Part shown: one piece after another, positions 1 to 34,131 of the stretch
Numbering within the stretch: position 1 is the stretch's first letter
Layout: each line of letters opens with the position of its first letter
IMG/VR virus record: IMGVR_UViG_3300032331_000926
Coordinates: 1 to 34,131 of that record
Source: a virus
Reading direction: 5' to 3' (one strand)
DNA length: 34,131 nt
Made by a program: the position numbers and the translations under genes
Notes under the pieces: generated by a model
Databases searched by the model: none
Seen by the model: only the letters and a program-made list of their open reading frames with translations
What the model was told of the DNA's origin: nothing

Positions 1-123
1 GCGCGGTTGTGACGCACCACGGGGTTTAAACAAGTCCATGATTACTCCTTACATTGCGGGGGGTTGAGGTGCGCCACCAGGAGCCATTCCCGGTATAGCG
101 GGTGCTGCTGCCATTGCCTTGCC
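1..123. repeat. Left copy of exact 123-bp direct terminal repeat (identical to 34009..34131)
   Basis: Read directly: bases 1-123 (gcgcggttgtgacgcaccacgggg...ccattgccttgcc) recur base-for-base at 34009-34131. The repeat is cut by both window edges, so it may be longer. Confidence 0.95.
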
Positions 124-522
124 CTCTGGCGTTGCACCACCAGCCTGCGGCAAGTTCTGAAGCATTTGCATGATCTCGGCGTTTTGCAATTCCTTGGTTT
201 TTTCTTTCTTTCCACCAAGCATTCCTGACAGTGAGCGCAGGACTTGCAATGCCTTCATGCCTTCAGGCGATTCGGAACCGAATGCCGGAAGTGCTTGTTC
301 AATCAAGTCCATCGCCATCGAGAGGTTAATCATCGCCCCCTCTTTGTTTCCCATTTTGGGTTCGGGCGTGGACATTGGAGCAGCCATGGGCGGTGTCTCA
401 GAGTCAGACATATTCCCCATGCCCATACCTGGCTCTGCACCAGGCGTAGGGCCAGCAGCAGGCGTAGGCGCTCCGCGCTGTCCTTTAATCATTTCCATCA
501 ATCGGTCTGACGGTACGCTCAT
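49..522 (-). CDS. Hypothetical Met/Pro/Gly-rich protein (157 aa), located between portal and scaffold genes
   Basis: Longest ORF at this locus. AGGGA lies 6 nt upstream of the ATG. Its TAA stop overlaps the AAGGAG Shine-Dalgarno (SD) of the next gene (ATG at 39 = 34047). 19 of 157 residues are Met, in a low-complexity P/G/A-rich sequence. Confidence 0.6.
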   Translation of the reverse strand: MSVPSDRLMEMIKGQRGAPTPAAGPTPGAEPGMGMGNMSDSETPPMAAPMSTPEPKMGNKEGAMINLSMAMDLIEQALPAFGSESPEGMKALQVLRSLSGMLGGKKEKTKELQNAEIMQMLQNLPQAGGATPEGKAMAAAPAIPGMAPGGAPQPPAM

Positions 523-543
523 GGTTAATCCCTAAGTTATCCG

Positions 544-573
544 AATAGTGGCAAGCACTTACTAACTTGTCAA
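544..573 (-). promoter_or_regulatory. Candidate sigma70-type promoter for the capsid-assembly genes
   Basis: Minus strand reads TTGACA (573..568), an 18-nt spacer, then ACTATT (549..544), about 25 nt upstream of the ATG at 522. The -35 is perfect, the -10 is weak, and the spacer is 1 nt long. Confidence 0.3.
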
Positions 574-633
574 GTTAAAAAAATGGGGGCTATATTTTCC
601 CACCCGCCCCGCAGGGGTAGACCCTTTCGGGAA

Positions 634-672
634 TTACTTGCGAGCCTTACGGCCTTTGCGAGCTTTACGCAT
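634..672 (-). CDS. Micro-ORF 2: 12-aa polycationic peptide MRKARKGRKARK
   Basis: atgcgtaaagctcgcaaaggccgtaaggctcgcaagtaa on the minus strand. AGGAG lies 6 nt upstream (gtagttAGGAGtgaatcATG). The stop is followed directly by G/C-run hairpins. It is too short for the ORF track. Confidence 0.35.
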   Translation of the reverse strand: MRKARKGRKARK

Positions 673-746
673 GATTCACTCCTAACTACAGAGGAGGCGA
701 TCTATTTGAAAGGGAAGAAAGCCACACCCTATTCCTTACGGAATTT

Positions 747-788
747 TTACCGACGAGTCTTGCGGGTACGCTTCATTTTCTTGTACAT
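747..788 (-). CDS. Micro-ORF 1: 13-aa polycationic peptide MYKKMKRTRKTRR
   Basis: atgtacaagaaaatgaagcgtacccgcaagactcgtcggtaa on the minus strand. AGGAG lies 6 nt upstream (gtagttactAGGAGtacaccATG). The stop is followed by the hairpin ATTCC-GTAA-GGAAT (744..731). Confidence 0.35.
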   Translation of the reverse strand: MYKKMKRTRKTRR

Positions 789-958
789 GGTGTACTCCTA
801 GTAACTACGAGTTGAGGAACGTCCATCAGACCGGGGTGTACTCCGGCTGGAATAGTTTTTACCACCCTGCACGCGGTATTGCAAGGCTGGTTCTTGTCTG
901 CCCAGCGATTGCGTACTTACGCGAGGTTGGTCAGCTTTGGGTTGGGTATTGCCTGGGT

Positions 959-2605
959 TCATTCTCCACCTACCGCTTTCAGGTCTGGTTTAGCCCCGCC
1001 TTTGCCCGTAGGCTGGGGAGGCTGTTGCGCCGCAGCAACGGCTTGCTTTTCTTCCATACGCTTGAGCCGGTCTTTCAGTTCCTGCTTCATGGGCGGCTCT
1101 AGCAGGTCAAGCAAGGATTCCTTGTCAATGGCCTGGGCCTTGAACAGGTTGAATGCCAGTGCGCGTAAATCCTCGGTGAAGATCGGGCTGTTGCTGTGCG
1201 CGTCCACTTTGACCGTGTAATCTTTTGTGAATTGCTCGGCAACAAAGGGAACTTTCTCGGTGTCTTTGAAGTGAGTATCATCGTATGCCTGCATCAGCTT
1301 CAAATACAGCGTAGATACCTTTTCCAGCGCATCCTCAACAATGAGGGCGCGTTTCTTAGCGCGGCTGGAACCTAGACGGGCAAGCTGGCTGGCGTGTCCG
1401 GCAGACCGGACTCCTGATTCACCCTTGCCTTGCAAGACGTTGCCAATGCCTGAGACTTCCTCAAACATCCTGTCTATCTGATTTAGAGATTCATACAGGT
1501 CTGATGGAATAGTGGGCGCTAACTTCTCTACCTTGGCATTAGGCATATCGGTAGACAACAAGCCGCCGGCACGGTTCAGGGCGAAGTTCTTTTCGTCCAG
1601 GATGCCAGAGAAGCCCATGAGGGCAGTCGGCGGCGCAACCTGCTTGGACAGCAAGTCTAGAATCTCGGTCATCCGGTTGTTTCGCATCTGCTGCAAATAG
1701 ATCAGACGCTGGCACTCGGACTGCCCCCAGAAATAATCGTACTGGGGGTTGGGGCAAATCTGAATGAAGGGCAGTTCGCCTTTCAAGAATACAGACTCAC
1801 CTGGGCGGTCATAGATAACGATGTCTGGTGAGGCCATGGTAACTACTTGATAGTCCATGGTTTCATCGTTCCAAAGCCACAGTTCCTTCATCTCTACTGT
1901 GTCCTCGGAAACTTGAGCCTTGTAACGGTTGTACCCGTCCAAGCCCATGTTGACGTTACCCATCATGGTGGGATCGCTAGAGGACAGCACGATACGGTCT
2001 ACGCCGTTGGGCGTATCGGTAATCGGTGGGTTGTAGCTAGAGGTAATACGATCAAGAATCTGCTCACGCTTGGGATGGCTGTATAGACGCGACATCAACT
2101 CAGACTTGGTAATGTAGTACGTCTGAACCATTGCCTCTTGCCGGTCAAGGTAAGGCGAATCCTCGCGCAGCACTCCCATCGCACCCGGCTCTACCATGTA
2201 CGGGTGAATGCCGTTGTTGTAGATTAGTTTGATGAAAGTCGAGTTGTAAACCAGTGACCAAGTGATTGCGGAACTAAATACTTGGTCGCAGTTGCTGTTG
2301 AGCCACTCATCGTTAAGCGCTTGCGTCAGCACGGGAATCTTGCGGTGCTCTTGCTCGGGGACAGACGCACCTAGGTTGATGCTAAAGCGCGTTGTCTCGG
2401 CTGAGTAGAGGAACGAAGTTAGCTGGTCAAGGTGCGGATAGATTTTGTTGAAGATTGCAGGCGAATCTTCTGGGCCACAGCCAAACAAATAAAACGAGCG
2501 CAGACTTGCATAGTCCGGGCCACGTTCATCCCGAGACACCATGCACTTCTGGATGATCTCAAGGTAGAACGATTCACGTTCACTGGCTGGTTTAGGAATC
2601 CGCAT
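959..2605 (-). CDS. Portal protein (putative)
   Basis: 548-aa ORF in the same operon as the large terminase and upstream of the scaffold and capsid genes. Size and position are typical of podovirus-type portals. This is a positional call with no diagnostic motif read by eye. Confidence 0.7.
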   Translation of the reverse strand: MRIPKPASERESFYLEIIQKCMVSRDERGPDYASLRSFYLFGCGPEDSPAIFNKIYPHLDQLTSFLYSAETTRFSINLGASVPEQEHRKIPVLTQALNDEWLNSNCDQVFSSAITWSLVYNSTFIKLIYNNGIHPYMVEPGAMGVLREDSPYLDRQEAMVQTYYITKSELMSRLYSHPKREQILDRITSSYNPPITDTPNGVDRIVLSSSDPTMMGNVNMGLDGYNRYKAQVSEDTVEMKELWLWNDETMDYQVVTMASPDIVIYDRPGESVFLKGELPFIQICPNPQYDYFWGQSECQRLIYLQQMRNNRMTEILDLLSKQVAPPTALMGFSGILDEKNFALNRAGGLLSTDMPNAKVEKLAPTIPSDLYESLNQIDRMFEEVSGIGNVLQGKGESGVRSAGHASQLARLGSSRAKKRALIVEDALEKVSTLYLKLMQAYDDTHFKDTEKVPFVAEQFTKDYTVKVDAHSNSPIFTEDLRALAFNLFKAQAIDKESLLDLLEPPMKQELKDRLKRMEEKQAVAAAQQPPQPTGKGGAKPDLKAVGGE

Positions 2606-3090
2606 TACTTCTTGACCCCAAGGTTTTCATGGTCTGCTATATAACTTGCGGCGCGTGGGCCTGTCAAGTTCCCCGCATCTTTGGGGTTCATGCCTACCGG
2701 CTCACCCTTGATAGATTGTACGGCGTTTCCTGACAGAATGGATTGCATATTCAATCCCTTCATCCCGCCGCCCCAGATCGCTGAGTCCCCAGGACGGGCC
2801 TCTTTGACTGCCTGCGCCTCGGCAACCTCCGGCGGCACATCCGCATTCTGGCGCTTGTAGTAGCCAGCCTGACTGTCACCCTCTCGCGTGGACTTGATGT
2901 CGGTCATCTTGAAGTCCATGGCAAGCTGCTTGATGGTCTTGTCGCTGCCTTTGGTCTTGTCACTAAGCATACCGGGGGCTTGCAGGTGGACAATCATCAC
3001 GCCTTCCTCACATCCTTCCGGGCAAATAGCGGCATACGCCTCAAAGTAGCCATGTTCCGGGCATTTATAGTCATTAAGTATGCGTGCCAT
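2605..3090 (-). CDS. Hypothetical protein, 161 aa, N-terminal Cys/His cluster
   Basis: Its stop overlaps the portal start by 1 nt. The N-terminus reads CPEHG...CPEGC (possible zinc site). No family recognised. Confidence 0.55.
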   Translation of the reverse strand: MARILNDYKCPEHGYFEAYAAICPEGCEEGVMIVHLQAPGMLSDKTKGSDKTIKQLAMDFKMTDIKSTREGDSQAGYYKRQNADVPPEVAEAQAVKEARPGDSAIWGGGMKGLNMQSILSGNAVQSIKGEPVGMNPKDAGNLTGPRAASYIADHENLGVKK

Positions 3091-3092
3091 AG

Positions 3093-3485
3093 TTATCTCC
3101 TTAATTGTTCGTCTATATCAAGATTAGAGTAGTCAGCCTTGTTTTTAAGGCCAATTCTCAGCTTTATTTGCCCGTTTTGCACTTCCAAGCCCATAGAACG
3201 GGCCACTTTAGGCTTGGCTTCCTTGCGGTATTGGACGAATCTGGTCTGGTCACGGTTCATCATTACTGCTATTTCCCCCCGCACCCAGGATTGATACCCC
3301 TTGCTAACCCGGCGCTGGACGTACTCAGTAAGGGGTTCTTCCTCCTTAATGAACACCAGGCGCAGGATTGCCACCGATACACCACACAATTCGGCAAACA
3401 GGGGGATGCTGATACCCCGATTTTTGTCTGCCAGGAACCTCTTTATGGTGCGTTTAAGTTCTAGGCGGGGGATGACTGGTTGCAT
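3093..3485 (-). CDS. Hypothetical protein, 130 aa, possible HTH
   Basis: The segment ISIPLFAELCGVSVAILRLV looks helix-turn-helix-like. Only one Met start is available, and it overlaps the methyltransferase 3' end by 25 nt. A small-terminase role cannot be shown. Confidence 0.5.
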   Translation of the reverse strand: MQPVIPRLELKRTIKRFLADKNRGISIPLFAELCGVSVAILRLVFIKEEEPLTEYVQRRVSKGYQSWVRGEIAVMMNRDQTRFVQYRKEAKPKVARSMGLEVQNGQIKLRIGLKNKADYSNLDIDEQLRR

Positions 3486-4117
3486 AACAAGGTTTTTTCC
3501 TTTTGCAAAACAAAGCAGTAGAAGGTTTCCTTCATGGTCTTTCCCTCTGCTTGCAAGTCAAACACAACTTGACGGTAATCCTTAAGGGCGAAGCCTGCAC
3601 GGGCAAATAGGTTGAACCACATCTTGTCACCCAGGATAGAGAAGTGGTTGGGGTTCCCCTCATGCACCCGGTCACAGTTGGGGGCTGGGACTTCAACGTA
3701 CAAGAAGCTGCCCTCTTTGATAACCCGATTGAACTCTATCAGGGTGAACAGCGGGTAGGGGCTGTGTTCTAGGGCGTGTCTGCACCAGAGCAGGTCAATG
3801 GACGAATCAAGCGCCGACAAGTCAGAGAAATCTTCCTGCACGGCGGGAAAGCCTTTGGCTTCGCAAGCGTCACAATCTTCCGGGCTGTAGGTAACGCCAC
3901 ACAGTTTCAGAAAACCACGCAGCATCATCTCCTGCATGAACGCACCCTGACCGCAACCAACGTCTAGGACGGCGGCGGTGTACTCCAGCTTCATGGCAGG
4001 GACGAATGTCTCAATGGCCTGCTTGATTAGCGGGGTATGAAAGTTGGGGGTATCGGGTTCCGAGTAGATTGTGTTGTAAACAAACTCCTGGCACTTTGTA
4101 AACTTATCCTGGTTCAT
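3461..4117 (-). CDS. Class I SAM-dependent methyltransferase (non-DNA type)
   Basis: Motif I VLDVGCGQGAF and a downstream LWCRHALEH (LEH-type) motif, as in the Methyltransf_11/23-like families. No DPPY/NPPY or PC/ENV DNA-methyltransferase motifs. Its start overlaps the terminase stop. Confidence 0.8.
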   Translation of the reverse strand: MNQDKFTKCQEFVYNTIYSEPDTPNFHTPLIKQAIETFVPAMKLEYTAAVLDVGCGQGAFMQEMMLRGFLKLCGVTYSPEDCDACEAKGFPAVQEDFSDLSALDSSIDLLWCRHALEHSPYPLFTLIEFNRVIKEGSFLYVEVPAPNCDRVHEGNPNHFSILGDKMWFNLFARAGFALKDYRQVVFDLQAEGKTMKETFYCFVLQKEKTLLCNQSSPA

Positions 4118-5871
4118 TGGAAACCTATCCTTTTCAAGTAGTCACCTACGGTTCTCTGGCTGATGTCCCCGATTGCGCCGTTGTCTTGCTTGGGTTCCAG
4201 CTTCTTTGAACGATCACGGGTATGGCGCATCTGGATGAGGCGGGGCTGAACCTGCTCGGCAAAGGCAGCGCAGGCCAAGGCCGAGGCAATTACCCGGTCA
4301 TCCTTGTTCCTGCCGGAAGCCTCAATGCTTGCGCCGTCACGGATGATGGTTTTCATTTCCTCGATGGTGTCGATAGACTTGACATCCATCATGCCGCGCT
4401 CAAAGTAGTCCTTCATGTAGGACAGCATCCGTTCCTTGGTCTGGCTTGTAGTCTGCCAGCCAATGCTGTTGCTGATGCCGCCCATGTTGTCGTTGCGCCG
4501 CCAGAGGTAGTTGGTCATGTGCGACAGAACGTCCATTAAGTCACGGCCTCGCTGACCTTCCAGCATGGACGCTTGCCTCTTGAGGTTTCTTAACTCATTG
4601 ATGACCGCCTGCCCTGGCCCATTGATCTCGAGGTTGAGGGTGGAGTTCTTGTAAGCGCCAGCAATGTGGGCGATGGCCCAAGCGAACTGGTAGGTGTTCA
4701 TCTCGCTAGTGGCAAACTCTAGGACGTGTTCCAGCCCGTCAGCGTAGGCGCGATAGACCTGGATGCAGAAGCGGTCAGCCCAATCGGACGAACCGTAAGC
4801 AGGGTCAGCGCCAATGACGTAGTAGGCCGAGTCGATGGGTTCTTCCCAGACCTTCAGGCTGGCAAGGCGCTCGGTAGACTTCATGCACTCGGTGTCAGTG
4901 AAGTTTGCACCCATGCTGTAGCGGTAGTAATCCGGCAGCAATTTCTTAGCGGCCTTCATTGCGTCCGTACACCGGGAGTTGCTGAAGTAGGAAGTGCCGG
5001 TCATCACGAAGGCATAGTCCTCGGTGGGCGGGAACTCCTGATACATCAGCGCATCGTCCTTGATGCCCTCATGCAGCTTCCAGCGCCACCAAGCCATCTG
5101 ACGGGAATTGATCTCTACGTCATAGAGTTTCTTGATGTCCCGTGTCCACTCCCGTTCCTCTGGGGTCAGCTTGCCGTCCCAGTAGACCTTGTAGGTTTGA
5201 CTGTCTGCCGGCAAGGAATAGAACTGGTTACGCCACCAGCCGCAGAAGATCGCCCGCTGAGTCTTGGCTCGCTTGGCAGTGGTGTACATATCGTGGAACA
5301 TATTGAAACCCTGGGCGGTACTCTCGAACATATAGAGGCGTTCAGGGTTCGTTTCAGCCAAGGATGCAATCAGGGAGGCTAGACCCTCCTCATTGCCCCA
5401 AGAGGCTGTTTCCGTGCCGTGCAGGTAGGTGATTGCCTTACCCTGACCCAGACGGCTCTTGTTGCCGGCTATCTGGTAGAAGATACGGGAACGGTTCTTC
5501 AGCACCATCTGGTTTCTGTTATGGGCTATCAGGGGTATCTTGTACTCCTTGGGTAGCCCATCCATGTACATGGCAAGGGTAGACCGGAACATATCCCGGT
5601 TCTCCTCGGTGTCAGATACCAACGTACCTTGCCAGCCAGGGTGAATGAATTGCCAGTACAGATCGAGGGCGAGGCTGATGGTTGTGATACCAAGCTGTCG
5701 GCCCTTGAGGATGACGAACATATGGATGCCCTCATCCAGACCTTTGGCAATCTCATCCATGACATAGGTCTGTGTGCCCAGCAGGGTGTCCATCTTACGC
5801 AGGCCCTGCTCCTTGGTTTCGATTTGGAGTTGGGCGCAGAAGGCGTAGAACTGTTTGAGGTTGAACTTCAT
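4114..5871 (-). CDS. terL: Terminase large subunit
   Basis: 585 aa. Walker-A-like ILKGRQLGITT near the N-terminus, and a C-terminal nuclease-type segment YYVIGADPAYGSSDWADRF. ATGA overlap with the upstream glycosyltransferase. Confidence 0.88.
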   Translation of the reverse strand: MKFNLKQFYAFCAQLQIETKEQGLRKMDTLLGTQTYVMDEIAKGLDEGIHMFVILKGRQLGITTISLALDLYWQFIHPGWQGTLVSDTEENRDMFRSTLAMYMDGLPKEYKIPLIAHNRNQMVLKNRSRIFYQIAGNKSRLGQGKAITYLHGTETASWGNEEGLASLIASLAETNPERLYMFESTAQGFNMFHDMYTTAKRAKTQRAIFCGWWRNQFYSLPADSQTYKVYWDGKLTPEEREWTRDIKKLYDVEINSRQMAWWRWKLHEGIKDDALMYQEFPPTEDYAFVMTGTSYFSNSRCTDAMKAAKKLLPDYYRYSMGANFTDTECMKSTERLASLKVWEEPIDSAYYVIGADPAYGSSDWADRFCIQVYRAYADGLEHVLEFATSEMNTYQFAWAIAHIAGAYKNSTLNLEINGPGQAVINELRNLKRQASMLEGQRGRDLMDVLSHMTNYLWRRNDNMGGISNSIGWQTTSQTKERMLSYMKDYFERGMMDVKSIDTIEEMKTIIRDGASIEASGRNKDDRVIASALACAAFAEQVQPRLIQMRHTRDRSKKLEPKQDNGAIGDISQRTVGDYLKRIGFQ

Positions 5872-6590
5872 ACAGCCTGCCAGGGCATGATGTCCCCGTA
5901 CTTGTCTTTCATGTAGGCAATCCCGTCCTCAAAGAACTTGCGATTGCTGGAAGTCTCATTGCCGCCCAGCCTGAAGCAGTTAGTGTGCAGCTTGCTGCCT
6001 TTGAACTTAGGAAAGGCTTGCTTGGCAAGGGTGTATGCCAATCGGTCTGGCCCCCACTCACGGGAGTTGTAGACCTGCGAGATGGTGCGGTAGCACTCTG
6101 TTCGCATAGCAACCGAGCCTGTAGGGGCAAAGGTCTTGCCGGGGGTGTTCCATGAATGATGCTCCTCGCCCAGACACTCGCAGATGTCATCAAAGAGGAA
6201 AGCCCCATCCTTGTCATAGACCGACATCAGGCTGTAGGCCCAATCGTAACCCTGCTCAATGATTGCCATCAGGGACTCGACATGGTTGGGTTTGAACCAA
6301 TCATCATCTTGGAGCATGAACAGCACATCCTCATTGATGAGGGGCGCACCCGCTGCCAGCAAACGCCGTCCTTCCAATCCCTTGCCACCGATCTTTCCAG
6401 GCCAATAAGCCAGATGCACGTTGTCAGACTGGTAGGTATAGACCAGGCCCATGAACTGATCGTAGGTCATTACCCCGTCTGTAGACAGGTATATCTGTAC
6501 CGGATAGGTCTGAGCCTGCAAGCTGGAGATGCACTGGGCCAATTCTTTCCTACCCAGCGTTGGAACCAATACTGCTGCTGTCATCGACAT
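5868..6590 (-). CDS. Family-2-like (GT-A) glycosyltransferase
   Basis: N-terminus AAVLVPTLGRKELAQCISSLQAQTY is typical of GT2, with the DxD-type motif LQDDDW. The start is taken at MSMTAAV (6590). ATG 6584 forms an ATGA overlap with the upstream ORF. The track start at 6656 adds an unlikely 22-aa leader. Confidence 0.78.
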   Translation of the reverse strand: MSMTAAVLVPTLGRKELAQCISSLQAQTYPVQIYLSTDGVMTYDQFMGLVYTYQSDNVHLAYWPGKIGGKGLEGRRLLAAGAPLINEDVLFMLQDDDWFKPNHVESLMAIIEQGYDWAYSLMSVYDKDGAFLFDDICECLGEEHHSWNTPGKTFAPTGSVAMRTECYRTISQVYNSREWGPDRLAYTLAKQAFPKFKGSKLHTNCFRLGGNETSSNRKFFEDGIAYMKDKYGDIMPWQAV

Positions 6591-6805
6591 TGCCGTAACG
6601 CCTCTCGGTATGCACCCCTGTAAGGGTCGTTGGGGTCTTGCTGCCCCGTTCTCCACCAGTCCTTGATTCTCTCTTGGTAGAGGTCATCTTTCTTCCAGTA
6701 GTCGTGATACTTAATCAACTCCTGGACGATGAACTTCTGGTTCAGGTCTGACACCCTTGGCCTCCCCTTCATAGTCCGAACACACCCGGAAGGAAATGAT
6801 CTCAT
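6581..6805 (-). CDS. Hypothetical small protein, start uncertain (ATG 6805/6772, GTG 6754 or TTG 6718)
   Basis: Its stop is coupled to the GT start (cgATGAca). GTG 6754 has GGGGAGG 6 nt upstream. The 5' part conflicts with the hidden ORF 6711..6878 in another frame. Confidence 0.4.
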   Translation of the reverse strand: MRSFPSGCVRTMKGRPRVSDLNQKFIVQELIKYHDYWKKDDLYQERIKDWWRTGQQDPNDPYRGAYREALRQCR

Positions 6806-6878
6806 TCAGGTGGCAGTACACCCCATCCGTGAACGGAATCGGCTCACTGTGCCGGCAATTCTTGCACTCAGCAATCAC
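6711..6878 (-). CDS. Hidden 55-aa Cys-rich ORF (CxNC...CH), GTG start
   Basis: GTG overlaps the TGA of the 79-aa gene (GTGA), with GGAGG 5 nt upstream. Translation: MIAECKNCRHSEPIPFTDGVYCHLNEIISFRVCSDYEGEAKGVRPEPEVHRPGVD. It shares C-x-N-C-x13/14-C-H with the 97-aa protein at 10508..10801. Confidence 0.45.
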   Translation of the reverse strand: MIAECKNCRHSEPIPFTDGVYCHLNEIISFRVCSDYEGEAKGVRPEPEVHRPGVD

Positions 6879-7114
6879 AACACCCTCCACACCCTCACAC
6901 CACCTTCCACCCGCTTGGCAGTGTACTTGGTGTTATAGGCTTTAGCTGCTTTCCTATTCTTATTGCATACATAGATAAGCAAGTTATTCCTATCTTCATT
7001 AACTAGGAAGCTATCTCCCACTTGCATCTGACTGTACGGATACACCCCACCTTTAGCCTTAGTCCTAGCTTCCGGTATTGCAATACCCTTCTCCACTTCA
7101 ATCACGTTATCCAT
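6875..7114 (-). CDS. Hypothetical protein, 79 aa, first gene of the leftward arm
   Basis: GGAGG lies 5 nt upstream of the ATG. KGIAIP...YPYSQMQVGDSFLV resembles a small conserved phage protein I cannot name. Function unknown. Confidence 0.6.
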   Translation of the reverse strand: MDNVIEVEKGIAIPEARTKAKGGVYPYSQMQVGDSFLVNEDRNNLLIYVCNKNRKAAKAYNTKYTAKRVEGGVRVWRVL

Positions 7115-7263
7115 AAGAACCTCCGTTAAAGAGTTGGCACGATATCACAAAACACGGATTTTCTTTGGGGGGGGTGGCGTATGGTGACTCCGCACATAGG
7201 CCCTCCAAGTACCATCGATGGGCGCAGGGTATAAGTGAGCAAGCGCTGACTGACTAATGACCA

Positions 7264-7308
7264 ATGCCCATGCCCGTTCCATGCCATGCCAGCGCAGGAT
7301 GCCATGCC
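7264..7308. repeat. Three ATGCC-ATGCC doublets (six pentamers) at 17/18-bp spacing
   Basis: ATGCCcATGCC at 7264-7274, ATGCCATGCC at 7281-7290, ATGCCATGCC at 7299-7308. The minus strand reads GGCATGGCAT. Lies in the divergent intergenic region. Confidence 0.7.
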
Positions 7309-7394
7309 AATCGGTTAACGGTACAGCCCATGCTGCCCCTTTTATAATTCCCCGTGAGCGAGCAGGGACAATCTATCTGCCCCCTATCCGATTC

Positions 7395-7422
7395 TTGCTG
7401 GTAGCATATGAATACATAGAAT
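7395..7422 (+). promoter_or_regulatory. Candidate sigma70 promoter (TTGCTG-N16-TAGAAT)
   Basis: TTGCTG at 7395-7400, a 16-nt spacer, TAGAAT at 7417-7422. It points toward the early arm, about 265 nt upstream of the first ATG. Confidence 0.3.
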
Positions 7423-7438
7423 CACACTATACCTATAT

Positions 7439-7466
7439 ACATATATATATGATCATATCCATATGT
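7439..7466. promoter_or_regulatory. 28-bp AT-rich imperfect palindrome centred on GATC
   Basis: acatatatatatGATCatatccatatgt: 12 of 14 arm positions are complementary, and the inner 12 bp ATATGATCATAT (7447-7458) are perfect. Confidence 0.6.
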
Positions 7467-7483
7467 ATGCCTTTAGGTTAGTG

Positions 7484-7593
7484 AGCGCTTACATACAATC
7501 ATTCAAGCTGGAACAGTTTGCACAATAATTGAGCACTTAACAATTTTCTTCATTAACTTAATAAATATCTTATGCCATATAATCAAGCACTTA
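7484..7593 (+). repeat. Three AGCRCTTA boxes, 48 and 54 bp apart
   Basis: AGCGCTTAca at 7484-7491, AGCACTTAac at 7532-7539, AGCACTTAca at 7586-7593. Each is preceded by an A/T-rich hexamer (GTTAGT, AATAAT, TATAAT). A fourth copy, AGCACTTAct, lies at 554-561. Confidence 0.6.
7578..7593 (+). promoter_or_regulatory. Perfect TATAAT followed by AGCACTTA box (candidate early promoter -10/start region)
   Basis: TATAAT at 7578-7583. No good -35 hexamer (AACTTA at 17-nt spacing), but the upstream sequence is very AT-rich. About 100 nt upstream of the first early gene. Confidence 0.3.
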
Positions 7594-7687
7594 CAGCATC
7601 TAATCTTAACTGCTACTTTTCTGGCACGATTTTCTCACATAGTACTATGTAAGGCGCAGTAAATGTATAACGAACATATCGGAGAAA

Positions 7688-7900
7688 ATGATGCAGACAC
7701 TAATTGATGCAGTTAAGACCTACGCTGACGAACACTATGGGCAAGACGGCTGGGATATCGTTTCTGAGTGCTACAGCGATTCAGAGATAGCAGACCTAGT
7801 GCAGGGTAGCGCAACAGCTACGGATGCGATAGCGGCTGTTCTGACGCATATTAGGCCCATTGCTGAATACCGCGACGATATCCAGGCTGAAGCATACTAA
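7688..7900 (+). CDS. Highly acidic 70-aa early protein
   Basis: GGAG lies upstream of ATGATG. 14 Asp/Glu against 3 Lys/Arg. First gene of the rightward arm. The GWDIVSECYSDSEI segment resembles a widespread small phage protein of unknown function. Confidence 0.65.
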   Translation: MMQTLIDAVKTYADEHYGQDGWDIVSECYSDSEIADLVQGSATATDAIAAVLTHIRPIAEYRDDIQAEAY

Positions 7901-7939
7901 TAGCAACGCATTTATAACTTACTTATGAGGAATCAGATA

Positions 7940-8230
7940 ATGAAGAATGCAGCATTGCATCTGGTCAGATATTCCCTGGCACAAGGCCACGCCGTATCAG
8001 TGTGGGATCACGAGGACTGGCAGGTAAGTAAATCCACTAACTACCGTGAAATATCTGAGTCTATTAAATCAATGGAAGAGGCCAAGGTAGTCATATATTC
8101 AGTCCAGGGAGACAAGTTAGCCTGGGCACTGGTTTCCATGTACGGCTTGGAACCGGATGAAACAATAATGAATTGTTCAGAGAATGAATACATGAAGCGC
8201 TTTGATAACTACCTGGAATGGCAAGGCTGA
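7940..8230 (+). CDS. Hypothetical protein, 96 aa
   Basis: The start is moved to ATG 7940, which has GAGGA 8 nt upstream (the track start is 7925). No family recognised. Confidence 0.6.
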   Translation: MKNAALHLVRYSLAQGHAVSVWDHEDWQVSKSTNYREISESIKSMEEAKVVIYSVQGDKLAWALVSMYGLEPDETIMNCSENEYMKRFDNYLEWQG

Positions 8231-8240
8231 TAGTGCTACC

Positions 8241-8271
8241 TGCTAGCGTCTTACATGATAGGATGCTAGCG
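8241..8271 (+). other. Hairpin built on two GCTAGC palindromes
   Basis: tGCTAGCg (8241-8248) pairs with tGCTAGCg (8264-8271): 6 Watson-Crick (WC) pairs plus 2 G-U, with a 15-nt loop. It starts 10 nt after the upstream stop. No U-tract follows. Confidence 0.35.
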
Positions 8272-8288
8272 GATTATCATTGATAATC
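8272..8288. promoter_or_regulatory. Perfect 17-bp palindrome GATTATCAtTGATAATC
   Basis: Arms 8272-8279 and 8281-8288 are exact reverse complements. They contain inverted GATAAT hexamers. Lies 30 nt upstream of the GP88-like gene. Confidence 0.55.
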
Positions 8289-8317
8289 AATTTATACATT
8301 TATTGAGGATTACATAT

Positions 8318-8974
8318 ATGCGAGTTATCCCGATTATCCCGAAAGGTCAGGCCGCAGCGATTACCGGCGGACTCACGCAAACCAGCAAGATGCCATGTAA
8401 ATCCTACAGTCTGCCAACAATCGCCTGTCAGACTGGTTACCGCATGGCGCAGCTACCCGGCACGGTATGCTCATCATGCTATGCCAATAAGGGATTCTAT
8501 TCTATGTATCAGACAACAATCGAACCGGCGCAGGTAGCGCGCCTGGTCAGCCTGGAAGATCCCCTTTGGATCGATTCTATGGTTAACCTGATAGGCCAGG
8601 ATGCATACTTTCGCTGGCACGATAGTGGCGATATCCAAAGCCTGGCGCATCTTGAGCAAATCGCCGCGGTATGCAATGCCACGCCAGGCACTAAGCATTG
8701 GTTGCCAACCCGGGAATATGGCATCGTGAAAGACTATGTCGCAAAGCATGGCAAGATACCGTCTAACTTGGTTATCAGGCTCTCTGCCATGTATCCTGAC
8801 CAGCCGGTAAAGATACCTGCCAGCCTTCGCAATGTCGCTGGAATTGCCGCCAGCAATGTGCATACCGCTAAACCTATCGGTTCAGACTGTAACGCATCAA
8901 AACAAAACGGGGAATGCAGGTCTTGCCGTACTTGCTGGAGTCGCAGCAAAACAGTATCGTATGCAATGCATTAA
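8318..8974 (+). CDS. Cys-rich protein resembling the phage GP88 family (function unknown)
   Basis: ATG 8318 has GAGGA 8 nt upstream. Motifs MPCKSYSLP...C...VCSSCYANKGFY, FRWHDSGD, HWLPTRE and C-terminal CRSCRTCW match my memory of the GP88 domain. Two Cys clusters suggest a metal or Fe-S site. Confidence 0.45.
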   Translation: MRVIPIIPKGQAAAITGGLTQTSKMPCKSYSLPTIACQTGYRMAQLPGTVCSSCYANKGFYSMYQTTIEPAQVARLVSLEDPLWIDSMVNLIGQDAYFRWHDSGDIQSLAHLEQIAAVCNATPGTKHWLPTREYGIVKDYVAKHGKIPSNLVIRLSAMYPDQPVKIPASLRNVAGIAASNVHTAKPIGSDCNASKQNGECRSCRTCWSRSKTVSYAMH

Positions 8975-8983
8975 GGGGTGAAA

Positions 8984-9190
8984 ATGCAAAACTTAATTAA
9001 TGAACTATTCGATAATGATGCTATTCATCATATGCATATGATGAGAGATCGCCGGCAATTAATCGATGCCATTATCGATATTGAACAGGCGCTCGATAAC
9101 CCGGCGCATGGCGCGCATGGGACTGACTTGCACAGCGACATTAAATCGATTATTGATAACTTGAAAACACAATGGAAGGAAAATGCATAA
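8984..9190 (+). CDS. Hypothetical acidic protein, 68 aa
   Basis: ATG 8984 has AGGGG 6 nt upstream. TAATG overlap with the next gene. Confidence 0.55.
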   Translation: MQNLINELFDNDAIHHMHMMRDRRQLIDAIIDIEQALDNPAHGAHGTDLHSDIKSIIDNLKTQWKENA

Positions 9191-9474
9191 TGAAAACCTA
9201 TAAAGCACGAAACGGCAACACCCAATATAAACCTAGCCTGTCGTGGCTGCTAGCTGCTACTGAAAACAGCGAAGGATTCTGCCTGGCCTGTGGCAATGAC
9301 GGCCAGGCCGCCGAGCCTGATGCGCGCAAGTATAAGTGCGAGTCGTGCGGAAAGCATAAAGTTTACGGGGCAGAGGAACTCATGCTTATGAACCTGTATT
9401 ACAGCGACCAGGGCGAGCCTGATAATCGTACCAGCCACGATTACGGCGATCCTAGCACCCAGGTCGCACCCTAG
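9190..9474 (+). CDS. Zinc-ribbon protein, 94 aa
   Basis: CLACG...CESCG (CxxC-x17-CxxC). The start is taken at ATG 9190, overlapping the upstream TAA. Confidence 0.55.
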   Translation: MKTYKARNGNTQYKPSLSWLLAATENSEGFCLACGNDGQAAEPDARKYKCESCGKHKVYGAEELMLMNLYYSDQGEPDNRTSHDYGDPSTQVAP

Positions 9475-9560
9475 CAGTACTCTCTCCCTGCGCCTGCTAA
9501 CGCGGACGCATGGGGGGCGATTCTGCCCGATATATCATTATCTATTTACAGGGGATTATT

Positions 9561-9746
9561 ATGTTTACAGTGGCTTATCATTCCAGGACTGACAAGGACG
9601 GCTGGCAGGAAATCTGCCGTCACCCTATCGACTCGCCAGAGTGGACTACCCAGGATCGAGCATTCATTTCTGAGATGGTCAAACAAGGCCAGATGGTCTT
9701 AACCTGCGGCTGGTCAATGTGGAACATTGTAAAGGGGGACGCATGA
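9561..9746 (+). CDS. Hypothetical protein, 61 aa
   Basis: ATG 9561 has GGGG 7 nt upstream (the track start at 9510 lacks an SD). ATGA overlap with the next gene. Confidence 0.5.
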   Translation: MFTVAYHSRTDKDGWQEICRHPIDSPEWTTQDRAFISEMVKQGQMVLTCGWSMWNIVKGDA

Positions 9747-9934
9747 AACCAGTAGAATTTCCACTATATGGCAGCTTTGATGCTGCCCGATCCCATGGAT
9801 GCTTTGTGTGCCTCGCGCCCCTGCCGGATGCGCCTATCCGAGATTTTAATTTTCCACCAGGCCGCGGGCAGTGGGCTATGCACTGCAAACAGTGTGGATG
9901 CTGGACATTTTTTGATGTTCGGGAGGCCGCATGA
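9743..9934 (+). CDS. Zinc-ribbon protein, 63 aa
   Basis: ATG 9743 overlaps the upstream TGA, with a GGGGG SD. CFVC...CKQCGC motifs. Confidence 0.55.
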   Translation: MKPVEFPLYGSFDAARSHGCFVCLAPLPDAPIRDFNFPPGRGQWAMHCKQCGCWTFFDVREAA

Positions 9935-10053
9935 GTCCCTGGCGCAGACAGGCATCCGACCTGCTAGGCTGGTTCGCCCTGCTCGCCCTAGCTGCCCTGC
10001 TAGGCGTGGGCTGCTGGCTAGCCGTTGTCCTTTTATTTGTGTTGGGGGGTTGA
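9931..10053 (+). CDS. 40-aa single-pass membrane peptide (not in ORF track)
   Basis: ATGA overlap with the upstream gene, with GGAGG 4 nt upstream. MSPWRRQASDLLGWFALLALAALLGVGCWLAVVLLFVLGG: a basic N-terminus followed by about 28 hydrophobic residues. Confidence 0.55.
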   Translation: MSPWRRQASDLLGWFALLALAALLGVGCWLAVVLLFVLGG

Positions 10054-10113
10054 CAGCCCCATGCGCTTGTGTGTTAGCATCCGTCCTGTCCGTGAGAAAA
10101 AACGGGCTTCCCT

Positions 10114-10189
10114 GTGGTGGGGTGACAAGAGAACAGAACCCTTTGATCTGGGTTTCGGTTGTGTCGAGTTTCTCTTGCTCACCACCACC
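10114..10189 (+). promoter_or_regulatory. Helix A: long-range stem that encloses the 5' arm of the terminator stem
   Basis: 10121-10133 (ggtgacaagagaa) pairs with 10170-10183 (13 WC bp, one bulged C178). The helix extends by 10114-10118 with 10184-10188 (5 bp after a GG bulge). Confidence 0.4.
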
Positions 10190-10225
10190 GCGACCGGAAG
10201 CCCAGATCAGAGGGTTTTTTCTTTT
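10139..10225 (+). terminator. Helix B plus U-tract: intrinsic-terminator-like element ending the first early module
   Basis: 10139-10158 pairs with 10194-10214: 18 contiguous bp including two G-U pairs (T43-G210, T53-G200), then 2 more bp past a bulge. TTTTTTCTTTT follows. The G-U pairs form only in plus-sense RNA. The loop is an unusually large 35 nt. Confidence 0.55.
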
Positions 10226-10507
10226 GGGCTGCACCATGATGGGCAATGCAAGCAACAGCGTCATGCGTGGAGAGTGCTACTGGTGGCTAGGTCTGCAACA
10301 GCACACAAATGGGCGGCGAAGATAGCACCCATGACCGAAAGGCTGTCGGGTGTCGTGGCTCCGTCGGAGGACGATTCAAGGACGCATCGGCTAGGCTAGG
10401 TGCGTCCACCATCAGAGGACTGTGTAATACGTAATAGGTAATGTGATATGTGTTAGTAGTAGTAGCATCATGTAGTAGATTTATCTTTTCACTTATAGGA
10501 GATCATC

Positions 10508-10801
10508 ATGCAAGAAAAATATTGTGTTAACTGCGCTTTCTGCCAGATCGACATCAACGATACCAACTTGAGCACCTGCCACCGTAGCATCACGCCCAAG
10601 CGCAATCCCGTCACGGGCGAGGTTGTGAAAGTGTGGTGCAAGACCGAGCGTATGTATGACGCGGGTTGCGGTGTTGATGGACGGCACTATGTCGAGATGA
10701 ACACCAAGAAGCCCTCTGAGGCCAAGGAAGCATTTGACCGTATGTTCCATGGTGATGGTGACTGGGATGTATTCGGTCGCAGCCTGAAGCAGGGGAGCTA
10801 A
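10508..10801 (+). CDS. Cys-rich hypothetical protein, 97 aa
   Basis: AGGAG lies 6 nt upstream. YCVNCAFCQ...STCH gives the C-x-N-C-x14-C-H pattern. Confidence 0.6.
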   Translation: MQEKYCVNCAFCQIDINDTNLSTCHRSITPKRNPVTGEVVKVWCKTERMYDAGCGVDGRHYVEMNTKKPSEAKEAFDRMFHGDGDWDVFGRSLKQGS

Positions 10802-10803
10802 CC

Positions 10804-11697
10804 ATGGCTGACTTTTCACCACAGGCACGGAACTCTGCAATATGGAGTGGCGATGCACGGCAGATCGCTGCCGGACGCGCTGCCGATGTATGGCTGACCA
10901 AGACAGGCGCACAAGAAATAGAAGATATATCGGACATTGAAGCCGTGCAATGGGGGCTGAGGCTGCAAGAGCCAATCGCCAGAGCAGTAGGAGATCGCCT
11001 CAAGGTTCGCCTCAAAGAACTGGACATTGAAGGTACGCACCTGACCTTACCCTGGATGCGCTCGCACTTCGATTTTGTCAGCGATGACAACAAGACATTG
11101 TTCGAGATCAAGAATTACAACCTACACGCTAGATCGAAATTCGGTGACGATGGTTCGCAGGATGTCCCCGCGGCTGACATGGCGCAGTGCATCCACGAAG
11201 CTGCGGTGTTTGGTGTCCAGGTTGTGAATCTGTGCGTGTTGTTCGGTGGTCAGGAACTGTGCATCTATCCCATCAATGTCGATGATGCGATGAAGCAACT
11301 GATGATCGACCAGGAGGCTACCCTATGGGCGCATATCCAGACCCGGACACAGCCAGAGGCCACGCACCCGGATGACCTGCGCCGTCTGTTCCGCAAGGAT
11401 GATGGCAGCTACAAGGTGGCCTCGCAAGAGGTGCAAGCCGCCTGCATGAAGCTGAAAGAGATCAAGCAGACGATCAAGCGCCTCGAGGAGCAGGAGGAGA
11501 TTCTCACCGGCATGGTGCAGAACTACATGGGTGAGACATCATTGATTCAGACGGTGGATGGTCACACCCTCGCCACCTGGAAGAAGGCTTCAGATGGTGA
11601 GCGATTCGATACCAAGCGCCTGAAGGCAGAGATGCCTGGCTTGTACGATCAATACAAGGTGACGAGCCTGGGAAGCAGGAGGTTTCTTGTTAAATGA
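10804..11697 (+). CDS. YqaJ/lambda-Exo-type recombination exonuclease
   Basis: N-terminus SAIWSGDARQIAAGRAADVWLTKTG...WGLRLQEPIA, and PD-(D/E)xK core HFDFVSDD...LFEIKN, followed by QCIHEA. This is typical of the YqaJ viral recombinase family. It sits next to an annealing-protein gene. Confidence 0.82.
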   Translation: MADFSPQARNSAIWSGDARQIAAGRAADVWLTKTGAQEIEDISDIEAVQWGLRLQEPIARAVGDRLKVRLKELDIEGTHLTLPWMRSHFDFVSDDNKTLFEIKNYNLHARSKFGDDGSQDVPAADMAQCIHEAAVFGVQVVNLCVLFGGQELCIYPINVDDAMKQLMIDQEATLWAHIQTRTQPEATHPDDLRRLFRKDDGSYKVASQEVQAACMKLKEIKQTIKRLEEQEEILTGMVQNYMGETSLIQTVDGHTLATWKKASDGERFDTKRLKAEMPGLYDQYKVTSLGSRRFLVK

Positions 11698-11810
11698 CCT
11701 AGAGCAGGAAATCAAAGCCATCCTTCAGCACTATCCACTGACTGATCTGAAGATGGTGAACTATGTTGAATCTACTCAGACTTTATATCTAATCTATCGA
11801 AAGCAATCAA

Positions 11811-12221
11811 ATGCTAGTCAGACTACTTGAACCAGACCCGATCCTGCGCGATGACCCTGTTCGTCCGAGAATCAGTCCTAGTAAGCGCATCGACGGAATG
11901 AATCGAGCCGTGTTTGCATGGGTTGAAAATCGAAAGATATGCGCGATTGCTTGCGTGTCTTATCAACAACGAATACCTACAAGGGTAAAAGACCTGCTTG
12001 AATATCATCAATGGCCTACTAGAGCAATTCTTTACTCGGTGTGGTCTTACAAGAAGGGATCAGCAAGCAAACTGATTCAGCATTTTGTAAAACGAATGAA
12101 AGAGGAAAAGTTACGCATCATCACCATGTCTCCCAAGACTGACATGGCAAGGAACTTCCACTTGAAAAACGGTGCAAAGGTTCTGAAAACAAATCGCACA
12201 ACGGTGAACTATGAATACTAG
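11811..12221 (+). CDS. Hypothetical protein, 136 aa, weak GNAT-like C-terminus
   Basis: Preceded by a 113-nt gap and visibly AT-richer than its neighbours. ...MARNFHLKNGAKV resembles the GNAT A..FY.K.GF motif only loosely. Confidence 0.45.
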   Translation: MLVRLLEPDPILRDDPVRPRISPSKRIDGMNRAVFAWVENRKICAIACVSYQQRIPTRVKDLLEYHQWPTRAILYSVWSYKKGSASKLIQHFVKRMKEEKLRIITMSPKTDMARNFHLKNGAKVLKTNRTTVNYEY

Positions 12222-12229
12222 GGGAATTT

Positions 12230-12391
12230 ATGAATGAGATAGCAGATCGTTGCATCGAATATGCCAGGAAGGATGACTACCCTGTTACTGCCCAGCTATT
12301 GTGGTCAGCAGCAAGGGAAATCAACCGGCTGGAGCATGAAGTAGCAGAACTGACCCTAAGACTGCAAACCAGTTTGAAGGTCAAAAAATGA
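12230..12391 (+). CDS. Hypothetical 53-aa protein (not in ORF track)
   Basis: ATG 12230 has GGGGA 4 nt upstream (GGGGAatttATG). MNEIADRCIEYARKDDYPVTAQLLWSAAREINRLEHEVAELTLRLQTSLKVKK. It fills the gap exactly, and its stop overlaps the next ATG. Confidence 0.4.
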   Translation: MNEIADRCIEYARKDDYPVTAQLLWSAAREINRLEHEVAELTLRLQTSLKVKK

Positions 12392-12474
12392 GTAAGATAG
12401 ACCTTGCAATCTATGTAATGGCTGCAAGTAGCATCATTGATACAATCCTTTCACTTATGGAGAAATTCAAATGA
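12388..12474 (+). CDS. Possible 28-aa hydrophobic peptide
   Basis: MSKIDLAIYVMAASSIIDTILSLMEKFK. ATGA overlaps at both ends (with 12230..12391 and with the annealing-protein gene). Could be fortuitous. Confidence 0.25.
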   Translation: MSKIDLAIYVMAASSIIDTILSLMEKFK

Positions 12475-13364
12475 GTAACGCATTGGTAACTATGGATGAC
12501 ATTAATTTCATGGGTAATGCAATCAGCAAGTCTGGGCTGTTCGGAATGAAAACACCCGACCAGGCTATCGCTCTCATGCTGATAGCCCAGGCCGAGGGAA
12601 TGCACCCTGCCATCGCAGCGCGTGACTACCATGTCATACAAGGCCGTCCAGCACTGAAGGCAGATGCAATGCTGGCGCGGTTTCAGACTGCTGGTGGCAA
12701 GGTCAACTGGGATGTCTATACGGATGCCGAAGTCAAGGCTACCTTCTCTCACCCGGCTGGTGGCAGCGTCACCCTGTCCTGGACGCTAGAACAGGCCAAG
12801 CGTATCGGCCTGGCAGGGAAAGACAACTGGAAGAACTATCCTCGCGCCATGCTCCGCGCCAGAGTCATCTCTGAGGGCATCAGGACGGTCTATCCGGGTT
12901 GCGTGGTGGGCGTGTATACGCCAGAGGAAGTGCAGGACTTTGACCAGCCCAAACAGCGCCCTATGCGCGACATGGGTGCGGTGGAGGTGGTAGAGGAAAC
13001 GCGGGAAGCGTTCATCGAGTCAGACGAACTGCCGCCAGCAGGGGTGGACATCTGGCCTCTGAATGTGCCTGGGCGCGACACCATGCAGTGCGCTGGCAAG
13101 GAAGAATGGGTGGAGGCGTTCCTGATGCTGGTGGGCAAGGTTGCCAATGCCAAGCTGACGGATGCCGAGAAACAGGCAAAGGTAGCGCAACTGCGCTCTG
13201 CCAACACCGCAGCATTCTCCCGGATGGGCATTCAAGCCAGCGCCGAAATCTACCGCCAAATCACTGAGATTCTGCCGCCGCCGGAGGTGGGCGCTGAAGG
13301 TGCAAAAAAGTGGGTGGAGGAATTCGACAAAGCGTTACAGGAACCCAGTGCGTCGCAATCCTAG
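12471..13364 (+). CDS. RecT-like single-strand annealing protein
   Basis: QAIALMLIAQAEGMHPAIAARDYHVIQGRPALKADAM and NWKNYPRAMLRARVISEGIRTVYP resemble RecT-family core motifs. It is paired with the YqaJ exonuclease. Called from memory, not from a search. Confidence 0.65.
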   Translation: MSNALVTMDDINFMGNAISKSGLFGMKTPDQAIALMLIAQAEGMHPAIAARDYHVIQGRPALKADAMLARFQTAGGKVNWDVYTDAEVKATFSHPAGGSVTLSWTLEQAKRIGLAGKDNWKNYPRAMLRARVISEGIRTVYPGCVVGVYTPEEVQDFDQPKQRPMRDMGAVEVVEETREAFIESDELPPAGVDIWPLNVPGRDTMQCAGKEEWVEAFLMLVGKVANAKLTDAEKQAKVAQLRSANTAAFSRMGIQASAEIYRQITEILPPPEVGAEGAKKWVEEFDKALQEPSASQS

Positions 13365-13366
13365 CA

Positions 13367-13543
13367 ATGCTTAAGCGTGGGCCTATCACGCCACTGGATG
13401 CCATCAGGGATGCGAAGTGTATGCGCCTAGCAGCACGAATCGCTGACCTGAAGGAACAAGGTCACACTATCACCATGGAGATGGTAACGCTGGGAGAGAA
13501 ACGGTTTGCAAAGTATTCACTTATGAGGCAACACAATGGATGA
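13367..13543 (+). CDS. Small winged-helix/HTH DNA-binding protein (HTH_39-like)
   Basis: MLKRGPITPLDAIRDAKCMRLAARIADLKEQGHTI matches the pattern of short phage HTH proteins (rLaaRI.eLk..G..I). The start is taken at ATG 13367, 2 nt after the RecT-like stop. Confidence 0.55.
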   Translation: MLKRGPITPLDAIRDAKCMRLAARIADLKEQGHTITMEMVTLGEKRFAKYSLMRQHNG

Positions 13544-13754
13544 CTATGGTTACAAGGTCAAACGGTTGATAGAGGGAAAAGGGGTTTTGTTTACTAACGC
13601 AGAGAAGTGGGACGAAGGTAGTCCAGACATGAAAGGAGAGATTCTATATAAGGGTGAACTTATTAAAATTGGTGGTTGGATCAGGCATACAGACAAAGGG
13701 ATGCTCATATCCCTTGGTATAGACAAATTCAAAAGGAATCGTGATGGCAACTAA
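13536..13754 (+). CDS. Mini SSB-like/DUF736-like protein, paralog 1 (72 aa, no acidic tail)
   Basis: GKGVLFTNAEKWDEGSPDMKGEILYKGELIKIGGWIRHTDKGMLISL aligns with the next gene. Confidence 0.6.
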   Translation: MDDYGYKVKRLIEGKGVLFTNAEKWDEGSPDMKGEILYKGELIKIGGWIRHTDKGMLISLGIDKFKRNRDGN

Positions 13755-13995
13755 GACACCAGAAGAAGGCAAGGGCGTACTGTTCAGCGCCGACAAGAAG
13801 GGCAACCCGAAAGCGCCGGACTTCAAGGGCGAGATCATGGTGGAGGGAAAGATCATCAAGCTGGCAGCGTGGAAGCGCCAATCAGCCTACGGCGAACTGA
13901 TTAGCCTGGCTCACAATACCTACAACGGTGGCGCTCCGCAGCAGAAGTATCCGCGTGAGATCAACAACGATGATGACAACTCGGTACCCTTCTAA
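13744..13995 (+). CDS. Mini SSB-like/DUF736-like protein, paralog 2 (83 aa) with SSB-type acidic C-terminal tip
   Basis: GKGVLFSADKKGNPKAPDFKGEIMVEGKIIKLAAWKRQSAYGELISL. The C-terminus reads ...NNDDDDNSVPF. AGGA lies 6 nt upstream of ATG 13744. Confidence 0.6.
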   Translation: MATKTPEEGKGVLFSADKKGNPKAPDFKGEIMVEGKIIKLAAWKRQSAYGELISLAHNTYNGGAPQQKYPREINNDDDNSVPF

Positions 13996-14732
13996 TGTCT
14001 AAAATCTTCCTATCTACTCCCATGTACGGTGGTCAATGCACTGGCTTCTATTGCCAGTCCTTGATCCAACTCAACAACCTGCTCAAGAACTCTGGCAACG
14101 AGTGCGTCATGTCGTTCATGTTCAATGAGAGCCTGATTACCAGGGCGAGGAATGCACTGGTTCACGGGTTTCTCAAGACGGACTGTACGCACCTGATGTT
14201 CATTGACGCTGACATCAAGTTCAATGCTGCTGACATCCCTCCCATGATCGAGGCCGACAAGGACATCATCTGCGGCATCTATCCCAAGAAGGAAATTAAC
14301 TGGCATACCGTCAAATCGGCAATGGATGCAGGTGTTCCGGTAGATCAACTGAAACACCATACCGGGGCATTTGTGGTGAACCTGGTGGACTACAACGCAT
14401 CCGTCACCGTGCCGATCAATCAGCCGGTGGAAATCTGGAATGGTGGCACTGGGTTCATGCTCATCAAGCGTAAAGTCTTTGCGGAACTGGCTGACAAAGT
14501 TCCTAGCTACATCAATGATGTCACAGACCTGTCTGGCAGCATCAAGCAGGATTTAATTAGGGAATACTTTGCTACCAGTATTGAGGAAGGTACGCAGCGC
14601 CTGCTATCAGAGGACTACCACTTCTGCAATATCTGGAGGAAGGCCGGCGGTAAGGTCTGGGCAGCACCCTGGGCGCAACTGGCTCACATAGGGACGTATG
14701 CCTTTGAAGGTCAACTGTTGCAGTCAGCCTAA
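13995..14732 (+). CDS. GT-A-fold glycosyltransferase (second one in the genome)
   Basis: STPMYGGQC...NESLITRARN...THLMFIDADIKF (DxD = DAD)...ICGIYPKK. This pattern recurs in phage and bacterial GT2-like enzymes. Confidence 0.65.
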   Translation: MSKIFLSTPMYGGQCTGFYCQSLIQLNNLLKNSGNECVMSFMFNESLITRARNALVHGFLKTDCTHLMFIDADIKFNAADIPPMIEADKDIICGIYPKKEINWHTVKSAMDAGVPVDQLKHHTGAFVVNLVDYNASVTVPINQPVEIWNGGTGFMLIKRKVFAELADKVPSYINDVTDLSGSIKQDLIREYFATSIEEGTQRLLSEDYHFCNIWRKAGGKVWAAPWAQLAHIGTYAFEGQLLQSA

Positions 14733-14754
14733 AAAAAACCCCCAGCAATGGGGG
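14731..14754 (-). terminator. Canonical intrinsic terminator in minus-strand sense
   Basis: Minus strand reads CCCCC-attgct-GGGGG followed by TTTTTTTT (plus strand: A8 at 14731-38, CCCCC at 14739-43, GGGGG at 14750-54). The plus sense has no U-tract after the stem. Confidence 0.6.
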
Positions 14755-14797
14755 CGAAGTTCCCGAGGAGGGAGAGGCAACGAAGAATGGAGACATT

Positions 14798-15172
14798 ATG
14801 ACAGACGCAGCGCAGCGCGGTAGACGTAACCGGCAACGGGGACAAGAGGGAGAACGGGAAGTCTCTAAGCTGTTATCTGATTCTCTCAATATGTCTGTTA
14901 AGAGGTTATTGGGACAGGAGAGGGACAAGGGTTCTGACATCCTGACCAAGCCATATCGGTGGGAGGTGAAGCGCAGGAAACGTATTGGATTGATCTATGA
15001 CTGGTTGGAGGAAGCGCAAGACGGCCTCCAAAACGCATCAGAACGGCCTCTAGTAGCATTCCGTGCAGACGGCAAGGGTTGGCTAGTAGTCATGCCCCTT
15101 GAGGAGGCTATACGACTTATACGAGAGGAAATAGTTAATGAAGATAATGGATGTGTTAATAAGCCTGCTTGA
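14798..15172 (+). CDS. PD-(D/E)xK nuclease, Holliday-junction-resolvase-like
   Basis: GQEGEREVSKLL...GSDIL...RWEVKRRK gives the E...D...ExK arrangement of small phage/archaeal-type resolvases. GGAG SD. Confidence 0.5.
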   Translation: MTDAAQRGRRNRQRGQEGEREVSKLLSDSLNMSVKRLLGQERDKGSDILTKPYRWEVKRRKRIGLIYDWLEEAQDGLQNASERPLVAFRADGKGWLVVMPLEEAIRLIREEIVNEDNGCVNKPA

Positions 15173-15407
15173 CGGGTATGAGCCTAGCCTGATGCTTCCT
15201 CACGAAGCAATCATGGCATGGAAGCCCAGTGATCCTCGGCGCTACGATACCCGGCGTGACAAGTGCCTGGAGTATCTGAAAGCCAGGAATCTCTGGGTGC
15301 TGGATGGGAAGTTCACCCCAACCAAGTCTAGCCATACGGACATCACGGTGGTGTTCAACCGCGCCAAGAGTGAAATGGGCGAGAAGATGATCCAGGTGGC
15401 AAAGTGA
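15138..15407 (+). CDS. Hypothetical protein, 89 aa
   Basis: GAGAGGA lies upstream of the ATG. It overlaps the nuclease 3' end by 35 nt. GTGA overlap with the next gene. Confidence 0.5.
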   Translation: MKIMDVLISLLDGYEPSLMLPHEAIMAWKPSDPRRYDTRRDKCLEYLKARNLWVLDGKFTPTKSSHTDITVVFNRAKSEMGEKMIQVAK

Positions 15408-15703
15408 AAGCCCTTGTGATTGCAGCAACGGCCTTGCTAGGCGCTTGTTCTATCTTGCCGGGGTCTAGTCCCAAGATCGAACCGGTAGCACCTGTAGCGA
15501 CTCCTGCGCCGCCAGAGCCGGCTACTAGCCTAATAGTGGAGAAGGAGATCACTCCGCTGACTAGGGCAGAAGTGATTGCCGGAATCAACGAGTGCGAGAC
15601 ATCTAACCTGCGCCCGGTCATCCTGTCTACGAAACGCCGGGTTAATGGGCAGCTAATCCCGGCAGTGGTTGAGGTGACTTGCCTGCCTAAGATACCTAAA
15701 TAG
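15404..15703 (+). CDS. Lipoprotein (99 aa)
   Basis: GTG start with an AGGTGG SD. MKALVIAATALLGAC is a signal peptide with lipobox L-G-A-C. It is followed by a Pro-rich linker (PVAPVATPAPPEPA). Confidence 0.65.
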   Translation: MKALVIAATALLGACSILPGSSPKIEPVAPVATPAPPEPATSLIVEKEITPLTRAEVIAGINECETSNLRPVILSTKRRVNGQLIPAVVEVTCLPKIPK

Positions 15704-15711
15704 GTGACAAA

Positions 15712-16044
15712 GTGAAGAAAGAAATTGCCCTAGTTATTGTTGAAGCCTGGAAGAAAAATTCCAAGGTTATGGAGGTGCAGGAACTAAAAGATTACTTTGC
15801 CGAAAAGAATCAATTTGTTCCGTACAAAACCTCTATCAAAGTAATGGTTAGCGAACGTAACCGGCTTGCCAGTTCTGCGTTATGGGATGGTCATTTCAAC
15901 CGTGCTGTCGTGTTGCTGATGAAGCACGGATTGAAAGACAGTTCTCAGGTTCGTAAGCCTGAATTAAACGAAACATATATTGTTTCAAACAGGCTGAGTG
16001 GTGACATTCGCAATCCCAAGTCGGATTGGAAATACGTCAAGTGA
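15712..16044 (+). CDS. Hypothetical protein, 110 aa, last gene of the rightward arm
   Basis: GTG start with an AGGTGA SD and the same caaa spacer as the lipoprotein gene. AT-richer than its neighbours. Its TGA (16042-44) abuts the stop of the converging gene (16045-47). Confidence 0.55.
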   Translation: MKKEIALVIVEAWKKNSKVMEVQELKDYFAEKNQFVPYKTSIKVMVSERNRLASSALWDGHFNRAVVLLMKHGLKDSSQVRKPELNETYIVSNRLSGDIRNPKSDWKYVK

Positions 16045-16269
16045 CTACCGGCAACCCCAGCGCCGTCTAGCTGCTTTACCGCGCTCACCCTTCCAACTCT
16101 TGCTCCTGGCACAGAACGACTTGTGCCGGGGGCCAGACTTGGTGGGAGCCTTGAGGTTACTTCCGGCGGCACGGGCTTTGCGCCTGCCTTTCTCGGTTAG
16201 GCCAGCGCCCCTGCTTGCTGGTAGCTTTTCACCCCTGCCTACAGACAGGCTTGGGAATTTCTTAGCCAC
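16045..16269 (-). CDS. Small, very basic protein (74 aa)
   Basis: GTG start. SRGAGLTEKGRRKARAAGSNLKAPT resembles a conserved small phage protein motif (GLT.kGR...G.nLKaP) of unknown function. Confidence 0.5.
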   Translation of the reverse strand: MAKKFPSLSVGRGEKLPASRGAGLTEKGRRKARAAGSNLKAPTKSGPRHKSFCARSKSWKGERGKAARRRWGCR

Positions 16270-16411
16270 GGCGCACCTTGCGTTTCTTGGCAGTCTTGGC
16301 TGATCTGCGAAATGCCATAGCAGTAGGATAGCCTTTCTGCCCCGGCTTCTTGGCTGGCAAGCCCAGCTTCCTGCGCCGGTTGATGTTGTAGTACAAACCT
16401 TTCTTAACCAT
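16262..16411 (-). CDS. Small, very basic protein (49 aa, not in ORF track)
   Basis: MVKKGLYYNINRRRKLGLPAKKPGQKGYPTAMAFRRSAKTAKKRKVRRG. The GLyyNI.rrrk...kkpG.kGyPt motif resembles a conserved viral small protein. It overlaps the endolysin 3' end by 8 nt and the next gene by 8 nt. Confidence 0.5.
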   Translation of the reverse strand: MVKKGLYYNINRRRKLGLPAKKPGQKGYPTAMAFRRSAKTAKKRKVRRG

Positions 16412-16841
16412 AATTCCTTGTCCCTTGTTTGTCGATTATCAGCCTGCTGTGTCTAGGAGCCAATGTTGGGTCGGTAGACACGCTGATGTGCGTCCAGGCA
16501 TCAAACTCTAGAATGATCTGGTCAAACAGCACAGAGGCCGTAATACAGGCTTCTACTACCTGCCTGGGAGTCATGCCGGGTACGCGAATGTCTGCCGCGC
16601 AGCCTATACGGTGCTGGCTGGAATCCTTGGAACCTACCGCGTCATTGACCTGTTTGTTGCGAAACCCGCTGTTAATCATCACCGGCTTGCCGCCTACCGC
16701 TTCCTTGACCTTTTCTAGCAAGTAGGCAAGACGCTGAAGATTGCTGATCTCCTCCTGGGTAGGACTGTTGTCCCAGCCGTTCCGGGCAGCGACCTCGGAG
16801 TGCGTCAGTTCTTCTAGAGTGAAGTGTGGTGACAGGTTCAT
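16404..16841 (-). CDS. Endolysin, peptidase M15 (zinc D-Ala-D-Ala/L-Ala-D-Glu peptidase type)
   Basis: FTLEELTHS..., SGFRNKQVNDAVGSKDSSQHRIGCAADI (H-x6-D zinc ligands), and a later ...DAWTHISV His. The holin genes lie immediately upstream. Confidence 0.88.
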   Translation of the reverse strand: MNLSPHFTLEELTHSEVAARNGWDNSPTQEEISNLQRLAYLLEKVKEAVGGKPVMINSGFRNKQVNDAVGSKDSSQHRIGCAADIRVPGMTPRQVVEACITASVLFDQIILEFDAWTHISVSTDPTLAPRHSRLIIDKQGTRNYG

Positions 16842-17065
16842 TTCTCAATATGCTCCGTAACTTTGACTGCTGCAAGGATGCCAATAAAACCGCCAACGAT
16901 GGTGTTGAACGCCGGGCCAATGATGGGAAATATATCGTCATTGTTGACCACGCCGTTGGGCACAAACAAACCGTACAAAAATACACCAACCATTGAGATC
17001 ATCACCAGCGACAGCGTGATGCTGACAAGGATGGTCACAAAGCAGATTGTGTTTTCACGGTTCAT
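16838..17065 (-). CDS. Two-TM membrane protein (holin/antiholin candidate)
   Basis: 75 aa with two hydrophobic spans (CFVTILVSITLSLVMISMVGVFLYGLF; IVGGFIGILAAV). ATGA-type coupling on both sides. Confidence 0.55.
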   Translation of the reverse strand: MNRENTICFVTILVSITLSLVMISMVGVFLYGLFVPNGVVNNDDIFPIIGPAFNTIVGGFIGILAAVKVTEHIEK

Positions 17066-17460
17066 TTTTTCTCCTTCATGCCAATGATTTTTTCAAGCGT
17101 TCTACCGCCGAAATAAAAACTCATAATTAGCATTCCCCATTGTCCTAGCAATTCAACGTACTTCTGGTTTACTTCAATGTGTGCAGCAGACAGGATGGCA
17201 AAAACAAAATAGCCCAACAAAATGGCTATCAAGGTCATAGGACGGATGTTCTTGGATAGCCATGAATCTGACCCCATGTCTGCTTTGAGTCTGTCGGTAA
17301 GTTCATGTTGCTCCGAGACATCCGCGTTCAGTTGCGCCAGTTCGCCGTTCTGCTGCATTTCCAGCAGTTTCAGTTTGGCGGCTTCAGCAGCAGCAGGATC
17401 AGGGAACACCTTATCCAGAATCTTGCTACCAATATCTAGTACAGCACCCAGTGGGAACAT
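17062..17460 (-). CDS. Holin, GTA_holin_3TM-like
   Basis: N-terminus LDIGSKILDKVFPDPAAAEAAKLKLLEMQQNGELAQL, then ...NIRPMTLIAILLGYFVFAIL. This matches my memory of the 3-TM holin family from gene-transfer-agent/alphaproteobacterial phage lysis cassettes. Confidence 0.65.
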   Translation of the reverse strand: MFPLGAVLDIGSKILDKVFPDPAAAEAAKLKLLEMQQNGELAQLNADVSEQHELTDRLKADMGSDSWLSKNIRPMTLIAILLGYFVFAILSAAHIEVNQKYVELLGQWGMLIMSFYFGGRTLEKIIGMKEKK

Positions 17461-17462
17461 AG

Positions 17463-17996
17463 TTAGCCTCTGAAGTAAATTGCCACGAAAATGATGATGC
17501 CACCAATGCCAAGGAATACAAAGATTCCTGCCATCATTAGCATTTCTTCTTGTTCCTGTTTTTTTCTGGCAGCGCGGTCTTTGGCAAGCCTAGTTTTGCG
17601 GATAGCTTCTCGGTTAGCTTCATCCTGTTCACCGCTGATTCTGTTGCGCTCGGCACACAGTTCGTGATACAGGTCTAACTCACCCTTAAGAGTGAACATA
17701 TCCCGCAGCTCGCGCTCAAACTCGCGCATTTGCTTGCGGTGCATAACAATGGTGAAAGCCTGAGAGAGCGCAGATTCTTGCACTGCGGCTTCTTTGGGAT
17801 CGTCAGACTTTGGTTGAGCCTTGAGAACTTCTACTTCTTTGGCGGCTTTTTCGATCTGGCCTTGGGCTTTGAAGAACTTGGACAAGTCCTCATAGCAGTC
17901 CTTGATCTCATGCCCCATGTTGATGGCTTCTTTGACAAAGCCAACACTGGTCTTAGCTAATGCAAACGCCGCCCCGATGGTTACGGGGTCAATCAT
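17463..17996 (-). CDS. Coiled-coil protein with C-terminal TM segment (177 aa)
   Basis: Charged helical core (KAAKEVEVLKAQPK..., RELRDMF...) and C-terminus MLMMAGIFVFLGIGGIIIFVAIYFRG. Function unknown. Confidence 0.55.
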   Translation of the reverse strand: MIDPVTIGAAFALAKTSVGFVKEAINMGHEIKDCYEDLSKFFKAQGQIEKAAKEVEVLKAQPKSDDPKEAAVQESALSQAFTIVMHRKQMREFERELRDMFTLKGELDLYHELCAERNRISGEQDEANREAIRKTRLAKDRAARKKQEQEEMLMMAGIFVFLGIGGIIIFVAIYFRG

Positions 17997-18004
17997 GGTT
18001 ACAC

Positions 18005-18208
18005 CTACCTAAAGAGTCTTTCGACTAAATGCGTTGCTCCAGCGCCTACACCGCCAGCAGCAAGCATCAAGCCGATAGCTACCCCCTTAGCCCCGGTCAT
18101 CTGCTCTTTCATCTGCTTCACATCGTCACGCAATGATTCCACCTCGCCTGTCAAAGTCTCGACGGCGTTAAGCAGCCTTCCAAACTCTACCGGGTCGATC
18201 TCAGCCAT
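18005..18208 (-). CDS. Small membrane protein (67 aa)
   Basis: Coiled-coil N-terminal half, then GVAIGLMLAAGGVGAGATHLV. TAATG-type coupling with the upstream gene. Confidence 0.55.
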   Translation of the reverse strand: MAEIDPVEFGRLLNAVETLTGEVESLRDDVKQMKEQMTGAKGVAIGLMLAAGGVGAGATHLVERLFR

Positions 18209-18549
18209 TACAGACCTTCACCTGGAGTGACATAAACAATGGCATTTCCAGTGGCAACAATGGCAGATAGATACAGCGTAGCCGTGTTAGTTGCCTGGGC
18301 TGGGGCAGTCAAAATAATTGTCGCATTGTTGTGCAAGACCATGCCATAGGCAGGAGTTCCTCCAACAGGAACAACAGCATCTCCCGTACTGGAATTGCTC
18401 AACCTAACAAAAACTTCTGCTGCCGTTCCGTTATGAACACGCACTTGGTTAGCAGGACTATCAGAAAGAATGGCTACCGTATTTGCAGCGGTAGTTACAT
18501 TTATCCTGGTGGTCTTGCCTTGAACTTGGAAGGCAATGTTGTTAGCCAT
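18208..18549 (-). CDS. Beta-rich small protein, TPGEGL-tail family member 1 (113 aa)
   Basis: Thr/Asn/Ala/Val-rich. The C-terminus is ...GNAIVYVTPGEGL. It aligns with 27138..27467 (NQVRVHNGTAAEVFV / NQYRVINTGTVTVFL). Confidence 0.6.
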   Translation of the reverse strand: MANNIAFQVQGKTTRINVTTAANTVAILSDSPANQVRVHNGTAAEVFVRLSNSSTGDAVVPVGGTPAYGMVLHNNATIILTAPAQATNTATLYLSAIVATGNAIVYVTPGEGL

Positions 18550-18551
18550 GA

Positions 18552-18800
18552 TTAGTACACCTTCCGTCCGGGCTTGGTGGTGTTGCTGATCTTGGTCGAG
18601 TAGTTGTTCTCATCAAAACAGAACACGCTACGGAAGCCGCCATAGGGCATCGTGCCTGGAGTCCAGTGCGGCTCACCACCCTGGCTGTTATCACGGGGAG
18701 TCTGAGGGCGCATTGCCTTCGCCCACTTCTGACTGTAGTTCAGATTCTCAGCGCCAGGTACGGTGCTTTTCTGCTCAAGTTCCTTCGGATCGCGCATCAT
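18552..18800 (-). CDS. Hypothetical protein, 82 aa
   Basis: AAGGAG lies 4-7 nt upstream of ATGATG. It overlaps the 3' end of the upstream membrane-protein gene by about 25 nt. Confidence 0.5.
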   Translation of the reverse strand: MMRDPKELEQKSTVPGAENLNYSQKWAKAMRPQTPRDNSQGGEPHWTPGTMPYGGFRSVFCFDENNYSTKISNTTKPGRKVY

Positions 18801-18990
18801 TTTTCTCCTTAGTCTTTACCATGAGGTAGGAGAACAAGGCAAAAAATGCGCTCATTCCCAACCGTTCGTATGTAGGCCACCACATTGTCCAGCAAGCCAG
18901 TCCAAACGACATGGACAAAGCTACGATGGTCAATACTTTATCAGCCAACACTGACAACGCCAAACGCAACAACGCAATACCTTCCATCAT
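18775..18990 (-). CDS. Two-TM membrane protein (71 aa)
   Basis: IALLRLALSVLADKVLTIVALSMSFGLACW and GMSAFFALFSYLMV are hydrophobic spans. Confidence 0.5.
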   Translation of the reverse strand: MMEGIALLRLALSVLADKVLTIVALSMSFGLACWTMWWPTYERLGMSAFFALFSYLMVKTKEKNDARSEGT

Positions 18991-19017
18991 TATCCCCTTA
19001 ATAAGTAAACCGATATA

Positions 19018-19224
19018 TTAACTGCTTTCTTCCTCATCTGCCATAAATCCACTACCCCATTCATCGTCACTTATCTTCTGCTTCACCTTTTCTAGATTCA
19101 GCGCCCGGTCGATCACCTTGGTCTTGTCGGTCAGGGTGGCGGTCGGGTCAGCCATGACCTGCTTGAGCAGATCGCTGATGGCCTTCTCTAGGTCTGGGTT
19201 TATCCCCTTGGATTTCTTGCTCAC
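19018..19224 (-). CDS. Hypothetical acidic protein, 68 aa
   Basis: GTG start overlapping the upstream TGA (GTGA). The C-terminus is DDEWGSGFMADEEESS. Confidence 0.5.
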   Translation of the reverse strand: MSKKSKGINPDLEKAISDLLKQVMADPTATLTDKTKVIDRALNLEKVKQKISDDEWGSGFMADEEESS

Positions 19225-19385
19225 CGGGTAGCCCGTTTAGCTGGGCGAGACTTCCGTGCATCCTCACGGCGCAGGCGTTCCAGGTTGCGCTGGGCTTGCT
19301 TGCCGCCCTCGGCCTCACGCACACCACCTTCACGTTCTGATTGGGATGCCCGTTGTTCTGGGTTACGTTCTTGAAAATTTGGCAT
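19221..19385 (-). CDS. Hypothetical charged 54-aa protein (not in ORF track)
   Basis: ATG lies 2 nt after the stop of the 971-aa gene. MPNFQERNPEQRASQSEREGGVREAEGGKQAQRNLERLRREDARKSRPAKRATR. It fills the gap exactly. The competing track ORF 19148..19333 has no coupling. Confidence 0.45.
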   Translation of the reverse strand: MPNFQERNPEQRASQSEREGGVREAEGGKQAQRNLERLRREDARKSRPAKRATR

Positions 19386-19387
19386 AG

Positions 19388-22303
19388 TCATTCTCCTAGT
19401 AGCACGTTGGTTTGTCTTAATGTTGCCATTGGCAGTTGTATGCCATTGCGGATCAGGTTTGCAAAAGCTGTTTCTATTACCGATAGCTGCCTGACGTTAC
19501 CTTTAGTTACGGCATTCAGTCCTGTTAGTTGTCGCGTGATGTTAGTTGCCGCAGCCTCAGACATCAAATCAGCGCCAATAATTGCAGGCTTGATTACCGT
19601 ATCCCATTCCCGAATTAGCTTGGTCACATCGCCATTAGCGCGGCGAACCAAACCTTCAACAACCCCTTTTTGGAAATCTTCCAATCCTTCTGGCGTAGCC
19701 TTGATGTAGGGCGCAAAAGTACTCAGTTGCTTCACCGGGTCAGCGCCAAACACCATCTTGTCAAAGGCATTGGCAGGCGTGTCTCCCAGAGAATTGACTG
19801 CGTTTTGTAACGCATCTGCCTGGTCTTTGGGAATCTTGGCCTCTTGCTTTGCCCTATCAATCGCACTGGTTGCCCGTGACTTGGCAGCGTCAATGGCTTG
19901 TTTGCTCTCCACCTTTGCAGCAGCCGTAATCTGACCGCGCTCAGTAGCAGCCTCCCTGCCAACCTGTTTCTGTTCGGCACGGGCTTGTTGCGTCAGAACG
20001 CGCTCTTGCCTTGGCACTTCCGAGAGAAGTTGACCTGCTTGTTTTTCTCCAGCAGCCAGCGCCTTTTCTCCTGCTTTTACGCCCCCGGTTACGGTTGCCT
20101 GGATGTCTTTGCGTGGCTCAGTCACGGCAGCGGTACGGGCTTTTCCACCACGGGCTAGGATGTCAGCAATAGGTTCTTCAGTCCGTAGCGCAGTTTTTAA
20201 ACCTTTGGCAGCACGTTCACGCACCGCGCCCAATAGTTCCGGCGCTTTCTTTCCAGACAATTCTTCTGTCTTGGCGAGGTTAGCTAGGTCTTGCTGCAAT
20301 GCCGTAAACGGCGGGAATTTCAGTATGTCGCTGTACCGCTTCAGCAAATCCTTGGCAGAGGAACCTTTGTTAAAAATATCGTTGGCAATGACATTCCTGC
20401 CAAGTTTTTCCAATTCCTCATTGCTTGCACCCGACAATGCACGATACGCCTCAACAGCGCCGTGCGAATCAAAAATTGAACCAGCCAGCTTTGAGGCATC
20501 AGTCGAATACTGGGACGCATCCCATTCAGTCTTGCCGAGCAGCCTGTTGCCTAGGTCTGACTTGTAATTGTTGATTGGGATTGAAGCATCCCGATACTTG
20601 TTTAGGTATTCACTCCAAGGTTTTGACTGACCACCTTTAGCTACAAACTGATCTTGAATGCTCTGAACAAGTTGTTTGAGATCGCCGGCCATTTTCTGAC
20701 CAATGGCATCAAACCCCTCTGCCGGAACACCAGCAGCACGATCACCCAAGAACCTGCGGAGGTACTCAAGTGATTGAAAATCGCCAGGAATGATCTGGAC
20801 AATTTCCTCTCCCTTTTCATTTGTGACTAGCTTTTCTTTACCTTTTAAAGCCTTGATTACGCTCTTGATCTGAGACTCAAGCTGCGGAACAGTAATGCTG
20901 GCCTTCTTTGTTTCCGGGTCAATTAGCATTGCATCGAGCCGTTGTATCGCATCCGTATAGGATTTTGTATTCTTGTAGCTTTGACCTTGCTTCTCTAGAT
21001 TCTTTGCCGCAGTAAAAATGCCTGATTCAGCGCCAGACATTTGTTGTTCTCTGATCTTCTTGAATTTGTTGAACTGGGCTTCTGCTGGCGCACGGGCAGC
21101 TTGTCCAAGTTCTGTTTCGGTCAAAGGCTGACCAATGCGATTCCCAGCCTCCTCAACATAGCCGCGAGACACTTCTGCACGTTTGCGGGTTTTGGTAAGT
21201 AGTGAGCGCAGGCGGGTAACTTCAGCGTCAGAATTACGCAAGAATTCCTGCACTTGTTGCTGCGTATCTTTTTCAATGGCATCTGCCGCCTGGTACATTT
21301 TCTGCCGCTGATCCCGCGCTTTCCCGGCAGCAGCATCACGCAACCGCTTGGCAGTGGCGCGAGATTCTTCTAGCACCTTGGTAGCTTCTGCTTCAGTTGC
21401 CATTTTGAATTGGGACAGACGTTGTTCATACTGCTTGGCAATGTTTGCAGCCGTTGTTTGCGCTTTTGCACCAACAGCCTCGCCAGCCGCAACGCCACGT
21501 TGAGTTGCAGCAGTGGCGGCTTGCTCTCCCTGCTGAATCAAAGCATTTGCAAAATCTTCTGCCTGCGAAGAAATCTGTGCTGCACGGGCATTCAAAAACC
21601 CAATGTCATTGTCTACGCCAGACTTGATCCCAGACAACAAGCGGTCAAAATTCTCTACACCAGCAGCAGTTCCAAGAGAGTTAATGGCATCTTGTCTTTG
21701 CTTGGTGTACGCCGTTTGTGCTCGACTAAGATCAACTACATCTTTAGTCACCATTTTTACAAGTTGTCCTGCCTTGCCAGTCAAAAAATTAGTGGCAGCA
21801 GAAACAGGAACAGCCCCAACAACAAATCTTGTAGCTTCTGCGCCAAGACCAGGTTCATCAGCCATTTCATAGGCTTGCCCAGCCGCTTCAGAAGCAGCGC
21901 CGCTAAGACCGCCACTAATTGCTCTAGTTGTTCTGCTACCTCCAATAAACGGAGCCATGCCCGTAGCAAACCTGCCAATGCCAGACAAAAATGGCAATCC
22001 CGTTGCTTGGGCTGCACGACCGCCAGTAGACAAAATTTCTGGGAGCATTGCCCCGCCAACAGCACCGCCTACAGTAGACGTTGCAAGTTCACCAAGGCCA
22101 ATGTCTTTACGGCTTCGATCCGGTTCAGCAGGAGTTACGCCAGCTTTTTGTGCAGCTTGACGCTGACGCAATTCAGCAGAAGGAACAGGAACTTCACCTG
22201 ACCTAGAGGCAGAGGGAGTTGGTGCATCATCAAAAACTATTGATGATTTTTTTTGTGTTGGCTCAACCTGCGTTGGCTCATCAAATTTAATAGGCATAAT
22301 CAT
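19388..22303 (-). CDS. Large internal-virion/DNA-ejection-type protein (971 aa)
   Basis: Largest gene. Ala/Gln/Lys-rich and predicted helical, with a Gly-rich hydrophobic stretch near the N-terminus. It sits last in a run of internal-protein-like genes, as in T7-like gene order. No enzymatic motif seen. Confidence 0.55.
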   Translation of the reverse strand: MIMPIKFDEPTQVEPTQKKSSIVFDDAPTPSASRSGEVPVPSAELRQRQAAQKAGVTPAEPDRSRKDIGLGELATSTVGGAVGGAMLPEILSTGGRAAQATGLPFLSGIGRFATGMAPFIGGSRTTRAISGGLSGAASEAAGQAYEMADEPGLGAEATRFVVGAVPVSAATNFLTGKAGQLVKMVTKDVVDLSRAQTAYTKQRQDAINSLGTAAGVENFDRLLSGIKSGVDNDIGFLNARAAQISSQAEDFANALIQQGEQAATAATQRGVAAGEAVGAKAQTTAANIAKQYEQRLSQFKMATEAEATKVLEESRATAKRLRDAAAGKARDQRQKMYQAADAIEKDTQQQVQEFLRNSDAEVTRLRSLLTKTRKRAEVSRGYVEEAGNRIGQPLTETELGQAARAPAEAQFNKFKKIREQQMSGAESGIFTAAKNLEKQGQSYKNTKSYTDAIQRLDAMLIDPETKKASITVPQLESQIKSVIKALKGKEKLVTNEKGEEIVQIIPGDFQSLEYLRRFLGDRAAGVPAEGFDAIGQKMAGDLKQLVQSIQDQFVAKGGQSKPWSEYLNKYRDASIPINNYKSDLGNRLLGKTEWDASQYSTDASKLAGSIFDSHGAVEAYRALSGASNEELEKLGRNVIANDIFNKGSSAKDLLKRYSDILKFPPFTALQQDLANLAKTEELSGKKAPELLGAVRERAAKGLKTALRTEEPIADILARGGKARTAAVTEPRKDIQATVTGGVKAGEKALAAGEKQAGQLLSEVPRQERVLTQQARAEQKQVGREAATERGQITAAAKVESKQAIDAAKSRATSAIDRAKQEAKIPKDQADALQNAVNSLGDTPANAFDKMVFGADPVKQLSTFAPYIKATPEGLEDFQKGVVEGLVRRANGDVTKLIREWDTVIKPAIIGADLMSEAAATNITRQLTGLNAVTKGNVRQLSVIETAFANLIRNGIQLPMATLRQTNVLLGE

Positions 22304-23751
22304 TCCACCGTAGCTGATCTACCACCAACAATAATTTTTGTCCCAGAAGGCAACCCTGCTGCCTCTGCTTCTTGAAGCGTATTGAATTTTGGAGTTCCAT
22401 TTCTTGTGGCAATAAACGGCTGCGCCTTATCGTATATTTCATCCATTCTTAAATCTACGCCCCTACGAGCATAAAAATCTTGTGAACTACGCAACGAATC
22501 TTCAGCAGATTTTCTGTTTGATTCTAAGAACTGCAAGAACACTTTTGGATCATCCGTTACTCTAGGAACTGTTCTTTCATACCTTGGCAACTCATTAGCA
22601 GTAAGGTTAGCGCCATACAATGAATGTCTATCCGGCGCAATAACTGATTCTAGTTTTCCAATAAATTGACTTAATGCTGCTGCATTAGGATATTTGTCTG
22701 GGTTTGCTCTTGCAACTGACATTATTTTTTCTGATGCAGAGCCGCCGCCAGGAATCAATGTTAAAGCGGTTCGCAATCCTGGTGATAACTGATACTTGTC
22801 TTTGTTTGTTTCATAATCTTCAATCAAAGCATCGTATTGCTTAACAAGGGCAGACTTTGCTTCAAGTTTTCCTTCAGCTACTTTTCCAATGCTGCCAACT
22901 TTTTTTTCTGCCGTTTCTCTCTTGCCTTGTTCTTTAATTCTTGCGGCCTCAAGCATCGTGGCACGATTTCTTTCAGCCTCTTCTTTCTGTTCCCGTCTTT
23001 GGGCAAATCCCATTGCTATGTTACGAACTTTATCTTTAAGTTCGTTGTTTACCCTGTTTACATCTTCCATGTTTTTGATGACTGATTGAATGTTTCCAGT
23101 GTGAATGCCGTGAGCAATGACGCTGTTCTGTCCTGCAATCCACGCAGCATTTTCAAACTTTTCTTTAGCAGCAGCATAGTTAGTGGCTGCTAACTTCATG
23201 CCTTCTTGCAAATTTTTATAGATTGTTTCTCTATCAGCTTTGATTTTGTTAAACGCTTTGTCAAAGTTGATCGCCTCTTGTTTCCATAAATCTTGACGGC
23301 CTTTCTTCCAACCTGTCATCATGCCAGTCATCGCATCCAAGCCAAGTTTGGCATTAGCCTTGCCGCCAGCGCCTAACATCAAACCCATGGTCATCATCAA
23401 ACTGCCCATTTGAGCGTAGGTAGACAAATCTTCTTGGGTCGGCTGATGCGTTGGCAAAGGATTGGCAGACATTTTTGTTTCATAATCTTTTTGTCTACCT
23501 TGAATGTCCTCTAAATACTTTCCTGTTTGTTCTTCTCCAGCTTTTTTAACGTTAACTTTTTGCGCTGATTCTGCCTCGGCAAACAAACTTTTTGACTTGC
23601 GTTCTTCTTCACGCAAAGCCATAAGCGCATCTTGCTGCTCACCAACACGCTGCGTGTCTTGCTGATACAGCTTTTGTGCTGTCTCATAATCGGCAGGCGT
23701 GTATGGAACTTGTCCAGAAATTTTTGGTGCTGTTGTTCCTAGGGTAGCCAT
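22300..23751 (-). CDS. Lys/Glu-rich coiled-coil protein (483 aa), internal-virion-type
   Basis: ATGA coupling to the 971-aa gene. Visibly AT-rich codons. One hydrophobic Gly/Met-rich span (GSLMMTMGLMLGAGG). Confidence 0.5.
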   Translation of the reverse strand: MATLGTTAPKISGQVPYTPADYETAQKLYQQDTQRVGEQQDALMALREEERKSKSLFAEAESAQKVNVKKAGEEQTGKYLEDIQGRQKDYETKMSANPLPTHQPTQEDLSTYAQMGSLMMTMGLMLGAGGKANAKLGLDAMTGMMTGWKKGRQDLWKQEAINFDKAFNKIKADRETIYKNLQEGMKLAATNYAAAKEKFENAAWIAGQNSVIAHGIHTGNIQSVIKNMEDVNRVNNELKDKVRNIAMGFAQRREQKEEAERNRATMLEAARIKEQGKRETAEKKVGSIGKVAEGKLEAKSALVKQYDALIEDYETNKDKYQLSPGLRTALTLIPGGGSASEKIMSVARANPDKYPNAAALSQFIGKLESVIAPDRHSLYGANLTANELPRYERTVPRVTDDPKVFLQFLESNRKSAEDSLRSSQDFYARRGVDLRMDEIYDKAQPFIATRNGTPKFNTLQEAEAAGLPSGTKIIVGGRSATVE

Positions 23752-23753
23752 GG

Positions 23754-24806
23754 TTACACCTGCGCTGAAGGTACGTTAGGTTGCATTCCGTACATTGCTG
23801 CGAGTGCTGCTGTATACGCTTTCATGGACGATGACACGCCAGCATCCTGCGTCAACCCTACCCTGACCGCATTAGCTGCGTAGGAGTCACCAATCTGCGC
23901 CACCTTAAGGCCGTAGTTATATTGGGTGTCCAGCAGGTTTTGACGGAACGTTTGAATCTGAGTAGCCGCCTGTTGTGCGCCAACACCGCCTCGGCGTTCA
24001 ACACCCTGCGCTATTTGAGCCTGTGCCGCTTGCAGTTGCTGCTGTCCTGCTGGGGTCAATTCACCGCGCAGAGCCTGGGCTTGCAGTTGCCTGCCTTGTT
24101 CTTGATACGGTTGACCAATCGCGGCAATGTCTCGCCTAGCTTGCTGCGCTTGTTGCGCTGCCTTACGGCCTTGTAATCCAGCCATCAACCCGCTACCAAT
24201 CCCTAGACCAGAACGCAGCAACAGGTTGCGCTTTTCCTGCGGGGTCATGCCTTTGGTCAGATCGTCAAAAAGCCCTTTTTCTTGGGGGGCAGCGGGAGCA
24301 GTTGGAACCTCATATTGCATCCCAGATGCCAGAGAGGGATCAAGTTGCGTTTCTGCACCAGGCAAAAAAGGTTTGGTAATTGCCTGTGTAGCCGTAGACG
24401 CTGATCTAGCAGCAATAGCAGGCCCTGCCGCAGTATATTCAGCATCTCTTGGGAAGCCTGGCGCACTAGCATCAGGAGGGAAAAACGTAGTATTTTGATC
24501 TGCTCCCGGAGGTTGGCCTCCAGGATAAAGGTCTGGAAATTGCTCTGCTGCTGCCTCTGGCGTGAATGAACCCATTTCTTGACTGGTATCAAACTCACCA
24601 TCATAGTATTCAGGCAAGCCGGTATGCGGGTTAATCGTGCCGCTGCCGCCCTCATCCTCAAGCATTTGGGCTTCTTCCGGCGTGATATGCGCCAGCATCT
24701 TGTCACCCTTGCGTCCATAGCCTTGCAACAACTTGGCAAGCATAGGCAAAGCCGAAACATCAGCCGCCATTTCGGTTCTCAACAGTTTTGCGATTTCTTT
24801 AGCCAT
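23754..24806 (-). CDS. Internal-virion-type protein (350 aa)
   Basis: N-terminal GDKMLAHITPEEAQMLEDEGGSGTINPHTGLPEYY is a motif I recall from structural proteins of small podoviruses. The C-terminal half is Gln/Ala-rich. Confidence 0.5.
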   Translation of the reverse strand: MAKEIAKLLRTEMAADVSALPMLAKLLQGYGRKGDKMLAHITPEEAQMLEDEGGSGTINPHTGLPEYYDGEFDTSQEMGSFTPEAAAEQFPDLYPGGQPPGADQNTTFFPPDASAPGFPRDAEYTAAGPAIAARSASTATQAITKPFLPGAETQLDPSLASGMQYEVPTAPAAPQEKGLFDDLTKGMTPQEKRNLLLRSGLGIGSGLMAGLQGRKAAQQAQQARRDIAAIGQPYQEQGRQLQAQALRGELTPAGQQQLQAAQAQIAQGVERRGGVGAQQAATQIQTFRQNLLDTQYNYGLKVAQIGDSYAANAVRVGLTQDAGVSSSMKAYTAALAAMYGMQPNVPSAQV

Positions 24807-25568
24807 TTACGCACCCGTTTCGTCTTTTAGCTTCAGTGATTCTGTATTCCAAACCCTCTGCTGCTTACTTTCTGAGTCCCCGCCAAACAGCGGCCCACCC
24901 GCATCAATACGCAATGCCTGACCTAAAGCCGCAGACCCCGGCCCTGGCGTTTGTGCTGGCTGTCCGGCAGTGGATGTTCCAGCCGTAGGAGTCTTGCTTA
25001 AATACTTAATGTCCGGGCTTAAGACCTTGCTTAATGCCATTTGCGTGAATTGGCGTTCTGCTGCGTTGTCTCCCGTGCCAGTGCCGCTAGAGGGAGAACC
25101 ATACAGATATTCGCTAAGACCGCCAGCAATGCCGCTTGCGCCAGCCTGCTTCAGGGATTGAGACAGGGGAACGCCGCCGGCTAGTTGACTTGCCAGACTG
25201 CCGCCGGCAGTAGATAGCCCCCTAGCTAGTCCACCAATAGTTGACGGAGACAAGTTTGGAAACGTGCTTTCAATTACGCCAGGTTGTATTGTGCCGCCGG
25301 AAAACTCACCGATAGGTGTAGAGCCAAGGCTGCTTTGCAAACCAGAGGTTACAGCCCCTCCAATACCGCCCGTAACCGCCCCTTTTAGGACATTCCCGCC
25401 CGTCAATGCCGCAGTTGTTCCTCCAATCACAGCCCCTCCTGCCGCCGCTGCCGCTGCACCAGTAAAGCCCATAGACGTACCAATATTCAAAGCAAGATTC
25501 GGAGCGACAAAGATCGCAGCAACCATAACAACAGGCGCTACAGACTTAAAAAATGATTTCCAGCCCAT
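24807..25568 (-). CDS. Gly-rich membrane-associated virion protein (253 aa)
   Basis: N-terminal TM segment (VAPVVMVAAIFVAP), then long Gly/Ala/Thr-rich repeats. Confidence 0.5.
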   Translation of the reverse strand: MGWKSFFKSVAPVVMVAAIFVAPNLALNIGTSMGFTGAAAAAAGGAVIGGTTAALTGGNVLKGAVTGGIGGAVTSGLQSSLGSTPIGEFSGGTIQPGVIESTFPNLSPSTIGGLARGLSTAGGSLASQLAGGVPLSQSLKQAGASGIAGGLSEYLYGSPSSGTGTGDNAAERQFTQMALSKVLSPDIKYLSKTPTAGTSTAGQPAQTPGPGSAALGQALRIDAGGPLFGGDSESKQQRVWNTESLKLKDETGA

Positions 25569-25882
25569 TAGTATTCCTCTAACAACTTAGCTGACGTAAT
25601 CATGCTTGCAATGACCTGATAGTCTGGTTTGGCAGGGTTAAGACCTTCAGCATCAGCTAGACCCAATTCAATGGCTTTGTTAAGAAACATGGGATACAAG
25701 GATTTATCTGTCAACACCATCTCGCCTGCTTTGCCAAGCTGGATGATGGCTTCTGAAGATACACCATATTCCTTCATCATCTTTATCAGATCAGCTTTGG
25801 CCTTGGCTACCTGTGGGTTGGCTTTCTTCTTGCCCCCACGGGCCATGACATCCATCATTTCCTTGTCTTTTTCTGAAATCAT
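25568..25882 (-). CDS. Hypothetical protein, 104 aa
   Basis: The start is moved to ATG 25882, which forms an ATGA overlap with the upstream gene (the track start is 25939). Confidence 0.5.
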   Translation of the reverse strand: MISEKDKEMMDVMARGGKKKANPQVAKAKADLIKMMKEYGVSSEAIIQLGKAGEMVLTDKSLYPMFLNKAIELGLADAEGLNPAKPDYQVIASMITSAKLLEEY

Positions 25883-26220
25883 GTCAGTCCCAATGATGCT
25901 GCAATCTGTTCGTGGATATACAAGTGAGAAGCAATCCAATCATAGAATTCCTCCTCCTTATTCCAATCAACATCTAGAAGGTTGAATGGGTTGTTCAAAT
26001 CCAAGTAGCCTGCAAACGCTTGATGCTCTACCTGATGCACTTGCAACCAATCGTCCAGGTTGTCTATGTTCGCGTCAATCAACGGATACACCGGAACCGG
26101 AACACCTAAATCCATAAACGTCTGCTGAAACAATTTGTGCTGCAACCCGTTCTCAAATAGAAATTCGCCAAGGCTATCCTTGTCACCGAACTTCACGATT
26201 GAGAGGGTTTCCATGTTCAT
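25879..26220 (-). CDS. Hypothetical acidic protein, 113 aa
   Basis: TAATG coupling with the fibre gene upstream. No family recognised. Confidence 0.5.
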   Translation of the reverse strand: MNMETLSIVKFGDKDSLGEFLFENGLQHKLFQQTFMDLGVPVPVYPLIDANIDNLDDWLQVHQVEHQAFAGYLDLNNPFNLLDVDWNKEEEFYDWIASHLYIHEQIAASLGLT

Positions 26221-27128
26221 TAGACACCGTAGTACGGAATTTTCTTATTAGTGCCATTAATCAAGATTGTAATGTAACCTTCTGGAATTAGAAGGAGACT
26301 GCTAGTTGCAAACGTGGCGTTAGCCGTGCTAGTGGCGCTGATGTTCGCCCCAGCTAGAGTTAGGTTTCCGACATTGGTGGTCGTTCCACCTAGCGTGACC
26401 GTTGCATTTCCAAGAGTGAATGTGTTATTGGCAAGGCCAGCATTAGGTATGGTTGTCGCTGCCGAGACATTGCCAGTGTTCGCATTGCCGTACAAATATC
26501 CGGTCAATGCTTGTGTACGGATTGCAGTGGCTACGTTTGCATAGGTCACGTTTTCCGTTGTGACATTGCTAGTAGCAAGCGTTGCATTTCCACTACTAAT
26601 CGTTACTGTGGCAAACGTAACCGCATTGACTGTACCGCCAGTAATAACCACCGCATTGGCGTTCTGGGTAGCCATCGTGCCAAGACCAGTTACCGCAGAA
26701 TTAGAAATGGCAATCGCCACATTGACGGCGTTAGTTACTTGACCTTGGGCATTGATTGTGACCTGCGAAACAGATGTAGCATTGCCGTATACAGCCGCAG
26801 TGACAGCAGTATTTGCAAGGCTGATCGTGCCAGTGCCGGTAATCGGCCCACCAGTAAGGCCAGTGCCTGTAGCTACGTTTGTAACCGTTCCAGACCCACC
26901 GCTTGCTATAGCGACATTGGCTGCGCTAGTAATCCTGCCTTGAGCGTCAACCGTGATTTGCGATACCGTGGTGGAATTACCGTATGTTCCGGCAGTCACC
27001 GCAGTGTTGGCAAGGCTGATCGTTCCAGTGGTCGTGATCGGGCCTCCGGTTAATCCGGTTCCCGTTGCTACGTTGGTAACTGTCCCACTACCGTTGCCGC
27101 CTGACCCGCCGCCTGCCGTTTTTAACAT
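26220..27128 (-). CDS. Tail fibre protein (302 aa) with internal 65-aa tandem duplication
   Basis: GSGTVTNVATGTGLTGGPIT.TGTISLANTAVTA..YGN.T.VSQ.T..AQG..T.A.NVAIA occurs twice. This GLTGGPIT...G.YG..t.v..itVda.GrvT pattern is a common phage fibre repeat. Confidence 0.7.
   Translation of the reverse strand: MLKTAGGGSGGNGSGTVTNVATGTGLTGGPITTTGTISLANTAVTAGTYGNSTTVSQITVDAQGRITSAANVAIASGGSGTVTNVATGTGLTGGPITGTGTISLANTAVTAAVYGNATSVSQVTINAQGQVTNAVNVAIAISNSAVTGLGTMATQNANAVVITGGTVNAVTFATVTISSGNATLATSNVTTENVTYANVATAIRTQALTGYLYGNANTGNVSAATTIPNAGLANNTFTLGNATVTLGGTTTNVGNLTLAGANISATSTANATFATSSLLLIPEGYITILINGTNKKIPYYGV
26703..27092 (-). repeat. In-frame tandem duplication (2 x 195 nt) inside the fibre gene
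   Basis: Residues 13-77 and 78-142 align along their whole length. The DNA copies are clearly diverged, so the duplication is old. Confidence 0.75.
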
Positions 27129-27137
27129 GATGTCTCC

Positions 27138-27467
27138 TTACAGGCCGTCACCAGGAGTGATGTAAATTGTAGCCGTGCCGCTAGAAGTAATGCCAGTAAA
27201 GTAGGCGTTTGGCACAAAGGTCAAAATCTCATCAGTCGATGGCAACAGCGGGAATGATTGTCCGGTAGTCGTGACTACGCCTGCCGCATTGTTTGCATCA
27301 GAAACAGTCGTGCCGTAACCAAGGAATACGGTAACAGTGCCAGTGTTGATAACACGATACTGGTTGCCTCCCAGGGTGCTAGACGAGCATTGGACGGCAG
27401 TTGGAGCAGCAGTGTTGGCAACAAACGCTACGGTATTGCCCGTCTTGGTAAACGCATTAAGACCCAT
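27138..27467 (-). CDS. Beta-rich small protein, TPGDGL-tail family member 2 (109 aa)
   Basis: The C-terminus is ...GTATIYITPGDGL. It aligns with 18208..18549. Confidence 0.6.
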   Translation of the reverse strand: MGLNAFTKTGNTVAFVANTAAPTAVQCSSSTLGGNQYRVINTGTVTVFLGYGTTVSDANNAAGVVTTTGQSFPLLPSTDEILTFVPNAYFTGITSSGTATIYITPGDGL

Positions 27468-27481
27468 GATTGTTCCTTTTA

Positions 27482-27703
27482 TTATTGAGCCGGAGGAACG
27501 GGCTTCAACGTTACTTGTTGGCTGGTAGTGTCGTAGTACGAATTTTCTGCCGTAGTGCTGTCATCGCAGTCTGCCCAAAACAAATCAGGCGGCACGTCAA
27601 CAAGGCCATCTTTGGTGTCTTGCACTTGCACTACACGCGCACCCAACAATGAGCCGTCATAGTTAAAAATTTGTTCTTGTGTAGAAATATAGGCGTATTT
27701 CAT
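27482..27703 (-). CDS. Small conserved protein often found next to fibre genes (73 aa)
   Basis: MKYAYIS...VVQVQD...VDVPPDLFWADCDD...YYDTTSQQVTLKP fits the MKYA.I...v..v...p..w..c....YD...f.p pattern of small fibre-adjacent phage proteins. Function unproven. Confidence 0.45.
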   Translation of the reverse strand: MKYAYISTQEQIFNYDGSLLGARVVQVQDTKDGLVDVPPDLFWADCDDSTTAENSYYDTTSQQVTLKPVPPAQ

Positions 27704-27712
27704 ATCTTCACC

Positions 27713-28531
27713 TTAGTATTCAAAAATAATTACACCAGCCCCGCCTGTAGTAGCGCCGCCGCCAGATGATCCGCTGCCTCCACCGCCACCATACGCTCCT
27801 CCATTTACTCTAGGGGCTGCGCCGCCGCCCAGATAAGATGAGCCGCCAGAACCTCCTAATGAATCAGTTGGATCGCTAGTGCTGCCAGCACCTCCTCTGA
27901 TATTTAAATCTCCACCACTTCCAATTCCTCCTGCGCCTCCCTCGTTACTCCCTAATCCTGCTGATCCAGCAGTTGCTGATATGGTGGTAATAGATTGAGT
28001 GCCGGATGCTACTTGAGAGGACGCAGCAGACCCTCCAACCGTATACGTCAATGTATTTCCAGGCGTAAGTCCAGTTAAAGTTTTAATTGCTGTGCCTCCA
28101 GCGCCTCCGCCACCAGACTGACTTCCTGCTGGACCTGTTCCTCCTCCAGCAACAACAGTAATTCTCATTTTAGTTATGCCAGTAGGAATTGTAAAAGTAG
28201 CAGAAGTGCCGGACGTTTGGACGTTAGCCGTTGGAATTGCAGAAGAAATGCCGGCAGATGGCGCTTGCGAAAGCCAAGCCGTTCCGTTTGAAGTCAGCAC
28301 GTTTGCGGATGTTCCTGGAGAAGTCAATCCAGTGCCGCCCTGCGCTGCGGTAATTGCGGTTGCAACGCTACTGATAGTCACGTTGGTCAGCGTCAAATTT
28401 CCGATGCTGGTTGTCGTGTTGCCCAAGTAAGTAGCAGTGTTGCCTAGCGTAATTGCCGTGGCAAAGTTTTGGTCAAGCTGTGACAGCGGAATTGCAGCGG
28501 TCGCAGTTGCAAAGATATTTGGAACAGCCAT
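27713..28531 (-). CDS. Tail fibre / glycine-rich-domain protein (272 aa)
   Basis: N-terminal IPLSQLDQNFATAI and GGTGLTSPGTSANVLTSNG are classic fibre N-terminal motifs. The C-terminal part has GGGTGPAG...GGGGAGG...GGGGSGSSGGG glycine-rich blocks. Confidence 0.65.
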   Translation of the reverse strand: MAVPNIFATATAAIPLSQLDQNFATAITLGNTATYLGNTTTSIGNLTLTNVTISSVATAITAAQGGTGLTSPGTSANVLTSNGTAWLSQAPSAGISSAIPTANVQTSGTSATFTIPTGITKMRITVVAGGGTGPAGSQSGGGGAGGTAIKTLTGLTPGNTLTYTVGGSAASSQVASGTQSITTISATAGSAGLGSNEGGAGGIGSGGDLNIRGGAGSTSDPTDSLGGSGGSSYLGGGAAPRVNGGAYGGGGGSGSSGGGATTGGAGVIIFEY

Positions 28532-30507
28532 TAGAACCTCGCTCTTAGTTCGTGTTCAAATTCAAAACCATTGACTACAAATCCAGGTGTATTTGATGTC
28601 ATGGTTTGACCCAAGTATTTACCCCATTGCTCTGCATCAGTCTTAAATAATGTGTAACCAGAAAAAATCCAAGGAATTGTTGCGCTTGAATTGTTTGTCC
28701 ATGTCAACGTAGTTCCTGATGCGTTGTACCATGAAGCATAGTTAACCAATGTGTAGGTTGGACTGCTACCTACTTCACTATCGACTGTTGCATAAATTGT
28801 TGCGCCAATCGGCATCGTTGCTTCAATGCCAATTTTAAGTGCTTGCTTGTCCCGTATTGGATCGCCCATGGGCATCAGAGCCGTCTGTATAGTGCTTGCA
28901 GTATTGGCTGTGCTGTTGCCGTATAGCTTGTACAAGGCGTTACTGTCCACGCCGTACAAGGTAATCAAGCCGCCCACCGGGACGGAAGTGACATAGTTGA
29001 GTGTGTTGCCTTGGCTGGTAAAAAACCATTTCTTTTCAAAGAACACAGCCTGGACGTACCGAGAGCCGCCGTAGTAGCTTTGTTTGAAGTTGAATGCCGC
29101 GCACAAAATGTTGTTGATGAGAACCTGCCCAGCCGTGATTGGGTAGGTGAAATCAATGGTCGTGAACACGCCATCCAGTGCATCGGACAGCTTGCTGGTA
29201 GTCGAACCAACCAGGGCATACACTCCGTAATCGTTCAAGAACAGCACGGAACGGAAGTACGGGAAGATTGTGTCTTTGCGCTTGGAGCCTACCGAGGCGC
29301 TGACGTTGGTGTTGGTGAACAGCGTCAGGCCGGCAGTTGTTACCCGGACATCCGAGAACACGTTGATGCTGTCATCACCAAAGATGTACAGAAAGTTGTT
29401 AGCAGACAGAATCTGCTGAATGTTGCCGTGCAGCGTAGAGTCTGTCAGCAGGATGTTGCCAGCCGAGATGCTGGTGAAGTCGCTGTACGAGCCGGCTGCG
29501 GAGTAGGCTACCGTTCGTCCATAAGCCACCCAAACTCGACCAGAGAACGAGGAAATTCCTACGTTGTCGTTGCTGTTGATGACAGCCTTGGCAGTCGCGT
29601 TGTTTCCGCCACCGCCGGTAATGGTTACTGTGATGTTGGAAGAGTTGGTGTAGCCCGATCCTGGATTAACCATCAGAACCTGGGTAAGTTGACCGCCAGA
29701 CAATACTGGCTGTGCCGTGGCGTTCGCTCCGCCGCCTCCAGCAATCGTGACTACCGTGTTGGACACGTTGGTGTAACCGCTGCCACCATTGGTCACTAAG
29801 ACGCTGACCGTACCTTTTTTAAAAGTCACAATGCCTGCAACCGCATTGGCTCCCGTGCCACCGCCCCCGGACAAGGTAACAGTTGGGGCTACGGTGTAGC
29901 CTGTTCCAGCCTCTGACACGGTAATCGTCGTGACCGCGCCACCAGAGATGGTTGCTGCGGCAAGCGCCTGAACACCATTGGCGTTGTTTGGGGCGCTGAT
30001 AGTTACCGTAGGGATGGCAGTGTAGCCAGAGCCGCCTGCAATGACCGCAATCGAGCCAACAGACCCAACAAAAACTAAATTTGTACCATCCCAAGTGTAA
30101 TAGCCGTTGGACGGATCAAGGATAAGAGCGCGTTCGTCTTTCCACTGCCCGACTTCTACGCCAATCGCAGAGAATGTTCCGGCAGCAGCTACTGTGCCTT
30201 TGGCAGCGTCTGTGACGTTAAAGAATTCGCACCGTCCATCAGCCTGGAACGCAAGGATGTAGTCCTTGTTGTTGATGGAGCAGGAAAACAGGCCGGAAAC
30301 GGTGTTGGTAAAGGTGACTGCCGTATTGCCGGAGTCAACCACCGTGCTGCGGTTGTTGATGATCTTGATGTTGGCAAAGCCAATCGGCTGGGCGTTCTCA
30401 ATCCAGGCGAATTCCGTCTGGTCGATAGCCGTCCGGTTGGCCTTGGTATTGACCCCCTTGAACTCCTTGATGACCTGATAGGATTTTTTTTGCTCGGCAG
30501 CAGCCAT
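28531..30507 (-). CDS. Tail/nozzle protein (658 aa) with four GSGYT repeats
   Basis: Large beta-rich protein downstream of the adaptor-like gene, in the position of podovirus tail tubular protein B. Residues ~157-312 carry four ~40-aa G(S/T)GYT...TVT..GGGG units. Confidence 0.55.
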
Positions 30508-30508
30508 A

Positions 30509-31150
30509 TCAGTACGGAGTCGAGTAAGGGTTGGGCATCCTTCTAGTGTACGTTGTCGCTAGGACAGATTGTGCCTGTAGCTGATATTGCTGCTTGAAAA
30601 TCTCAGCTTCGCCATAAGATTGTTCTTTGAACTTGGCCTTGTAACAAGCATAGAACGCCACCGGGGTAGTCCACGGGTCAGGTATCTGGTCTACTTCCGT
30701 TCCGCTTACTAAAGCGGTCGGGAGGATGACCGTATCGCATTCCATCGTGTACGTTTGATCTGGAACCGGGCCAATGTATAGGCTGGTCGGCCCGTACATG
30801 GAGAAGGCAATCGGTTGACCAACGTAATTCTGCCAGTAACGCAGTTGCGCGTTGAATTGCGTCCAGGGCAAGTAACGCATTGGAACGCGAGTGTTTCCCC
30901 AGTACAGATTGATGTTCAACACATCCATGGTCTGCATTGCTTCTGGAAAGTCAGTCAGAAAGGTATAGACCTCTTGACTTGTAATTGCCGTGACTGTCTG
31001 TATTTGCCTGAGACAGCCGGTATCTCTGACTAGACGCTGACGAGCGTCATTAATGTAGTCAGTCAGTTCATTGTCAGAATAGAAGTTGCCATTAGCATCA
31101 TGGAGCAACCTGCGACATTCTGTAATGTAGCCCGAAAGAGTTTGTGACAT
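30509..31150 (-). CDS. Head-tail adaptor / tail tubular A-like protein (213 aa)
   Basis: Mainly positional (between the capsid block and the nozzle). N-terminal ...[22 protein letters not shown] resembles connector/adaptor proteins. Confidence 0.45.
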
Positions 31151-31160
31151 CTGTATCCCA

Positions 31161-31499
31161 TTATGCAGTCAAGGATAGGAGTTTTCCCCCTGCCCGCTTT
31201 GCAACGGGAAGGGGTACTTGTTCCACCACCGGGGATAAGAAGTGGTCTTTTTGCGGCGCTTCCTCGGTGATGACAAAATTCGCCAGCTTTTTCAATCCAT
31301 CAGGAATTTCATTGCTGGTCAAACAAAGCCCGAGGGGTGCCAAATACGGTTCCTTGTTATTGTCACCGTATCCGAGTATGTGACGCGCTGCCTCTATCGG
31401 TATTTCAACAGTTTCATTTGTTGGGAACGAAACGTCTTTGCCGCGATAGTCAACGACAAGAGGTTTGAAATTCTTGTTTGTCACATAGACGGTTGTCAT
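31161..31499 (-). CDS. Hypothetical protein, 112 aa
   Basis: The start is moved to ATG 31499 (TAATG overlap with the upstream gene). The track start at 31538 lies inside that gene. Confidence 0.5.
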   Translation of the reverse strand: MTTVYVTNKNFKPLVVDYRGKDVSFPTNETVEIPIEAARHILGYGDNNKEPYLAPLGLCLTSNEIPDGLKKLANFVITEEAPQKDHFLSPVVEQVPLPVAKRAGGKLLSLTA

Positions 31500-31906
31500 T
31501 ACAGAGTCACCACATCGCCAAATACGGATATATCGCAAGTGCCAGCAACGGCAGTATTGACTTTTACAAACAGAGCACTGGCAGTGTAGGTGCTAGTTGC
31601 AGTACCTGCTGCCAGTGTCATGTCTTGGAAAGTAGTGTTGCTGGTCACATTCGACAGCAGGACGTTTCCAGTTACCGCATTCGACACGTTACCGTCCGAG
31701 GAGGTCAGGATCGTGACGTTTGCAGTATTGATGGTTGCGTTTGCGTTCATCACCGTGATTTGGCGAATGATGTATTGCGTACCACCCAGAATAGCAATAG
31801 TTGCTACCGCATTTCCAGTAGCAGCCAAAGACACGGTTTGGGTTTCGCCCACAGCGTATCGGCTAAATTTATCCGGGTAATTTGCGCCTACATGATTCGC
31901 TATCAT
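31499..31906 (-). CDS. Beta-rich small protein (135 aa), possible capsid decoration/fibre, distant member of the TPGxGL family
   Basis: Thr/Asn/Val/Ala-rich. GGTQYIIRQITVMNAN and the C-terminal ALFVKVNTAVAGTCDISVFGDVVTL loosely parallel the 113/109-aa paralogs. Confidence 0.5.
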   Translation of the reverse strand: MIANHVGANYPDKFSRYAVGETQTVSLAATGNAVATIAILGGTQYIIRQITVMNANATINTANVTILTSSDGNVSNAVTGNVLLSNVTSNTTFQDMTLAAGTATSTYTASALFVKVNTAVAGTCDISVFGDVVTL

Positions 31907-31915
31907 GGTGACTCC

Positions 31916-32242
31916 TTATGTGTTGTAAGTACCAGTGGAGTCTTGACCGCCGTTGATGGTCACCAGAGTTGCGGTGGTGTTGGCGTTGACTGCTTTTGCA
32001 GCTACGTTAGTACCGTCCGAAACAAAGAAACCGCCAGTGTTGTTGGCAATCAAAGTACCCCATGCAGCGCCACTGTACATAACAACGCTAACGTTGGCTT
32101 GTGCATTCATCATATATGCACCAGCAGTAATCACGGTTCCGTTGCCGGTCGTGACTGCCGCAACCGTAGTGGTTTGCAGATAAGCTGAAGCGGTGTTGGT
32201 TGTAGTATTTGCAACCAGAATTTTATTGAGTGCAAGTGCCAT
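31916..32242 (-). CDS. Beta-rich small protein (108 aa) immediately after the capsid gene
   Basis: Thr/Asn/Ala/Val-rich with no charged clusters. Its position suggests a decoration or minor capsid protein. Confidence 0.5.
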   Translation of the reverse strand: MALALNKILVANTTTNTASAYLQTTTVAAVTTGNGTVITAGAYMMNAQANVSVVMYSGAAWGTLIANNTGGFFVSDGTNVAAKAVNANTTATLVTINGGQDSTGTYNT

Positions 32243-32254
32243 GGCTTTTTCTCC

Positions 32255-33268
32255 TTATAGCGTGAGTGAGTTATAGCCGGTCACTTGGGTCATTGACTTG
32301 GGCTTGGTGTTTACCAATTCGGCAATCATCAAGACCGCGCCAACGTAACCAATCTGCCAGTTCGGGAGGGTGGACTCAAAGCCCGTGAACACAAACGAAC
32401 CTTGGTCGTGGATGTACAACGACAGGTAGTTGGTGTTAATCAGGTAGAGTTTACCTTCCGGGCAGTACGGATCGGGATAGATTGGAACGCCAGCAACCAT
32501 CAAGGCGCGGAACGCAGCCTGCGGGCCGTTGGAATCACTATCAAATCCGCTGCCTGGGGTGATGACGTATTGCTCTTGACCCACATAATCTTGAGCCAGC
32601 AGAGTCCAAGTACCAAAGCCGCACACGCCGAACGATGGCATTTCTGCGCCGTTCTTGACCGTGCCGCTAATGTACTGGAGTACGTTCTGACGAGTCGGGT
32701 TGACCGAGCCGGCAGCGTACTGTTTGGACTGCCACCAGGTGTAGGTAGAACGGTCGATGTTGCCGTAGTTACCAGCAGCAGGGTTGCTAGAAGAAATAGC
32801 CCCTGGCAGACCGATAAACTGCTGCGTGTTCGTGGTGTTGTTGTACAGAGCCGTAGCCATTGCGTCCATCATTACGTTGGTCGCATCGTTCATACGGGCT
32901 TCGATCAACGGGATTACCGCATGATCTTGCTGCACAGCACCTTCCATTCCGAGGAACGGAACGGGCGCAATCATCAGCTTGAGGTTGAATTCAGCGTTGT
33001 ACGCGCCTTGCTGAACGCTAGGCTGTGCAAACGATCCGCTGTAGTCAGACCACTGAGCATTGACAAACTGCGCTCCCTGGACGGGAACGGTGACAGATGA
33101 CACACCACCGGAAGCCTGCTGACTGTTTGCAATCAGTGCCGCCATGAGGGGAGTCGAGTTGTAAAGCTGGACAACCAGTTTCGGGATAAACGCACGCCGA
33201 GTGACATAAGTCAGTTCGGTGTACTGGGTAGAACCCGAAGCCGGAAGAATACCGCCGCCGATAGGCAT
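32255..33268 (-). CDS. Major capsid protein (putative, HK97-fold type)
   Basis: 337 aa, directly downstream of the scaffold-like gene, with a strong GGAG SD. Size, position and composition fit a podovirus major capsid protein. No search was run. Confidence 0.72.
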   Translation of the reverse strand: MPIGGGILPASGSTQYTELTYVTRRAFIPKLVVQLYNSTPLMAALIANSQQASGGVSSVTVPVQGAQFVNAQWSDYSGSFAQPSVQQGAYNAEFNLKLMIAPVPFLGMEGAVQQDHAVIPLIEARMNDATNVMMDAMATALYNNTTNTQQFIGLPGAISSSNPAAGNYGNIDRSTYTWWQSKQYAAGSVNPTRQNVLQYISGTVKNGAEMPSFGVCGFGTWTLLAQDYVGQEQYVITPGSGFDSDSNGPQAAFRALMVAGVPIYPDPYCPEGKLYLINTNYLSLYIHDQGSFVFTGFESTLPNWQIGYVGAVLMIAELVNTKPKSMTQVTGYNSLTL

Positions 33269-33305
33269 GGTTCATCTCCGAATTAAAAATATCCCCTGAT
33301 ACTAC

Positions 33306-33836
33306 TTAAATCCCGATGGGCCGCGAAGTTTTCCGCAACTCAGCGAGTGCTTTGGATGCTTCATCCCGTGCACCTTGCACAGGATTCTTCCAATACTTAC
33401 CCAGATCAAACTTGGTCATAGGATTTGGGTTGTAGCCAGACGGAGTAGGTTGAGCAGACTGCTTCATCCAACTCCAGTATTCGGCTGCTGTTTTGTGGTC
33501 GGTCATGCCTTTTTCTAGCATGAGTTTTTCTACTTCAGCAACGTCATCGTCATTATTCACAAGCCCATTCATCTTGAGCCTAGAACGGCGCTTCTCCAGT
33601 TCTTCCATGGCTTCTTTCTCTTGCCACTTAGAACGAAGTTCCTGATTTTCCCTACGCATCAATTCGATGGCGCTGTCGGTCTTGTCCTCAATATCCAATT
33701 CGGGGATGGTCATCTCCGGCTTGTGTCTTTTGGTCAGACGCAAAAATTCCTTGCGCGTTGCAGGATTCTCAGACAGTTGACGAGCCAGCAATGCCAGTTC
33801 GTCACGCGCTTCCATACTCAGATCTTCAAGGCTCAT
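33306..33836 (-). CDS. Scaffolding protein (putative)
   Basis: 176 aa, highly charged and helical (E/K/R/L-rich), immediately upstream of the capsid gene. Confidence 0.6.
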   Translation of the reverse strand: MSLEDLSMEARDELALLARQLSENPATRKEFLRLTKRHKPEMTIPELDIEDKTDSAIELMRRENQELRSKWQEKEAMEELEKRRSRLKMNGLVNNDDDVAEVEKLMLEKGMTDHKTAAEYWSWMKQSAQPTPSGYNPNPMTKFDLGKYWKNPVQGARDEASKALAELRKTSRPIGI

Positions 33837-33855
33837 CTTTTATCCCCTTTGATAG

Positions 33856-34047
33856 TTAGATGACTTTACGGCCAGTTTTGGCACTGGGTTGCTTTTCCAA
33901 GGTCATTTGATTCTTGGAATACTTGCCAGGGCCACTCAGACCGCCGGTTGCCGCATAGCGCGGCGGGTTGGTGATTTGACCATTTTGTTGGTTCTGGTCG
34001 GTCGGGCGGCGCGGTTGTGACGCACCACGGGGTTTAAACAAGTCCAT
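33856..34047 (-). CDS. Hypothetical basic Gln/Pro/Gly-rich protein (63 aa)
   Basis: AAGGAG lies 5 nt upstream of the ATG. Its start lies inside the terminal repeat (34047 = position 39). Confidence 0.5.
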   Translation of the reverse strand: MDLFKPRGASQPRRPTDQNQQNGQITNPPRYAATGGLSGPGKYSKNQMTLEKQPSAKTGRKVI

Positions 34048-34131
34048 GATTACTCCTTACATTGCGGGGGGTTGAGGTGCGCCACCAGGAGCCATTCCCG
34101 GTATAGCGGGTGCTGCTGCCATTGCCTTGCC
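34009..34131. repeat. Right copy of the 123-bp direct terminal repeat
   Basis: Identical to 1-123. It duplicates the 5' end of the 63-aa gene (start 34047 = position 39) and the 3' end of the 157-aa gene (49..123 = 34057..34131). Confidence 0.95.

What the first reader, a model, noticed from the sequence alone, without database searches (positions are those of the whole stretch)
577..845. Duplicated micro-ORFs encoding 12-13-aa polycationic peptides, each with its own AGGAG and GNRA hairpin, between portal and capsid-assembly genes
**Seen (minus strand).** Two units lie 116 nt apart and share one architecture.
- Unit 1: GTAGTTAcTAGGAGT-acacc-ATG encodes MYKKMKRTRKTRR (788..747). Its stop is followed by ATTCC-GTAA-GGAAT.
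- Unit 2: GTAGTTAGGAGT-gaatc-ATG encodes MRKARKGRKARK (672..634). Its stop is followed by (TT)CCC-GAAA-GGG.
- After unit 2 come CCCC-TGC-GGGG, GGGTGGG, CCCCC-A and a run of 7 U's (583..577). The outer UUCCC...GGGAA can also pair, so several G/C runs compete for partners.
- A perfect TTGACA (573..568) follows, and then the 157-aa gene.
- A third exact copy of GGAGTACACC (844..835) lies 46 nt upstream inside a CCGG...CCGG stem. It looks like a decayed third unit.

**Knowledge.** Short leader peptides next to competing hairpins and a U-run are the hallmark of ribosome-mediated attenuation. Separately, phage heads can carry small basic peptides or polyamines to neutralise DNA charge.

**Inference.** Two hypotheses fit:
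- (a) Arg/Lys-rich leader peptides gate read-through from the packaging genes into the capsid genes.
- (b) The peptides are genuine protamine-like products.

I am not aware of either being a described feature of such phages.
Basis: partly seen in the sequence, partly recalled or inferred. Interest (0 to 1): 0.7.

Follow-up and report, generated by a model that had tools for sequence, protein, structure and literature searches.

The report
Conserved polycationic micro-genes in phage head module
Two 12-13-codon genes for almost purely Lys/Arg peptides, plus an undescribed RNA pseudoknot between them, are kept under selection next to the capsid-assembly genes in hundreds of uncultured phage genomes and are missed by annotation; what they do is not yet shown.

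Summary
On the minus strand, uORF1 (788..747, MYKKMKRTRKTRR) and uORF2 (672..634, MRKARKGRKARK) each have an AGGAG Shine-Dalgarno. They are the only such ORFs in the 34-kb genome (0.05 expected).

Both are conserved in frame in relatives:
- 71 of 75 portal-matched loci carry exactly two.
- They recur in clades whose portal is only 27-53% identical.
- Variation sits at third codon positions (pN/pS 0.40 and 0.52 in frame, 1.4-2.1 out of frame).

So they are protein-coding micro-genes. They stay next to the scaffold-like gene even where the portal is inverted.

A conserved 54-aa basic protein gene precedes them. A covariation-supported H-type pseudoknot (730..696) precedes uORF2; it has no Rfam match.

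The capsid genes have their own near-invariant TTGACA promoter, a U-run terminator is present in only 11 of 56 lineages, and folding shows no ribosome-dependent switch. The "decayed third unit" lies inside the 54-aa gene.

Best guess, inferred and untested: trans-acting polycations of head assembly or DNA packaging, acting as DNA counter-ions analogous to Microviridae J or adenovirus mu. The RNA elements would tune their expression.

The parts
959..2605 (-). Portal protein gene (548 aa); upstream neighbour.
   Evidence: Pfam PF23899 SU10_portal, E 5.6e-12. Annotated as portal in the GenBank relatives.
798..962 (-). Conserved 54-aa basic small-protein gene. Its ATG overlaps the portal stop (ATGA). 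Its TAG stop (800..798) overlaps the AGGAG of uORF1.
   Evidence: 56 distinct homologues share the motif ..QPKADQPRV..LQYRVQG.K.. at the same position. No Pfam or PHROG family.
835..844 (-). It lies inside the coding sequence of the 54-aa gene.
   Evidence: Repeat D4. It falls within the conserved ORF. Not conserved in more distant relatives.
795..799 (-). Shine-Dalgarno AGGAG of uORF1, 6 nt before the ATG.
   Evidence: Sequence. An SD is present in nearly all relatives. Duplex energy with the anti-SD is -6.8 kcal/mol, in the upper third of the genome's genes.
747..788 (-). uORF1: MYKKMKRTRKTRR* (13 aa, net charge about +8).
   Evidence: Conserved in frame; family consensus M-Y-K-x-x-K-R-[GST]-R-K-[TS]-R-R. 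pN/pS is 0.40 in frame and 1.6-2.1 out of frame.
731..744 (-). Hairpin ATTCC-GTAA-GGAAT, starting 3 nt after the uORF1 stop.
   Evidence: The position is conserved while the stem sequence varies, with compensatory changes. 30 of 47 distinct sequences have a GNRA tetraloop.
696..730 (-). H-type RNA pseudoknot. S1 pairs 730..727 (AGGG) with 714..711 (CCCT). S2 pairs 723..716 (GGCTTTCT) with 703..696 (AGATCGCC). The 3-nt loop L1 is TGT, and L3 is A-rich.
   Evidence: Covariation in both helices. The covariance model built on S2 gives one hit in the window (693-733, 53 bits) and one hit in each of 95 of 100 loci chosen by peptide pattern alone. S1 was not in the model, yet is 99.3% paired, with compensatory changes at 3 of 4 pairs. 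No Rfam match.
679..696 (-). Possible SD-sequestering hairpin: CTCCT (696..692) pairs with AGGAG (683..679), which is the Shine-Dalgarno of uORF2.
   Evidence: Present in the window's minimum-free-energy fold. In the family it is 85% paired with little covariation (helix 4), so it is tentative.
634..672 (-). uORF2: MRKARKGRKARK* (12 aa, net charge about +8). Internally an 18-nt tandem, RKARKG | RKARK*.
   Evidence: Conserved in frame; consensus M-(A)-R-K-x-R-K-G-R-K-x-R-K. pN/pS is 0.52 in frame and 1.4 out of frame. Internal repeat D1.
586..631 (-). G/C-run hairpins after uORF2: CCC-GAAA-GGG at 631..622, CCCC-TGC-GGGG at 617..607, and GGGGC/GCCCC at 610..606 with 590..586.
   Evidence: Sequence. 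The last hairpin is conserved with compensatory changes, for example GGCGGTT/AACCGCC, GGCAGTT/AACTGCC and GGGGCAG/CTGCCCC. No ribosome-dependent switch appears in folding.
577..583 (-). Run of seven T after the last hairpin, giving a weak terminator-like site. It is lineage-specific.
   Evidence: A run of at least 5 T occurs in only 11 of 56 distinct lineages. The terminator scan did not call it.
568..573 (-). TTGACA, the -35 element of a conserved promoter for the 157-aa gene and the capsid genes.
   Evidence: Present in 54 of 56 distinct lineages, 40-51 nt before the ATG.
49..522 (-). 157-aa gene for a Pro/Gly/Met/Ala-rich, mostly helical protein. It is a putative scaffold by position only.
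   Evidence: It lies two genes upstream of the major capsid gene (32255..33268, PHROG 9953, E 2e-33) once the window is read as circular. More than 1,100 homologues, none named. The AlphaFold model has low confidence (pLDDT 54) and shows helices plus disorder.

Best explanation
uORF1 and uORF2 are real, separately translated micro-genes. They belong to two old paralogous types. One ends ..KRGRKTRR and the other ends ..RKGRKxRK.

They belong to the head-morphogenesis module of a large family of uncultured tailed phages. In this genome the order is portal, 54-aa basic protein, uORF1, uORF2. The start of the 54-aa gene overlaps the portal stop, and its own stop lies within the Shine-Dalgarno of uORF1.

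The most likely role is as trans-acting polycations (net charge about +8 each) during capsid assembly and DNA packaging. In that reading they are non-diffusible counter-ions that bind the packaged dsDNA. They would be a genetically encoded substitute for polyamines, comparable to protein J of Microviridae or peptide mu of adenovirus.

The RNA elements around them are the hairpin 3 nt after each stop, the pseudoknot and the possible anti-SD hairpin in front of uORF2. They most likely set how much peptide is made, perhaps by feedback binding of the arginine-rich peptides to the irregular S2 helix.

What is shown:
- the two ORFs are coding;
- they are under selection at the peptide level;
- they are linked to the capsid genes;
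- the pseudoknot is real.

What is inferred:
- that the peptides are in the virion or bind DNA;
- that the RNA elements are regulatory;
- that there is any feedback.
For: Coding status.
- Exactly two K/R micro-ORFs occur in 71 of 75 portal-matched loci.
- Under a stricter rule, 137 of 142 distinct portal-to-scaffold gaps have at least one, and 101 have two.
- At the conserved K/R codons, third-position entropy far exceeds that at positions 1 and 2.
- pN/pS is 0.40 and 0.52 in frame, against 1.4-2.1 out of frame.
- The antisense ORF annotated in the GenBank relatives is not conserved.

Specificity.
- There are no other such ORFs in the genome, with 0.05 expected.
- Of 119 IMG/VR loci found by the peptide's DNA pattern alone, 117 carry the portal or scaffold homologue.

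Depth.
- The micro-ORFs are present where the portal is 52-53%, 39-43% and 27-32% identical.

Linkage to capsid genes.
- In the clade with about 30% portal identity, the micro-ORFs lie on the strand opposite the portal. They sit directly upstream of the scaffold-like gene and behind their own TTGAC(A) promoter.
- There they are often followed by a strong hairpin with a T-run, so a short and probably abundant transcript is expected.

Peptide-level constraints beyond K/R content.
- Tyr at position 2, and Gly/Ser/Thr at positions -6 and -3.
- The position of the stop codon is also fixed.

Expression.
- Both have a canonical AGGAG with 6-nt spacing. Its strength is equal to that of the major capsid gene.

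Pseudoknot.
Against: - There is no direct evidence that the peptides are made, enter the virion or bind DNA.
- No isolate of this family is in the GenBank phage collection, so no proteome exists.
- Polyamines and Mg2+ already act as counter-ions in the tailed phages studied so far. No tailed phage is known to me to need an encoded polycation (own knowledge).
- Start/stop overlap with the portal gene, a 12-copy protein, does not fit bulk stoichiometry.
- Peptides this short lack a capsid-anchoring segment such as protein J has.
- In the distant clade the layout of promoter, micro-ORF, terminator and capsid genes also looks like a leader-peptide attenuator.
- Other uses of a polycation fit the sequence equally well: binding RNA or ribosomes, acting on the host, or acting on the outer membrane.
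Confidence: 0.4

Rival explanations
1. The micro-ORFs are cis-acting leader peptides, as in attenuation or translation-coupled antitermination. Translation of the Lys/Arg codons next to hairpins would control how much transcription or translation reaches the capsid genes. The peptides themselves would be by-products.
For: - The ORFs are short, have good Shine-Dalgarno sequences, and a hairpin starts about 3 nt after each stop.
- This window has a hairpin followed by a run of seven T.
- In the distant clade the order is TTGAC(A) promoter, micro-ORF, strong GC hairpin often with a T-run, then the scaffold-like gene. That is the layout of a leader-peptide attenuator.
Against: - In the window's clade a near-invariant TTGACA promoter sits between the micro-ORFs and the capsid genes in 54 of 56 lineages, and only 11 of 56 have the T-run. 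The ORFs remain under purifying selection all the same.
- No mutually exclusive fold depends on ribosome position.
- Two tandem ORFs of distinct conserved types, each with fixed Gly/Thr/Tyr positions and a fixed length, are more constraint than a codon sensor needs.
- There is no obvious reason for capsid genes to respond to Arg/Lys-tRNA charging.
Confidence: 0.12
2. The peptides are arginine-rich-motif RNA binders, in the manner of the lambda N or HIV Tat/Rev peptides. Their targets would be the adjacent GNRA hairpins and the pseudoknot, or other phage RNAs. They would regulate late gene expression or their own synthesis and would not be structural.
For: - A hairpin follows the uORF1 stop, and 30 of 47 distinct sequences have a GNRA loop.
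- The conserved pseudoknot has an irregular S2 helix, either a tandem G.U pair or a U.C/U.U internal loop. Arginine-rich peptides often bind such sites (own knowledge).
- The pseudoknot always lies just upstream of the uORF2-type ORF.
Against: - The pseudoknot is absent from the clade with about 30% portal identity, which still has the peptides. RNA binding to it cannot be the ancestral role.
- Peptides of 12-13 aa have no room for the NusA- and polymerase-binding parts that lambda N needs.
- GNRA loops are common in any stable hairpin.
Confidence: 0.15
3. The peptides are assembly cofactors, not DNA counter-ions. They would act on the portal, on the scaffold-like protein or on the inner capsid surface, for example by bridging acidic patches, nucleating the procapsid, or holding the DNA end at the portal.
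For: - Gene position is constant next to the scaffold-like gene.
- In this genome the portal stop overlaps the start of the 54-aa gene, whose own stop lies within the Shine-Dalgarno of uORF1, 9 nt before its ATG. This suggests translational coupling.
Against: - The scaffold-like protein is only mildly acidic, about -3 net by my count of the translation.
- No structural model is available; the AlphaFold model has pLDDT 54.
- Linkage to the portal is not kept in the distant clade.
Confidence: 0.15
4. The peptides act on the host. As polycations they could bind ribosomes, RNA, the nucleoid or the outer membrane. Possible effects are host shut-off, anti-defence or help with lysis. Their place in the head module would be incidental.
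For: - The composition resembles tiny polybasic ribosomal proteins and polycationic membrane-active peptides (own knowledge).
- Nothing in the sequence excludes this reading.
Against: - Linkage to the scaffold and capsid genes is strict over very large evolutionary distances. This is unusual for host-takeover or lysis genes, which sit in early or lysis modules.
- There are no hydrophobic residues for membrane activity.
Confidence: 0.13
5. The ORFs are not genes. The K/R codons would be a by-product of a conserved non-coding RNA or DNA element, or of an antisense gene.
For: GenBank relatives annotate plus-strand ORFs across this region.
Against: - The plus-strand ORFs are interrupted in many relatives.
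- Variation is concentrated at third codon positions of the minus-strand frame only.
- ATG, stop and Shine-Dalgarno are all conserved.
- The whole region folds no better than shuffled sequence, z = -0.14.
Confidence: 0.03

Closest known systems
Microviridae DNA-binding protein J (phiX174, G4, alpha3)
   Same: It is a very small, highly basic, virus-encoded peptide. It is made with the structural genes, enters the capsid with the genome and neutralises its charge (own knowledge).
   Different: - J is about 20-38 aa and has a hydrophobic C-terminal segment that anchors it to the coat protein. The peptides here are 12-13 aa with no hydrophobic segment.
- J serves ssDNA in a T=1 capsid with no packaging motor. 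This is a tailed dsDNA phage with a portal and terminase.
- No sequence homology can be tested at this length.
Adenovirus core peptide mu (pX) and protein VII; baculovirus P6.9; protamines
   Same: These are arginine-rich polycations that condense dsDNA inside a virion or nucleus. Mu is only about 19 aa after cleavage (own knowledge).
   Different: - Mu is cut from a precursor. Here each peptide is a primary translation product with its own Shine-Dalgarno.
- Those are eukaryotic viruses.
- Here Lys and Arg alternate with small residues in a three-residue rhythm, without long Arg runs.
Polyamines (putrescine, spermidine) and Mg2+ as counter-ions in tailed-phage heads
   Same: They carry out the proposed task of neutralising packaged dsDNA and aiding packaging (own knowledge).
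   Different: They are host metabolites. They are small, diffusible and not encoded by the phage. A +8 peptide would bind multivalently and would not leak out in dilute water.
Leader-peptide transcription attenuators (trpL, hisL, pheL; pyrBI type)
   Same: They are short ORFs with Shine-Dalgarno sequences placed next to hairpins and, in some lineages, a U-run.
   Different: - There is no conserved terminator and no alternative pairing tied to ribosome position.
- The downstream genes have their own promoter.
- There are two tandem ORFs with conserved peptide sequence.
Lambda N peptide with boxB; HIV Tat with TAR and Rev with RRE (arginine-rich motif with an RNA hairpin)
   Same: Arginine-rich peptides are encoded beside short hairpins that have GNRA-type loops or irregular helices.
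   Different: - The peptides are too short to carry effector regions.
- No boxA-like element was looked for.
- The RNA elements are not conserved as deeply as the peptides.
H-type pseudoknots in 5' leaders that control translation (T4 gene 32 mRNA, ribosomal protein S15 and S4 operators, preQ1-I riboswitch)
   Same: A compact H-type pseudoknot with an A-rich third loop lies about 20-25 nt upstream of a start codon, in the mRNA of a nucleic-acid-binding product.
   Different: - There is no sequence or model match to any Rfam family.
- S2 is long (8 pairs) and has a conserved internal irregularity.
- The ligand or binding partner is unknown.

Membership tests
Protein-coding gene (translated micro-ORF) | Start codon, stop codon and ribosome-binding site are conserved in frame across relatives. 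| tested here: met
   71 of 75 loci carry two ORFs with ATG and Shine-Dalgarno, and 137 of 142 distinct gaps carry at least one.
Protein-coding gene (translated micro-ORF) | Excess of synonymous over non-synonymous change in the proposed frame only. | tested here: met
   pN/pS is 0.40 and 0.52 in frame, against 1.4-2.1 in the shifted frames.
Protein-coding gene (translated micro-ORF) | Direct evidence of translation from ribosome footprints or detection of the peptide. | not testable with these tools
   No isolate and no expression data.
Leader-peptide transcription attenuator | An intrinsic terminator (hairpin plus U-run) lies between the leader ORF and the regulated genes and is conserved. 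| tested here: not met
   a run of at least 5 T occurs in only 11 of 56 distinct lineages of the window's clade; not called by the terminator scan. It is present in part of the distant clade.
Leader-peptide transcription attenuator | Mutually exclusive terminator and antiterminator folds, selected by ribosome position on the leader. | tested here: not met
   the same terminator-like hairpin is predicted with and without the first 18 nt after the stop blocked. Tested on this window only.
Leader-peptide transcription attenuator | The regulated genes depend on the promoter upstream of the leader. | tested here: not met
   TTGACA lies 40-51 nt upstream of the 157-aa gene in 54 of 56 lineages, downstream of both micro-ORFs. 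This is a consensus match plus conservation, not a mapped transcription start.
Viral genome-condensing polycationic peptide (Microviridae J, adenovirus mu type) | Very small and strongly basic; encoded with the structural genes. | tested here: met
   8 of 12-13 residues are K/R, and the ORFs are always adjacent to the scaffold-like and capsid genes.
Viral genome-condensing polycationic peptide (Microviridae J, adenovirus mu type) | Present in the virion, bound to the genome. | not testable with these tools
   Needs virion peptidomics.
Viral genome-condensing polycationic peptide (Microviridae J, adenovirus mu type) | Hydrophobic or aromatic C-terminal anchor to the coat protein (protein J specifically), or sequence homology to J. 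| tested here: not met
   both peptides end in K/R, and the only aromatic residue is Tyr2 of uORF1. Homology cannot be assessed at 12 aa.
Lambda N / boxB-type antitermination | An arginine-rich motif together with a GNRA-like hairpin in the transcript. | tested here: inconclusive
   30 of 47 distinct sequences have a GNRA loop after uORF1, and 12 of 36 after uORF2. GNRA loops are common, and binding was not tested.
Lambda N / boxB-type antitermination | Effector regions that bind NusA and RNA polymerase. | tested here: not met
   The peptides are 12-13 aa, so there is no room for such regions (own knowledge of N).
Known structured RNA family (Rfam) | A match to a curated covariance model. | tested here: not met
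   no match within 560-850 even at E up to 10, searching 1-3000.
H-type RNA pseudoknot | Two crossing helices, each supported by compensatory changes. | tested here: met
   91% of cells are paired, against 39-62% when the partner is slid.

- S1 is 99.3% paired (AU 45, GC 14, CG 5, UA 2 at one pair).
- S2 shows CG 53/AU 15 and CG 46/UA 19 at two pairs.
- None of 500 shuffles reaches the observed covariation score.

The most novel reading that the evidence does not exclude
Tailed dsDNA phages of a large, uncultured family, apparently mostly from fresh water, encode their own 'peptide polyamines'. These are two 12-13-residue, +8 peptides made with the capsid proteins and sealed into the head with the DNA as non-diffusible counter-ions. 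Their synthesis would be held in check by a new pseudoknot RNA that the peptides themselves bind. This would be the first protamine-like system in tailed phages, and among the shortest conserved genes with a structural role.
Probability: 0.3. Interest if true: 0.85.

Novelty: new variant of a known kind. Interest (0 to 1): 0.72.

Why it matters
- Genes of 12-13 codons are below the reach of gene callers. In the two GenBank relatives the region is instead annotated with antisense 'hypothetical proteins' that are not conserved.
- The comparative evidence for such tiny genes is unusually clean. There are hundreds of genomes, and conservation extends down to about 27% portal identity.
- If the peptides are head components, they would change how DNA charge neutralisation and capsid pressure are viewed in tailed phages. 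They would also give a simple experimental handle, because synthetic peptides can be tested on packaging and stability.
- If they are regulators, they are a minimal peptide-RNA system.
- Either way, the pseudoknot is a new, well-supported RNA motif with an obvious candidate partner.

Tried and rejected
- tRNA or tmRNA: none in the window.
- Known RNA families: none in the region.
- Global structure: 850..560 folds no better than shuffled sequence, z = -0.14. Only local elements matter.
- Antisense gene: the plus-strand ORF 583..801 and its annotated counterparts are broken in many relatives.
- Third decayed unit: the 10-mer at 844..835 is coding sequence of the 54-aa gene.
- Isolates: tblastn of two portals against 50,697 phage records found only two metagenomic genomes and a weak Bacillus phage hit.
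- Host:
  - Species-representative genomes gave only metagenome-assembled (MAG) contigs, in mutually inconsistent bins.
  - The bins include beta-proteobacteria, Gallionellaceae and Paludibacterium, and also Legionella, Patescibacteria, Nitrospira and others.
  - The host is left open.
- Rosetta-stone fusion: the two pattern hits without a portal (L122, L187) have no usable start codon and look like chance matches.
- Function of the 157-aa protein: no Pfam, PHROG or named homologue. The AlphaFold model is too poor for a fold search, so none was run.
- Literature: the exact peptide strings occur in no paper. Searches for protamine-like or polycationic small phage proteins, and a 2024 review of phage small proteins, gave nothing relevant.
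- SD-sequestering hairpin before uORF2: plausible in this window but weakly supported by covariation. It is kept as tentative.
Full report
**1. The observation**

- uORF1 runs 788..747 and encodes MYKKMKRTRKTRR. Its AGGAG is at 799..795.
- uORF2 runs 672..634 and encodes MRKARKGRKARK. Its AGGAG is at 683..679.
- The two starts are 116 nt apart (repeat D2).
- ATTCC-GTAA-GGAAT lies at 744..731, beginning 3 nt after the first stop.
- CCC-GAAA-GGG lies at 631..622, after the second stop.
- Next come the G/C runs, a run of seven T (583..577) and TTGACA (573..568).
- A second exact GGAGTACACC lies at 844..835 (repeat D4).

This is not chance. On both strands of the 34,131-base window, the only ATG-ORFs of 8-30 codons with at least 60% Lys+Arg are these two, plus one nested start. 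In 300 second-order Markov simulations the mean was 0.047 per genome, and 0.007 with a Shine-Dalgarno.

**2. Context**

The window behaves as a complete, circularly permuted phage genome of about 34 kb.
- The two nearest GenBank records are circular 34-36 kb 'Bacteriophage sp.' genomes from a Florida spring. They are 65-71% identical in DNA over this region.
- On the minus strand the gene order is:
  - large terminase (5871..4114);
  - an ORF (4117..3461) that is syntenic with the annotated methyltransferase of the GenBank relative;
  - two small genes;
  - portal (2605..959; Pfam SU10_portal);
  - a 54-aa ORF (962..798);
  - uORF1 and uORF2;
  - a 157-aa gene (522..49).
- Across the window junction follow two more small genes and the major capsid gene (33268..32255; PHROG major head protein, E 2e-33).
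- The 157-aa protein has more than 1,100 homologues. None is named and none has a Pfam domain.
- An AlphaFold model is of low confidence (pLDDT 54) and shows helices plus disorder. This is compatible with a scaffolding protein but does not show it.
- I call it 'scaffold-like' by position only.

**3. The micro-ORFs are genes**

A portal-based scan of IMG/VR found 572 relatives, of which 80 loci were fetched.
- In 75 loci the portal-to-157-aa gap is complete. Of these, 71 have exactly two K/R-rich micro-ORFs with ATG and a Shine-Dalgarno, one has three and three have one.
- Under a stricter rule over 142 distinct gaps, 101 have two, 35 have one, one has three and five have none.
- The consensus peptides are M-Y-K-x-x-K-R-[GST]-R-K-[TS]-R-R and M-(A)-R-K-x-R-K-G-R-K-x-R-K.

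At the conserved K/R codons, nucleotide variation is concentrated at the third position.
- Mean entropies at positions 1, 2 and 3 are 0.74, 0.64 and 1.23 for uORF1.
- For uORF2 they are 0.80, 0.76 and 1.12.
- Over the last nine codons pN/pS is 0.40 and 0.52 in frame, against 1.4-2.1 in either shifted frame.

The plus-strand ORFs that GenBank annotates across this region in both relatives are interrupted in many family members. They are most likely artefacts of gene callers that cannot see 12-codon genes.

**4. Depth and linkage**

A scan of IMG/VR for the DNA pattern of R-K-G-R-K-x-R-K-stop used no other information.
Of these, 117 carry a portal or 157-aa homologue.
- The two exceptions lack start codons.
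- Clades with 52-53% portal identity have two or three such ORFs.

A clade with about 30% portal identity has contigs up to 57-64 kb.
- Its micro-ORFs end in ..HKGRKGRK or ..RKMHRKGRK.
- Many loci have a second ORF, such as MRKSKRKTCR or MASCRSKKRSTRK.
- The ORFs lie on the strand opposite the portal, directly upstream of a Pro/Gly/Met-rich scaffold-like gene.
- There a TTGAC(A) motif lies about 100-150 nt upstream.
- The first micro-ORF is followed by a strong GC hairpin, often with a T-run.

Metagenome-assembled (MAG) contigs from species-representative genomes show the same at 27-73% portal identity.

Three conclusions follow.
- The peptide genes are ancient.
- There are two types.
- They travel with the capsid-assembly genes, not with the portal.

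**5. Other conserved elements**

(a) The 54-aa ORF is a conserved basic small protein.
- It has 56 distinct homologues with the motif ..QPKADQPRV..LQYRVQG.K...
- Its ATG overlaps the portal stop, and its TAG lies inside the AGGAG of uORF1.

(b) An H-type pseudoknot lies between uORF1 and uORF2.
- S1 pairs 730..727 with 714..711. S2 pairs 723..716 with 703..696.
- RNAalifold recovers S2.
- On 44 sequences the full structure is 91% paired, against 39-62% when the partners are slid.
- A covariance model built on S2 alone finds one site in the window. It also finds one site in each of 95 of 100 loci that had been chosen by peptide pattern only, always just upstream of the uORF2-type ORF.
- On that independent set S1 was not in the model, yet it is 99.3% paired. 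Compensatory changes occur at three of its four pairs.
- S2 carries a conserved irregularity, either a tandem U.G/G.U pair or a U.C/U.U internal loop.
- Rfam has no match.
- The motif was not found in the clade with about 30% portal identity.

(c) A hairpin follows the uORF1 stop at a mean offset of 3 nt. In 30 of 47 distinct sequences it has a GNRA tetraloop.

(d) The last hairpin before the 157-aa gene is conserved with compensatory changes. It is followed by TTGACA in 54 of 56 distinct lineages, 40-51 nt before the ATG. The T-run is present in only 11 of 56.

**6. Mechanism**

- There is no conserved terminator.
- There is a conserved promoter downstream of the ORFs.
- No ribosome-dependent alternative fold is predicted.

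In addition, the peptides are equally conserved whether they lie upstream of the capsid promoter, as here, or downstream of it, as in the distant clade. This argues that the peptides themselves are the selected product.

Three features point to a trans-acting polycation of head assembly or DNA packaging.
- The composition is 8 of 12-13 residues K/R, with small residues in a three-residue rhythm.
- The C-terminal end is fixed.
- Linkage to the scaffold and capsid genes is strict.

I consider a DNA counter-ion role the most likely.
- Neutralising 20% of the roughly 68,000 phosphates would need about 1,700 peptides.
- That is about 2.7 MDa, or roughly 12% of the DNA mass.
- In amino acids it is about 15% of the cost of the coat protein, assuming a T=7 shell.
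- These figures are my own arithmetic, not a tool result.

The short promoter-to-terminator unit of the distant clade fits a product needed in bulk. The Shine-Dalgarno strength equals that of the major capsid gene.

All of this is inference. Roles as RNA-binding regulators, assembly cofactors or host-directed polycations are not excluded. I put the counter-ion and head-component reading at about 0.4, and the coding status at above 0.9.

**7. Comparison and novelty**

The closest functional analogues are protein J of Microviridae, peptide mu of adenovirus, and the polyamines found in tailed-phage heads.
- Membership in the J family is not supported, because there is no hydrophobic anchor and homology cannot be tested.
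- I found no description of such peptides or of the pseudoknot.
- The exact peptide strings occur in no indexed paper.

I rate the finding as a new variant of a known kind, namely virus-encoded polybasic peptides. It occurs in a virus group where none is known, and it comes with a new RNA motif.

Noticed in passing
window 798-962 (minus strand): A conserved 54-aa basic protein gene lies between the portal and uORF1. Its ATG overlaps the portal stop, and its stop lies inside the uORF1 Shine-Dalgarno. It has 56 distinct homologues and no family assignment.
   Followed up: partly
window 696-730 (minus strand): A new H-type pseudoknot RNA motif lies in front of uORF2. Both helices are supported by covariation. 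It is present once per genome in 95 of 100 independently chosen relatives and is absent from Rfam.
   Followed up: yes
L001 3574-3834 (+) = MW202825 25683-25943; L002 3441-3739 (+) = MW202753 4740-5038: GenBank relatives annotate plus-strand 'hypothetical proteins' antisense to the micro-ORFs. These ORFs are not conserved across the family and look like mis-annotations.
   Followed up: yes
window 568-573 and upstream hairpin 586-610 (minus strand): A near-invariant TTGACA is preceded by a conserved hairpin. The loop of that hairpin keeps an AAATAT(A) stretch, which may be an UP element. This looks like a host-type promoter for the capsid genes.
   Followed up: partly
window 634-672 (minus strand): uORF2 is internally an 18-nt tandem duplication: CGTAAAGCTCGCAAAGGC then CGTAAGGCTCGCAAGTAA, that is RKARKG then RKARK-stop.
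   Followed up: no
L202-L281 (e.g. L207, L214, L239): This phage clade has contigs of 57-64 kb and a portal about 30% identical to the window's. It has the layout promoter, K/R micro-ORF, canonical intrinsic terminator, second K/R micro-ORF, scaffold-like gene, all divergent from the portal.
   Followed up: partly
several loci, e.g. L015, L054, L062, L069, L078, L207: The penultimate Arg of either peptide type is recurrently replaced by Cys (..TCR, ..VCK, ..GCK, ..SCK). This is a single CGY-to-TGY change that appears to be tolerated in many lineages.
   Followed up: no
window 1-48 and 34131 downward (minus strand): A small ORF starts at 38..36 (MDLFKPRGASQPR..) and runs off the window start. 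By comparison with the gene order in MW202825, the window is a circularly permuted complete genome.
   Followed up: no
L282-L298: Contigs of this phage family are binned into MAGs of very different phyla (beta-proteobacteria, Legionella, Patescibacteria, Nitrospira, Acidobacteria, Chloroflexi and others). This suggests binning artefacts, not prophages.
   Followed up: no

Follow-up and report, generated by a model that had tools for sequence, protein, structure and literature searches.

Interleaved, covarying RNA helices with hypervariable arms: a candidate attenuator in the early region of a Betaproteobacteria phage

Introduction

Two long RNA helices can be drawn within about 100 nucleotides of a phage early region, at positions 10114-10225 of a virus record of 34,131 nucleotides (IMGVR_UViG_3300032331_000926), the whole of which was analyzed and is referred to below as the window. 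Their arms alternate, and the second helix runs directly into a U-tract. This arrangement raises the question of whether both helices are genuine and, if so, whether they coexist as a pseudoknot or represent the mutually exclusive states of a switch that would govern transcription termination. Homologous sequences, duplex energies and the folding of nascent transcripts were used to address this question.

Results

Two helices and a U-tract at 10114-10225

On direct reading of the sequence, the features reported in the earlier note were all recovered. Helix B pairs 10139-10158 with 10194-10214 (18 contiguous pairs plus two more), its two exceptions to Watson-Crick pairing both being T opposite G. 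Helix A pairs 10121-10133 with 10170-10183 and possesses an outer extension, and the U-tract, TTTTTTCTTTT, follows B, which ends at 10214. An inverted-repeat search returned helix B with arms of 20 nt (10137-10156 / 10197-10216, 90% Watson-Crick) and helix A as a perfect repeat (10126-10133 / 10170-10177) with an outer extension at 10109-10120 / 10182-10193. According to RNAduplex, helix A and its extension form one composite helix of 18 bp (10116-10133 with 10170-10189, two 1-nt bulges, -29.3 kcal/mol), termed here the long-range helix; GGTGG/CCACC repeats also permit the register originally given for helix A.

The plus-strand fold of 10100-10230 reached -62.9 kcal/mol (z = -5.06), a value equalled by none of 200 shuffled sequences. 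Similarly, pairing of the 5' domain with the apex of B in the window yielded a duplex energy of -27.8 kcal/mol, whereas shuffled sequences averaged -13.4 ± 3.1 kcal/mol and none of 500 did as well. Within the window, no further copies or targets of the arms were detected beyond chance. Two additional pairings, 10095-10103 / 10214-10222 and 10104-10111 / 10196-10203, proved to be specific to the window and were not kept in relatives; they were left out of the model.

Relatives and catalogued families

Viral contigs were scanned with a pattern derived from the Rfam family RF02932 and then with patterns of the element itself, and metagenomes and genomes were also scanned. About 60 distinct relatives were obtained, which fall into two sequence-divergent groups; the H-type arm order A5'-B5'-A3'-B3' is present in the window and in both groups. 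Group 1 comprises 40 matches to a covariance model built in this work (24 distinct, the window included), and group 2 comprises 23 distinct sequences of one subgroup, 2a, together with others. The metagenome scan added just a few new arm classes.

The earlier note had been unable to assign the element to a known RNA class, and an Rfam cmscan of 9900-10520 (E up to 10) led to the same outcome, in that no family covers 10114-10225. Sub-threshold matches at the element, to miRNA-like families and Ms_IGR-7 (E 0.2-6), were set aside because any long hairpin gives such matches. In full-text literature searches, no description was found of the element, nor of the function of Betaproteobacteria-1 RNA, its downstream neighbor. 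The element is thus previously uncatalogued, appearing neither in Rfam nor in the literature searched.

Anatomy of the element

The element is larger than first described, extending from 10050 to 10225, i.e., from a promoter box through the U-tract (Table 1). The 5' terminal hairpin P0, hairpins D and C, the -35 box and the Rfam match that begins at 10232 had been missed by the earlier note.

Table 1. Features of the element and its surroundings in the window (functional names denote predicted roles)
Feature	Position	Strand	Remarks
-35 box TTGACA, putative sigma-70-type promoter	10050-10055	+	invariant across group-1 relatives
Candidate -10 region	10073-10080	+	weak: GTTAGC at 17-nt spacing or TAGCAT at 19 nt
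P0, 5' terminal hairpin	10088-10107	+	6 bp; purine-rich loop GAGAAAAA
Hairpin D	10109-10122	+	stem 10109-10112 / 10119-10122, loop TGTGGT
Long-range (putative antiterminator) helix, 5' strand (P1 + A)	10116-10133	+	helix A as first described plus extension
A-rich linker before B	10134-10138	+	able to pair with the U-tract
B5', 5' arm of long putative terminator hairpin	10139-10163	+	inverted-repeat search; both-side changes
Hairpin C, apex of B	10166-10180	+	stem 10166-10169 / 10177-10180
Long-range (putative antiterminator) helix, 3' strand (A3' + P1-3')	10170-10189	+	duplex energies
B3', 3' arm of long putative terminator hairpin	10189-10214	+	fold, alignment, inverted-repeat search
U-tract TTTTTTCTTTT	10215-10225	+	directly after B in all relatives
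Betaproteobacteria-1 RNA (Rfam RF02932)	10232-10351	+	cmscan 75 bits, gathering score 49.4, E = 3e-12, full model
Conserved 3' extension of Betaproteobacteria-1 RNA	10352-10411	+	hairpins 10352-10375 and 10380-10407, then ACCA; outside Rfam model
RecE-like exonuclease	10804-11697	+	
RecT	12471-13364	+	

The -35 box is overlapped by the stop codon of a small ORF (9931-10053). Across the relatives both promoter boxes are conserved and the spacer between them varies. In group 1, TTGACA is followed by a variable spacer of 17 nt and then by TACTGT, CATTCT or TAATGT; the group-2 promoter has the form TTGACA/TTGACT-N17-TACTAT/TAGAAT and is positioned for a transcript start just before hairpin D. The window and its closest relative, L029, carry an 11-nt insertion at the -10 region relative to the other relatives, and a promoter scan of the window did not flag the candidate -10 region. 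This region is the weakest part of the promoter call, and the weak promoter of the window, which has no good -10, is a point against a switch.

P0 is 100% paired in the 24 distinct sequences, with changes on both sides in 2 of its 6 pairs (variants CCGA/TCGG, CCGT/ACGG and CTGT/ACAG). In hairpin D, 99% of the cells are paired and both sides have changed in 3 of the 4 stem pairs. Its loop supplies the 5' strand of P1, the outer long-range pairing, and co-varies with the apex of helix B. That apex is occupied by hairpin C (92% of cells paired, both-side changes in 3 of 4 pairs), whose loop, TTCTCTT, presents the core of the 3' strand of helix A. The long-range helix thereby joins the D loop, the 3' arm of D and the strand that follows it to the C loop, the 3' arm of C and the bases that precede B3'. 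In group 2 only its outer part occurs, the D loop pairing with the segment that precedes B3', and P1 is the only portion universal to both groups. In the minimum-free-energy fold, B is lengthened by AAGAGAA.AGAA / UUUUUUCUUUU. The U-tract tail, conserved immediately after B in every relative, has a mean pairwise identity of 0.92 and consists of T6-T8 in group 2.

Compensatory changes in both helices

The covariation check on homologues that the earlier note had suggested was carried out for both helices. In group 1, 90.7% of the cells of P0, D, B and C together are paired and 21 of the 39 pairs have changed on both sides, counts that lean toward the terminator structure since the alignment was fitted to it. 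Covariation for the same set was 0.298, versus 0.142 in shuffles (0 of 500), and did not exceed 0.08 in slid controls. For helix B itself, both-side changes were observed in 13 of 25 pairs in group 1 and in 7 of 22 pairs in group 2a, where 98.8% of the cells are paired.

The outer pairing P1 can be counted by alignment columns in group 1, in an alignment that was not fitted to it: 88% of the cells are paired, and covariation is 0.238 versus 0.106 (0 of 500). In group 2a (plain MAFFT alignment, 23 distinct sequences) the values are 98.6% paired and 0.376 versus 0.120 (0 of 500; slid controls ≤ 0.06), and one pair occurs in all four Watson-Crick types (UA 8, AU 7, GC 4, CG 2).

The arms of helix A vary in length and register among the group-1 relatives, and the MAFFT alignment of this group puts the helix out of register; it was tested by duplex energies and permutation of partners, the 5' and apex domains having been segmented with anchors. 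Across the family, duplexes between the 5' domain and its cognate apex averaged -25.9 kcal/mol; with partners permuted, the mean was -14.8 ± 1.0 kcal/mol, and none of 20000 permutations did as well. In almost every case the cognate partner ranked first or tied with those of near-identical relatives. Both helices are thus real, hairpin B and the long-range helix each being backed by compensatory changes, and the two interleaved helices seen by eye in the window are conserved as such.

Hypervariable long-range arms

The segments of the element differ markedly in mean pairwise identity: P0 reaches 0.96 and the arms of B 0.73-0.77, but the 5' arm region and the apex only 0.53 and 0.57, respectively. 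Backbones that are 97-100% identical bear arm regions just 58-79% identical. In one such pair of relatives (L015 and L148), the 300 nt upstream, the promoter, P0, D, B and the 200 nt downstream are 97-100% identical, and the 5' arm and apex only 56% and 77%, respectively. About 20 distinct arm pairs were found, including such unlike but mutually complementary ones as TGACATTAC/GTAATGTCA, AGATTGCGG/CCGCAATCT and ATGAGTGAGG/CCTCACTCAT. In group 2a, the variable bases are exactly those of the D loop and their partners. This hypervariability had not been noticed in the earlier note.

A purely internal structural helix offers no reason for such diversity, which suggests, on sequence grounds, that the arms are a specificity determinant in RNA-RNA recognition. 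The hypervariability could also stem from mosaic recombination across a patch of ~90 nt; such recombination can move arm pairs between phages, but leaves the maintenance of many types unexplained.

Topology and order of folding

The long-range helix (10116-10133 / 10170-10189) and B (10139-10163 / 10189-10214) have at most one base, 10189, in common. In the window, linkers of only about 5, 6 and 0 nt separate the successive arms, and the helices themselves measure about 18 and 25 bp. Since linkers of this size are too short, full coexistence of the two helices is implausible on RNA stereochemistry; all folding was performed with nested structures, and the exclusion of one helix by the other is a stereochemical argument. 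A partial pseudoknot, composed of the long-range helix and the base of B, is conceivable and might itself bring about termination. The linker may also be long enough for the D loop to reach the apex with B formed, both in group 2 and, as regards the outer pairing, in group 1.

The energies of the two states depend on how much of the transcript is present. In a transcript that ends just before B3', the fold with the long-range helix reaches -37 to -44 kcal/mol, versus -24 to -30 kcal/mol for the local hairpins. The full-length RNA favors B (-55 to -69 versus -37 to -45 kcal/mol). As B3' emerges, the long-range helix stays optimal through the first 22-32 nt and, in the window, right up to the final base of this arm. 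All 23 group-2a sequences have it in their prefix fold, and 22 of the 23 give it up only after 12-23 nt of B3'. As modeled, this order fits an antiterminator/terminator kinetic switch, in which the helix that forms first is less stable than the complete terminator. Of the two options left by the earlier note, mutually exclusive folds fit better than a static, full pseudoknot, in view of the short linkers and of the folding order of the nascent RNA. RNA polymerase buries the last 9-14 nt of its transcript, so a pre-formed long-range helix should still hold when the U-tract is reached, and readthrough would be favored by default.

Helix B and TTTTTTCTTTT have the composition of an intrinsic terminator, i.e., a G+C-rich stem followed by a U-tract. 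They depart from its usual compact form (a stem of 5-14 bp and a loop of 3-8 nt), since B has about 25 bp and a structured apex of 27-31 nt, and a terminator consensus scan flagged the sub-hairpin 10196-10219 alone. That B is far longer than textbook intrinsic terminators is a point against a switch. The nucleotides which, in a classical attenuator, the competing helix shares with the terminator stem are essentially lacking in the long-range helix. No Rfam riboswitch or T-box match was obtained at E up to 10, and no conserved leader ORF was found.

Neighboring genes and genomic setting

The window is a phage genome, whose minus strand carries portal and terminase genes. In the relatives, a gene of the P22_Cro family (PF14549, E = 5.7e-18) lies directly 5' of the element, and the genes on its 3' side, of early or replication type, vary, among them a DUF1376 gene, a 221-aa ORF and small ORFs. 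The DUF1376 gene directly follows the element in three loci (L080, L096 and L171), with no Rfam RNA between; in L072/L077 and L112/L150 the place of Betaproteobacteria-1 RNA is taken by other long non-coding stretches. Some loci have an upstream terminator immediately before the transcription unit of the element. MW202825, the nearest deposited phage as judged by its terminase (81% aa), carries neither the element nor Betaproteobacteria-1 RNA, blastn of 9700-10700 against deposited phages gave no match, and no candidate protein was found to travel with the cassette among the relatives.

Because its neighbors vary and the cassette is absent from the closest deposited phage, the element is, as judged by its genomic contexts, a portable gate or cassette with a conserved promoter of its own, and not a feature of the recombination module. 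The earlier note had proposed a regulated stop between a first early module (7688-10053) and the recombination module. That proposal does not hold for the relatives, in which the element stands after a P22_Cro-type gene and before differing genes, and it is also countered by the element's own conserved promoter and by the missing cassette in the closest deposited phage.

Betaproteobacteria-1 RNA downstream

The RF02932 match starts 7 nt past the U-tract, and 10114-10225 lies wholly outside its model. The family reportedly originates from Weinberg et al. 2017. Its 3' extension in the window is kept with compensatory changes in close relatives and is also conserved in distant ones. Each of the two RNAs occurs without the other, and so Betaproteobacteria-1 RNA is, by its distribution, a separate module that adjoins the element without belonging to it: among 50 viral loci with RF02932, the element is present in about 19 and absent from about 31. 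The genome scan yielded five genuine Betaproteobacteria-1 loci, all in Betaproteobacteria, and one contig of a Saccharibacteria bin carries the RNA together with a group-2 element. P4-like pairing between the element and the downstream RNA was rejected, as a search for complementary 7-mers disclosed no conserved site. According to the model, Betaproteobacteria-1 RNA would be made here by readthrough of B only.

Discussion

Proposed mechanism

The anatomy, the covariation of both helices, the arm hypervariability and the ordering of the energies were observed directly; promoter activity, termination, topological antitermination and an input acting in trans are inferred. The reading we favor, which we hold to be somewhat probable, is that 10050-10225 constitutes an RNA switch (attenuator) that is self-contained, lies close to its promoter and serves a phage early operon. 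Transcription would start a few nucleotides upstream of 10088. The nascent 5' domain (the D loop and the adjoining single strand, 10116-10133) would pair with the apex (10170-10189) as soon as the latter is made, and the resulting long-range helix would enclose B5' in its loop, such that B3' could not zip in time. With B unzipped, the polymerase would pass the U-tract into Betaproteobacteria-1 RNA and the downstream genes. Conversely, if the long-range helix were blocked, D and C would form locally, the 25-bp helix B would zip up to the U-tract, and transcription would end at about 10225, with release of a stable RNA of ~135 nt.

Since the paired sequences differ between near-identical phages, the arms may be viewed as an identity tag, and the signal that flips the switch may be an RNA of the same identity supplied in trans; the analysis identified neither a ligand nor a leader peptide or protein sensor for the element. 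The most economical input of this kind would be the terminated short RNA itself, whose apex would capture the 5' domain of new transcripts and thereby establish negative feedback of the copy-number or immunity type. In the ~135-nt RNA, a rigid rod of 25 bp would separate two complementary halves, which would capture nascent transcripts that share its identity and make them terminate. The many loop/apex pairs would then represent orthogonal specificity classes, comparable to RNA heteroimmunity groups. Action in trans is suggested by the hypervariability and by the display of the partners in loops and single strands, held apart by B. Even so, an RNA-only immunity or copy-number device, in which the terminated RNA acts in trans with class specificity, is put forward tentatively and is rather doubtful. 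The same degree of doubt applies to the origin of such a device in Betaproteobacteria phages independently of those of P4 and P1. Alternatively, the complementary halves might serve to form antiparallel homodimers of the terminated RNA. The terminated RNA contains both halves, and pairing between its molecules would be possible unless processing removed the 5' domain, a point against the trans model.

Alternative explanations

Among the alternatives, the foremost, though unlikely, is a static, pseudoknotted phage sRNA of ~135 nt with a constitutive terminator, in which the D loop would dock on the apex of B as a tertiary contact, the target in trans would be a different one and readthrough would be incidental. 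Promoter, 5' hairpin and terminator with a long U tail indeed amount to the usual anatomy of an sRNA; the A-rich linker between D and B in group 2 (~7-14 nt) might just span the helix, and P1 is the only long-range pairing universal to both groups. In group 1, however, helix A lies 3-7 nt from the base of the 25-bp helix B and pairs with its apex, which makes coexistence implausible, and both D and C must melt for the long-range pairing to form. Moreover, the energies let B win only once it is complete. Neither the window nor the downstream RNA offers the variable arms a second target, and a structural contact alone would leave their hypervariability unexplained.

Protein-dependent antitermination at a tR1-like site is less probable still. 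Here D or C would be a boxB-like site for a phage RNA-binding protein, N-like or otherwise, that would decide between the two folds. The element occupies the post-cro slot, in which lambda and P22 have nutR-tR1, and small conserved hairpins are present. Yet the loop bases of D co-vary with an RNA partner, no boxA is conserved (CGCTCTTT is matched in L029 only), and the cassette moves among phages with different neighbors and no co-inherited protein.

A DNA-level element (a cruciform, a replication or packaging origin, or a recombination site composed of interleaved inverted repeats) appears very improbable. Long near-perfect inverted repeats form in DNA too, and the minus-strand fold is still better than shuffles (z = -3.9), but it is weaker than that of the plus strand. 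About 110 of the 871 pair cells summed over the group-1 family alignment (~13%) hold a G-U pair on the plus strand that would turn into an A-C mismatch on the opposite one, which argues for an RNA rather than a DNA cruciform. The view in the earlier note that the element is selected as plus-sense RNA gains support from these two observations. Furthermore, the U-tract and promoter have matching orientations, and the covariation preserves pairing, not sequence.

A protein-coding region with chance helices, suggested by frames of 124, 185 and 166 aa open in the window (ORF 10025/10061-10399 and overlapping ORFs), is hardly credible and was rejected, since over the homologous 360 nt all six frames are interrupted by stops in 17 of 22 relatives, including L029, none of the frames stays open throughout the family, the helix substitutions are compensatory, the indels are not multiples of three and an Rfam RNA occupies 10232-10351; the protein-like conservation of ORF 10061-10399 that, by the earlier note, would have spoken against an RNA element was thus looked for and is absent.

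Implications

If the favored reading, a promoter-proximal attenuator, is correct, the element would be a compact, portable, RNA-only gate on a phage early operon. Its exclusion would be achieved by topology, without shared bases, a principle that is absent from textbook attenuators and could be of use in synthetic biology; the ~20 natural lock-and-key variants on one backbone would constitute a set of orthogonal terminator switches. It would likewise imply RNA heteroimmunity or copy-number sensing in phages of freshwater and soil Betaproteobacteria that have no laboratory model. Betaproteobacteria-1 RNA, for its part, is common in phages and longer than its Rfam model, and would often be made only through readthrough of a regulated terminator.

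Comparison with known systems

In common with the attenuators of riboswitch expression platforms, trp-type leaders and T-boxes, the element is a promoter-proximal leader in which a stem plus U-tract is set against an earlier helix, and in which the outcome would set the level of readthrough. Unlike them, it would achieve exclusion topologically, the 5' arm of the putative terminator being locked inside the loop of the other helix. It also differs in having no aptamer, leader peptide or tRNA-binding feature, and in its terminator stem of ~25 bp with a structured apex and the hypervariable arms of its antiterminator.

Among phage systems, the P4 CI RNA provides a precedent for RNA-controlled termination in a phage leader, and in IsrK a terminated short isoform acts upon its own readthrough isoform (PMC4825925). 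The element resembles the P4 CI RNA (seqA/seqB/seqC), IsrK/STnc1160 of Gifsy-1 and the c4-type RNAs of P1 and N15 in being a same-strand, self-complementary leader in which RNA pairing would govern termination. The short RNA would likewise derive from the very transcripts that are controlled, and the layout (promoter, short terminated RNA, second structured RNA, genes) is alike. In contrast to P4 and c4, the partners in the element reside within one hairpin unit, the 5' domain versus the apex, rather than flanking a processed RNA, and its hosts are Betaproteobacteria, unlike those of P4, P1 and N15. The Rfam C4 and IsrK families gave no cmscan match in 9900-10520 (E up to 10), and C4-type upstream and downstream target sites were not found, complementarity being internal only in the window and the downstream RNA.

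Several plasmid systems are also related in principle, including attenuation in pT181 and pIP501 and the repZ pseudoknot of IncI-alpha/IncB, in which pairing of a hairpin loop with a distant strand is the 'on' state and capture by Inc RNA the 'off' state. In such plasmids the loop bases fix incompatibility specificity and vary between relatives. Their inhibitor, however, is a countertranscript of the opposite strand, whereas both partners of the element lie on one strand and no antisense promoter is evident; moreover, repZ control concerns translation and the control proposed here termination.

In the relatives, the element shares its slot with lambda nutR-tR1 and HK022 putR, directly after a cro-type gene and ahead of early or replication genes. 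The element differs from both in its own promoter and in a predicted terminator that is intrinsic rather than Rho-dependent. In the alignments inspected, neither a conserved boxA (CGCTCTTTA-like) nor a boxB was seen, a boxA-like string occurring in L029 only, and no put-like double stem-loop was identified in the element. Overall, the element is best filed as RNA-controlled attenuation with new traits, namely exclusion without a shared base, a very long terminator with a structured apex, and hypervariable lock-and-key arms.

Distribution of the cassette and its neighboring genes

The genome of the closest deposited phage (L204, MW202825.1), whose terminase is 81% identical at the amino-acid level and whose size is similar to that of the window phage, lacks both the attenuator and the Betaproteobacteria-1 RNA along its whole length; in early operons, the cassette thus behaves as a mobile insert would. 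In four of the compared loci (L004, L020, L033 and L039), the complex element is absent upstream of the Betaproteobacteria-1 RNA, and a simple hairpin followed by a T-tract is located ∼60-100 nt 5′ of this RNA. A terminator thus commonly precedes the Betaproteobacteria-1 RNA, also where the switch is missing. In six other viral contigs (L008, L009, L028, L035, L038 and L045), the RNA directly follows a gene ending in the conserved motif ...EDANDLH.RAG..., which looks like a Toprim/primase C-terminus and hints at a link between the RNA and replication genes.

Two small proteins border the cassette in some of the phages. The hydrophobic ORF on its 5′ side is also found immediately upstream of the element in the group-2 loci L007, L013, L025, L027 and L040, where it likewise stops within or beside the -35 box, and in some lineages a short membrane-peptide gene seems to co-travel with the cassette. 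The cysteine-rich protein adjoins the RNA cassette repeatedly, in several phages: it is the first ORF after the RNA in L007, L025 and L027, and in L012 it is encoded at 6142-6450 on the minus strand. The window copy had no match in Pfam or PHROG.

Features of the window and its relatives, with their positions
Feature	Position	Remark
Small, very hydrophobic ORF, ∼40 aa	window 9931-10053	end inside or beside the -35 box
P0 loop (AGAAAAAAC) with U-tract (GTTTTTTCT)	window 10095-10103 / 10214-10222	complementarity
GGGCTTCC with GGAAGCCC in the 3′ arm of B	window 10104-10111 / 10196-10203	complementarity
Betaproteobacteria-1 RNA (RF02932)	window 10232-10351	Rfam model
3′ extension of this RNA, two more hairpins	window 10352-10375 and 10380-10407	outside the Rfam model
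Small cysteine-rich protein, CxxC...C...C, 83-102 aa	window 10508-10801	next to the RNA cassette
Replacement non-coding stretches	L072:3950-4180; L077:12762-12990; L112 and L150	3′ of the element in L112 and L150

Pairings confined to single sequences

Both additional complementarities of the window lack conservation among its relatives and for this reason are probably incidental; alternatively, they could modulate hairpin B in this phage. Among the group-2a sequences, one variant (L212:9073-9185) shows an imperfect match between the loop of hairpin D (GTGCGGGCA) and the apex of B (TGCCCGACAC), which can pair only with a bulge, and may represent a recombinant of two specificity classes.

Modules downstream of the U-tract

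In some relatives, the slot 3′ of the U-tract is occupied by other long non-coding stretches (∼230 nt and ∼370 nt) in place of the Betaproteobacteria-1 RNA, while the downstream genes are the same. These stretches had no Rfam match at the gathering score, and they may constitute interchangeable structured leader modules.

The 3′ extension of the Betaproteobacteria-1 RNA is retained in relatives, and substitutions in both of its hairpins are compensatory, among close relatives as well as distant ones. No terminator follows the extended RNA (window 10232-10411), which consequently continues into the next gene. The last hairpin is directly followed by ACCA or CACCA, an ending reminiscent of a tRNA-like minihelix or an RNase P substrate.
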